Origin: Anaerolineales bacterium | Lineage (GTDB): Bacteria; Chloroflexota; Anaerolineae; Anaerolineales; E44-bin32 | Direction of reading: 5' to 3' | DNA length: 49,455 bases | Assembly: GCA_004376465.1 (NCBI GenBank) | Contig: SOJU01000091.1 | Location: forward strand, 1-49,455 | Shown: positions 1-49,455 of the stretch, piece by piece | How positions within the stretch are numbered: position 1 is the stretch's first letter | Layout of the letters: each line of letters starts with the position of its first letter | Translations under genes and position numbers: made by a program | Notes under the pieces: generated by a model | Seen by the model: the letters and a program-made list of their open reading frames with translations, nothing else | What the model was told of the DNA's origin: nothing | The model's database searches: none

Positions 1-410
1 ATTTTAAAACTAAAGGCTCATCTTGCTGCTTTATTGATCACAAGTGACCATATAAATTTCTATTCCGATAAAACATACAATCAAATATTAATTATGAAGT
101 TCTAAATACAAGACTTCTTATTCCAATTAGCCGTATCAGACCACGCCTCCTCTCGAGCCTCCGATTACGAAGGCAATCATTTGCTCCATCGATGCATGGA
201 CCGAAGCAAGATATTCGCTTCTGTTCTCCAAGCGACAGAACATGAGCAACATTCGGTTAATGAGAGAGCCTGGATCATGGGATCCCCCAACTTAAGAAGC
301 TACTTCATTAATATATAGGATGAAATCGAACGGCGCTATCCTGCGGTGGTAATAGATCCTTCATAGGGGGAGATTCCAATATCATCAATTCTCGTATCCA
401 AGCCAATTGT

Positions 411-532
411 CCTCTAATGTCCCCATCAGGGTTCCAAGAAAGTGCTTCCGATAATGAGTATAATCGGCGCCCCTCTCCGAAGTGGCATCCCCAAAGTCCA
501 CCATCCTTCTAACTTCATCTGCATTTAGATAG
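411..532. repeat. Island direct-repeat copy A (att-like unit)
   Basis: Core gcttccgataatgagtataatcgg at 444-467 with arms CCGAT/ATCGG. The flanks (cctctaatgtccccatcagg..., ccaccatccttctaacttcat...) align by eye with copies B, C and E. Confidence 0.5.
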
Positions 533-606
533 CTAAAATACTTACCATTCAACATCGCCCCTTAACATGATGTAGACTTCTGGGATTCAAACCAATGATC
601 CGGGGA

Positions 607-652
607 TTGACAATGATCACTATTAGTGATAACTTGATCACCAGAGGTGATA
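607..652 (+). promoter_or_regulatory. Putative promoter plus tandem operator of the NTase/HEPN pair
   Basis: TTGACA (607-612), 17 nt spacer, TAACTT (630-635). Two copies of TGATCAC-N5-GTGATA (614-631 and 635-652) lie 21 bp apart and overlap the -10 box and the RBS GAGGTGAT. Confidence 0.5.
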
Positions 653-1255
653 GGAATGCCAGAGGTCGATCTCCAGCAGAATCCGCTCCTCGAGCGATTA
701 TTCTCCTCGCGGGTGCGGATTCGGTTGCTATCTCATTTTCTTTTACACCCCGAAGCGCGCGACCATATCCGAGCTCTCGCCTCGGAGGTAGGCGCGCAGT
801 ACAGTGCCGTTTGGAAAGAACTCAACAACCTAGAAGGAGCCGGCTTACTCCAGAGTGAAACCGTGGGAGGTAGAAAGATTTTCACCCTTAACTCACAATT
901 TCCAATCATTCCCGAACTCCGCAATATTCTCCTCAAGACAGTCGGAGCGGGTGATCTCGTACGCGAATCTCTGGAGGATTTCGAAGGGATCGAAGTGGCA
1001 TTCATCTTCGGGTCCTTTGCTAATGGAGAGCCGGATGTTTTCTCCGATCTGGATATCATGCTCATTGGCGATCTTGATGTAGCGCAGGTTACACCCGCCA
1101 TCGATGAAATGGAGAAGATGCTGTCGCGCGATGTCAATTACGTATCGTTCACACAAGAAGAGTGGGAATCCCGACTAGAGGACGGAGACTCTTTTGTCAC
1201 GAATGTCCGAGATGCGCCCAAGGTCATGCTGATAGGAACCCATGATGACATATGA
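647..1255 (+). CDS. wHTH (ArsR-like) domain fused to a minimal nucleotidyltransferase (MNT-type antitoxin candidate)
   Basis: 202-aa ORF. The N-terminal helix-rich region resembles a winged helix. It carries the NTase motif GSFANGEPDVFSDLDIMLIGD (GS...SDxD). The likelier start is ATG 656, 5 nt after GAGGTGAT. Confidence 0.7.
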   Translation: MIGMPEVDLQQNPLLERLFSSRVRIRLLSHFLLHPEARDHIRALASEVGAQYSAVWKELNNLEGAGLLQSETVGGRKIFTLNSQFPIIPELRNILLKTVGAGDLVRESLEDFEGIEVAFIFGSFANGEPDVFSDLDIMLIGDLDVAQVTPAIDEMEKMLSRDVNYVSFTQEEWESRLEDGDSFVTNVRDAPKVMLIGTHDDI

Positions 1256-1679
1256 GAGGCTTATCAAACAAGGTCTGATAAAAGCATACGACGCCAGCGA
1301 AAAGGAAATCCGAAGTCTTCTTGAAATCGCATCTAGGGATCTCTCGACTGCCGAGAATATGGTTAGCATCAATCCAGATTGGGCATACAACATTTCTTAC
1401 AACGCTATGCTCCAATCCTCGCGTGCACTTATGCTGCGGAAGGGATTCCGCCCCAGGGGGTCAAGTCAACATGCCACGGTCGTACAATTCGTAAAGCAGA
1501 CAATCGGAGAGGAACATCGAAACTTTGCAGCGCTCTTCGATCAGATGCGGCGTAAGCGGAATCGCCTGGTTTACGATGTGGCGAGCCTTGTCGGCAAGAA
1601 GGAATGTGAGGAAGCACTATCACTAGCTCATGAGTTTGTAGCGCTGCTTAATAACTTGATCAACCAAGAACAAAGTTAG
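1242..1679 (+). CDS. HEPN-domain protein (toxin candidate of the MNT/HEPN pair)
   Basis: 145-aa helical ORF overlapping the NTase gene by 14 nt, the classic MNT-HEPN arrangement. The canonical Rx4-6H motif is not obvious; the region reads RKRNRLVYD. Confidence 0.6.
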   Translation: MMTYERLIKQGLIKAYDASEKEIRSLLEIASRDLSTAENMVSINPDWAYNISYNAMLQSSRALMLRKGFRPRGSSQHATVVQFVKQTIGEEHRNFAALFDQMRRKRNRLVYDVASLVGKKECEEALSLAHEFVALLNNLINQEQS

Positions 1680-1757
1680 TCCTGCCCCCTTCCCCAGCCT
1701 CGAGTATCTATGTTGGCATTTGATACCTCAAGTTGATGACCATCAGTGTTGCTTCCG

Positions 1758-2022
1758 GTTGGATTGACAATCCCCTTCTAGCTCTCCATCAGGAGTACCA
1801 AGTCATTCGCTCGTTTTGTTTTTCATAGTGTCCGAGCGCTTCCGATAACGAGTAATATCGGATTGCCCACCAATCATCTACTCATTCTCCTGCCCCGCTA
1901 TCACTTTACATGAAAGCAATAATCCCTGAGAAGACCCCTAACTAAAATTCACTCGTCATGCTAAGATAGAACATGTGTTCTCTTTTGCAGTATAGAGCAT
2001 ATCGTTTATATGGAAACTCATC
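1758..2022. repeat. Island direct-repeat copy B (att-like unit plus integrase upstream region)
   Basis: Core TCCGATA-acgagtaa-TATCGGA at 1841-1862 with perfect 7-bp inverted arms. It is followed by ctactcattctcctgccccgctatcactttacatgaaagca, which is shared with copies C and E. Confidence 0.65.
1968..1981. promoter_or_regulatory. LexA/Cheo-box-like palindrome upstream of integrase 1
   Basis: AGAACATGTGTTCT fits GAAC-N4-GTTC. It lies 42 nt upstream of ATG 2023 and abuts a TAAGAT -10-like hexamer (1962-1967). Confidence 0.45.
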
Positions 2023-3015
2023 ATGAAGGGCGAGATGAAACAGTACGATGCATTATCACCGATAGATCTCCTCGAAAAGCTGCGCGCTTGGCTGATTATA
2101 GAAGTATCGCAGGGGGACCCCAGCCCAAACACACTTCGATCCTATATAGGAAGTGCGAAATCATATGTCCTGTGGTGTGAGACCTCGAGAATTAACTACA
2201 TCGCGGCGACAGACAGAGATCTGAAAAGGTATCGTGCTCATTTGGTCCAAAATAAATATCGACGAGGGACAGTCGCCACACGCCTTGCGGGCCTCAGGAG
2301 ACTCTATGCGGCTTTCGTGGATTGGGGTTGGCGGGAAGACAATCCCACCATTGGACTAAAAGCAAGAAAGGATCCCACCTCAAGATCCGAGAAGATCATA
2401 TCCAAATACATACCTGACAGGGAGGCCTTCCTAGATCTTTACACAATACCCGATGAGAACACGATCAATGGCAAACGCGATCGAGCAATCTTGAGAATTC
2501 TTTGCTATACAGGCATTCGGGTAGGTGAACTCTGCGCTCTGAATAATGAGGATCTATGGCTGGGTGAACTCCCCACCCTCACTATTCGAGCCGGTAAGGG
2601 TCGCAAGCGCCGGCATATCCCCTTAGGAGAGAACGATGCCATTGTTCTGCAAGATTGGCTGGGGCTGCGAAGCACCATAGGAGGCTCTGATGCCGAAACC
2701 TTGTTTATTTCACTCGATCACAGAGCAAGAGGAAGTAGGCTTTCAACTAGGGGGGCTCGTAATATTGTGAATAAATATCTAAGAGAGGCAGGTATCAAGA
2801 AACCAGGACGTTCCTGTCACGCCTTACGCCATTCGACCGCAACATGGCTGTTGGAAGCTGGTGTCCCTATGCAGGCGATAGCCGATCTCCTCGGCCATTC
2901 TTCTGTTGATGTCACGGCAATATATGCGCGAGTTGTTGATCATCGAAAATATACACCGGGGGAAGTTCTCTCAAAGGTCATCCGAGAGGCACTTATCCGA
3001 TATCACCGAATCTAA
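2023..3015 (+). CDS. Tyrosine recombinase/integrase, paralog 1
   Basis: 330 aa. It has an N-terminal SAM-like core-binding domain. Catalytic elements are TGIRVGEL (Arg), HALRHSTATWL (HxxR) and LGHSSVDVTAIYARV (His/Tyr). Confidence 0.9.
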   Translation: MKGEMKQYDALSPIDLLEKLRAWLIIEVSQGDPSPNTLRSYIGSAKSYVLWCETSRINYIAATDRDLKRYRAHLVQNKYRRGTVATRLAGLRRLYAAFVDWGWREDNPTIGLKARKDPTSRSEKIISKYIPDREAFLDLYTIPDENTINGKRDRAILRILCYTGIRVGELCALNNEDLWLGELPTLTIRAGKGRKRRHIPLGENDAIVLQDWLGLRSTIGGSDAETLFISLDHRARGSRLSTRGARNIVNKYLREAGIKKPGRSCHALRHSTATWLLEAGVPMQAIADLLGHSSVDVTAIYARVVDHRKYTPGEVLSKVIREALIRYHRI

Positions 3016-3056
3016 CACACTAGCCTGCATCATTTGAAGTGTAGATCACAAAAGCA

Positions 3057-3311
3057 GTTGGATTCAGGCAGCTTTTCTTCTAAATCAGCGGTCCGTCCAT
3101 TATGTTTTTTTGCCCATTAGCTTCCGTTTATGGGCATAATAGGAATGCCTGCCCATCCTCTACTCATTCTCCTGTCTCGCTATCACTTTACATGAAAGCA
3201 AAGCCCCAATAATCTCTGAGAAGACCCCTAACTAATACCCATTCGTCGTGCTAAGATAGAACAAGTGTTCTCTTCTGCGGTCAAAGGCTAATCTTTAAAA
3301 GGAAACTCATT
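3057..3311. repeat. Island direct-repeat copy C (att-like unit plus integrase upstream region)
   Basis: Core gcttccgtttatgggcataatagg at 3120-3143, followed by aatgcctgcccatcctctactcattctcctgtctcgctatcactttacatgaaagca. It lies 1282 bp from the copy B core. Confidence 0.65.
3258..3271. promoter_or_regulatory. LexA/Cheo-box-like palindrome upstream of integrase 2
   Basis: AGAACAAGTGTTCT fits GAAC-N4-GTTC. It lies 41 nt upstream of ATG 3312, at the same relative position as in copy B. Confidence 0.45.
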
Positions 3312-4313
3312 ATGAAAGGCGAGAGAAAACAGCACAAGTCATTATCGGCGATAGATCTCATTGAGAGGCTGCACACCTGGCTGATTATGGAAGTCTCACA
3401 GGGCGATCCCAGCCGTAACACCCTTCGATCTTATCTGGGCAGTACAAAATCATACCTCTTATGGTGCGAGGCCTCGGGTATTAACTTCGTTGCAGCGACG
3501 GATTTTGATCTGAAAAGATATCGTGCTCACTTAGTTCAAAGTAAATACCGGCCCGGGACAATTTCAACATACCTTGCAGGCGTCAAGCGACTATATGAGG
3601 CGCTCGTTGATTGGGGTTGGCGGAGAGACAATCCTGCCAATGAATTAAAAGCAAGGAAGGATCTCACCTCAAGATCTGAGAGGATCATATCCAAATATAT
3701 ACCCGACCGGGATACCTTCCTGGATTTATATAAAATACCTGAGGAGAACTCGATCATGGGCAAACGCGATCGAGCAATCTTGCGCATTCTTTGCTATACA
3801 GGCATTCGGGTGAGTGAACTTTGTGCTTTGAATCAGGATGACCTACAGCTTGGCAAGCTCCCCACCCTTACAATACGTGCCGGAAAAGGTCGCAAACGCC
3901 GGCATATCCCTCTAGGAGAGATCGATGCCGATGTTCTGAAAGACTGGCTGGATCTACGCAGTGCATTCGAGGGGCCAGATAATGAGACTTTACTAATCTC
4001 GCTTGATCATAGGACCAGGGGAACCCGACTTTCCACTCGAGGTGCTCGAAATATTGTGAATAAATATTTAGAAATTGCAGGGATAAAGAAACCCGGGCGT
4101 TCTTGTCATGCATTGCGCCATTCCACCGCTACATGGCTGTTGGAAGCGGGCGTGCCCATGCAAGCGATAGCGGATCTACTCGGCCATTCATCAGTTGATG
4201 TGACAGCGATCTACGCCCGTGTCGTTGATCACCGGAAATACACCCCAGGGGATGTGCTATCAAGGGCAATCAGAGAGGCACTTATCCAATACCAAACGAA
4301 TCTAGCACACTAA
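3312..4313 (+). CDS. Tyrosine recombinase/integrase, paralog 2
   Basis: 333 aa, about 80% identical to paralog 1 by manual alignment. The catalytic C-terminal ~50 aa are identical despite about 27 silent nucleotide differences. Confidence 0.9.
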   Translation: MKGERKQHKSLSAIDLIERLHTWLIMEVSQGDPSRNTLRSYLGSTKSYLLWCEASGINFVAATDFDLKRYRAHLVQSKYRPGTISTYLAGVKRLYEALVDWGWRRDNPANELKARKDLTSRSERIISKYIPDRDTFLDLYKIPEENSIMGKRDRAILRILCYTGIRVSELCALNQDDLQLGKLPTLTIRAGKGRKRRHIPLGEIDADVLKDWLDLRSAFEGPDNETLLISLDHRTRGTRLSTRGARNIVNKYLEIAGIKKPGRSCHALRHSTATWLLEAGVPMQAIADLLGHSSVDVTAIYARVVDHRKYTPGDVLSRAIREALIQYQTNLAH

Positions 4314-4334
4314 CAGGTAGAGTTCTAATAAACA

Positions 4335-4425
4335 CTTGGATAAAGGCAATCCATTCTCCTAAATCGGCAGCCCTTCATTTTAAATATCTTGCTCCCTAGC
4401 TTCCGTTTGGTAGAACTATCGGAAC
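4335..4425. repeat. Island direct-repeat copy D (att-like unit, left part only)
   Basis: Core gcttccgtttggtagaactatcgg at 4399-4422, 1279 bp from the copy C core. The upstream hairpin TGGATaaaggcaATCCA is homologous to those in B and C. Confidence 0.55.
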
Positions 4426-4574
4426 CAAACTTTATGGGAAGAAGGACATATAAACAAGCTGAAGAATATTGCTCTTTTGATTCCAGTATTGGGGAATACC
4501 GGTACCTGGTTCTCCCAGACAACACCGAAAAGTCGGACACATTTCACTTATCGCGTGTGTTTGACCAATACGAT

Positions 4575-5990
4575 TCACTCAGCAGTGATAGATGCTGACG
4601 TCATATCCTTCATTCCAAACAAAGAAACACCTTCATTTTTTGCCTTGTCTTCGAGCGCAGGCGTGTATCCTGAACGAGAGAACAATACATAGCGGATATC
4701 CTGCAGTCCCATGCTCTCGATGATTGGGTTTGATTTCCGCATGAGATCATCAAGAATATTCGTTCCTACTCGACGGTTTGTCCACTTACACTCCCCAAAG
4801 AGTGCTGTATCGTCGTTGTACGCCAGTATATCGATTTCTTCATTCCTGTCCCACCAGGACCCCATCCGGTCCGGCGCAAAAGGCAAGTTTGCCGTTCCAA
4901 CATGCTCCATTAACCAATTTCTACAAATATCCTCAAAGACTGGGCCCATGAATGCGGTAAATTCTGATTTAACTTCGTCTAACACAGGCTTCAAATAACC
5001 TCGCTCTAAAAACGTCTGGTTCGGTGCGACAAATCTGAACCAGAACCGTAAAAATGGATCTTTGATACGATATATGCCTTTCCGGCTTTTCTCCGGTCTG
5101 CGTTCTGTGCCTGGCACAGTGCGCTCTACCAGGTACAGATCCTGAAGCACTGCAAGATATTTGGACACCGCTTGCCGCTCAAGTCCAGCAGTTTGAACAA
5201 TCTCATTAAGTTTCGTGCGCCCATGTGCTATTGCTTGAAGTATCGCGAAGTAATTACGAGGCTCGCGCAATTCCTCACGCAAGAGAAATTGTGGTTCGAG
5301 ATAGAGAAAACTTCCCTGCCTAAGGATCTGGCGTTCTATGTTCTTAGTCAATGTATCTCGATCATCAAACTGATTAAGGTATGCAGGTATGCCGCCCAGT
5401 ATTCCATAAGCTTCTATCTGATTTTTTATACTGTACCGTTTAAAGAAAGATGCAGTAGCCCTAAACGAAAGTGGAGCCAGATGGATTTGTCCTGTCCGGC
5501 GGCCATAAAGCGGCGCTCGATATGCTAATACTTCACGTTCCATCATCCCAATCTGTGATCCACACAGAATTAACATGAGTTTCGTTTGCTGCAGATCTTT
5601 GTCCCACACATTTTGCATTACGGACGAAACGCTCGCGTCAGTGTTAACCAGATAAGGGAATTCGTCTATGACAACAACGAGGCGCTGATTAGACGAAGTC
5701 TCGGCAAGTGCTCTAAAGGCATGCTCCCAACTCTCGTATGTAAAACCGGGCCCGTTACCACCCTCATGAGTGAATTGCCACAACTCCTGCGTAATTCCGC
5801 GCCGTAAAATTGCATCCGAACTGAGACTTGCCGTCCAAAAAATGCTCGACCTGCTCTCGCAAAATGTCTGCAGCAAGGCCGTCTTCCCCACCCTGCGGCG
5901 GCCGTACACCACTATGAACTCCGCTTTATCAGACCCCCACGCGTCTTCCAAGACAGCCAATTCCTGTTCCCGATTAATAAACATCGCCAT
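4575..5990 (-). CDS. AAA-type ATPase of the archaeal-ATPase/DUF234 family
   Basis: 471 aa. Walker A is YGRRRVGKTALL and Walker B is LVVVIDEFPYL. The C-terminal region resembles the DUF234/wHTH tail typical of this family. Confidence 0.75.
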   Translation of the reverse strand: MAMFINREQELAVLEDAWGSDKAEFIVVYGRRRVGKTALLQTFCESRSSIFWTASLSSDAILRRGITQELWQFTHEGGNGPGFTYESWEHAFRALAETSSNQRLVVVIDEFPYLVNTDASVSSVMQNVWDKDLQQTKLMLILCGSQIGMMEREVLAYRAPLYGRRTGQIHLAPLSFRATASFFKRYSIKNQIEAYGILGGIPAYLNQFDDRDTLTKNIERQILRQGSFLYLEPQFLLREELREPRNYFAILQAIAHGRTKLNEIVQTAGLERQAVSKYLAVLQDLYLVERTVPGTERRPEKSRKGIYRIKDPFLRFWFRFVAPNQTFLERGYLKPVLDEVKSEFTAFMGPVFEDICRNWLMEHVGTANLPFAPDRMGSWWDRNEEIDILAYNDDTALFGECKWTNRRVGTNILDDLMRKSNPIIESMGLQDIRYVLFSRSGYTPALEDKAKNEGVSLFGMKDMTSASITAE

Positions 5991-6011
5991 CCTCTTTTTT
6001 GTCTACTTCAT

Positions 6012-6037
6012 ATTAGTCTATTCTTGATTAGACTAAT
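6012..6037. promoter_or_regulatory. Perfect 9-bp inverted repeat upstream of the ATPase gene
   Basis: ATTAGTCTA-ttcttgat-TAGACTAAT, 22-47 nt upstream of the minus-strand start at 5990. It has operator-like geometry. Confidence 0.4.
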
Positions 6038-6140
6038 TTTAGCACAAAATTTGTTTGAATAAAACTCAATAAAGTTAATTCTTATTGGGTCTTGGGAGAA
6101 TTGAGGTTTCGTTTTACGCGAGGGGAGCGCCCAAAATCTG

Positions 6141-6240
6141 ACCTCCCCGTCATCTTTTAGCTGCTGATATTGAGCATTAATCGGAATGCCTGCCTATCCT
6201 CTCCCCATTCTCTTGTTTCGCTGTCACTTTACATGAAGGA
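6141..6240. repeat. Island direct-repeat copy E (att-like unit)
   Basis: Core gctgctgatattgagcattaatcgg at 6160-6184, followed by aatgcctgcctatcctctccccattctcttgtttcgctgtcactttacatgaagg, which is near-identical to copy C. No integrase follows. Confidence 0.6.
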
Positions 6241-7105
6241 AAAACCCTACCTCTGATAAAGGAACTCCTCAAGGGAAGCAAAACGCCAAGCTCTCTACTT
6301 CATTTCTTGATGGCATTAAAGAAACGGTCGAAACAGAGGCGAGAGCAGCCTAGATTTAACGGCGGTTTATCGGCGCTTTAATGGCGGAAATGATATAATA
6401 TGGGTATGACTTATAAATTTGAATTGACACCCTCAATTGTGCGTTATCTACAGATAATTGAACGTGTGCGAGAAACGGTGCGCCTGACCATGCTGCCACC
6501 CTGTGATGGCCGAAAATAGTCATCCGTCCTAAAAAATGTGCTTGAACATACTCTAAGCGGTACAATCACGGTCTTGAATTCATGACAGGGAAGGCAGACC
6601 GTGATTTCATCTCTTCGCCAATGCTCCGAATACATCTTGAATGCCGTCGCACAGCACTGTGCTGGCTACTTAACTCATCCATCCAATCTTTCGGTACGTA
6701 TGCGAATCTGTTGACTTCATCCGAATGGGATACCATACTGCCCGATCTTCTACTTCCTCGATATTGGACAGAATATATTTAAAGACATCCTAGTTTATTG
6801 GAAACCCATACTCGGGGATATAACTGAGCAAGGAAACCATTGATCTATTTATCGGGATTAACGATAGGTGATATGCCACCTACCCTTCGACTGTCCACCC
6901 CTGCAAAGCGTTCCCATTGACGAAACAGGTACGCCTAAAATCATGGACGAGCTGGTTACTCCGATCATAGCAGAACTACCAAGCAATGAAATTCCCGATG
7001 ATAAACTGCACCAATCTGCACCAGAAAATGCAAACCTGCCTAATAGACAGGTCCGGAAAGAATAATGATTGGGTGGTTTTATGTGTAATCGGTCCTAGAA
7101 TAAGG

Positions 7106-7178
7106 CGCCCCCGGTGCGATTCGAACGCACAGCCTACGGATTAGAAGTCCGGTGCTCTGTCCATTGAGCTACGGGGGC
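7106..7178 (-). tRNA. tRNA-Arg (anticodon TCT)
   Basis: The 73-nt reverse complement folds as a cloverleaf. The acceptor is GCCCCCG/CGGGGGC, the D stem GCTC/GAGC, the anticodon loop CTTCTAA and the T arm GTGCG-TTCGAAT-CGCAC. Its 3' end faces the island. Confidence 0.9.
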
Positions 7179-7211
7179 AGAATTCAATTGTATTGCAAAG
7201 CTCGACGGGGA

Positions 7212-7661
7212 TCAATCCTCAAGCAGAGGTCTAATTCCTTTATATACTCTCCCACCAGAGAGCATACGCAGGATCGTCCGTGCGGGGCGGTTAAGGGTTT
7301 CATCCAACTCTTCGGGCGTGAGGGGTAAGTTTCCGTTCGATAAGAACACGCGGAAAATAGCGTTTACCAAGGTCGTCTGCGGTGTCAAATAATCCGGTTG
7401 TAAAGCGCAGTGAGAAATCAGCGTATGTTGAATTCCAAGGACTCGGGTGACCTCCGCTGTTTTTGGATTCACACTGTCAACCAGCGTATCGGCTTCGACA
7501 TCCGCATACACTTCCTGATGCTCCGGGCAGAGATGACTGCGAAGATAAATATTCAGATCCCGGTCCGCACGGTCCCAATACTCAAAATCAATATGATATT
7601 TAGTATCCAATGTTTGTCGAGTGAGGATGGAGGATGCTTGTTTTGTCACGACGAACCCCAT
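7212..7661 (-). CDS. Hypothetical protein (149 aa), coupled to the upstream 531-aa gene
   Basis: Clean ORF overlapping the upstream gene by 16 nt. No motif recognised. Confidence 0.55.
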   Translation of the reverse strand: MGFVVTKQASSILTRQTLDTKYHIDFEYWDRADRDLNIYLRSHLCPEHQEVYADVEADTLVDSVNPKTAEVTRVLGIQHTLISHCALQPDYLTPQTTLVNAIFRVFLSNGNLPLTPEELDETLNRPARTILRMLSGGRVYKGIRPLLED

Positions 7662-9241
7662 GCTTCCGCGTCGAATCGCCAGTAAAGATCCCCCACATGT
7701 TGGAAATATGGATGCTTGATAAGCTCGGCAAAGATCGTTGACGGTGGCTGCCGTTGGATGACATTCACCGCAGCATAAAGCGTCTGTGCGTGCACAGCGC
7801 TTTGTGGAGTCAGTTTGGCTAACTCCCGAAATACATGCACTACAGTTCGATCGAGGGGTTGCTTCTGATGCTGCGATTGCATCCAGACTTCATCGAGAGC
7901 CTGGGTATCAATTAGCCCGATCACCATCAAATCATCATAGGCCGTCCCAACCGGCTGCTTAAGCATCGTGAACCCTATCCGACCATTCTCAGTGATAGTT
8001 ACCGTACGGATCCAATCATTACGCATGCGTCGATCAAACGTTTCTACGACCACTTCGCCAGGGGCATCGCCAGGGTGGACGCGTACAAGTCCTCCCGCCG
8101 GGACCTTATACTCTTGATACCAGTCTTCCAAGCCAAAGACATATCCATACTCACGCACAACCCATCCCGGGAATCTCTCCCCACTGTGCCCATCAATAAG
8201 AACGAAACGAATTCTTGGAGCCTCATAAGCCGTTGGGAAAAGGTGTTGAAGACGAGCCGACAATGGAAGTGCGCCCACTCTCCAATGAGGGAAAATCAGC
8301 GTGACGGTAACATCATCCGGCGCGACATCCGGAGCTTGCAAATCACTCATTTCATCATCCAACTTTGTTATGAGTTCTTGCAGCTCATCTGTAAGGATGG
8401 ATGAATCAATGGCTTTATCCTGGCTTTCCAGGCGTGGAGGTGCAAACAGTACTTCTGGCGGTTCAAGCCGCCGTAAAAACCAGAGAACCTGACCGGCTGG
8501 TCCGACTTCATCGAAACGTTCATCTTCCTGCAGCGCGTAATCAAGCGAAAACTCCGCGAGCCCTGTAGAAAGCGACTCGGGCAGTTCAACATGTTCAAGC
8601 AGGTCCGCTGTCGGCAAAGGGCCACCAGCTTCAACGTCGAGTACGGCCTCGGCAAGGTTTAAATGTCCATCGGTAATCTCAGCCACAAGCGCGCTCGGGA
8701 ACCATTTCCCGGCGATGCTGACGATGTCATCTACCTTATCTAGACTCTCATCCAAATTCGCAACGACGAATTCCCCATACCGGGACATTATATTTTCCGG
8801 TTTACGCAATTCTTCGATTTCAGGATCTGGCTCAGGTGGGCTGTTCAGAATATGATCCGCCAGTTCAGATGCGAACTCTTTCTCTGACTCGTCCCCTGCG
8901 AAAGCAACCTTGATCACAGAAAAGGAATCAAGATCCGGGTTGTTGCCCTCCCGCACACCAACAACTTCTCCGGTTTCAAACTCTAACTGCGAGAACGCTA
9001 GGACCTGTCCTGCTTTGTAAGTTTCTGAGGGGATGTAAATGGCATGTTCCGTCTGTTCTGCCTCTTGGGCCTCTTTCTCCAATTGAATTAAACGCTGCTC
9101 AACAAGTGCGGACGCCATCTCATCAGACGTGAGAGGAACCTCCCGCTCTAGCAGGAGGTTGATGATGAAATCGATATCGTCGTCTTTGACCTCAAAACTG
9201 GTCCAATACGATTCAGAAGAAATACTTTGCACAGATGCCAT
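7646..9241 (-). CDS. Hypothetical acidic multi-domain protein (531 aa)
   Basis: Long D/E-rich ORF. There is a possible N-terminal wHTH (DIDFIINLLLEREVPLTSDEMASALV), a coiled segment and two SH3-like beta-rich stretches. No catalytic motif recognised. Confidence 0.6.
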   Translation of the reverse strand: MASVQSISSESYWTSFEVKDDDIDFIINLLLEREVPLTSDEMASALVEQRLIQLEKEAQEAEQTEHAIYIPSETYKAGQVLAFSQLEFETGEVVGVREGNNPDLDSFSVIKVAFAGDESEKEFASELADHILNSPPEPDPEIEELRKPENIMSRYGEFVVANLDESLDKVDDIVSIAGKWFPSALVAEITDGHLNLAEAVLDVEAGGPLPTADLLEHVELPESLSTGLAEFSLDYALQEDERFDEVGPAGQVLWFLRRLEPPEVLFAPPRLESQDKAIDSSILTDELQELITKLDDEMSDLQAPDVAPDDVTVTLIFPHWRVGALPLSARLQHLFPTAYEAPRIRFVLIDGHSGERFPGWVVREYGYVFGLEDWYQEYKVPAGGLVRVHPGDAPGEVVVETFDRRMRNDWIRTVTITENGRIGFTMLKQPVGTAYDDLMVIGLIDTQALDEVWMQSQHQKQPLDRTVVHVFRELAKLTPQSAVHAQTLYAAVNVIQRQPPSTIFAELIKHPYFQHVGDLYWRFDAEAWGSS

Positions 9242-9309
9242 ATTAAAGAAAGATTGCCCTACTCGGGGACGTTCTAGGCAATTATACTACACCCAGAGGT
9301 TATTGCATC

Positions 9310-9570
9310 ATGACAGAAAATTTTGTAGTCGCCGAGACGGTTTCTGGTTTACTCGAAGCCGAGATCATCCGGGGAATGTTGGAAGCTCAAGAGATCGAAG
9401 TTGTCCTGTCACACGAAGCTGCGACAACGATTTACGGCTTTGGTGTGGGTCGATTGGCACGGGTGGAAATACTCGTGCCGGAGGAGGTGCTTGGCGAGGC
9501 CCAACAGTGCCTGGAAGATTATCGCAGCGGTCGTCTGGTCGACGAAATTGAAGATGAAGATCAGGGGTAA
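9310..9570 (+). CDS. Small DUF2007-like protein
   Basis: 86 aa. The pattern AEIIRGMLEAQEIEVVL...ILVPEEVLGEAQQCLE resembles the DUF2007 fold family. Confidence 0.45.
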   Translation: MTENFVVAETVSGLLEAEIIRGMLEAQEIEVVLSHEAATTIYGFGVGRLARVEILVPEEVLGEAQQCLEDYRSGRLVDEIEDEDQG

Positions 9571-10952
9571 CCCGGGTCAACCCAGTCCAGAGGATTAATA
9601 GGCACACCGCCAACCCAGATTTCCCAATGCAGATGGGGTCCAGTCGATCTCCCTGTGGTCCCTACAATCCCTATCTCCTGTCCCCTTTCAACAATGTCGC
9701 CTTCTTGAACAAACATTTCCGATTGGTGGAAATATCCTGAATACACTCCCCAACCGTGGTCAATATAGGTCACATTTCCCCTTATTAAAAGTGGTCCTGC
9801 AAAAACAACGACCCCATCAGCCGGCGCATAGATAGGAATATCACTGCCATAGAAATCCACCCCGGTATGGTAGTACATCAAGGCGCCATTATTGTAATTA
9901 CGCCGGTCCCCAAAAACGGCGATGAACTCGTCAGTGTAATAGCGAGAGGGATATTCAAAGGATCCGTCCCAAAGCTTATCGGGAGTGAGCGGTGCAAGAA
10001 GCTCCGCTACGAAGTCCTCTTCATGCTGAATAATTTCCAGATCGACCGTTTCTGCAGGGACTCCAACGATATACTGGAAACCATAATCACCATCTTCGAC
10101 CATAACCGGTTGGATAAACGCATAGCTGGTCTCCTCCCCCTCAGACAGTGCCATCCGCAGCTCAAGGTCGATCAACCCCGGCTCGGCTAAAGCGGGGATG
10201 CCCTGCAGAGCGACGAGTCCCCCTTCATCAGCAGGAAAGAATGTAAGCTGATGGTCTCCGAGTGAACCCTCAAGATAAATAGGGCGACTCACTTCTGCTT
10301 TAATCACGACGGTATGCCCTTGAGCTACCGGGAGGGGATCGATCGAAATTGAAGTTATGGGTTCAGGGAGTGAGACTCTCCATCCCATCGAATCGGTCAG
10401 TGGATTCCCGGGCATTGCCCAAACACGCAGCGGAGCCAAAGCAGAGCGCCGCAGATCCCATGGATTAATCCCGGCGCGGGCCGCGATTTCCAGCCTGGTT
10501 TCCCCACGTTGCGGCAGAAATGCGCCAACATCACCCTCGGGGATTGCATCTTCCGCGGGTTCAGGGACGATGAGCGACTGCCCAACGTAGAGTCGATCTG
10601 GTCGGACAAGTCGATTAAGGCGGGCCAAAGCATCCATTGACAGATTGTAACGAAGGCTCAAGCTATTCAAATCTTCGCCGAAGCCGACTTCCTGCAAAGT
10701 CAATACACCTTCAACGTCTTCGAAGCCCGGGATCGTCAGTTCTGCACCGGGGAAAAGTTTGGAAGGGTCATCTATCCCATTTAACGCAACCATCGCCTCA
10801 ACGGTGGTGCCAAAGCGGCGGGCGATGCCCGATAGCGTGTCACCAGGTTCGACAATATATATCGGTCCCCCGCCCTGCGCTTGAACGGCGGCTGCCGGAA
10901 ATAGCACCATGACGAGGACGAGAAACAGGAGTAATTTATACCTACTCTTCAT
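9561..10952 (-). CDS. Secreted LysM-repeat / M23 family metalloendopeptidase
   Basis: Signal peptide MKSRYKLLLFLVLVMVLFPAAAVQA starts at ATG 10952. LysM motifs are YIVEPGDTLSGIARRFG and similar. The M23 motifs are HTGVDF and GPHLHWEI. Confidence 0.85.
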   Translation of the reverse strand: MKSRYKLLLFLVLVMVLFPAAAVQAQGGGPIYIVEPGDTLSGIARRFGTTVEAMVALNGIDDPSKLFPGAELTIPGFEDVEGVLTLQEVGFGEDLNSLSLRYNLSMDALARLNRLVRPDRLYVGQSLIVPEPAEDAIPEGDVGAFLPQRGETRLEIAARAGINPWDLRRSALAPLRVWAMPGNPLTDSMGWRVSLPEPITSISIDPLPVAQGHTVVIKAEVSRPIYLEGSLGDHQLTFFPADEGGLVALQGIPALAEPGLIDLELRMALSEGEETSYAFIQPVMVEDGDYGFQYIVGVPAETVDLEIIQHEEDFVAELLAPLTPDKLWDGSFEYPSRYYTDEFIAVFGDRRNYNNGALMYYHTGVDFYGSDIPIYAPADGVVVFAGPLLIRGNVTYIDHGWGVYSGYFHQSEMFVQEGDIVERGQEIGIVGTTGRSTGPHLHWEIWVGGVPINPLDWVDPGYP

Positions 10953-11313
10953 CGATAAACTCCAACTGATCCCCGATCTGCACTTCGTCAAGGATCCTGG
11001 GTGAAGCCTCAAAGATAAATTGCGCCGCATGCTTCGGCGCATAGAAGCCCCAGGGTTTGGCAAGTGTTCTATCCACCACCAGCCCCTCAGAGTTCACCCA
11101 GAACACACTGATCGAGAAAAAAACGAACAGCATGTGGATCGTGGTATTAACACGCCCCTCGCTGCTTTCAACAAGGATCAGCCCCTCACCATCAGGGATC
11201 TCACGCCGGAATGTCAATCCACGCAAGCGGCAGGAGAACGAATCGCACCACCGCGCCCTACCCAAGGGTGAATTTCCACGACTACGATTGATAACTCGAA
11301 CCCAGCGTTCCAT
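10942..11313 (-). CDS. DUF192 family protein
   Basis: 123 aa with RLRGLTFRREIPDGEGLIL...IHMLFVFFSISVFWVNSEGLVV, typical of DUF192. It overlaps the M23 gene start by 11 nt. Confidence 0.55.
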   Translation of the reverse strand: MERWVRVINRSRGNSPLGRARWCDSFSCRLRGLTFRREIPDGEGLILVESSEGRVNTTIHMLFVFFSISVFWVNSEGLVVDRTLAKPWGFYAPKHAAQFIFEASPRILDEVQIGDQLEFIDEE

Positions 11314-11324
11314 CCTGCTCCTGA

Positions 11325-11353
11325 TATAAAAATAGGGCGACCGAAGCCGCCCT
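11325..11353 (-). terminator. Rho-independent terminator after the response regulator gene
   Basis: Minus strand reads AGGGCG-GCTTCGGT-CGCCCT followed by ATTTTTAT. Confidence 0.6.
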
Positions 11354-11374
11354 GCAAATGCTCGGCCTACGAGC

Positions 11375-11767
11375 TTATTCTACCTCAACCTCACCGATGA
11401 TCTTCTCCACGCTCTCGAGTAATTCTTGTGGACCAAAAGGTTTTGTGATGTAATCATCCACCTTGGCGATATGCAATCCTAATACCTTGTCGATGGACTG
11501 GGCTTTCGCCGTGACGACAACGACAGGGATGTCGCGCAAATCGTCGTCCGCCTTCATTTGTTGATAGACTTCCCAACCATCCATATCCGGCATCATCAAA
11601 TCTAGCAGTACGAGGTCTGGGCGTTCGCGTTGAACCGTTTCCAGTCCCTCTATCCCGCCATTTGCACCGATGACAGTGAACCCCTTCCGGCCGAGGATCA
11701 ACCGGACAAGGTCAATCATTTCTGGTTCGTCCTCAATACAAACGACACGTTTGGCGTCTTCAGCCAT
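11375..11767 (-). CDS. Receiver-only response regulator (CheY-like)
   Basis: 130 aa. It has DEPE, LVLLDLMMPDMDG and TAK/KP motifs and no output domain. Confidence 0.85.
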   Translation of the reverse strand: MAEDAKRVVCIEDEPEMIDLVRLILGRKGFTVIGANGGIEGLETVQRERPDLVLLDLMMPDMDGWEVYQQMKADDDLRDIPVVVVTAKAQSIDKVLGLHIAKVDDYITKPFGPQELLESVEKIIGEVEVE

Positions 11768-11894
11768 ACGGTCTCCTTCCGAAATCCTTATGGATACCTA
11801 ACCAGTGTATCATAAGCGCCGAACCGCGCAACAAACCTTTATTCCTACACCTGACACCTGGATCTACAACGGTTTGCTAGGCCCGCAGCATTGC

Positions 11895-12512
11895 TCACGG
11901 GCTGATCCCTGCCCAAGGTTGATAATAATCCTGTGGAAGGACCGAATTCTGGGGGTCTAAATATCCTGCCGCGAAAATTTCTTCCGCCAATGATATCCCG
12001 ACGTAGCGGATATGCCATGGTTCGTGGATGAACTCCGTCACCTGCGGCATCCAGCGATTGTTATATGGCCACCCCTCAATCTCCTTATAGGGATAGCTCA
12101 GGACAAACCCGAAATGATGTGCATTTTCCTCGAGCCAGATATACAACTGCTCATTCCTGGGATCGCTGAATTCGACTTGTAGTCCGGGCCACACGAGATC
12201 GAATGCGGTCCCGAGTTGGTGCTCGCTGTAGCCTGGCTCCGCAACGTAGAAACCGGCAGTTGAAGGTCTTTCCCTCCATTCCCGCTCCACAGCGGAGCCT
12301 TGTTTTGAGTAGCTCCGATATCCGGAATAAACAATGGCTTTAATTCCGGCATCACCCGCCTCTGATATCAAGTCTTCCAGCGCTGAAACAGCATCAGAGT
12401 GAGGGCCAGGGTCAAACCAGAGCGGGAGCGGGTGACGCGCGTCAACAAGCACATCCAGCGGTGCGCCCATGAGCATGTGCACTACGATATAGAGCTCTAC
12501 GAGAAGCTTCAA
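11895..12512 (-). CDS. VanY-like D-alanyl-D-alanine carboxypeptidase (peptidase M15B)
   Basis: LAS metallopeptidase motifs SGYRSYSKQ, SEHQLGTAFD (Hx6D) and EPWHIRY (ExxH). Confidence 0.75.
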   Translation of the reverse strand: MKLLVELYIVVHMLMGAPLDVLVDARHPLPLWFDPGPHSDAVSALEDLISEAGDAGIKAIVYSGYRSYSKQGSAVEREWRERPSTAGFYVAEPGYSEHQLGTAFDLVWPGLQVEFSDPRNEQLYIWLEENAHHFGFVLSYPYKEIEGWPYNNRWMPQVTEFIHEPWHIRYVGISLAEEIFAAGYLDPQNSVLPQDYYQPWAGISP

Positions 12513-12692
12513 ACAACCCCCTCAATAATTGTCGTACAACTTTCCATAAAGAATAGTGTAATCTCCAATCAAACCCACGCCAAGCCAACTTTTTCCGCCG
12601 CTGATTTGTAAGGTTCCTGTAAATTCATCAACGGCGGCCGCGTGTTAACATGGGGTTGATTTCATTCATACCATTCCTGAAAGCGGGTTATT

Positions 12693-12923
12693 ATGGCAAC
12701 GAGAATTCATCCCGATAGTTTTCCTTCAGTAGAGGAGGCCCTCAGCCTGGCCGTCGAAGCTGTAGAACGAGGGGATCTTCAAAACGGTGAAGCCGCATTG
12801 AGCTGGGTGCTACAGGAGGATCCTCAGAATACAGCGGCATGGATCTGGCTTGCATGTTGTGCGCCCGATGACAGTTCAAGGCAGATTTGTTATCGTCGAG
12901 CCTCCGGGCATACTTCTTGCTAA
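12693..12923 (+). CDS. Small hypothetical protein with a possible TPR-like helical pair
   Basis: 76-aa ORF in an otherwise empty gap. Weak RBS and no firm motif. Confidence 0.3.
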   Translation: MATRIHPDSFPSVEEALSLAVEAVERGDLQNGEAALSWVLQEDPQNTAAWIWLACCAPDDSSRQICYRRASGHTSC

Positions 12924-13047
12924 GGTAAGGGACATCCGCATACCCCATCTTTCTCATTGATTAAAGTACCGAAAAGGCCTTAACCTGTGCAAACAACCGA
13001 TTTACAGACAGTAATCTTGATCCTGACTTGAGAGTGAAACGAAGCGT

Positions 13048-13473
13048 ATGAATGAGCCAGCCAGCACGATCTTGGTAATCGACGATGAACAACCCTTCTG
13101 TGAAGTTGTAGCTGAGATTCTCACTACCTTCGGCTACCCGGTTCGGAAGGCTTTCAATGCTGCCCAAGCACTCGAAGTGTTGGAGTCGATTACCCCCATA
13201 TTAATTATCCTAGACATCATGATGCCCGATGTAGACGGGCTGACCCTCGTCCGCAGATTCCGCGCGGACCCACGTCTATCTAAAATACCCGTCATTATGT
13301 CAAGCGCTAAGTTCCTCAAGGAAGATCGCGCGGAAGCGATAAACGCTGGCGCGAGCGCATACCTCACAAAACCTTTCTCCGCGGCGGAGCTTAGATCCGC
13401 AATCGTCGCACTCCTCGGTGAAAAGGAACCTCAGCTCACCCTAAACAACACCCCCGGATACATACGCCAATAG
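13048..13473 (+). CDS. Receiver-only response regulator (CheY-like)
   Basis: 141 aa. It has ILVIDDE, LIILDIMMPDVDG, SAK and TKPF motifs. Confidence 0.85.
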   Translation: MNEPASTILVIDDEQPFCEVVAEILTTFGYPVRKAFNAAQALEVLESITPILIILDIMMPDVDGLTLVRRFRADPRLSKIPVIMSSAKFLKEDRAEAINAGASAYLTKPFSAAELRSAIVALLGEKEPQLTLNNTPGYIRQ

Positions 13474-13560
13474 GCATCTCTAGTAAGATTGCGATACTTA
13501 TCTCCCAATGTTGGGTCCAACCCTAAAATTCGCTGTTGTGGCAACGAATTTAATAAAATT

Positions 13561-13586
13561 GCGAGCGCAAATTACGCTCGCTTTTA
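13561..13586 (+). terminator. Rho-independent terminator, possibly bidirectional
   Basis: GCGAGCG-caaatta-CGCTCGC-TTTT. It lies between the convergent response regulator and nitroreductase genes. Confidence 0.6.
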
Positions 13587-13615
13587 CCCGCATTGGATTT
13601 GAACCTCCCGACTGA

Positions 13616-14482
13616 TCAGCTCACCCAACTTACCGTATATTCTGTGAACTCGTCGTATTTTTCGATGGCGGGCGTGTTAATCTCCCAACGGCCATCCAAG
13701 CCGTGATCACGCGCCACGAGCTCAAAATGGCACATGGCGATGCCCATGTCGATACGCTGCATATCAGCTACTGTAAAGAGCCTGACAAGCATTCTTTCCC
13801 GATATCCCGGTGTGCGCTGCAGGAAGAAATGCCACCTATTTCCATCTTTGATGATTCGCCAGGGCTGCTTGTTCGATGCTGACGGAGCGCGACGGACCAT
13901 CTCCAGCGTTGTTGCATAGTCACCAGCCGTCTCCCGGGATAATGGCACTCCGAACCTAGAATCGGAGAACAATTGCTCCCACGAGAGCCGCCGCTCCGCA
14001 CCCGCACTGTTGCGGATGACGGCATCGAACCTGCGTGGTTTCTTGGCGCAATAACCCAATGAGACAACAGCGGGGATTAGTTCGCCGGGGCGCGGTGAGA
14101 CTCTTTCCGAAAAGCTGCTTTTGGTAAAAGTACCTCCGAGCCAGCACGTACCCAAGCCTATGTCCGTCGCAAACAAGATGATGCTCTCCATCAGGTAACC
14201 GAAATCTTCCAGGTTCTTTTCATCATCCTGGATAACCCCGATGATGAAACCGGTAGCCCCTTTGATGAACCCGTAAGTTCCCAGCTTTCTAAGGGCTTTT
14301 TGATCCTTCTCGCGGGCAGCGACCAGTGAAAAGCGAAGCTGCGTTCCAAAAGGCCCCGTCTGAAGCGCGGCGGCATAATCAGTGAGCCTCTGGAGCGTCT
14401 GTTCTTCCACAGGCTGACTCAGGTAACTCCTGCAGGAGAACCGCTGCTCGACTAACTCTTCAACAGGATGTGCGAAAGGCAT
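13616..14482 (-). CDS. Nitroreductase family protein
   Basis: 288 aa with RFSCRSY and RRAPSASNKQPW motifs typical of the nitroreductase fold. Confidence 0.7.
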   Translation of the reverse strand: MPFAHPVEELVEQRFSCRSYLSQPVEEQTLQRLTDYAAALQTGPFGTQLRFSLVAAREKDQKALRKLGTYGFIKGATGFIIGVIQDDEKNLEDFGYLMESIILFATDIGLGTCWLGGTFTKSSFSERVSPRPGELIPAVVSLGYCAKKPRRFDAVIRNSAGAERRLSWEQLFSDSRFGVPLSRETAGDYATTLEMVRRAPSASNKQPWRIIKDGNRWHFFLQRTPGYRERMLVRLFTVADMQRIDMGIAMCHFELVARDHGLDGRWEINTPAIEKYDEFTEYTVSWVS

Positions 14483-14678
14483 TGTTCATTTTTCCTGAAA
14501 CTCAGTTATTGTCCCATTCCTAACCGGTGAATTTCGGGCCATTATATTCTTTATCGAGAAATCACGATTCTATTGCCAGGTATAATATTCGCAACTCCAA
14601 TCAAACACTACTTTAATGGTCACTCAAGTGATATTCGCTTTCTGCATACACCAGAATAACCGCTCCAGAACCGCCCCT

Positions 14679-14706
14679 GAAAAAGAAAACCCACCGGCTT
14701 GGTGGG
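14679..14706 (-). terminator. Rho-independent terminator downstream of tRNA-Lys
   Basis: Minus strand reads CCCACC-aagcc-GGTGGG followed by TTTTCTTTTT. Confidence 0.6.
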
Positions 14707-14763
14707 CGCTCATGCCCCCAACACCAGGGGGAGCTACTATTCTTCACAACAGCACAATTCAGG

Positions 14764-14837
14764 TGACCCCGGAAGGACTTGAACCTTCAACCTGCGCATT
14801 AAGAGTGCGATGCTCTGCCAAATTGAGCTACGGGGCC
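14764..14837 (-). tRNA. tRNA-Lys (anticodon CTT)
   Basis: 74-nt cloverleaf. The acceptor is GGCCCCG/CGGGGTC, the anticodon loop CTCTTAA and the T arm GAAGG-TTCAAGT-CCTTC. Confidence 0.9.
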
Positions 14838-15027
14838 ATGCAGCCGAATTATACCAACTGGCCGTGATGCGTCAATCGCTCTGCGTAAAACATCCCCTTT
14901 TTTACGAATCTTTTTCAGGACAGGATTCAACGCTATAGAGGATAAACGGATTAAACAAAATTCGAAATCGTTGCTACAATTCTAATATTGAAAGCATCCG
15001 CCGCCCGATCGCTCAAGGAGTAATTCA

Positions 15028-15987
15028 GTGCTGCGCGCATTCCTTCTCTATATATCCAATGCTAACTGGATCCGTAACATCGTCACCCGCTGGCGAGTCG
15101 CCCGCAAAATGGCCTCCCGTTTCGTCGCCGGCGACACTTTTGAAGATGCCTTGACAGCGATACGCAAGTTAAATGACAAAGGACTTCTCACAACGCTGGA
15201 CAACCTCGGCGAAAATGTCACCAAACCAGAAGATGCGCTAAAAGCGACGGATACCTATATCGAGATGCTCCAACGCCTGCACGAGGCGGGCGTGAAATCA
15301 AATTGCTCCATGAAGCTGAGCCAACTCGGCCTGGAATTAGACTTTGAACTTTGCCTTTCCAATATGCGCTGCATTGCCACACGCGCGGCTGAGTACGGGA
15401 CGCTCGTTAGGATCGACATGGAGGATTCCAGCACCATTGAACGCACACTCAAGATCTACAACACCCTGAAGGATGAGGGCCTCACCAACGTCGGCCTGGT
15501 CATCCAATCCTACCTCTTTCGAAGCGAAGAGGATGTGCGCTCCTTGCTTGAGCAAGGCACTCGGATTCGCTTATGCAAAGGGGCCTACAACGAACCCGCG
15601 GAGGTTGCTTTCCCGAAGAAGAGCGATGTCGATGCGAACTTTGATCTACTCGCCGCGCTCATGATCGATGCCTCTCTATCCCTGGGATCTGGACCCGCCA
15701 GCGCTGACGGGAAGATCCCACCAATCACTGCCCTCGGTACCCACGACGAGAAGCGCACCGTTTTCGCATGTAAACATGCAGAAAAAGTGGGTCTTCCAAA
15801 AGAAGCACTGGAATTCCAAATGCTGTATGGCATCCGCTCCGACCTGCAGGATGCGCTGCATGCCCGCGGCTACCCTGTTCGTGTGTATGTGCCCTTCGGT
15901 ACGGAATGGTACCCATACTTCATGCGCCGGTTGGCAGAGCGACCCGCTAACCTATGGTTCTTCATTACCGCACTCGTCCGCGGCTGA
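15028..15987 (+). CDS. putA: Proline dehydrogenase
   Basis: 319 aa with LVRIDMEDS, RLCKGAY, GTHD, EFQMLYGIR and RVYVPFGTEWYPYFMRRLAERPAN. The GTG start follows AAGGAG. Confidence 0.85.
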   Translation: MLRAFLLYISNANWIRNIVTRWRVARKMASRFVAGDTFEDALTAIRKLNDKGLLTTLDNLGENVTKPEDALKATDTYIEMLQRLHEAGVKSNCSMKLSQLGLELDFELCLSNMRCIATRAAEYGTLVRIDMEDSSTIERTLKIYNTLKDEGLTNVGLVIQSYLFRSEEDVRSLLEQGTRIRLCKGAYNEPAEVAFPKKSDVDANFDLLAALMIDASLSLGSGPASADGKIPPITALGTHDEKRTVFACKHAEKVGLPKEALEFQMLYGIRSDLQDALHARGYPVRVYVPFGTEWYPYFMRRLAERPANLWFFITALVRG

Positions 15988-16049
15988 CGAAGACGGCCTC
16001 TAACCAACACCATAAGCAGTTTTTAAATTCCTGGTTCGAAAGGACAGCG

Positions 16050-16781
16050 ATGGAATTACCCGGGAAGATTGCACTTGTCACAGGTGGGGCTCACCGCGTA
16101 GGACGCGAAATCGCAATTGCCCTTGCACAGGCCGGCTGCCACCTGGCCATCCATTATCACAATTCTGAAAAAGACGCCAAGGATACGGCCTCCGCGGTAA
16201 AAGCGCTCGGCGTGAATAGCGCCATTTTCCGCTCCGATCTGAGAAAGCTAGACCAGATCGAGGGGCTCTTTCAGCTCATCGATAGCGAGTTTGGAACCCT
16301 GGATATCCTGGTAAATTCCGCGGCGATCATGAATAAGATTGCTTTCCAAAAAGCGGATGAAGAGGATTGGCACAACACGATCGATCTGAATCTCAAAGCC
16401 CCCTTCTTCTGCATCCAGCAAGCCGCTGAAAGGATGCAAATTAACGGCGCAGGAGCGATCGTAAATATATCCGACCTTGCCGGTCTGCGCCCCTGGCGAG
16501 AGTATCCCGTTCACTCCGTTAGCAAAGCCGGCTTGGAGATGCTCACCAAAGTCGCCGCCCGGGCTTACGCGCCGGAAATTCGGGTGAACGCGGTCGCCCC
16601 TGGACCCGTTCTAAAGCCGGATGGTATGCCCGACGCGCGCTGGCATGAGATCGGAGACGCGCTGCCGCTACAACGCCCCGGAAATGCATCCGACGTCGCC
16701 CGGGCAGTAATCTTCCTGCTCGAAAACGACTTCATCACCGGCGAAACACTTGTTGTAGACGGGGGTAACCGACTTAGCTAG
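16050..16781 (+). CDS. Short-chain dehydrogenase/reductase (pteridine-reductase-like)
   Basis: Starts MELPGKIALVTGGAHRVGREIA (Rossmann fold). The active-site region reads HSVSKAG where YxxxK is expected. Confidence 0.75.
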   Translation: MELPGKIALVTGGAHRVGREIAIALAQAGCHLAIHYHNSEKDAKDTASAVKALGVNSAIFRSDLRKLDQIEGLFQLIDSEFGTLDILVNSAAIMNKIAFQKADEEDWHNTIDLNLKAPFFCIQQAAERMQINGAGAIVNISDLAGLRPWREYPVHSVSKAGLEMLTKVAARAYAPEIRVNAVAPGPVLKPDGMPDARWHEIGDALPLQRPGNASDVARAVIFLLENDFITGETLVVDGGNRLS

Positions 16782-16861
16782 CCATCTCTAGCCTCCCAGC
16801 CTCGCGTAAAAGACGAACCCATCATCTCCGATAGAGCTGCTTACAAAACAGAGCCTCGTAC

Positions 16862-16948
16862 TAGGGATTTCTCGCTTCGCTCAAAATGACATGGAGAGTC
16901 ATCCAAAGCCTGTCATTTCGAACCTCTGGAAGGGGTGAGAAATCCCTA
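16862..16948. other. 87-nt imperfect long hairpin (12-bp perfect outer arms)
   Basis: TAGGGATTTCTC (16862-16873) pairs with GAGAAATCCCTA (16937-16948). Inner helices are AAATGACA/TGTCATTT (8 bp) and TGGA/TCCA. A TATAAT hexamer at 16947-16952 overlaps the 3' arm. Confidence 0.5.
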
Positions 16949-17196
16949 TAATGTCTCTTTAAATGCGCAATCTGGCATACCAATACACACTCAAGGTGCT
17001 AACCTCTCTCGAAAACCGCTTGGAACCCACCCCCGCTCATCTCCGTTAGATTCGAATTTCGGACAGACGAGCGGTACAATGAATATCCGCTTAAACGCAC
17101 CTGCGGGAGATAACCCGTCGTTTGCGCTGGGCACGCATTTCAGCCGGGATAGTGTCCAATCAAACGCAACTGCTGAAATTGCAGGAGGGAAGTGCA

Positions 17197-17625
17197 TTGA
17201 CAAAAAAACAGCCGATACATGACCTGTATATGCGCGAACTCACGGTGGAGGAAACTGACGGGTTGACTAAATTCCACGTGCTGTGCGATGAGGATCACCT
17301 CCTGCGGCGTTTTGGTGAGGTGCAAGTAATTCGCAAATCACCAGAACGGAGCGAGACTTTACGTCTGCGGGAAGTGGCGGACGAGGTGTGGGCTCTCATT
17401 GAAGGACAAGTAGAGTTCGCCTGGCATGACCTGCGGCAGGATTCGCCATCACAAGGCCACTGGCACCACCTTCACGCCGAGACACCGACACTTATCCTGG
17501 CGCCATTCGGCGTGGCTTTCGGCTGCCGCGCTCTGGAAGATACGGCTTTTCTAATTCGCCTGAGCACACACGCCGAGGGGGAACACTCTGGGGATCGAGA
17601 GATTCCCTGGGAAATTGAAGCATGA
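17197..17625 (+). CDS. Cupin-fold protein (RmlC-like)
   Basis: The ORF track gives 17122..17625. The likelier start is TTG 17197, after AGGAGG. The beta-rich EVWALIEGQVEFAWHD...LILAPFGVAFGCRA stretch resembles cupin epimerase-like proteins. Confidence 0.5.
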   Translation: MTKKQPIHDLYMRELTVEETDGLTKFHVLCDEDHLLRRFGEVQVIRKSPERSETLRLREVADEVWALIEGQVEFAWHDLRQDSPSQGHWHHLHAETPTLILAPFGVAFGCRALEDTAFLIRLSTHAEGEHSGDREIPWEIEA

Positions 17626-18539
17626 GCCGATCGAAAGAATATCTAAAATTGTTCTTGCATCTAAGCCGCCCGCTTTTCCTCACGGGTGGATTTCTACTTT
17701 ACGGTTTGGGCACCGCAATCGCCACTTACCTGGGAAAGCCCATTGACTGGAGTCTCTACATTCTCGGTCAGTTACTCGTTACATCCATCCAATTGATGGC
17801 ACAGGCCATGGTTGCATTCTTCGATGGCACTTCAAATCTAGAAGTTACCTTCCAATCTCTCTTCAGTGGAGATCGGAAAGCGCTCGATCCAGAGCATTTA
17901 CCGTATACGGCCGCGTTAATCTCCACTATCGTCACGCTGACGATCTCAGCGACACTCGCTGCCCTCCTCCTGATTGTGAAGAATGTTAGTTTTGTGCCAT
18001 GGGCATTCATGCTGATGGGCTTCTTCGCCGCCTTCTTCTACAGCACTCCACCCGTGAGGTTGATCACCAGTGGCTTTGGAGAAATAATCGCATCAATCGT
18101 TGTCGCGAGTTTTGTGCCCATTTTCTCGTTTACACTGCAGGCCGGTGAACTTCACCGGCTGCTCCCCATGAGCACGATCCCATTGGCAGCGTTGCTCTTC
18201 GCGGCGTTTATCGCATCTGAATTCGCCGATTATGCCTCTGATCTGAAGCGAGACCGGAAGACGCTGATGGTTCGGCTCGGGTGGGAAACTGCCATGAAGC
18301 TCCATGATCTAGCCATCCTTTTCGCGATCCTGAGCTTCATAACCGCTTACATCCTGGGCTTACCAGACCGTGTGGCGCTTGGCGCTTTGATCTCTTTTCC
18401 CCTGGCCATCGCGCAGGTCTGGCAGTTGAATCGCATCAAAGCAGGGTTCCCTCCACGCTGGCGCACATTCACGCTCAGCGCGCTCGCCTTATTCGCAATG
18501 ACCACCTACCTGGAATTGATGGGGTACATCTTTAGCTGA
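17622..18539 (+). CDS. UbiA-family prenyltransferase-like membrane protein
   Basis: 305 aa with about 8-9 hydrophobic helices. It has the Asp-rich loop FADYASDLKRDRK. It overlaps the cupin gene by 4 nt. Confidence 0.5.
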   Translation: MSRSKEYLKLFLHLSRPLFLTGGFLLYGLGTAIATYLGKPIDWSLYILGQLLVTSIQLMAQAMVAFFDGTSNLEVTFQSLFSGDRKALDPEHLPYTAALISTIVTLTISATLAALLLIVKNVSFVPWAFMLMGFFAAFFYSTPPVRLITSGFGEIIASIVVASFVPIFSFTLQAGELHRLLPMSTIPLAALLFAAFIASEFADYASDLKRDRKTLMVRLGWETAMKLHDLAILFAILSFITAYILGLPDRVALGALISFPLAIAQVWQLNRIKAGFPPRWRTFTLSALALFAMTTYLELMGYIFS

Positions 18540-18540
18540 C

Positions 18541-19779
18541 ATGCCTGAATTTTTACATCTCATCTCACCGTCCGAAGCACTGGAAATAATGCTTAAAACC
18601 CTACCCCAATCTTGGGCTGCAGGCACTGAGGTTGTACCAACAAGCGAGGCGCACGGGCGTGTTCTGGCCGAGCGTGTTACTGCCCCCCACCCCTTGCCGC
18701 CTTTCCCCCGATCAACAGTGGATGGCTACGCCGTTCAAGCTAAGGATACGTTCGGCGCATCAGGTGCTCTGCCGGCCTACCTGCGTTTGATTGGTGAAGT
18801 TCTGATGGGGAAATCCCCCACACTTGAAGTGCCCTCTGGAGGAGCCGCACAGGTGCACACTGGCGGGGCGATCCCTGCTGGTGCAAACGCTGTTGTGATG
18901 CTCGAGGATACCCAGTTGATCGACGGCAGGGAAATCGAGGTTCACCGCGCAGCTGGTGTAGGGCAAAACATCCTCCTCGAGGGTGAGGATGTTCAACAAG
19001 GTGATGTAGTCCTCGAACCCGGAACCGTTCTTCGCCCGCAGGAGATTGGCGGGTTGATGGCGCTCGGCATGACATCGGTATCGGTTGCCGTCGCCCCACG
19101 CGTGGGGATTCTCTCGTCAGGAGATGAAGTCGTCCCTCCTGAAATGGAACCAGGACCTGCACAGGTCCGCGATATCAACTCACATACCCTTTCAGCAATC
19201 ATCGAGCGGCTCGGTGGAAAACCAATTCTCAGGGGGATCGTACCAGACCAACACGATGCGCTCTTCGAGGTTGTGAAGCAAGCACATAAAGAGGATGACC
19301 TGATCGTCATCACTGCTGGATCGTCGGTTAGCGCCCGTGACATCACAGGGGATGTCATCCAATCGCTTGGAGAACCCGGTGTGCTCGTGCATGGGATATC
19401 GATCAAACCCGGCAAACCGACAATTCTCGCCATCGCCGACGACATCCCCCTAATTGGTTTACCGGGGAATCCCGTCAGCGCCCTGGTCGTAGGAACCTTA
19501 ATCCTCGCCCCTCTCATCCGGCGCTTCCTGGGTGTTCAACGAGTGCTGCCCGCGCCTCAGGTTGCGGCTAGATTGAGCGTCAATGTCGTTTCGCAAGCGG
19601 GTCGCGAGGATTACCTCCCCGTTCGGCTTCAGGAGTCGGAAGAGGGAACCATCGCCGAACCAGTTTTTGGGAGATCAAACCTGATCTTCACGCTTGTCCG
19701 CGCCGATGGGTTGATTCATATACCACCCGATGCAACCGGGTTGAGCGCGGGCACCGAGGTGTTGGTCACACTCTTCTGA
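18541..19779 (+). CDS. moeA: Molybdopterin molybdotransferase MoeA
   Basis: 412 aa with typical MoeA segments: PFPRSTVDGYAV, VHTGGAIPAGANAVVMLE, VGILSSGDEV and ITAGSSVSARD. Confidence 0.85.
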   Translation: MPEFLHLISPSEALEIMLKTLPQSWAAGTEVVPTSEAHGRVLAERVTAPHPLPPFPRSTVDGYAVQAKDTFGASGALPAYLRLIGEVLMGKSPTLEVPSGGAAQVHTGGAIPAGANAVVMLEDTQLIDGREIEVHRAAGVGQNILLEGEDVQQGDVVLEPGTVLRPQEIGGLMALGMTSVSVAVAPRVGILSSGDEVVPPEMEPGPAQVRDINSHTLSAIIERLGGKPILRGIVPDQHDALFEVVKQAHKEDDLIVITAGSSVSARDITGDVIQSLGEPGVLVHGISIKPGKPTILAIADDIPLIGLPGNPVSALVVGTLILAPLIRRFLGVQRVLPAPQVAARLSVNVVSQAGREDYLPVRLQESEEGTIAEPVFGRSNLIFTLVRADGLIHIPPDATGLSAGTEVLVTLF

Positions 19780-19818
19780 TCGGAATTGTGACGAATAAAA
19801 GACCGGAGGGAAGCATCG

Positions 19819-21804
19819 ATGGCTGATAACCGTCAACGATCCGTGTTTTTACAGGACGTTCCACTACACGAGGCACGCTCCCGTTTTGAGCGCGCCCTGC
19901 GGGATGCCGACCTGTGGAAGCCGCTCGAACCCGAGAACATTCCGCTGGACCAGGCGCTGGGAAGGATCAGCGCCGAGCCAATCTGGGCGCAGATCTCCTC
20001 GCCACATTACCACGCCGCCGCCATGGATGGATACGCTCTGCGGGCTGCGGAGACCGAGAGTGCGAGTGACCGGAATCCTGTGGAGCTGCTTGTAGGTCCA
20101 CATGCACAATATGTTGATACAGGTGATCCGTTGCCAGGATGGGCGGATTCTGTTATCCCGATCGAAGATCTCGAAGTACTCAGCGAAACTCCAAAGCCGC
20201 AAGAGAAATCAATACGGCTCATGGCTCCTACCTCTCCATGGTCAAATGTACGCCTTTTAGGGGAGGACATGGTCGCTACCGAGCTTGTCATACCTTCCGG
20301 GCATGAACTTCGACCTGTCGACCTCGGCGCCATCGCTGCCAGTGGTTACGATCACGTCCAAGTTTGGCGAAAACCGCGCGTAGCCATCATCCCCACAGGG
20401 ACTGAGCTGCGAGCGATGGGGAAGCCGGTGAAAGCTGGCGAAATCATAGAATTCAATTCACTTGTCCTCGCCTCGCAAGTCGAGAGTTGGGGCGGTCTCC
20501 CCGACCGGCTGCCCATCGTTCAAGATGAACTTGAGAGGATTAAGGATGCTGCAGCGAATGCAGCCATTAACCATGACCTGGTCTTGATAATCGCAGGGTC
20601 ATCAGCAGGCACAGAGGATTTCACGGCTGATGTCGTCGAGTCGCTCGGCACCCTGCTCGTACATGGGATCGCCGTTCGACCCGGTCATCCTGTTATCCTG
20701 GGAATGATCGAGAAATCATCGAAGAGTGGCTCTCCCCGAGTTGAAAAATCTATTCCAATTATCGGTGTTCCGGGGTATCCCGTATCTGCTGCTTTAACAG
20801 GGGAGATTTTCGTTAAACTACTCCTTGGCCGTTGGCTCAGCAAACAGGAGATCCAGCCTGAAATACTAACTGCAAAGCTCGCCCGTAAAGTCCACTCACG
20901 AGCCGGCGATTTGGAATACCTGCGCGTTACCGTTGGTCAAGTCGGTGAGCGATGGATCGCATCACCCCTATCCCGTGGAGCAGGCGTGATCACATCCCTT
21001 GTGCGCGCGGATGGGATTGTCGAGATCCCGGCCGGCGTTCAGGGGATCCCGGCCGGCGAAAACGTCCAAGTCCGTCTCTACAGATCGAGGCAGGAACTCG
21101 ACCACACAATTCTCGCTCTAGGTTCCCACGATCTCACGCTGGATCTTCTCGCCCAGTTTCTCTCCCTGCGCGGCTCACGCCTTAGTTCCGGAAACATGGG
21201 CAGCCTGGGGGGGCTGATTGCCCTGCAGCGAGGCGAAGCGCATTTGGCGGGCAGCCACTTGCTTGATCCCGAGACCGGTGAATTCAATTTACCCTACATC
21301 GAGCGGTATGTACCTGACGTACCCGTCGTGGTCGTCCGCCTGGTCGGACGTGAACAGGGCCTCATCATAGCCCCGGGCAATCCAAAATCAGTCACTGGCT
21401 TGGATGATATAGCGCGCGCAGACCTTGCCTACGTCAACCGCCAACGCGGAGCCGGCACCCGTATTCTGCTTGACTACCAACTGGAGAAACTGGGGATTGA
21501 ATCCGATTCTGTCCGCGGATATCAACACGAGGAATATACCCATTTAGCTGTTGCCGCCGCGGTTGCTTCCGGCCGTGCGGACTGCGGCTTAGCGATCCAC
21601 GCTGCCGCTGCCGCACTCAAACTCGATTTCCTGCCGCTCTATCAGGAGCGTTACGATCTCATCATCCCGAAAGAGCACCACGAGAGCGCCAGGCTTATGC
21701 CCCTGCTACAATTACTCGGAGACCCCGAATTTAAAGAGGCAGTGGCCTCCCTCCCGGGTTACTCAACCGATTCGATGGGGGAAGTCATCGCCGTTATAGA
21801 TTAG
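19819..21804 (+). CDS. MoeA domain fused to a C-terminal periplasmic-binding-protein-like domain
   Basis: 661 aa. The N-terminal ~410 aa are MoeA-like (AAMDGYAL, IIPTGTEL, IIAGSSAGTED). The C-terminal ~240 aa resemble a substrate-binding (PBP) fold. Confidence 0.75.
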   Translation: MADNRQRSVFLQDVPLHEARSRFERALRDADLWKPLEPENIPLDQALGRISAEPIWAQISSPHYHAAAMDGYALRAAETESASDRNPVELLVGPHAQYVDTGDPLPGWADSVIPIEDLEVLSETPKPQEKSIRLMAPTSPWSNVRLLGEDMVATELVIPSGHELRPVDLGAIAASGYDHVQVWRKPRVAIIPTGTELRAMGKPVKAGEIIEFNSLVLASQVESWGGLPDRLPIVQDELERIKDAAANAAINHDLVLIIAGSSAGTEDFTADVVESLGTLLVHGIAVRPGHPVILGMIEKSSKSGSPRVEKSIPIIGVPGYPVSAALTGEIFVKLLLGRWLSKQEIQPEILTAKLARKVHSRAGDLEYLRVTVGQVGERWIASPLSRGAGVITSLVRADGIVEIPAGVQGIPAGENVQVRLYRSRQELDHTILALGSHDLTLDLLAQFLSLRGSRLSSGNMGSLGGLIALQRGEAHLAGSHLLDPETGEFNLPYIERYVPDVPVVVVRLVGREQGLIIAPGNPKSVTGLDDIARADLAYVNRQRGAGTRILLDYQLEKLGIESDSVRGYQHEEYTHLAVAAAVASGRADCGLAIHAAAAALKLDFLPLYQERYDLIIPKEHHESARLMPLLQLLGDPEFKEAVASLPGYSTDSMGEVIAVID

Positions 21805-21811
21805 CACTCAG

Positions 21812-21839
21812 TCATGGTAAAGGGATCTTCTTACCATGA
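21812..21839 (+). terminator. Hairpin after the moeA-fusion gene (weak terminator candidate)
   Basis: TCATGGTAA-agggatcttc-TTACCATGA forms a 9-bp stem, but no T tract follows. Confidence 0.3.
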
Positions 21840-21929
21840 ACGAGATTCTTCATCATGGCTTACAATTAGCTAGGCGACACGTTGAAATTAGACAGCCGCC
21901 TGCACATTAACTTAGGAGGTTTCAAGACT

Positions 21930-22403
21930 ATGTCCATTCCCAAGATAGGTAAAGCCGCTCCGGACTTTGAAGTCCTTGACGATGCAGGAGAGACGATCCA
22001 TCTCTCAGATTATCTCGGCAAAGAAGTTGTACTATATTTCTATCCCCGGGCGGATACACCTGGCTGCACGAAAGAAGCTTGTGCGTTCCGCGATGACTAC
22101 AGCGCTTATTCAGATCGGGGCGTTGTCATCCTGGGCGTGAGCCCTGACACGGTAAAAAAGCAGGCGAAATTCAAACAGAAATTTCAGCTGCCTTTCACCC
22201 TGTTGGCCGATGATGACCACAAGATCAGCGAGACTTATGGCGTATGGGGTCCCAAGAAGTTTATGGGCAAGGAGTATGAGGGCGTACACAGGATGACGTT
22301 TTTGATCGATGCGGAGGGAAAAATCAAACAGGTCTTCGAGAAAGTCAAACCCGCAGAACACAGCCAGGAGATCCTGGAAGCGTTTGAAAAAGATGCGAAT
22401 TGA
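21930..22403 (+). CDS. bcp: Peroxiredoxin Bcp
   Basis: Starts MSIPKIGKAAPDF after AGGAGG. It has the active site PGCTKEAC. Confidence 0.85.
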   Translation: MSIPKIGKAAPDFEVLDDAGETIHLSDYLGKEVVLYFYPRADTPGCTKEACAFRDDYSAYSDRGVVILGVSPDTVKKQAKFKQKFQLPFTLLADDDHKISETYGVWGPKKFMGKEYEGVHRMTFLIDAEGKIKQVFEKVKPAEHSQEILEAFEKDAN

Positions 22404-22598
22404 CGATCCTATAGCCCCCTCCTATGCAATAAATTAGGCGGCTTGACGTCTTGCATTAAGCGAAAAAATCCCATCAGGCGTCCATCACTACTTTTTGGAT
22501 ATGACCAATGGACTATGGAATTATGCTCTTGCTAGATTCTATAATTTAACAGTCGTCACATGGCTTTTTTGCCAATGTCTCGACTGCCCCCAGGCTTG

Positions 22599-22626
22599 CC
22601 CCCCTCAGGTCTGGGGGTGTTTCTTT
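22599..22626 (+). terminator. Rho-independent terminator-like hairpin
   Basis: CCCCCC-tcaggtct-GGGGG followed by TGTTTCTTT, about 200 nt downstream of bcp. Confidence 0.45.
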
Positions 22627-22816
22627 AAGAGCACATCTCATGCCCATACAACCCCTATAACCCTCGATCCCAGGGCATCTTCTCACTCCATTCTTCTCTG
22701 GAGCATGTGAAGAGGTGGTGTGTTTATCCTGAGGTTGGTCAGTGAAACGAGCGGTGGCTGACAAACTCCCAGAGTGAGATTAATAATAATTCCCAAGAGA
22801 GTCGCAGTCTTGTATT

Positions 22817-23602
22817 TTAAAATAGTTCCCTTTTCGTAAAAGGCGCGGAGAGAAAACGGAAAAGAAACTTCCACCTCGACATGTACGAGATTTGTTTTCC
22901 AGATTTATCATTCTCAAGAATTTTATCCGCAAGCCATGGTGTAACGTCCTCAACGCGGTTCGCAATGATGTTGAATATACGCTTGGCATTCTCAAATTCT
23001 TCAGGTCGATCCTCAAATTGTTTTGTGAGAAATGATGTAACGACCATTCCGGGTCTGAGTGACCCTACTATGATGGCACTGCCTTTTGTCTCTTTCACCA
23101 ACCCTCTTGTAAAGTAATTCACACCATATTTCGTCATACCGTAAGGGATAAGCCCTTCGTGCATTCGCCCATCACCCCCCACCCCCTCCATGTTGTATAA
23201 GCTTCCATAGCCTTGGTCCAACATGCCTCTAACGGCAATCTGAGACCCAAATATCACGCCTAAGATATTCGTGTCGACAACCTCTTCCACTTGTTCCGGT
23301 GCAAGTTCCCATGTCATCATCTGCGGTCCACTAAGCCCCGCATTGTTAATCCATACGTCAATCTTTCCCAATCGAGACATTGCCTCATTCCAGAGAGCCT
23401 GTAATTGCTCGGGGTCTCTTACATCACAAGGATGACCGAATACTCGATCTTCCGGATACCTCGACCCGAGCTCTTCAATAGCCTTGTCAACTGCTCCACG
23501 GCTCCGGCTGCTGACCATAACCGCGCAATCTCGAGCTAGAAACGATTCTGCTAAGCCAAAACCGATCCCGCGTGTACTTCCTGTAATCACAATACTTTTC
23601 AT
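22817..23602 (-). CDS. Short-chain dehydrogenase/reductase
   Basis: 261 aa with TGSTRGIGFGLA and the catalytic YGMTKYG (YxxxK). Confidence 0.8.
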   Translation of the reverse strand: MKSIVITGSTRGIGFGLAESFLARDCAVMVSSRSRGAVDKAIEELGSRYPEDRVFGHPCDVRDPEQLQALWNEAMSRLGKIDVWINNAGLSGPQMMTWELAPEQVEEVVDTNILGVIFGSQIAVRGMLDQGYGSLYNMEGVGGDGRMHEGLIPYGMTKYGVNYFTRGLVKETKGSAIIVGSLRPGMVVTSFLTKQFEDRPEEFENAKRIFNIIANRVEDVTPWLADKILENDKSGKQISYMSRWKFLFRFLSAPFTKRELF

Positions 23603-23965
23603 ACTTTAATGCCTCCGGCACAGGTAGTTTCTGGATTCACAATGAACGAAAAGATAGAAATAGTGGATCGGCATACATAACGCCAAGGATCATCATAACC
23701 CACATTCTGCATCCTAGAAAAGTAATTTCTGATTAAGCAGTAGAAGACAATTTCGATTAGCCTCAATGGGTGAGTGAGGAAATCAGGAATGAAACCTAAC
23801 GACATGATCACATGGGACTGGTCGCGGGGATAGGTCGTCAGATATAGCAGATCGAAACGATTTACAGATACGCGAGAGAGTCACCGCTTGCTCTGTCCTC
23901 CGCTTGATAATTATTGTTTGTTGGCCGATTGATGTGCGGAATGTGGGAAGAAACAGAGGATGCAT

Positions 23966-24000
23966 TAATAAAAAAGCCCCGGTTCATTGAAGCCGGGGCT
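23966..24000 (-). terminator. Rho-independent terminator of the ABC operon
   Basis: Minus strand reads AGCCCCGG-cttcaatgaa-CCGGGGCT followed by TTTTTATT, 28 nt after the permease stop. Confidence 0.7.
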
Positions 24001-24027
24001 TGATCGGTTTTTAGGTTTCACCCAAAC

Positions 24028-24918
24028 CTAATCGGCGGCCGAGGATCCAATTTCAGTTAATGGTTCAACCGGTTTGGCCCTCCATTTTCCGGTGACGATG
24101 TCCTTTAAACGCAGGGTGCCTTCACCGCCGACACGGACGTCACGGCGTTGGAATAACTGCCAGGAGATTAAGGCCAGGACCAGGTCGATGGCCAAGAAAA
24201 CTCCAAACCAGGTCAAGTTGAGACCATCCTCGATGGCCGTGGCCGTCTCCAAGTAGGTTAGGGGTGAGAAATCAGCAGCCCGTTCCAATTGCTCGACTGC
24301 CCCTGAAAGGAAGGTGATGAAGAAACTTGCTACCACCAGCATTGCGGTCAGCATACTGGCCATGCTGCGGGCTGGCAGCACCATGCTGAAGAGCAAGGCC
24401 AGGGTCATGAAGAACATCAAGATACCAAATAGGGAGACGAACGGCAGTAACAGCTCAAACGCCGGGATTGTGAAATTCTCCGACCAGGTCATGGACAACA
24501 GCAGCGAAGCCCAGGAGATCAGCAACAGGATGATGGTCACCAGGGTGGTGGCTAGGAAACGACCCCAGAAAAGAGTCGTGCGGCTGACAGGGTGGGCTAG
24601 GATCAGGTCGAGGGTGCCGCGCTCTTCATCACGGGCAAGCAGGCTGGCACCCACCCCACTAACAAACAGACCTAAAATCAGGGGCACAAAGGAGAAGTAC
24701 TCGACATCAAGCCAGCCGATCGGGGTGCTCATCCCGGCGAAATCGAACATTTCCGCAAGCTCGGGAAGAGCTTCCATGTATGCTGCCATCAAGTCGCCGG
24801 TGCCGGCAATCATGTCGAACAAAGAACCCATCATGATCCCCAGGACAGCCAAGCCAATCCCCCAGCCGATGATTGCACCGCGTGAGCGGCGTAAAGTGTA
24901 ACGAATTACGGTAAACAT
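24028..24918 (-). CDS. ABC-2 type transporter permease
   Basis: The likely start is ATG 24918 (MFTVIRYTLRR...). There are six or so hydrophobic helices. The start lies 1 nt after the ATPase stop. Confidence 0.7.
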   Translation of the reverse strand: MFTVIRYTLRRSRGAIIGWGIGLAVLGIMMGSLFDMIAGTGDLMAAYMEALPELAEMFDFAGMSTPIGWLDVEYFSFVPLILGLFVSGVGASLLARDEERGTLDLILAHPVSRTTLFWGRFLATTLVTIILLLISWASLLLSMTWSENFTIPAFELLLPFVSLFGILMFFMTLALLFSMVLPARSMASMLTAMLVVASFFITFLSGAVEQLERAADFSPLTYLETATAIEDGLNLTWFGVFLAIDLVLALISWQLFQRRDVRVGGEGTLRLKDIVTGKWRAKPVEPLTEIGSSAAD

Positions 24919-24919
24919 A

Positions 24920-25828
24920 TTATTTGTCCTCCTTCCCTTCGTAGTAGGCAAGGAAAATCTCTTCCAGGCTGGTGCGCTCGGTCTCAAAATCGCTGACCGG
25001 ATACTGCGCCAGGGTCTTGACCAAGGCATCCATCTCGCCTTCAACCTGCAGCAATACGCTCAAGCCGTCGTCTTTATCGACCAACTCAACCCCCGGAAGG
25101 TTGAAGAGTTCGTCAGCCGCGGTGGGCTGCTGGAAGCGGATGCGCACCTGGCGCATGGAGCGGTTGAGTAACGAAGCAGTCTCTGCAACTTCGACGATCT
25201 TGCCCTTGCGGATGATGGCGACCCGGTCGGTGACGGCCTGCACTTCGCTGATGATATGCGAGGAGAAGAAGACCGTGGCCCCGTTATCCTGGGCTTCGGC
25301 CAGCATGCGTAGAACCTCCTGCTGCATGAGCGGGTCAAGGCCGCCGGTGGGCTCGTCGAGCAGTACAAGCTCAGGGCGATGCATCAGTGCTTGCACGACG
25401 CCAACCTTCTGCTTATTACCATGCGAGAAGTTTTTGATTGGGGTTTTGAGGTCCAACTTGAGACGGTCGGACAATTCCTGGATGAAGTCCCAGTTCGAAC
25501 GATTGCCGCGCAGGCGGTTGAAATAACGGAAAACCTGACGGGCGGTCATATTCTCGTCAAGGTGCAGTTCGCCGGGCAGATAACCGACGCGCTCCTTGAT
25601 CGCTTCAGGCTCTGCCTGTGGGTTCAGCCCCAGCACACGGATCGTACCGCCTTGCGGGCGGATCAAATCCAGCATGCAGCGGATGGTGGTGGTCTTCCCG
25701 GCTCCATTGGGCCCCAGAAAACCAAAGACCTCTCCCTGTTTAACTTCCAGATCAACGCCAAATAGTGCTTGGACGTTGCCGTAGGATTTGAGCAATCCTT
25801 GCGTTTGGATCACATAAGATTCTGACAT
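24920..25828 (-). CDS. ABC transporter ATP-binding protein
   Basis: Walker A is GPNGAGKTT, the signature-like motif is FSHGNKQKV and Walker B is LVLLDEPTGGLD. Confidence 0.9.
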   Translation of the reverse strand: MSESYVIQTQGLLKSYGNVQALFGVDLEVKQGEVFGFLGPNGAGKTTTIRCMLDLIRPQGGTIRVLGLNPQAEPEAIKERVGYLPGELHLDENMTARQVFRYFNRLRGNRSNWDFIQELSDRLKLDLKTPIKNFSHGNKQKVGVVQALMHRPELVLLDEPTGGLDPLMQQEVLRMLAEAQDNGATVFFSSHIISEVQAVTDRVAIIRKGKIVEVAETASLLNRSMRQVRIRFQQPTAADELFNLPGVELVDKDDGLSVLLQVEGEMDALVKTLAQYPVSDFETERTSLEEIFLAYYEGKEDK

Positions 25829-26018
25829 ATAAAAACCTCTCGGTTCCTGTATTTGTACACACGGCTCGACAGACTACGATCCAGAACACTTGAATTGTAG
25901 CACCCTAGAGTTTCGGTGTTGCAGACAACCACATCTCAATTAGCTGACAAGCTGACCATCACCCGCATTCATCCCCTAGTTTTCTTTTTCCCAATTTCTG
26001 GGGGAATCCAAATGTATA

Positions 26019-26870
26019 CTACGCAAACAAATCACAAACCAGGGCCTCTAATACCTCCTCAAGCGAAGGTTGCTCTGGTTCCTCCTTGAAATGCGCGAGG
26101 CGACGAAAAATCTCGCCCGCTGCCTCATGGAAACCCGCGGGCACCCCGGCCTCTGTAAAAGTTGCTGCTATCTCATCCATCTCCCCAGTAAATCGCCATG
26201 CCTTAACCGGCGCCCGTTTGACTCTTCCCGCCGTTTGTTCCGCAAAATCTGACCCACGCCTAGACCATTGTCTCTCCAAATCTTTTCGAACCCCAAGCTC
26301 CTCAGCCGTAGCGAGAATCGCGCAAAGTAAGGCTGTCGTTCCCTTGGTGTATGCCGCGTAACACATCTTGAGTGCAGATGCTTTCCCAATTTCCTCGCCG
26401 ATAATGCACGTCTCGAGTGGACCTTCGGAGAAACATTCGGTCACCTGCTCAGCATACTCGCCGGAGAGGTAGAGCCACGTCTTCCCAGGGTCCCATGCAG
26501 GTCCGCCGATGATGCCACCATCTATGAATTTCACACCTGCTTCATCCATTAACCGACCTATGTTTTTCGCCCGCTGCGGCGCTATCGCATTGGCATCAAG
26601 ATAAAGCCCATTAAAGGACGTTTCCAAAGTTTGTCTCGCCACATCCTCTGCGGCATGAGGTGGACATACGCAGACAATCACAGAGCAAGTTTCGCAAAGC
26701 TCGTTCAAAGATCGAACTTCAACAAGATTGTGTTTCTCAGCTCGTTCGTGTGTTTGCGCGCTTCGCCCTGCAGATGCCCAATAGACCGTGTGCCCTGAAT
26801 TTTGAGCCGATGCGGCCAGGGATATTCCCATGGCACCGGGGTGTAGAAATCCAATTTTCAGCTTTGTCAT
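26019..26870 (-). CDS. NAD(P)-binding dehydrogenase (6-phosphogluconate dehydrogenase-like N-domain)
   Basis: The likely start is ATG 26870 (MTKLKIGFLHPGAMGISLA) after GAGAGGGA. It has a Rossmann GxGxxG-like motif. Confidence 0.55.
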   Translation of the reverse strand: MTKLKIGFLHPGAMGISLAASAQNSGHTVYWASAGRSAQTHERAEKHNLVEVRSLNELCETCSVIVCVCPPHAAEDVARQTLETSFNGLYLDANAIAPQRAKNIGRLMDEAGVKFIDGGIIGGPAWDPGKTWLYLSGEYAEQVTECFSEGPLETCIIGEEIGKASALKMCYAAYTKGTTALLCAILATAEELGVRKDLERQWSRRGSDFAEQTAGRVKRAPVKAWRFTGEMDEIAATFTEAGVPAGFHEAAGEIFRRLAHFKEEPEQPSLEEVLEALVCDLFA

Positions 26871-26953
26871 GGTCCCTCTCTCATCCCTGCCCAATCCTCT
26901 GGGGGCATCCTTGCGCTTTTCCGGGGCTGGTTGGCATCCGAAGAAAAGAACGA

Positions 26954-27511
26954 TCAGTCAACCATTCTTCCCATGATCACGGTGTCCGCGTAATCATCCT
27001 CTGCGAATTTGATATCGCGTGTAGCCCTACCTTCGATCATGAAGCCATTTTGGTGGTAGAGAGCTATGGCAGCCTCACTCGTTGAGAAGACGAATAAACC
27101 AAGCTTCTCGATTCCCTTATTCCCTTCTGCCCAGCGAACAATGGTGTCTATTAGCGCATTTCCGATCCCATGTCTGCGCCACTCGGAGTGTACCCAGACC
27201 GAATCCACATCGCCGAAGTGCGCGGTGCGCTTAAGTCCGCCTGCCTTAACGCGCGCCATTCCCACGATCAGCCCGTCAACATCAGCGACAACTCGAAGGC
27301 AGCCTGGGCGTTTGATCTCATCAGCAATAGCCTTTCGCTCTGCTTCCTCGGTGCGCTGCATTTCTTCTAATAGGAGCAAAGTGTATCGATCCTCGGCTAA
27401 CACAGACCGGTAAAGATCCAAAATAGCTGCTGCATTAGTCTCAGATGCAGTTCGAATATAGTATTGCTCCCCCTGCTCCAAGGTTAGCTCCCGTTGTTTG
27501 ATTTCACCCAT
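26954..27511 (-). CDS. GNAT family N-acetyltransferase
   Basis: 185 aa with the acetyl-CoA motif VHSEWRRHGIGNALI. Confidence 0.8.
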   Translation of the reverse strand: MGEIKQRELTLEQGEQYYIRTASETNAAAILDLYRSVLAEDRYTLLLLEEMQRTEEAERKAIADEIKRPGCLRVVADVDGLIVGMARVKAGGLKRTAHFGDVDSVWVHSEWRRHGIGNALIDTIVRWAEGNKGIEKLGLFVFSTSEAAIALYHQNGFMIEGRATRDIKFAEDDYADTVIMGRMVD

Positions 27512-27657
27512 ATGGGTTGACCTCTCTTAATGATTCTAATTCCCATTCTTCCTGCCAAACGAAGAAGAGCGAGCAGAAACATGTAAGAACTCCCCTGAAC
27601 TGGATGTTTATATGAAGACTTTTTTGGGTTGATACGCTGCGTTTCGATCCCGACCCA

Positions 27658-28326
27658 TCAAGAAGAGCCCGCTAGAGGAATGACATAAAAGAGAATAGCA
27701 AAAAAGTGAAACGCGCTTCCCGCCAGCACGAAAATATGCCAGATTGCGTGGTGATACGGCAGTCGACGCCAAACATAGAAAACAATCCCTACCGTGTAGG
27801 AAAGTCCTCCCATGAGCAGAAGGAGAAGCCCCCCCGGGGCCATAGCAGCGAGCAAGGGTTTTGTCGCGAAGACCACTACCCACCCCATTCCTACGTAAAG
27901 TGCTAAAGATATTAATGGCCACTTGCGCAGTTTTGTTACTTGAAAAATGATTCCAATGACTGCGAGGCCCCAGACTACCCCAAAGAGAGTCCAGCCCCAA
28001 GCGCCGCGCAAACTCACAAGAGTGAATGGCGTATAGGTCCCTGCGATCAGAAGAAAAATGACCGAATGATCAATTGTCTGGAGTATGCTCTTTGCGCGTG
28101 GAAGCTGGATGCTGTGATAAAGGGTGGAGGCGGCATACAACAGGATCAATGTTGCGCCGTAAATACTGCTGCTTACAACGTGCCAGGCATCTCCCAACAC
28201 ACTGGCAAATGCCGTAAGTACGGCTAAGCCGCCGATTGAAAGAACCATTCCAACGCCGTGCGTCACACTGTTGGCGATTTCCTCACCGATGCTGTAGCGG
28301 GGTTTACTATAGGATGTCATATTCAC
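27658..28326 (-). CDS. Hemolysin III family channel protein
   Basis: 222 aa with seven helices. Motifs are HGVG, DHSVIFLLIAGTYTPF and HHAIWHIFVLAGSAFHF. Confidence 0.85.
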   Translation of the reverse strand: MNMTSYSKPRYSIGEEIANSVTHGVGMVLSIGGLAVLTAFASVLGDAWHVVSSSIYGATLILLYAASTLYHSIQLPRAKSILQTIDHSVIFLLIAGTYTPFTLVSLRGAWGWTLFGVVWGLAVIGIIFQVTKLRKWPLISLALYVGMGWVVVFATKPLLAAMAPGGLLLLLMGGLSYTVGIVFYVWRRLPYHHAIWHIFVLAGSAFHFFAILFYVIPLAGSS

Positions 28327-28440
28327 TATTCTAACGTATTCTCGGCTCGTGAGCTGGAACGCTTGGTATCAGATTACGCCAATTCGCACTTATCCCTAAT
28401 AATCGAGGCCTGAACGGGCACGAACAATTCGTCTAAGCCT

Positions 28441-29799
28441 TCAGTCGCTTGAAGGAAGGGGCAGTGTATACGAGTCTAATACCTCCCCACCCAAACCGTA
28501 CGCTGTCATGCCGATGCGGTCGGGGAAAATTTCCAGGATCACAAAGTGCGACTTGGCCGTGAAGAATTCGCTTTCTTCTCTCGTGTCCTGCTTGCCATAG
28601 AGTTTATAAGAACCTCCACCCGAAACGATGTATGTTACGCCATTCAATTCCAGCCGTTCATAGTTGTGGTCATGACCGGATAGCACCAGGGCAACATTGG
28701 CTTTCTCGAATAGTGGAACCCAGGCTTGCCGGATGGGTATCCCGTCATCAGGATGATAACCACTCGTGAAAGGAGGAATATGGAAGACCACGATATTCGT
28801 TGTCGATGTGCTTTCTCTCAACTTTTCCTGGAGCCAAGCATTTTGCTCCTCCCTCAATTCTAAAGAATAAAACTGCTGGCTATTGAGAAAAATAAATTGG
28901 TAATTTCCGTGCGTGAATGCATACCATTCACGTTGTCCAGACACGCCACTGAAATCATCCCCCCCGTAACTATTCTCCAGCGGAGGAAATGCTGCGTAGT
29001 AGAAAGGCTGAGCCCGCCAATAGGCATCTTCATACCCTTCGTGGTTGCCAAAGACCGGGTAAATAGGCGCTGCGTGGAGCAGGTCAGCCAGCGGTTGATA
29101 GAACTTCCTGATAAAAGCTTGCGGAGGGGAAGAATCCTCATAAACATTGTATACAAGATCACCAGTGTGAATGACCCATTCAGGGTGATGGGATGCCAAT
29201 TCTTCAGCAAGCTGATAGGTTACCTCTTCTCCGAAGCCCGAATCTCCGATCACACCTATGCGGATAGGCCAATCGTTTTCCTGCGGCATTCGGATCGTAA
29301 TAGGTTCCCAGATGCCCTCTGCAAAGGAAGGTGGATGGTGGACCTCTTCATCATCAGAAACACCTACCCACGCCTCATACAAAGCTCCAGGCTCCAAATT
29401 ACTCACCTTGATAAGGTGTGTGTCCGTTGCTGCGTTAAACGTGATCCACTGAGCCTGGTCTGATGGGCTGCCATACCGCAAGTAAAATAGTGCGCCTTCC
29501 GCTGGCAACTCCAGCATGAAGTAAAGATCTGCTTCTGTATCTGAGATATGCTGGATTGTAAGCGGGATAACGTAAGCACCGAGGGCCTTTGAAGAATCAT
29601 AACTTGGAGGCGGGATCGGTTCCTCAAGCGTAGGTGCAATCGTTGGTGTGAGTGGAGGGGGTAATTTTGCCGGCGTTGACGTCCCGGGCAGCTCTGTTGT
29701 AGACGGCAGTTTGGGATACTCATCCTGCACCGAACCCCCGGATCGAGCACAGCCTGTCAGCGTTCCCAACAATATAACACCAGCGATAACGCAGATCAT
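28441..29799 (-). CDS. Purple-acid-phosphatase-like metallophosphoesterase lipoprotein
   Basis: The lipobox start is MICVIAGVILLGTLTGC (ATG 29799). Phosphoesterase motifs are GDSGFG, GDLVYN, GNHE, VFHIPP and GHDHNYE. Confidence 0.8.
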   Translation of the reverse strand: MICVIAGVILLGTLTGCARSGGSVQDEYPKLPSTTELPGTSTPAKLPPPLTPTIAPTLEEPIPPPSYDSSKALGAYVIPLTIQHISDTEADLYFMLELPAEGALFYLRYGSPSDQAQWITFNAATDTHLIKVSNLEPGALYEAWVGVSDDEEVHHPPSFAEGIWEPITIRMPQENDWPIRIGVIGDSGFGEEVTYQLAEELASHHPEWVIHTGDLVYNVYEDSSPPQAFIRKFYQPLADLLHAAPIYPVFGNHEGYEDAYWRAQPFYYAAFPPLENSYGGDDFSGVSGQREWYAFTHGNYQFIFLNSQQFYSLELREEQNAWLQEKLRESTSTTNIVVFHIPPFTSGYHPDDGIPIRQAWVPLFEKANVALVLSGHDHNYERLELNGVTYIVSGGGSYKLYGKQDTREESEFFTAKSHFVILEIFPDRIGMTAYGLGGEVLDSYTLPLPSSD

Positions 29800-29822
29800 T
29801 CGGAGCTGGTGGGGCGGCGGCG

Positions 29823-31340
29823 TTAAGCTCCTTTTTTTGCAGCTTGCCAAAGCTCCTCCAATTCATCGATTGTTAGTTCAGAAAGCTTACGTTTTTCTAC
29901 CCGTGCTTGTTTTTCGACATCCGTAAACCTTCGCCGGAAGCGGCGATTAGCCTCTCGCAAGGCGGCTTCCGGATCAACGCCTCTCCAACGAGCGTAATTT
30001 ACTACAGCAAACAGTAAATCTCCAACTTCCCAAGCTACGTGTTCGTCTTCAGAAGCTTCTTGAACCTCGGCGAGCTCCTCCTCGAGCTTCTCCAGCACGC
30101 CATCGATGTTAGGCCAATCGAAGCCCACTCTAGCGACTCTCGCCTGAATCTCTTCCGCTTGCGTGAGCCCAGGCAGGTCAATGGGTACACCATCCAGGAT
30201 ACCTTTGTCGGAGCCCTCATTCTCGCGCTCGACTTCCTTAAGCGCCTCCCAGTTGAGCAATACCTGGTCGACATCCTCAACATCCAGGTCAGCAAAAACA
30301 TGTGGATGGCGGCGGATGATCTTCGCTTGAATGCTGGCGATAACATCGGACGTTGTAAAGAAGCCCTCTTCGGTCGCGATCTGGGCATGGAGGACAATTT
30401 GAAGCAGCAGATCGCCCAACTCCTCCTGCAGCGCATCCATATCTTCAGTGTCCAACGCCTGGAGGGCTTCGTACGCCTCCTCCATAAGATGATTCCGCAG
30501 GCTTTGATGTGTTTGTTTAATATCCCACGGGCACCCGTCGGGAGCGCGTAGATGTGCAACCGTCTCCTGGAAATTCTCGAAGGCGGACTCCACCGGCATC
30601 TCCGGTAGGAAAAGTGTCGTCATATAGCTGATACTCTCGCTGTGATCAATTTCCGCCAGGGGGATATCTTCTCTCCATCCATCGTCGGTTCCTGCCTTAT
30701 GTAACAAGCTGGCAGGATGGTCAGGAGGATATTGATTCAACAAGGTCAATTTAACATCCGCAGCGACGAGTTTGGAATATAGCTGCCCGACCAGTGCCGG
30801 TGTATCGGGCGGAAATGGTGGATGATATCTTCCAGCAATCTCTAGAGCATCATAAATCGAAAGACCATCCAATGCATCGAGACCGAGAAGCCCCAGACAC
30901 GGTTCAATAAAGCTTATGCCATGGAGCACACGAACAGAGATATTCTCCTCCGCGGCCAAGCGCAGGAGAGCGCTTACCGTCGCCTCGCCGATCGTTGGAT
31001 CCCCGGGAACTGCATAAACGACGGGTGGATTTCCGCGCACCTCTTCGAGAATTGTATTAACAATGGCTGTATAAACCCCATCGAAGTCATCGATCTCTTC
31101 GTAGAGGTGGTCGAAAGTGATGAGCTCACCTTGCGGAGAGAGCGCATCAAACACAGGATGATGACCCGTTCTGAAATAGATGACCTTCGAGCCTGTGAGC
31201 AATTCCCACACGCTGCGTGAGACAAACTCCGGTGAGCCCGGCCCCAATCCCACAATCGTCAAATCTGCTCCCAAAACAGCCTCCTGAAACAACACTAAAG
31301 GCCGGGGTAAGTTAACCTCCCCGGCCTGGTTTTTCCACAA
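29823..31340 (-). CDS. Tetrapyrrole-methylase-like domain fused to tandem MazG NTP pyrophosphohydrolase domains (YabN-like)
   Basis: The N-terminal domain has IVGLGPG. The MazG repeats carry EEAYEALQA / ELGDLLLQI and EELAEVQEA / EVGDLLFAV. The start may be TTG 31274, after AGGAGG. Confidence 0.8.
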   Translation of the reverse strand: MWKNQAGEVNLPRPLVLFQEAVLGADLTIVGLGPGSPEFVSRSVWELLTGSKVIYFRTGHHPVFDALSPQGELITFDHLYEEIDDFDGVYTAIVNTILEEVRGNPPVVYAVPGDPTIGEATVSALLRLAAEENISVRVLHGISFIEPCLGLLGLDALDGLSIYDALEIAGRYHPPFPPDTPALVGQLYSKLVAADVKLTLLNQYPPDHPASLLHKAGTDDGWREDIPLAEIDHSESISYMTTLFLPEMPVESAFENFQETVAHLRAPDGCPWDIKQTHQSLRNHLMEEAYEALQALDTEDMDALQEELGDLLLQIVLHAQIATEEGFFTTSDVIASIQAKIIRRHPHVFADLDVEDVDQVLLNWEALKEVERENEGSDKGILDGVPIDLPGLTQAEEIQARVARVGFDWPNIDGVLEKLEEELAEVQEASEDEHVAWEVGDLLFAVVNYARWRGVDPEAALREANRRFRRRFTDVEKQARVEKRKLSELTIDELEELWQAAKKGA

Positions 31341-31370
31341 GCAATAAAGGACGCATAGTGCCTGGATCGA

Positions 31371-31763
31371 TCAGCGTTTCGTATACGTCGGTGCCTTGCG
31401 CGCACGCTTCAAACCCGGCTTCTTGCGCTCCTTCATGCGCGAGTCGCGAGTGAGGAACCCTCCGGATCGCATCATCGGTCGCAGCTCAGGTTCCATTTTA
31501 ATCAGGGCTCTTGCTACGCCGTGCATAACTGCACCCGTCTGCCCCGTGACACCGCCGCCTTTGACGTGTACGGATACATCTAGCTTGCTTTCCATCTCCG
31601 CCACTTTCATGGGATCGAGGATGATATCCATGTCACCCATGCGAGTGAAGTACTCCGCGCCAGGTTTGCCATTGACAATAATATTCCCACTGCCAGGCGT
31701 AATACGAACGCGGGCCGAGCTGGTTTTTCGTCGTCCTATGCCTTCATAATATTTCTCAGACAT
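31371..31763 (-). CDS. rpsI: 30S ribosomal protein S9
   Basis: 130 aa ending ...KKPGLKRARKAPTYTKR. Confidence 0.95.
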   Translation of the reverse strand: MSEKYYEGIGRRKTSSARVRITPGSGNIIVNGKPGAEYFTRMGDMDIILDPMKVAEMESKLDVSVHVKGGGVTGQTGAVMHGVARALIKMEPELRPMMRSGGFLTRDSRMKERKKPGLKRARKAPTYTKR

Positions 31764-31828
31764 TTATCCTGCCTTCCTCTAACCTTCTTATCGACGTAGT
31801 TCCGTGAGTCAGTTCCCTTAGGCTCAAA

Positions 31829-32263
31829 TTAATCGAACTTCAGTTTTTTAGGTTTCTGTGCACTATGAGGATGATCTGCCCCTCGATAGACTTTTAGCTT
31901 TTTCATGAGCTTCCGACCCAAGCGATTGTGCGGAACCATGCCCCACACCGCTGAAGTGATTACACGATCCGGGAACTTCTCCAATTGATTACGGAGTGAA
32001 ATCGCCTTTAGGCCACCCGGGTAACCCGAATGGCGATAATACATTTTCTGATCCAATTTCTTTCCCGTAACGGTCACTTGTTCAGAATTTATGACAATGA
32101 CAAAGTCTCCCAAATCAACGCCGGGCGTGTATTCAGGTTTGCTTTTCCCTATCAGGACCTGAGCGATACGTGATGCCAGACGTCCAAGGTTCTCCCCTGC
32201 CGCGTCAACAACATACCAGTCTCGAGTTATATCTTCGGGTTTTGGATAATACGTTTTCTGCAC
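31829..32263 (-). CDS. rplM: 50S ribosomal protein L13
   Basis: 144 aa starting MQKTYYPKPEDITRDWYVVDA. Confidence 0.95.
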   Translation of the reverse strand: MQKTYYPKPEDITRDWYVVDAAGENLGRLASRIAQVLIGKSKPEYTPGVDLGDFVIVINSEQVTVTGKKLDQKMYYRHSGYPGGLKAISLRNQLEKFPDRVITSAVWGMVPHNRLGRKLMKKLKVYRGADHPHSAQKPKKLKFD

Positions 32264-32346
32264 GCTTCCTACTCCTGCATTCCTTCGTAATCGATCTCTA
32301 CCGCTTCAATGGCTTCCGCTTACACCGCCCCAAATTCTATGCGGGC

Positions 32347-33126
32347 TTATTCGTATTTTACGCTGAGAAGGCACAATCCTTGTGAAGGCGCTAATCCACC
32401 ATCCCATTTTTGATTGGGGTTCTGCACTGCGGCAAGAAAATCGTCCATTTCCATCTTGCCATTCCCAATGGTCAAGAGTGCAGATACCAGCCTTCGCACC
32501 ATGTGGTAGAGAAAGGCATTAGCCTCAATCTCGAACCACAGTTCATCATCCTTCAGATCCCAAACCGCTTCGAAGATCTCCCGCACCGTACTCCCCTCTG
32601 GTCGCGGTGCGCTGCCAAAAGCGCCGAAATCTTTCTTGCCGACGATCATACCCGCGGCACGGTTCAACAATTGGATATCCGCTTCGGCTCCGATGCGCCA
32701 GGCGTAACGCTCTCGCAACGGATCCCGCGTTTTATCAATGAAGAGGCTATAGCGATAACGTCTGCTGACGGCTGAATATCGCGGGTGAAAGTCTTTCTGT
32801 GCAAGCGAAGTCTTTCGGACAGCGACATCGTATGGCAGGTTTGCGTTTATCGCCATACTGAGATCATCGGGCGTGTGCTTCCACGCGAGTTTGTAGGCGA
32901 TAACCTGACCCCGTGCGTGGACGCCGCTATCGGTTCGCCCGGCTGCTCTCAGGGAGCTTTCTTGCCATCCGATGTTCTGAAGTGCCTGCTCCAGTTCTCC
33001 TTGGACGGTTCTCCGCCCAGAAACCTGTCGCTGGAAACCTTCAAATTTTGTGCCGTCGTAAGCTACGATCGATTGGTAAGCTGCTAAAGACGGAGTTTCT
33101 TCCTGCCCCGTCACGGCCGGTTTCAT
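32347..33126 (-). CDS. truA: tRNA pseudouridine(38-40) synthase
   Basis: 259 aa with YDGTKFEGFQRQ, the catalytic GRTDSGVHA and FLYHMVR. Confidence 0.9.
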   Translation of the reverse strand: MKPAVTGQEETPSLAAYQSIVAYDGTKFEGFQRQVSGRRTVQGELEQALQNIGWQESSLRAAGRTDSGVHARGQVIAYKLAWKHTPDDLSMAINANLPYDVAVRKTSLAQKDFHPRYSAVSRRYRYSLFIDKTRDPLRERYAWRIGAEADIQLLNRAAGMIVGKKDFGAFGSAPRPEGSTVREIFEAVWDLKDDELWFEIEANAFLYHMVRRLVSALLTIGNGKMEMDDFLAAVQNPNQKWDGGLAPSQGLCLLSVKYE

Positions 33127-33132
33127 CCCAGC

Positions 33133-33510
33133 CTATTCTTCTACGAGTTCTAAGATGACCATCTCCGCGGCGTCGCCGAGGCGTTGCCCGAGTTTAATTA
33201 CCCGGGTGTATCCACCTGGTCGATCCACATAGCGCGGGGCGATATCATCAAAAAGCTTCATCACGATTTCGTTGTCATTCAACCGTGCGGCTGCCAGGCG
33301 ACGTGCGTGAACTGCTTTCGCTTCTCCCGCTTCGTTACCCTTCTTCGCCAGCGTGATCAGCTTTTCCGCGCCGCCTCGCACTGCTGCCGCTTTCGCTTTG
33401 GTTGTTTTGATTCGCTCGTGACGAAAGAGATCTTTCATCAGATTCTTTCGCAACGCGATACGATGGCCCTTGGACCGGCTTAATCTTTTACCTGCAACTT
33501 GGTGTCTCAT
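33133..33510 (-). CDS. rplQ: 50S ribosomal protein L17
   Basis: Starts MRHQVAGKRLSRSKGHR at ATG 33510. The longer tracked ORF runs into rpoA. Confidence 0.93.
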   Translation of the reverse strand: MRHQVAGKRLSRSKGHRIALRKNLMKDLFRHERIKTTKAKAAAVRGGAEKLITLAKKGNEAGEAKAVHARRLAAARLNDNEIVMKLFDDIAPRYVDRPGGYTRVIKLGQRLGDAAEMVILELVEE

Positions 33511-33517
33511 CAATCCC

Positions 33518-34489
33518 TCACTCCGCCTCTTCCGCCTGCTCCGACTCTTCGTCAAGATAGCCCTTCTCAGACAAGCGCTCCTTGAGTTCGTCGAGGCTCT
33601 TCTCGCCGAAGTTGCGGATGGATAACATCGCTTCCTCACCCTTTTCGAGCATGTCGAGCACTTCACCGACGTTCGTAATTCCCGTTCGCTTGAGAGAGTT
33701 GAAAACCCGCACCGTGAGGTCAAGGTTTTCAATGGGAATTTCATAAACCTCACTGATAAGGCGAGTATCTTCCTCTTCAACCGCTGCGACCATCAGGCTC
33801 TCTTCTGTGACGCCGCCGATATCGCGTAGATGCGCCATGAGAATTTGCGCGCTGCGGCTTAATGCTTCCTCAGGCTTGATCGTGCCATCGGTCCAGATCT
33901 CGATTACCAGCGAGTCATAGCTAGTATCCTGACCCACTCGGGCGCGCCCGATTTCGTAGTGCACCCGTCGTACTGGGTTGAAAATCGCATCCGTCGGGAG
34001 CTCTCCAATAGGTAGGCGGCCGCGCTCATCAGAAGGGGAATACCCCCGCCCCCGCTCAACGTTCATCTCGATTTCAAGATGTGCCTTATCGTCATCCACA
34101 GTGAACAGATAGAGCTCCGGATTGACGATCTCCACTTCAGCGGGAGCGATGATGTCAGCCGCCGTTACAACGCCCTCACCTTTCACATCAAGGCGCAAGC
34201 GGGCGGATTCGCCCTCGTGCAAGAAGAGACGCAGTTTCTTGAAATTCAACATCAACTGCAGCACATCTTCACGGACGCCAGGAATGTCTGTGAATTCATG
34301 CGGAATATCCGTTATGCGTATGGAGCTTACCGCAGCGCCCTCCAGGGAACTTAACAGAATCCGTCGAAGAGCGTTGCCGACCGTAATACCATATCCAGCC
34401 TCAAGAGGGCTGATCACGAATTTTGCATAATTTTGAGCGATGGCTTCTCGTTCAATCTTCGGCATAACTAGGTTGGTGGTTATAACCAC
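33518..34489 (-). CDS. rpoA: DNA-directed RNA polymerase subunit alpha
   Basis: 323 aa with GYGITVGNALRRILLSS and the C-terminal domain LDLTVRVFNSLKRTGI. Confidence 0.95.
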   Translation of the reverse strand: MVITTNLVMPKIEREAIAQNYAKFVISPLEAGYGITVGNALRRILLSSLEGAAVSSIRITDIPHEFTDIPGVREDVLQLMLNFKKLRLFLHEGESARLRLDVKGEGVVTAADIIAPAEVEIVNPELYLFTVDDDKAHLEIEMNVERGRGYSPSDERGRLPIGELPTDAIFNPVRRVHYEIGRARVGQDTSYDSLVIEIWTDGTIKPEEALSRSAQILMAHLRDIGGVTEESLMVAAVEEEDTRLISEVYEIPIENLDLTVRVFNSLKRTGITNVGEVLDMLEKGEEAMLSIRNFGEKSLDELKERLSEKGYLDEESEQAEEAE

Positions 34490-34540
34490 AATATCCCTCC
34501 GCGACCCACGACCATAGGAACAGTTCCTTGCACGGATCGA

Positions 34541-35179
34541 TTATCTCGAATAGTACTCAACAATCAATTTATCATTCAAGCTGGCATCGATATCCGTTCG
34601 TTCCGGTGCAACAAGCATTTTCCCCGACAAGTCGCTCAAATCACGCTCCAGCCAAGCCGGGACGGTTTTTGGTTCAGCGATATCCGCCAAACCCTGAAAG
34701 AAAGTGCGTTTCCGTGAACCCTCTCGAACCTCGATTGCATCACCTGGCGAAACAAGCATAGAGGGGACATCCGTCCTCCTGCCATTGACGTTGAAATGCC
34801 CATGCGTCACAAGCATACGAGCATGTGCACGACTTTCGGAATAGCCTAGGCGATATACAACATTATCTAGCCTGCACTCAAGCATCTTTAGAAGGTTCTC
34901 GCCCGTGAGACCCCGCTGTTGGGAAGCAATTCGATAATATCGACGAAATTGCCGTTCCGTAACTCCATAGATGCGGCGTGTCTTCTGCTTCTCGCGCAAC
35001 TGCCGACTGTAATCTGATACTCGCCGACGGCGCCATTGAGCATCACGTCCGTGCTCCCCTGGGGGGTAGCCGCGTCGCTCGAATGAACATTTCGGTGTAA
35101 AACAGCGTTGTCCTTTGAGAAAGAGTTTTTCTCCCTCGCGGCGACAAAGCTTACAAACAGGTCCGATATACCTTGCCAT
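34541..35179 (-). CDS. rpsD: 30S ribosomal protein S4 (zinc-ribbon type)
   Basis: Starts [26 protein letters not shown]. Confidence 0.95.
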
Positions 35180-35212
35180 AACGTTATGATTCCTTCCTTA
35201 TCTGGTTAAACC

Positions 35213-35614
35213 TTAAACACGGCGCTTCTTGGGCGGCCGGCAGCCATTATGCGGAATTGGCGTTGTATCACTGATCGAACGGATCTTGACACCCTCCGCC
35301 ATTAGCGCCCGTATAGCAGACTCACGGCCAGGACCAGGTCCCTTGACATGGACATCAAGTTCCTGCAATCCAAGGTCCTTTGCAGTTTTCATAACCGCTT
35401 TTGCGGCAAGCCCGGCTGCATAAGGGGTACTCTTGCGCGACCCTTTAAAACCCGCCGAACCCGCGCTCGCCCAAGCTACTGCATTCCCTTGTGTATCTGT
35501 TATTGTGATTATCGTGTTATTAAAGGTCACGTGGATATGCGCTATCCCATGGGACAGTGTTCGCTTCTCCTTGCGTGACTTGCTCTTTTTTGATCCCGCC
35601 GCTCTCTTTGCCAT
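35213..35614 (-). CDS. rpsK: 30S ribosomal protein S11
   Basis: 133 aa with [18 protein letters not shown]...[13 protein letters not shown]. Confidence 0.95.
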
Positions 35615-35747
35615 ACTTTTCCGCCTATCTAATTATTCTCAAACGATTATTCCCGGACACATGGAGGCAACACTCACAAATGGCGACCGCTATGGGTGAA
35701 AGGAAGCCTTCAACCGCCAGAGTGTGCTCTAAAAAAACGAGCCCGAT

Positions 35748-36137
35748 TTACTTCTTCGTCGCTCCGCGCCTGCGCCCTCGACCCGCAACTGTTTTCTTCG
35801 GGCCTTTGCGTGTTCGCGCGTTTGTTCGCGTCCGCTGACCATGAACGGGCAAATTCCGGCGATGGCGTAAGCCACGGTAGCAGCCAATTTCGATCAGCCG
35901 TTTGATATTCATCTGGACCTCTCGCCGGAGGTCGCCTTCGACGACAAGATTCTGCGAGATAAAATCGCGCAAACTTGTAACCTCGCCCTCGGTTAAATCA
36001 CGCACTCTTCGATCCGGGTCAACACCCGCTGAGAGTAGTGCATTGCGTGCCGTGGTTCGACCGATCCCATGGATGTAGGTCAATCCGATTGCGACGCGCT
36101 TATTCCGAGGAAGATCAACACCTTCGATTCGTGCCAT
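35748..36137 (-). CDS. rpsM: 30S ribosomal protein S13
   Basis: Starts [26 protein letters not shown]. Confidence 0.95.
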
Positions 36138-36141
36138 AGCT

Positions 36142-36255
36142 CTATCCCTGTCTTTGCTTGTGACGCGGATTTTCGCAAATCACATAGACTTTCCCACGCC
36201 GCTTTACGATTTTGCATTTTGCGCAACGTTTCCGAACAGAAGAAGATACTTTCAT
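36142..36255 (-). CDS. rpmJ: 50S ribosomal protein L36
   Basis: Not in the ORF track because it is under 60 aa. The reverse complement translates to [37 protein letters not shown]. The RBS AAGGAG overlaps the map stop. Confidence 0.9.
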
Positions 36256-36261
36256 CTTCGC

Positions 36262-37116
36262 TTACTCCTTTACTGCAAAAGCCGGATCTACTCGGCCAGC
36301 AAAGTAATTATTATATCTAATCCACTCCCCCTCGTCTAGCTCTTCGTCCATTGCTGTTAGTATCCAAGGACCGTTTTCTGTCACAGCAACAGAGTGTTCA
36401 AAGTGGGCTGTTAGACGTCCATCTTTTGACGCTACTGTCCACTGATCTTGCAAGATGCGGGTTTCAAAACTCCCGCTCATTACCATAGGTTCCAGGGCAA
36501 TTGTCATTCCTGGCTTAAGCGGTACTCCACGACCTTTGCGACCATAGTTCGGAACCTGAGGTTCCTCATGCATAGATCTACCAACTCCGTGCCCTGTGTA
36601 CTCCCGAACGACATGAAAACCATTGCCTTCAACATGGGCTTGAATAGCTTCAGAAACGTCGCCCGTAGAATTCCCGGGGATCATTTTTTTGATCCCTTCG
36701 AATAACGCCTCCCGTGTGATCCGGAGAAGCTTTTGCGCTTCCTCTGCGATCTCCCCCACACCAACAGTCAGCGCAGAGTCGGCAACGAAGCCATCGTAGA
36801 TCGTCCCGCAATCTATGCTTACGATATCCCCATCCTCTAAACGACGGTCCCCAGGAATTCCATGCACCAATTCATCGTTTATCGAGATCGTCGTTTCGGC
36901 GGGATAAGGATACGCTCCCGGAACACCAACAAACGCTGGTACTGAACCGGATTTCTTGAGCACTTCTGCGGCGGCACGATTCACATCCACAGTCTTAACG
37001 CCAGGGCGTACAACTTCGAGCGCCGCGGCCAGAGCTCGGGCATTGATTTTCCCTGCCTCGCGCATCAATGCAAGCTCACGCGAGCTTTTCAAGACAATTC
37101 CCCGCTTCGAGGTCAT
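36262..37116 (-). CDS. map: Methionine aminopeptidase type I with a C-terminal extension of about 30 aa
   Basis: 284 aa with DIVSIDCG, GHGVG, EPMV and FEHSVAVT motifs. The extra tail is AMDEELDEGEWIRYNNYFAGRVDPAFAVKE. Confidence 0.92.
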   Translation of the reverse strand: MTSKRGIVLKSSRELALMREAGKINARALAAALEVVRPGVKTVDVNRAAAEVLKKSGSVPAFVGVPGAYPYPAETTISINDELVHGIPGDRRLEDGDIVSIDCGTIYDGFVADSALTVGVGEIAEEAQKLLRITREALFEGIKKMIPGNSTGDVSEAIQAHVEGNGFHVVREYTGHGVGRSMHEEPQVPNYGRKGRGVPLKPGMTIALEPMVMSGSFETRILQDQWTVASKDGRLTAHFEHSVAVTENGPWILTAMDEELDEGEWIRYNNYFAGRVDPAFAVKE

Positions 37117-37256
37117 CCGTTAGCCCCCACGGACAGGACGCTTCTTAATGAATTCGTCACATAGTCGATCATGATTCGTTCCGAGATCAACTCACCCTTG
37201 TCGATAACCATCTCCGCCGCCTGGCCCAGTTCTGTTTTGTTTGTAAGGTGCTCGAG
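37113..37256 (-). pseudogene. adk: Internal fragment of adenylate kinase (47 codons)
   Basis: The reverse complement translates to LEHLTNKTELGQAAEMVIDKGELISERIMIDYVTNSLRSVLSVGANG*. It matches the Adk region ...T.LG..AK..IDKGELV.DE...V...L. There is no P-loop, LID or C-terminus. It fills the gap between the secY stop and the map start exactly. Confidence 0.7.
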
Positions 37257-38600
37257 CTAACGTACCAATACCGCCTGGTCATAGCCGCGCAGCTTAAGCT
37301 CAGCCTCGATTGAGCGATACAAATCTCGAACGACGCCAACCACGATCAGCAAACCAGAAGATGAAACCAGCAATAACCCAGTATTCGAATCTCCCATGGG
37401 CCAGATCAGTCCCACTAAAAATGGCATAATTGCCACAATACCCAGGAAGAACGCGCCCACAAACGTGATCCGCCGCATCACGCGCGTCAGATAGCGCTGC
37501 GTGGCGGCGCCTTTCGTCACACCCGGGATCTGCGCACCGGATCGTTTCAGATTCTCGCCGTAATTCTGCTGCGAGAAGAGGACATCAGTGTAGAAGAAGG
37601 TAAAAGCCACAACCATCAGGAAGTATAGAATCCAGTAGATATCGCTGAAACCACCGAAGGTACTCTGAAGGAAGACTGCGATATTCTGAACGGTCACATT
37701 CTCTGAGCCGATGAAAAACTGCGCCAAAACTGCCGGGAAAGTCAGGATCGATTGTGCAAAGATGATCGGGATCATGCCCGCCATGTTGACCATCAATGGC
37801 AACGTGCCTTTAACAGGCATAGACATGCGATTTCCCACACGCCGTCCCGGGTACATTACAGGCACATTCCGACGGCCTTCCTGAACATAGACAATGACAA
37901 ATATCGTTGTTAAAGTTAGGAATACCAGGAAGATCGCCATAGGGATGACCTGCTGATAATTGCCGGTGAGCAGCTGGCCAACATTGCTCGGGATTCGAGT
38001 GACGATTCCAGAGAAAATGATCAACGAAAGCCCCTGATTCTTGATCCCGTACTCAGAGATAAGTTCTCCCAGCCAGATCGCGAACATCGTGCCCGCCGTC
38101 ATCGTCAAGATAGTTGTCATTGTGGCCAGGTTTAATCCTAATGGAGTATTGAGGATACTCCCGCCCTGCCCCGTGGCATATTGCTCAAAAAGCCGGATCT
38201 GACCTACAGCCTGCAGGGCTGCCATTGGCACCGCCAGATAATACGTCCATTTTTCCTGCCATTTGCGGGCTTCTCGGGGATCATCTTCCATGCGCCGCTG
38301 AAGCGCGGGGATGATGGGAACCAGAAGCTGCAGGATAATTTGCGCGGTGATGTAGGGATAGACACCCATGGCCAGGACAGAAAAATTCGATACAGTTCCG
38401 CCGGAAAGCAAGTCTAATAGACCGAATAGCGTCTGTCCTTGCCCCGAACCAGCCATCACACCTTCGATGGCTAAGCGGTTAATTCCCGGAACGGGAATAT
38501 GTGCCACAAATCGGTAGAGGATCAGCAGTAATATCGAAATCAGGATTCGATTACGAATATCCGATGATATGAATAGAAAGCGCCACGCGGAGCGTCGCAT
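37257..38600 (-). CDS. secY: Preprotein translocase subunit SecY
   Basis: 447 aa with ten helices. It carries typical SecY segments (LGIGPIITAS-like: MGVYPYITAQIILQLL). Confidence 0.95.
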   Translation of the reverse strand: MRRSAWRFLFISSDIRNRILISILLLILYRFVAHIPVPGINRLAIEGVMAGSGQGQTLFGLLDLLSGGTVSNFSVLAMGVYPYITAQIILQLLVPIIPALQRRMEDDPREARKWQEKWTYYLAVPMAALQAVGQIRLFEQYATGQGGSILNTPLGLNLATMTTILTMTAGTMFAIWLGELISEYGIKNQGLSLIIFSGIVTRIPSNVGQLLTGNYQQVIPMAIFLVFLTLTTIFVIVYVQEGRRNVPVMYPGRRVGNRMSMPVKGTLPLMVNMAGMIPIIFAQSILTFPAVLAQFFIGSENVTVQNIAVFLQSTFGGFSDIYWILYFLMVVAFTFFYTDVLFSQQNYGENLKRSGAQIPGVTKGAATQRYLTRVMRRITFVGAFFLGIVAIMPFLVGLIWPMGDSNTGLLLVSSSGLLIVVGVVRDLYRSIEAELKLRGYDQAVLVR

Positions 38601-38626
38601 CCCTTACTCCTTTTGAGCCACTGATT

Positions 38627-39076
38627 TCAAATCTCTAGCAGCTCGACCGTTCCACCCGCAGCTTCGATCTTCTTCTTTGCCCCTTGAGTGATCCGATGCA
38701 CATGGATCTTCAACGGCACTTTGATCTCTCCGCGGCCTAATAAAACCACCGGCTTTCGCGCATTACGCAGGATGCCAGCTTCTACAAGGCTATCCGGGGT
38801 AACTTCGGCGTCGGCCTTCAACTCCGACAGATTATCGAGATTCACCTCGTACCAAACAATGCGATTGATATTGGTAAACCCTCTTTTAAATGGGAGACTG
38901 CGGTAGAAAGGCAGATTCCCACCCTGGTGATATAACTTCCCGCCGGACCCGGAGCGAGCACCATATCCCTTTACGCCGCGTCCCGCTGTTTTCCCTTGTC
39001 CAGCCGATATTCCCCGGCCGACCCGCTTGCGGCGCTTTGTAGCGCCGTGGCGTGGTTGAAGATCGTGTAGTTTCAT
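38627..39076 (-). CDS. rplO: 50S ribosomal protein L15
   Basis: Starts MKLHDLQPRHGATKRRKRVGRGISAGQGKTAGRG. Confidence 0.95.
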   Translation of the reverse strand: MKLHDLQPRHGATKRRKRVGRGISAGQGKTAGRGVKGYGARSGSGGKLYHQGGNLPFYRSLPFKRGFTNINRIVWYEVNLDNLSELKADAEVTPDSLVEAGILRNARKPVVLLGRGEIKVPLKIHVHRITQGAKKKIEAAGGTVELLEI

Positions 39077-39082
39077 CGGTTG

Positions 39083-39280
39083 TTACTCCTCAACCTGTAC
39101 CAGGTGTTGAATTTTCGTGATCATGCCGCGCACTGCCGGGTTGTCATAATGCTCGACCGTTTGACGCAGCCGGCGCAACCCGAGGGCGCGAACGGTTCGC
39201 TTTTGTCGCTCAGAATACCCAATCGGGCTCTTCACCAACGTAATGCGCAAGGCTTTTCCCTTGCTTGCTCGTTTAGCCAT
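39083..39280 (-). CDS. rpmD: 50S ribosomal protein L30
   Basis: 65 aa with [25 protein letters not shown]. Confidence 0.93.
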
Positions 39281-39809
39281 TGCGCTCTCGCTCCCAGAAG
39301 GGCATTAGTTGTCCCCGATCCTTACCCCGCTTTGCGGTTTCCTCCTCGATCCATTTAAGATCTTGGAGCCCTTTAATCGTCGCTCGCGCGACATTTAGGA
39401 CATTCGCGCTGCCAAGAGACTTCGTAAGAATGTTTTGCACTCCTGCAGCCTGTAATACAGCACGCACCGCACCACCGGCAATCACTCCTGTACCTGGAGA
39501 CGCGGGCTTCAACATGACGAGTGCTCCACCGTGTTTCGAGTTAACTTGATGAGGTATAGTCGACCCCACAAGAGAGATCAGGCGCATGTTCTTACGTGCT
39601 TTCTCGGCTGCTTTGCGGATGGCGTCCGGAACACCGCGCGCCTTTCCAACGCCGAGTCCCACCCGCCCCTTGTTGTCACCCACAACCACGGTGACACGGA
39701 ATGCAAAACGACGGCCACCCTTAACTACCTTAGCAACTCGGGAGATGTCAATTACTCGCTCGTCGAATTCATCACGATCGTCTTTACGATCCCGAAAGTT
39801 TTTTCTCAC
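39273..39809 (-). CDS. rpsE: 30S ribosomal protein S5
   Basis: 178 aa with [22 protein letters not shown]. Confidence 0.95.
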
Positions 39810-39828
39810 CGATCGCTCTCCTTATTCT

Positions 39829-40194
39829 TCAGAATTCAAGACCGGCTTCTCGAGCCGCCTCGGCTAGTGCCTTAATACGACCATGATAGCGGAAACCGCC
39901 ACGGTCAAAGACAACTTCTTTAATACCTTCTTTCTTCGCTTTTTTTGCCAGCTCCTGCCCTACTAATGCGGCCTGTTCTGTTTTGTTCAAATCCTTTAGC
40001 TTCGACCGAAGAGCCTGCTCTACGGTGGAGACCGCTGTAATTGTGTGCCCACGCTCATCGTCGATGACTTGTGCGTAGATCTGGTTTAAGCTCCGAAAGA
40101 CGTTCAAACGCGGACGTCCAGCGGTTCCCGAGACTTTTTTCCGCACCCGACCATGGCGTCGTATGCGCTTCTTATTTCTGCTTTCTTTCGCCAT
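39829..40194 (-). CDS. rplR: 50S ribosomal protein L18
   Basis: 121 aa with [20 protein letters not shown]...[26 protein letters not shown]. Confidence 0.95.
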
Positions 40195-40196
40195 AA

Positions 40197-40745
40197 TTAC
40201 GCCATCACCTTACCGGCCTTACCGGCTTTACGACGGACATACTCGCCCTTATAACGGATTCCCTTACCTTTGTAAGGTTCCGGCGGGCGAATTTTGCGGA
40301 TGTCTGCAGTAACCCGGCCGACCAATTCTTTATCGATTCCCTTTACAATAATCGTTCGCGCGCGCGTGTCTACCTCGAATTCAATACCTTCGAGAGGCGA
40401 TACGCGCACGGGATGGGAGAAACCCACGTGCACGATGAGCTCCTTTCCTTCGAGCTCCGGTCGATAACCTACTCCTTCAATCTGAAGGGTTTTTTCAAAT
40501 CCCTCGCTCACGCCCACAACCATATTGTTGATCAGGGAACGAGTAAGACCATGAAATGCGCGCATCCGTGGCGCGTCCGAAGGTTTCTCAACCGTGATAA
40601 CCCCATCTTCAAGCTTGATTAACATCTCCGGTCGAAGCTCCCTCGTCAACTCACCCTTGGGACCTTTGACACGGACTTTTGTATTTTTAATCTCTGCTTG
40701 TACGCCATCCGGGATGACGATTGGCATACGACCGATTCTCGACAC
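40197..40745 (-). CDS. rplF: 50S ribosomal protein L6
   Basis: The canonical N-terminus (M)[14 protein letters not shown] starts at GTG 40745 after GGAGG. The tracked ORF extends to 40757. Confidence 0.92.
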
Positions 40746-40885
40746 TTCAACCTCCATCCTTCATCATTCGAGGATTGCCTCCGCTCCATACCCACCCCAA
40801 ATTATCCTTCTCTCGTTCCTGCCGAGTCCCATGGGGCTTGGGAGAACTTCCTCGAATCGTGGGCATGATCTGGTGCGCTTTTATG

Positions 40886-41299
40886 CTACCAGACCTCGCA
40901 TAATACCTCTCCGCCCACGCCAAGTTGACGAGCGCGAACTCCAGTTACTACACCCTTGGGTGTTGTTAGGATTGCGATTCCCAATCCTGATTGCACCCAC
41001 GGAATCTCGCCCCGCCCGACATAAATGCGGCGGCCAGGCTTACTTACTCGTTTCAATCCGGTGATAACCGGTTTTCTGTCCCGGCGCTCACCAACATACT
41101 TGAGATTGATCCGCAGGGCATCCTGAGGTTTATCCTCAATAGACACCTGTTCGAACCCGTCGATAAAGCCTTCCTCAACGAGGATTTTAGCTAGCGCTAC
41201 TTTTATCTTAGAGCTCGGGATCGATACGTTCTGATTCCCCGCCATTACGGCGTTACGGATCCGAGTTAAAAAATCAGCAATAGGATCTGAGACACTCAT
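40886..41299 (-). CDS. rpsH: 30S ribosomal protein S8
   Basis: Starts [17 protein letters not shown]. Confidence 0.95.
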
Positions 41300-41321
41300 T
41301 AAAACCTCTCTCGATCAATTC

Positions 41322-41504
41322 TTACCAGGATGACTTCACGAGCCCTGGAATCTTACCGTCCAGCGCTTGTTCACGAAGGCAAATACGGCATAGCTGAAAA
41401 CGGCGGTAATAACCACGCGGCCGACCACAAATGCGGCAGCGATTGCGCACTCGGACCTTATACTTCCTGCGGGTTTCCCGTATCGGCATGCATGTCTTAG
41501 CCAT
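41322..41504 (-). CDS. rpsN: 30S ribosomal protein S14 type Z (zinc-binding)
   Basis: 60 aa: [45 protein letters not shown]... It has two CxxC pairs and overlaps the rplE end by 8 nt. Confidence 0.92.
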
Positions 41505-42054
41505 AAACATCGCCTTTCCCAAAGGGCATTCCGAGTAATTGCAGCAGTCGGTGCCCAAGCTCATCGTCCGGTGCCGTTGTGACAAACGTGACTTCAAAAC
41601 CACGAACTTTGTCGATTTTGTCGTATGCGATCTCCGGAAAGATCAATTGCTCACGGATGCCCACTGTGTAGTTGCCCCGGCCATCAAAACTGTTGGGGGA
41701 TACACCACGAAAGTCACGTGTGCGAGGCATCGCAACGTTGACCAACCGATCGAAGAAAGACCACATACGTTCCCCTCGAAGGGTTACCTTTACGCCGATC
41801 GAACTCCCCTCGCGCAGTTTGAAGTTTGCAATGCTCTTGCGCGCTTTGGTCACGACAGGCTGTTGGCCGGTGATGATCGTCATATCGCCAACTGCGGCGT
41901 CAAGAGCCTTCGAGTTGTCAATCGCCTCACCGACACCGACATTTACTACAATCTTTTCAAGCTTTGGAACCATCATTCGGTTCTCAAGATTGAATTCCTT
42001 CATCAGCGTCGGGAGAAATTCCTTTTCGAATTGTTCTTTTAGATGATGTGCCAT
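41497..42054 (-). CDS. rplE: 50S ribosomal protein L5
   Basis: 185 aa with NVGVGEA, FKLREG and RDFRG motifs. Confidence 0.95.
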
Positions 42055-42077
42055 TCCGTTATGGCTCCCTCTTCCTT

Positions 42078-42410
42078 TTAGGAGTCGACGACCGCGTCAC
42101 ACTTCTTGCAATACCGTTGAGCTTTGCCATCGACCCGCCTAACTCCGATGCGTGTCGGCTGATTACACTTCGGGCAGATCAACGATACGTTCGAAATGTG
42201 GATCGGCGCTTCAAATTTAATAATTCCAGGGTTCATTGTCCGTCCACCAGCTTGAACCTGACGCTGATGTTTCTTGCGGATGTTAACACCCTGAACGACT
42301 ACCCTCGCCTTAGCGGGTAAGATACGGATCACTTCTCCCTGTGTGCCCTTATCTCGACCACTCATAATCTTCACTTGGTCCCCTCGTTTGATCCTTAACG
42401 TCTGAGCCAC
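42078..42410 (-). CDS. rplX: 50S ribosomal protein L24
   Basis: The likely GTG start at 42410 lies 9 nt after AGGAGG and gives (M)[26 protein letters not shown]. Confidence 0.92.
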
Positions 42411-42423
42411 CGCAACAAGCCTC

Positions 42424-42795
42424 CTATAGGACTTCCGGCGCAAGAGAAACAATCTTCGTGAACCCCTTCTCGCGCAACTCTCTGGCTACTGGGCCAAAGA
42501 TGCGTGTTCCCTTGGGGTTCCTGCCGTCGGTGTCCAGAATTACTACAGCATTGTCATCGAAGCGAATGTAGGAACCATCGTCTCGGCGGTACTCTTTTTT
42601 CGTCCTTACAATCACTGCTCGGACGATGTCACTCTTACTCACTGCTCCATGCGGAGTCGCCGTTTTAATTGTTCCAACAATAATATCGCCTACTCGGCCA
42701 TAGCGCTTTTTTGAGCCGCCGAGGACTCGGATAACGAGCAGTTCCCGGCCGCCTGTATTATCAGCCACTTTGAGACGGCTTTCTTGCTGGATCAT
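42424..42795 (-). CDS. rplN: 50S ribosomal protein L14
   Basis: Starts [28 protein letters not shown]. Confidence 0.95.
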
Positions 42796-43103
42796 GCTTC
42801 CGCCTCCACGTCCACTTCATCCTCTGTTTCCACAGCGCTCACACTGGCTTCCAACTCGCTCTGGCGTTGAAGAATCTCCTCCACCACCCAGCGTTTCCGC
42901 TTCGAGATTGGGCGGCTCTCGATCATTTTCACCTGGTCCCCAATGTGGCAACCCAGTTCATCATGGGCAAGATAATTTTTATTAGTGCGGAGCACCTTCC
43001 CATAAAGTGGATGTCGGGAGCTGCGGTCAATCCGTACGGTCACTGTCTTCTCAGATTTTATTCGTGTGACCACACCAATCAAGCGGCGTCGCGTATTGGT
43101 CAT
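42792..43103 (-). CDS. rpsQ: 30S ribosomal protein S17 with an acidic C-terminal tail
   Basis: [27 protein letters not shown]. The tail is ...[15 protein letters not shown]. Confidence 0.93.
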
Positions 43104-43315
43104 TTTTCACTTCCTTCGCTCTCGATACCTAGCTCTCGTTCATGCAATATCGTCGCAAGTCTCGCTATCTCCCTGCGGGCGATTTTCAAACGAGTGTGAT
43201 CTGTCAATTGCCCTGTCGTAAACCGAAAGCGCAGCTTGAAGTAATCCTCTCGAGCATCGTCGAGATAGGTTTGAATTTTTTCGGTGGATGCTTTCCGGAT
43301 TTCTGCCGTCTTCAT
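43100..43315 (-). CDS. rpmC: 50S ribosomal protein L29
   Basis: 71 aa. MKTAEIRKASTEKIQTYLDDAREDYFKLRF. Confidence 0.92.
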   Translation of the reverse strand: MKTAEIRKASTEKIQTYLDDAREDYFKLRFRFTTGQLTDHTRLKIARREIARLATILHERELGIESEGSEK

Positions 43316-43318
43316 CGC

Positions 43319-43741
43319 TTATCCCCTCCCAAGTGAATCACGCGAGGTGAACTTGGTTTTAACCGAGAGTTTATGCGTGGCCAAGCGCATCGCTTCCTTG
43401 GCTGCTTCTTCGTCCAAACCAGAGAGTTCAAACATGATTCTTCCCGGCTTTACAACTGCCACCCAATGATCAACAGCGCCCTTCCCTTTTCCCATGCGGG
43501 TCTCGGCCGCTTTCTGCGTCACCGGTTTATCTGGGAAAATTCGAATCCATACTTTCCCACGCCGGCGCATATATCGAACCAACGCCCTTCGGGCAGCCTC
43601 AATTTGGCGCGCAGTCACCCAACCGGGTTCGAGCGCTTGCAAGCCATAGTCGCCGAAAGTAACTTCCGTCCCGCGGCTTGCTTTCCCTTTCATCCGCCCG
43701 CGCATTTGCTTTCTATGTTTAGATCGCTTTGGCATCAACAT
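43319..43741 (-). CDS. rplP: 50S ribosomal protein L16
   Basis: The canonical [16 protein letters not shown] start is at ATG 43741 after GAGGTG. The tracked ORF begins 6 nt earlier. Confidence 0.94.
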
Positions 43742-43774
43742 CGCCACACCTCATCGCTCAGGAAATGAGACATC

Positions 43775-44449
43775 TCACTCGCTGACGTACACATCCATCG
43801 CTTCCGACTCTTTTAAAGCTTCCGGTAATATCTCGCCTTTATAAATCCATACCTTGACCCCAATGCGGCCGTAGCTCGTCCCGGCATCAACGCGAGCAAA
43901 GTCTATGTCCGCTCGCAGCGTTTGCGCTGGAACACGTCCCTCACGCATCCACTCACGGCGAGCCATTTCATTGCCACCCAAGCGCCCCGAGCACATTACC
44001 TTAATGCCCTCAGCCCCTTGCCTCATTGTCTGCCCGATTGCCCGCTGCATCGCCCGGCGATGGCTGATGCGTCGCTCGAGCTGATTAGCGATGTTCTCTG
44101 CTACCAGGCGAGCATCGAGATCAGGTTCTTTGATTTCAGAAATATCGAGCTTCACAGTTGTGCCTGTCAACTCCTGAATCATGCGGCGCAGTTCCTTCAC
44201 GTTCGCACCCTTCCGGCCGATGACAATCCCCGGCCGAGCCGTGTGAACGGTGATCTGGACGCTGTTCGGGAAGCGCTCGATTTCAATTTTCGAAATGCCC
44301 GCCCGCGGCGTGGCTTTGAATATCACATTACGAATCTCACGATCTTCGTGCAATTGATCTGCATATTTATCTGGCGTTGCAAACCAACGGGAGTCCCAGG
44401 TTTTATTGATCCCCAGACGAAAACCTATTGGATGGACTTTGCGCCCCAT
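43775..44449 (-). CDS. rpsC: 30S ribosomal protein S3
   Basis: Starts MGRKVHPIGFRLGINKTWDSRWF. Confidence 0.95.
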   Translation of the reverse strand: MGRKVHPIGFRLGINKTWDSRWFATPDKYADQLHEDREIRNVIFKATPRAGISKIEIERFPNSVQITVHTARPGIVIGRKGANVKELRRMIQELTGTTVKLDISEIKEPDLDARLVAENIANQLERRISHRRAMQRAIGQTMRQGAEGIKVMCSGRLGGNEMARREWMREGRVPAQTLRADIDFARVDAGTSYGRIGVKVWIYKGEILPEALKESEAMDVYVSE

Positions 44450-44549
44450 ATTATCTCCTTTCCCTCAAATCCTTACTATTCTCCCTGCCTCGAGCTGGAT
44501 AGTATCTCACAGAGATTGCCTCCCGCTCATGGTCAGGCGTAGGTTCTTC

Positions 44550-44909
44550 TCAGACCGCCTCAGCCTCGCGCTCGCGGAGGATGACGCTAATATGTGAAGA
44601 GCGTCGTAACAATGGTTTGAACCGTCCGCGTGCGCCGAAACGCCTCCAACGGCGGGTAGGACCAACATCAGCATAAATGGTGTGCACAAAGAGATCATTT
44701 CTGCTAAGACCCATGTTCTCCTCGGCGTTCGCCACAGCGGAGCGAAGCAGTTTATAGACTGGCTTGGCTGCAGCTTTCTGCTCAAACCGTAATGCGCTCA
44801 TCGCCTCAACGACATTCATACCGCGTACAAGATCGATGACCAACCGCACTTTCTGCGGTGATATCGAGACATATCGAACATTAGCTCGCACATCGACAGG
44901 ATCTATCAT
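44550..44909 (-). CDS. rplV: 50S ribosomal protein L22
   Basis: 119 aa. [29 protein letters not shown]. Confidence 0.94.
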
Positions 44910-45196
44910 GCTTCTTCCCTCGTGCGAGTGGTCCTATCTCTCCCAACATGTCCTCGAAAAGTCCGGGTGGGCGCGAATTCCCCCAGCTTATGCCCAACCA
45001 TATTCTCGGTGATGTAGATCGGCACATGGCGCCGGCCATCATGCACGGCGAGCGTATGACCGACCATTTGCGGGAAGATGGTGCTCGCCCGACTCCACGT
45101 TCGGATGACCGTCTTATCGCCGCGCTCGTTCATCTCTTCAACTTTTCTTAGTAACTTCGGGTCAATAAAGGGACCCTTTTTCAATGATCTAGACAT
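44906..45196 (-). CDS. rpsS: 30S ribosomal protein S19
   Basis: [19 protein letters not shown]...[16 protein letters not shown]. Confidence 0.95.
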
Positions 45197-45230
45197 TCTT
45201 ATTCGCCTCCACCGTCTATGATTTTAAAAG

Positions 45231-46067
45231 CTAACGGCGACGCTTTGATCGGTGACGGATGATGTATTTCTCCGTGCGTTTATTCTGGCGTGTCTTCTTA
45301 CCCAACGTTGGCTTACCCCACGGGCTTTTCGGTCCGGGCAAACCAATCGGGGATCTTCCCTCGCCGCCACCATGAGGGTGATCGCGCGGGCTCATCGCTG
45401 ATCCACGCACTGCGGGCCGGATTCCCCGATGACGCTTACGCCCGGCCTTTCCTAATTTAATGTTGCCATGATCGGGGTTGCCGACTTCTCCAACGGTTGC
45501 GTAGCATGTCTGCCGAACTCTGCGTACTTCGCCTGAGGGCAGACGGATTGCCGCATAGGCGCCTTCTTTACCCAGCAACTGTGCTGAGGTGCCTGCGGAT
45601 CTCACCATCTGGCCGCCACGCCCTTCGCGCAACTCAATGTTGTGAATAGTAGTTCCCAATGGGATACTCGCTAGTGGTAGGCTGTTACCCGGGCGAATTT
45701 CCACCTTGGGACCGGCAAGCACAGTATCGCCGACTTGCAATCCCAAAGGCGCGAGGATGTATCGTTTCTCGCCATCGTTATAGTGGAGAAGAGCCAGACG
45801 GGCAGAGCGATTGGGGTCGTATTCAATCGCAGCCACTAGAGCTGGTATTTCTCGCTTATTCCGCTTGAAGTCGACCTTGCGAATATGGCGTTTATGCCCG
45901 CCTCCGCGATGTCGAACGGTGATACGCCCCGTATTATTACGCCCTGCATAGCGTTTCCTGGCGATCAGAAGCGAAGCCTCAGGCTTGGTCTTCGTGATCT
46001 CCTCAAATGTATGTCCGCTCATTCCCCGGCGACCGGGTGATGTGGGTTTATATTTTTTTACCGGCAT
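45231..46067 (-). CDS. rplB: 50S ribosomal protein L2
   Basis: 278 aa. [17 protein letters not shown]...[11 protein letters not shown]. Confidence 0.95.
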
Positions 46068-46369
46068 TAAAGAACCCCTTCGAACACATCAATGTTGTCC
46101 CCTGGTTTCAGAGTAACAATCGCTTTCTTGTATCCGCCTCGCCGCACTTGGCGTCGGCGGTTCCGCAAACTACGCGCCACCTTTGCAGGTCGATTTATTA
46201 CATTCACGCGCAGGACCGTTACATCAAACATCGCCTCAACTGCTTCTTTGATCTGCTGCTTATTAGCTTTCGAACCAACTTCAAAAGTGAATTGATTCAG
46301 ATTACTGCTCTGAAAGCTCGTCTTCTCCGTAATAAGCGGGCGACGCAGGATATCGTATATTGTTGTCAT
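46067..46369 (-). CDS. rplW: 50S ribosomal protein L23
   Basis: 100 aa. [12 protein letters not shown]...[22 protein letters not shown]. Confidence 0.94.
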
Positions 46370-46380
46370 CTCGACGCTCC

Positions 46381-47004
46381 TCAGCTGCCCAGATACGCCT
46401 GGATCACATCCAGCACGTCCAGCGGCATGATCAACCGTTCGTATCCCAGCAAATCGCGAATATTTAAATAATTAGCTCGCAATGTTTTAACTTTCTGCAG
46501 GTTGCGCGCCGACAACTCAACATTGGTATTCTCGCCCGACAGGATGATCAATGTGCTTGACTGTCCAGCGATTCGATTGATCACCTCTACCATTTCTTTC
46601 GTCTTCGGCGCAGCCATTGAGAACTTATCAAGCACAATGATCTCATTTTGAGCAGCTTTAACCGACAGTGCAGAGCACAAAGCCGCCCGGCGCATTTTTC
46701 GGGGCATTTTCTTGCTGTAATCACGCGGCCGAGGCGTATGAGCTCCCCCACCACCAACCCAGATTGGCGAACGGCGCGATCCATGGCGAGCTCGTCCTGT
46801 GCCTTTTTGACGCCACGGTTTCGCACCACCACCACGAACTTCGCTACGCGACTTGGTCTTGTGGGTCCCCAACCGAGCATTGGCAAGCTGTCGAACGAGT
46901 GCCTGATGCATCAGATCACGCTTAATCGGCGCTTCAAAGATCTGCGGAGGGAGCTCCGTGGTATCTATTTTCTTTCCTTTAATGTCAATAACGTCTACTT
47001 TCAT
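46381..47004 (-). CDS. rplD: 50S ribosomal protein L4
   Basis: 207 aa. RSEVRGGGAKPWRQKGTGRARHGSRRSPIWVGGG. Confidence 0.95.
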   Translation of the reverse strand: MKVDVIDIKGKKIDTTELPPQIFEAPIKRDLMHQALVRQLANARLGTHKTKSRSEVRGGGAKPWRQKGTGRARHGSRRSPIWVGGGGAHTPRPRDYSKKMPRKMRRAALCSALSVKAAQNEIIVLDKFSMAAPKTKEMVEVINRIAGQSSTLIILSGENTNVELSARNLQKVKTLRANYLNIRDLLGYERLIMPLDVLDVIQAYLGS

Positions 47005-47021
47005 CGCTCGCTCCGGAGGAC

Positions 47022-47651
47022 CTATTGCTTACGTACTTCTTTGATCATGACTACGCTGCCCCGAGCACCCGGTACACTTCCGCGAACACCGAGTAAATTA
47101 CGCTCAGGGTCAATCAATTCCACGCGTATATTCTGAGATGTCACCCGTGCTGTACCCATGTGTCCCGGCATTTTCTTTCCCTTAAAAACTCGACCGGGGG
47201 TTGAACCTGCGCCCGCTGATCCAGGGGCACGTTCACGATCAGACTGGCCATGCGTCTTGGGTCCCCTGTGAAATCTATGGCGTTTAATACCACCGGCAAA
47301 CCCTTTGCCCTTGCTCATGCCGGTGATGTCTACAAAATCCCCAACCTGAAAAACGTCTACCTTGAGCTGATCCCCTTCTTTCAGATCTTCGACCGATTTC
47401 ACCCTGAACTCACGTAGATAGCGCAGCGGCGGCAAATCGTTCTTCTTCAGATGACCTAATTGACCACCTGAGAGGTGCTTGGGTTTGGCTTCACCAAAAC
47501 CGAGCTGAACGGCTTTATAGTGATCGCGCTTTGGGTGGCGAATGATCGTGACATAACAGGGCCCAGCTTCGATTAGCGTAACCGGGACAATATTGCCCGA
47601 TTCATCGAAAACCTGGGTCATGCCGACTTTCTTTCCAATAAGCCCTTTCAT
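47022..47651 (-). CDS. rplC: 50S ribosomal protein L3
   Basis: MKGLIGKKVGMTQVFDESGNIVPVTLIEAGPC. Confidence 0.95.
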   Translation of the reverse strand: MKGLIGKKVGMTQVFDESGNIVPVTLIEAGPCYVTIIRHPKRDHYKAVQLGFGEAKPKHLSGGQLGHLKKNDLPPLRYLREFRVKSVEDLKEGDQLKVDVFQVGDFVDITGMSKGKGFAGGIKRHRFHRGPKTHGQSDRERAPGSAGAGSTPGRVFKGKKMPGHMGTARVTSQNIRVELIDPERNLLGVRGSVPGARGSVVMIKEVRKQ

Positions 47652-47852
47652 TCTCTCTCTCCTATTTCAAGTTCCTTGACGGGACTGTCAGCCAGGGCTT
47701 GGCTGCATCATCCCCGATCACCGTGGAGTAAACCGCCAGGGAAAGGAAGCTCGGGTTGTTGTTCCATTCGCCCGTCCGGCTCTTACACGGCCACTTGCCA
47801 ACTCGTGCACCCTGGTGATTCTTCTGTTCTCAGGGGCACTCAAAATCAATTG

Positions 47853-48161
47853 TTAAATCTTAATCTCAATATCGACACCGGCTGGAAGATTCAAACGCAT
47901 TAGTGTATCGATCGTCTTCGTATCTGGGTCCAAGACATCAATCAAGCGCTTGTGAGTCCTAATCTCAAAATGCTCATGTGAGTCCTTATCGATGAATGTC
48001 GATCGACGGACTGTGAAGCGCTCAATTCTTGTTGGCAGAGGGACTGGCCCGACTACTTTAGCGCCTGTGCGCTCGGCGGTTTCAACAATTCGTTTCGCCG
48101 ATTGGTCGAGCACTCGATGGTCATATGCCTTAAGCCGGATACGAATCTTCTGTTTTGCCAT
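47853..48161 (-). CDS. rpsJ: 30S ribosomal protein S10
   Basis: [29 protein letters not shown]. Confidence 0.95.
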
Positions 48162-48168
48162 TACTCAC

Positions 48169-49371
<1,203 letters not shown>

Positions 49372-49418
49372 GATCTTTATCTCCTCGTTCTTTCTAAAAG
49401 AATTCTTTCGGCAATTAG

Positions 49419-49455
49419 AGCCCTCAAGGGGAATTGAACCCCTGACCCCGTTCTT
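49419..49455 (-). tRNA. Partial tRNA (3' half only, identity undetermined)
   Basis: The reverse complement ends ...GGGTC-AGGGG-TTCAATT-CCCCT-TGAGGGC-T, giving variable loop, T arm, acceptor 3' strand and discriminator. The anticodon lies just beyond the window edge. Confidence 0.7.

Follow-up and report, generated by a model that had tools for sequence, protein, structure and literature searches.

The window analysed here, 49,455 nt of Anaerolineales DNA, carries what is probably (about 0.6) a chromosomal array of gene modules bordered by 28-bp duplex recombination sites. These would be the sites of a specialised clade of Xer-like recombinases in the Anaerolineales, two of which the array itself encodes. 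The region looks like an apparently undescribed gene-shuffling system. Its features are collected in Table 1.

Core sites, recombinases and cargo

Five directly oriented copies (A to E) have in common one near-palindromic 28-bp core with a dif-like 11-6-11 geometry and the consensus GCTTCCGATWA-N6-TWATCGGAA. All five are present where a preliminary description of this DNA had placed them, the spacings it gave for B to C (1282 nt) and C to D (1279 nt) are exact, and its inverted arms (e.g., TCCGATA/TATCGGA in B) and tyrosine-recombinase geometry are supported, although its spacer of 8-10 nt is best read as 6 nt between two 11-nt arms. The spacers differ at all five cores. A matrix scan returned five strong matches, all within positions 1-7300, versus 0.32 per shuffled window, and specific 17-mers (at most three mismatches) were found nowhere except at the copies; the right arm of E scores highest in the region (14.7). 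Core hairpins are not stable (z -0.5 to -2.2, dG -2.7 to -5.8 kcal/mol). The weak site at the far left is the left end of a 280-nt element, and its counterpart in the related locus L004, at 276, scores 15.0. Clusters like that of D and its secondary site, with a spacing of about 40 nt, are also seen in L017, L048 and L050.

Table 1. Features of the array and its right flank, in window coordinates
Feature	Position	Strand	Details
Weak core-like site	155-184	+	left arm GCCTCCGATTA good, right arm degenerate; matrix score 10.1, left-arm score 12.6
Conserved non-coding 280-nt element	160-443		stops in all six frames; always left of 'A-type' cores
Core A	444-471	+	GCTTCCGATAA-TGAGTA-TAATCGGCGCC
wHTH-nucleotidyltransferase (MNT)	647-1255	+	Pfam Polbeta/NTP_transf_2; weak NCBIfam MntA match
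HEPN, partner of MNT in toxin-antitoxin (TA) pair	1242-1679	+	Pfam HEPN
Core B	1838-1865	+	GCTTCCGATAA-CGAGTA-ATATCGGATTG
P' leader of int1	1866-2022	+	LexA-type box GAACATGTGTTC at 1969-1980; 80-82% identical to int2 leader
int1, Xer-like tyrosine recombinase, 330 aa	2023-3015	+	Pfam Phage_integrase and SAM-like N domain
P trailer of int1 (conserved left flank of C)	3016-3119	+	71% over 55 nt with left flank of D; also L003 11020-11098
Core C	3120-3147	+	GCTTCCGTTTA-TGGGCA-TAATAGGAATG
P' leader of int2	3148-3311	+	box GAACAAGTGTTC at 3259-3270
int2, Xer-like tyrosine recombinase, 333 aa	3312-4313	+	80% identical to int1
P trailer of int2	4314-4398	+	flank comparison
Core D	4399-4426	+	GCTTCCGTTTG-GTAGAA-CTATCGGAACC
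Secondary weaker core-like site	about 4477-4506	+	about 80 nt right of D; matrix score 19.5
ATPase_2/DUF234/wHTH protein, 471 aa	4575-5990	-	Pfam
Core E	6160-6188	+	GCTGCTGATAT-TGAGCAT-TAATCGGAATG; spacer of 7 nt
Truncated P' leader, without GAAC box	6189-6247	+	86% to C leader over 70 nt
Fic-module remnant	6296-6514	+	upstream region and first 35 codons (6400-6504); 91% to L004 11713-11930
Decayed non-coding array remainder	6515-7010		no intact ORF family
Chromosomal flank outside the array	7011-7178	-	tRNA-Arg(TCT) 7104-7178 (ARAGORN, Rfam); terminator-like hairpin 7031-7055 (terminator scan)

What the copies have in common beyond the core varies. A has just the ~27-nt core in common with B-E; D has the left flank and core, similarity stopping at its right edge; E has the core and right flank. 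B and C are real repeats, but they are not free-standing as had been described: they are the non-coding share of a tandem unit of 1289 bp, built of core, leader, integrase and trailer, that is 77-80% identical throughout.

Alignment and codon comparison show two recombinases that look functional and are under purifying selection. Indeed, the RKHRHY residues are intact in both (R166, K192, H266, R269, H292 and Y301 in int1) and dN/dS between them is 0.12, with a range of 0.11-0.25 across comparisons. Their dS reaches 1.05, yet the non-coding leader and core remain 80-82% identical. Since int1 is 95% identical to an integrase of L003 and only 80% identical to int2, the latter is a lineage of its own, acquired or lost as a whole. 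Leaders in L003 (13664-13840) and L004 (from 8815) match that of int2 at 90-94% identity. In every close-clade integrase, an AT-centred GAAC-N4-GTTC box lies 40-55 nt upstream of the start (background 0.011 per 300 nt), and all 12 AT-centred boxes in 667 kb fall in these leaders; we take the box to be putatively LexA-type by comparison with the Gram-positive/Dehalococcoides consensus rather than with a LexA regulon of this organism. On a contig of 547 kb, even a relative with 44% identity lies between a putative defence operon and a serine recombinase; the TOP6A/Spo11-Toprim-DUF2399 protein of that operon is presumably JetD-like.

The repeats sit exactly at module borders, as had been proposed. 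The accompanying idea of single-function modules is roughly right in the window, but some L003 modules hold three to four genes, and L007 and L008 have the TA pair and the integrase in one module with no site between them, so that module borders are not universal. Among related contigs, module content includes MNT/HEPN, AbiE, Fic, ECF sigma, AEP-TOTE/RT and alpha-2-macroglobulin. In particular, the MNT/HEPN pair is found beside this integrase clade also in L003 (twice), L007, L008/9, L017 and L018, with a nucleotidyltransferase ORF nearby in L048, and ATPase homologues in L005 (57%) and L035 (minus strand, 49%). Copies of the 280-nt element occur in L001, L003 (1838-2070 and 8134-8416) and L004 (281-586) at 82-91% identity. 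The DNA after E, previously called decayed, does end in a decayed remainder, of which 6657-6775 matches L036 at 92%, but it also includes the 5' end (35 codons) of a Fic gene. That gene is complete in L004, where it lies downstream of the counterpart (11630-11683) of the truncated leader; with the L004 Fic protein as tblastn query, residues 1-35 alone match in the window. The GC content of the island is 46-47% versus 50-55% in the flank.

The right border of the array lies at 7010/7011, since homology with the array-less locus L061 starts at 7011, and close relatives are without the array at this locus. Neither a core at this end nor a repeated tRNA-Arg fragment was found. The tRNA end had been considered an att site; the array stops instead at 7011, beyond the tRNA's own terminator, and with no core there, core recombination at the tRNA did not bring in the array as a whole. 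A proposed sixth copy (7066-7092) falls as well: its match is limited to a half-arm of 7 nt, every matrix score stays below 3, and 7011-7103 is conserved in L061, which has the tRNA-Arg and no array.

Site specificity and reassortment in relatives

The cores are real sites specific to this integrase clade. A matrix built solely from four window cores, with a score of at least 15 as cut-off, picks up 49 sites in the 289 kb surrounding homologous integrases and none in 315 kb of control loci, in contrast to the generic genome-wide REP/MITE that the preliminary description had named as its refutation; shuffled loci give 0-3 matches and the remaining 42 kb of the window one. In 19 of 37 loci a site follows the integrase within 300 nt, as against 3 of 400 control windows, while sites upstream are limited to the window's own lineage (2/22 loci). 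Strong sites are without exception direct in the window (five), L003 (seven) and L004 (five, plus the weak sixth at 276), L004 also having one moderate reverse-strand match (at 916, score 17.5). Contig ends are weakly enriched near sites (7/78 versus 4.4% expected).

Comparison of relatives shows flanks that reassort independently at the cores. The arms are common to all sites, so breakpoints can be placed only within ~30 bp, and the comparisons use metagenome assemblies, in which repeats can give rise to chimeras; L003 and L004 each come from one assembly. Left and right flanks are 81% and 27% identical for winA/L004a, 74% and 17% for L003a/L003b, 29% and 94% for winC/L003e, and 84% and 26% for L003f/L004e. 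Window positions 160-3130 align with L003 8134-11111 at 95.5%, the homology stopping inside core C at 3130, past which L003 continues with an ECF-sigma module in the place of int2. Relatives have other module orders and numbers with junctions inside a core, which is what an earlier suggested check had asked for. At the other end, homology of the window with L001, L003 and L004 begins at about 156-160, and left of the 155-184 site the window and L001 are unrelated.

A sharp identity break lies at core A between the window and its sister strain L001, which matches the window at ~99.9% from core A up to the tRNA but at only 82% directly left of core A. In particular, 49 mismatches fall in 158-434, one in the core A spacer and eight in 460-7238, and a divergence of ~6% resumes past 7239. 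The contig of L002 begins 8 nt before core A, and the same arrangement is found in three independent assemblies (window, L001 and L002).

Alternative explanations

Serial tandem accretion, in which small integrase-bearing elements each inserted independently into a core-like target already in place and left hybrid sites, with TA, ATPase and Fic segments as trapped island DNA or as decayed elements that, like cis-mobilizable ones, have no integrase, rather than as self-moving cassettes, is possible though doubtful. Already considered in the preliminary description, at one kind of site, it is viable and overlaps our preferred reading, from which it differs mainly in whether integrase-less modules still move. 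D (P flank and core) and E (core and P') resemble attR and attL bracketing the ATPase segment, and C resembles the attP-type boundary of two elements in tandem. What holds universally is an integrase with a site downstream of it; sites upstream are lineage-specific. The L004 Fic gene is framed by P' leader and P trailer as if an integrase had been replaced. Tandem accretion with integrase-less derivatives is also established for ICESt1/CIME and Dehalococcoides ssrA islands (PMC3146451; PMC5704250). However, integrase-less modules are flanked by a good core at either end and turn up in varied neighbourhoods and orientations: MNT/HEPN lies upstream of the integrase in the window and downstream in L017 and L018, the ATPase is on the plus strand in L005 and on the minus strand here, and the distant relatives L050, L018 and L017 have one integrase followed by three to four sites at 1-3-kb intervals with integrase-less cargo.

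A static locus, where a tandem integrase duplication and palindromic operators or terminator-like motifs kept by a regulator would account for the repeats with no recombination at them, is improbable. B and C do lie within the tandem repeat, the palindromes have a size typical of operators, several neighbouring genes encode HTH proteins, and core recombination is deduced here from sequence comparison rather than from a directly observed product, excised circle or empty internal site; yet the dS between int1 and int2, the int1 orthologue in L003, which is without int2 at that place, the flanks reassorting in several independent pairs, the between-strain break at core A and the lack of stable hairpins all argue against it, and sites track the integrase clade, not HTH genes. 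It is very improbable that the recombinase is the host's Xer for chromosome-dimer resolution, the cores being the chromosomal dif and dif-like sites from Xer-exploiting elements (an IMEX array, as at Vibrio dif1). The site geometry, best matches to XerC (NCBIfam, int1, 151 bits) and XerD (PDB 1a0p), and the single-recombinase systems XerS and XerH, whose gene adjoins its site, would fit. Against this stand equivalog scores far under the cutoffs (151 and 140 bits versus 335 for XerC and 330 for XerD), two diverged paralogues in tandem and several loci per MAG (L049 and L051), the relatives without the array, the low-GC region with a damage-type operator upstream of the integrases, homologues that mainly occupy short contigs or the ends of contigs, and the relative beside the defence operon. 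A classical integron, an IntI with an attC cassette array, is hardly credible in spite of the variable modules with TA genes, the possible SOS box upstream of the recombinase and one RYYYAAC/GTTRRRY pair near C. The integron-integrase model matches the last 60 residues only (65 bits versus a cutoff of 265), cargo genes lie on both strands, and no divergent intI/attI/Pc arrangement is found. The attC resemblance reported near C dissolves, as its ATCTAAC (3010-3016) contains the int1 stop codon and 3005-3068 folds no better than shuffles (z = -0.8). Integron membership is ruled out by these integrase-model, folding and arrangement tests.

Proposed mechanism and known systems

In the module array that we favour, a recombinase dimer would bind each core, two cores would be brought together in a tetramer, and exchange of strands over the spacer would excise the DNA between direct sites as a one-site circle, which the reverse reaction could insert at a resident site. 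Integrase modules, each with core, P' leader, int and P trailer, would be self-sufficient, and the others (TA, ATPase, Fic and so on) would be moved in trans; the MNT/HEPN pair may help retain the array. The spacer would set which sites can pair; since all five window spacers differ, deletions within the array are probably blocked for now, and nothing may be moving. Given a LexA-type box in the leader of each integrase, DNA damage could turn on recombinase expression, and with it shuffling, under SOS control.

The region is neither an integron nor an XerCD/dif system, nor is it a tRNA-att island. It is read as a new variant, in which module arrays are served by in-array Xer-like recombinases and are putatively mobile. 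As a gene-module shuffling array it resembles integrons, although its sites are 28-bp duplex-type palindromes in contrast to the folded attC of 57-141 nt, and in having gene modules between recombinase sites it resembles the dif modules of Acinetobacter.

Putative recombination cores and the units between them

The five direct repeat copies A to E reported in the preliminary description were recovered by a repeat finder and by multiple alignment, and the core-to-core distances B-C (1282 nt) and C-D (1279 nt) proved exact. The sole part common to all five copies is a near-palindromic core that, when read by symmetry, is composed of two 11-nt arms around a 6-nt spacer; symmetry analysis of at least 17 sites gave the consensus GCTTCCGATWA-N6-TWATCGGAA. 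Chance is not the origin of the copies, since 17-mers taken from them were found again at the copies only, and the position matrix produced 0.32 matches per shuffled window. The GC content of the first 7.2 kb is 46-47%, versus 50-55% in the remaining window.

Outside the core, each copy has its own surroundings. In particular, B and C form the non-coding portion of a tandem unit of 1289 bp, 77-80% identical throughout, in which the core is followed by a leader of about 160 nt (P'), the integrase and a trailer of about 100 nt (P). Copy D consists of the P trailer and the core with no similarity rightward, copy E of the core and 60-70 nt of P' with no similarity leftward, and copy A has only the core in common with the other copies. 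Core-like sites are often clustered at intervals of about 40 nt (or 80 nt), and such clusters may represent accessory binding sites or nested remnants. The solitary core-like sequence at 18222-18251 is either a chance occurrence or a solitary target site.

A non-coding element of 280 nt, with stops in all frames and a degenerate core at its left end, is always found directly left of A-type cores (spacer TGAGTA). In the related locus L003 it is found upstream of large defence genes on the minus strand, so it may be a promoter/leader or a dead cassette. Neither this element nor the P' leader corresponds to a known RNA family in Rfam, where the only matches at E <= 1 were the tRNA-Arg gene (two overlapping matches) and a chance match over core E (GlsR14, sub-threshold at 21.7 bits versus a gathering score of 90). 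Matches in a promoter consensus scan were no more frequent than in shuffles.

Features of the array and of related loci (coordinates refer to the window unless a locus is named)
Feature	Position	Strand	Remark
MNT-type nucleotidyltransferase gene with wHTH	647-1255		overlaps HEPN gene (1242-1679)
int1 and int2	2023-3015 and 3312-4313		co-oriented tyrosine recombinase genes
ATPase_2/DUF234 gene	4575-5990	opposite to integrases
Stretch without intact genes	between ATPase gene and tRNA-Arg		about 1.1 kb
tRNA-Arg(TCT)	7104-7178	minus
Core A	444-471		GCTTCCGATAA-TGAGTA-TAATCGGCGCC
Core B	1838-1865		GCTTCCGATAA-CGAGTA-ATATCGGATTG
Core C	3120-3147		GCTTCCGTTTA-TGGGCA-TAATAGGAATG
Core D	4399-4426		GCTTCCGTTTG-GTAGAA-CTATCGGAACC
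Core E	6160-6188		GCTGCTGATAT-TGAGCAT-TAATCGGAATG; spacer one base longer
Weak additional core-like sites	155-184 and 4479-4506
Clusters of core-like sites	4397/4477; L048 11653/11691 and 13349/13389/13429; L050 10947/10987/11068; L017 3172/3214
Isolated core-like sequence	18222-18251	minus	TCGCTTCAGATCAGAGGCATAATCGGCGAA; score 16.1; inside ORF region 17622-18539, far from array
280-nt element	160-443; L001 323-600; L003 1838-2070 and 8134-8416; L004 281-586
LexA-type box	1969-1980 and 3259-3270; L003 9948 and 13801; L004 8955; L005 407; L007 1921; L008 1432; L012 1305
Cargo/neighbour genes	L003 2452-7614; L048 6886-9348; L050 5367-9471	minus (L003)
Terminator-like hairpin 3' of tRNA-Arg	7031-7055 (within 7011-7103); L061, within 12139-12231		ACCTGCC...GACAGGT
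Similar hairpin 3' of tRNA-Met	L007 ~9795-9820; L008 ~8185-8210
Classical tyrosine integrase beside tRNA-Met	L007 8621-9691; L008 7013-8038	minus
531-aa flanking protein	7646-9241	minus	no Pfam domain

The recombinases, their sites and the LexA-type box

The two recombinases, int1 and int2, contain a SAM-like N domain and a catalytic domain while the arm-binding domain is absent in both, and all R-K-H-R-H-Y catalytic residues are preserved in them as well as in 10 relatives. Their best family matches are XerC (151-154 bits versus a cutoff of 335) and XerD (140-143 versus 330), scores so far under the equivalog cutoffs that an identity as XerC or XerD equivalogs is ruled out; the nearest solved structure is XerD, with PDB matches also to XerA and XerH. 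An identity as IntI is ruled out as well, because the IntI-specific part of the integron integrase model TIGR02249 is unmatched: the score is 65-67 bits versus a cutoff of 265, and the match covers residues 246-308, the only matched stretch in int1 and the best of two in int2. NF011946 gave 49-54 bits versus a cutoff of 435. The dN/dS between int1 and int2 is 0.12 with a dS of 1.05, and the non-coding core and leader nevertheless remain 80-82% identical, thus indicating that this non-coding DNA is constrained. As int1 is closer to the single integrase of L003 (95% identity) than to int2 (80%), the two genes descend from long-separate lineages rather than from a recent local duplication.

Integrases of this clade come from Anaerolineales MAGs and sediment-type metagenomes, while the closest relatives on viral contigs and plasmids have 29-34% identity and no plasmid record exceeds 34%. 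A homologue with 44% identity on a contig of 547 kb was rejected as the true host Xer, given its mobile/defence context and lack of sites. The arrangement of the window is reproduced in two other assemblies, the sister strain L001 (JGI) and contig L002 (Logan). A matrix built from four window cores alone (threshold score of at least 15) detected 49 sites in the 289 kb that surround clade integrases, none in 315 kb of control loci (other integrases and array-less relatives; 85 kb from close relatives) and a weak one in the remaining 42 kb of the window, which rules out a dispersed repeat of the REP/MITE type. Of 37 loci, 19 have a site no more than 300 nt downstream of the integrase, versus 3 of 400 control windows; the upstream site is confined to the window's own lineage. 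There are 5-7 sites in the 7 kb of the window array and seven in L003, and the strong sites of the window, of L003 (seven) and of L004 (five) share one orientation, being found on the plus strand only or scoring much better there. The distant relatives L050, L018 and L017 each have one integrase at the head of their array of sites, a layout shared with integrons. Integrase-only contigs of 1.2-1.3 kb have no terminal overlaps, so they bear no circular or tandem signature.

Upstream of int1, int2 and all close-clade integrases (L003, L004, L005, L007, L008/9), at 40-55 nt from the start codon, there is a GAAC-N4-GTTC palindrome whose centre is AT-rich, in the forms GAACATGTGTTC, GAACAAGTGTTC, GAACATATGTTC, GAACAATAGTTC and GAACATAAGTTC. 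The box of L012 is located at -96, and a further one is present in an integrase-less leader of L003; it is absent from the 52-57% integrase subclade. All 12 AT-centred boxes in 667 kb fall within these leaders, at a background of 0.011 per 300 nt. This palindrome matches the LexA box of Gram-positive bacteria (LexA/Cheo-box type), and the same box is reportedly used by Dehalococcoides. A LexA-type box has likewise been reported upstream of intI (mentioned in PMC3323433). Its occurrence before the clade integrases suggests that their expression may be under DNA-damage/SOS control, as for integron integrases.

Probable exchange of modules, and borders of the array

The comparative evidence comes from metagenome assemblies, which are possibly chimeric at repeats. 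Against L001, the window is unrelated left of 155, carries 49 mismatches (82% identity) at 158-434, one in the core A spacer and only 8 in the 6.8 kb from 460 to 7238, and diverges by about 6% beyond 7239. This profile indicates recent sharing of the segment between core A and the tRNA by lineages whose chromosomes are several percent apart, with core A as the left end of that segment. Six of the eight island mismatches fall within 150 nt of the MNT gene (1041-1190), a cluster that suggests a small recombination patch. Contig L002 begins 8 nt before core A and L008 begins 6 nt before a strong site; contig ends lie near sites in 7 of 78 cases versus about 3.4 expected, an enrichment too weak to be taken as a sign of population polymorphism.

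L003 and window 160-3130 are 95.5% identical over the 280-nt element, core A, the TA pair, core B, int1 and the left arm of core C, and divergence starts inside core C, where an ECF-sigma module takes the place of int2. A core with a C-type leader then precedes response regulator, methyltransferase, histidine kinase and Fic genes, followed by an inverted MNT/HEPN module. Leftward, L003 holds a giant AEP-TOTE/reverse-transcriptase gene and one for HEPN_LA2681-TPR, each with a further 280-nt element copy and an A-type core before it. In L004, the 280-nt element and an A-type core are followed by cargo different from that of the window, namely a 643-aa protein, a 1613-aa alpha-2-macroglobulin, an integrase and AbiEi/AbiEii; at its end, an E-type core and a short leader precede an intact Fic gene, whose first 35 codons survive at window 6400-6504. 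Comparison of 18 cores showed that the 70-nt left and right flanks reassort independently (left/right identities of 81/27, 74/17, 29/94 and 84/26%, for example). Divergence points fall at either edge of the core or within the spacer, and finer placement is impossible because the arms are shared by all cores. The int1 leader (window 1866-2022 versus L003 9837-10000) is 85% identical, compared with 97% for the flanking TA module and 96% for int1; since the leader in L003 resembles the int2 type, leaders seem to be exchanged between modules.

The same cargo families adjoin clade integrases in varying positions and orientations. The modules found between sites include MNT/HEPN, AbiE, Fic and AEP-TOTE/RT, with BREX-type genes adjoining, and some arrays border BREX-type and helicase/nuclease genes; the arrays are located within defence islands. 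Among the cargo and neighbouring genes are a 1720-aa fusion of AEP-TOTE primase and reverse transcriptase, a BREX-type fusion of BrxL and protein kinase, and a helicase with NucS-like nuclease.

On the tRNA side, the sixth repeat copy proposed at 7066-7092 had to be abandoned, as the 7-nt TAATCGG is its sole match and the matrix score never reaches 3. Its role as attR also fails: the stretch 7011-7103, which contains it together with the terminator-like hairpin of tRNA-Arg, is kept in L061, where the same flanking genes and tRNA-Arg are present and the array is absent. The array ends 93 nt beyond tRNA-Arg, past its terminator, and the coreless border at 7011 and the lack of a repeated tRNA fragment speak against the tRNA end as att site; no second copy of the tRNA-Arg 3' 23-mer was found at up to three mismatches. 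A tRNA-targeting island is thus ruled out, and tRNA-Arg is a neighbour, not the att site. Region 6240-7100 contains no remnant of a classical tRNA-adjacent integrase of the type that L007 and L008 have immediately next to tRNA-Met. That integrase shares 25-26% identity with int1, and the Xer-like TA-integrase module lies a few kb away; in these loci the module may be inside a larger tRNA-integrated island. Terminator-like hairpins occur 3' of both tRNA genes.

The DNA flanking the array belongs to a conserved chromosomal neighbourhood. In relatives that share tRNA-Arg and the 531-aa and 145/149-aa genes, other loci follow beyond the tRNA, namely ETF genes in L061 and, in L058-60, a locus with response regulator-SpoIIE and kinase genes; this differing content marks the position as a variable spot. 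L003 and L004 share no flank with the tRNA-Arg neighbourhood. The 531-aa protein is an uncharacterised core gene of Anaerolineales, with 57-95% identity across thousands of sequences and a constant length of about 531 aa.

Origin of the array and relation to known systems

The anatomy and the comparisons, all drawn from sequence, fit modules that would be joined by recombination sites of the Xer-like recombinases encoded in the array. The broader reading, to which roughly one chance in three can be assigned, is that Anaerolineales possess an independently evolved integron-like gene-capture platform, where an SOS (LexA-box)-controlled Xer-derived recombinase acting on 28-bp duplex dif-like sites would insert, excise and reshuffle TA, anti-phage defence, regulatory and recombinase modules, the spacer serving as an address code. 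Direct sites would allow modules to be excised as circles and re-inserted, integrase modules being autonomous and the others dependent on them, and the LexA-type box would provide control by DNA damage, as in integrons. By analogy with Acinetobacter dif modules, whose recombination requires identical or near-identical spacers (PMC13141974), the five differing spacers may keep the array stable, so that only circles with a matching spacer would insert.

The main rival is a pure tandem accretion of integrase elements with DNA trapped between them, and the array reading has against it that the TA-integrase border site is missing in L007 and L008 and that the right end of the array is not a site. 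In such accretion, as in ICESt1/CIME and the Dehalococcoides ssrA genomic islands, direct att repeats separate the elements (PMC3146451; PMC5704250). The array is alike in having units split by direct repeats, some with and some without an integrase, in the putative recognition of its sites by an in-array integrase and, as for the ssrA islands, in lying beside a small-RNA gene in a Chloroflexota genome. It differs in that its repeats are not copies of a tRNA/tmRNA 3' end, its border at the tRNA lacks a repeat, its units are only 1.3-1.8 kb without conjugation or mobilisation genes, and its recombinase is a simple Xer-like enzyme without the arm-binding domain. A static duplication with operator palindromes is contradicted by the recombinase, flank-reassortment and site-specificity tests, and host Xer/dif with IMEX elements by specific tests. 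A classical integron is contradicted by the IntI profile and by folding: with attC defined as 57-141-nt imperfect palindromes (R''-L''...L'-R') in folded single strands, the attC-like pair suspected near core C does not qualify, as 3005-3068 contains the int1 stop codon and folds with z = -0.8 versus shuffles, and the cores fold weakly.

If the sites are active, the array would represent a third route of modular gene shuffling beside integrons (IntI/attC) and Acinetobacter dif modules (host XerCD/pdif), distinct from both in its phylum (uncultured sediment Chloroflexota) and in a recombinase that travels as a module. It would possibly be SOS-controlled like integrons, a case of convergence, and would help explain the exchange of defence and TA genes in lineages with poorly known plasmids and phages. 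The short defined site and small recombinase could be potential heterospecific recombination tools.

The literature search returned analogues and no description of the integrase clade and its sites. In single-recombinase Xer systems (XerS/difSL, XerH/difH, archaeal XerA/dif), the gene adjoins its own site. The array shares with them a Xer-like enzyme (about 330 aa, SAM-like N domain) and, near the gene, a near-palindromic site whose spacer is 6 nt long, but has many sites and paralogous genes, varies in presence among close relatives and carries accessory genes as cargo. XerC/XerD-dif likewise has a 28-bp site in which two 11-nt arms enclose a central region of 6 nt; the array differs in having 5-7 sites instead of the one FtsK-dependent site that dif systems have at the terminus of each replicon, and in close relatives without the locus. 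Integrons, especially sedentary chromosomal ones, share a tyrosine recombinase adjoining variable modules rich in TA and defence genes and the LexA-type box upstream of it. In contrast, the array recombinase is not IntI, the sites are short duplex palindromes rather than folded single-stranded attC, the site is downstream of and co-oriented with the integrase with no integrase divergent from attI/Pc, and the cargo may be on either strand and hold several genes or another integrase. With the Acinetobacter plasmid dif modules (pdif, XerC/XerD) the array shares small discrete modules, very often TA pairs, borders made of 28-bp sites with two 11-nt arms and a 6-nt spacer, and the shuffling of module content between relatives. 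Adjacent sites are inversely oriented in those modules, with alternating C and D modules (PMC13141974), while the array sites are all direct; their nearly identical arms suggest a single recombinase and not a XerC and XerD pair. Furthermore, the array carries recombinase genes as modules where Acinetobacter relies on housekeeping XerC/XerD in trans, its sites have conserved flanks (P of ~50-100 nt, P' of ~70-170 nt), and it appears chromosomal, in Chloroflexota. Collectively, the array falls outside integrons, XerCD/dif, Acinetobacter dif modules (by orientation and recombinase in trans) and tRNA-att islands, and works like a blend of these four types.
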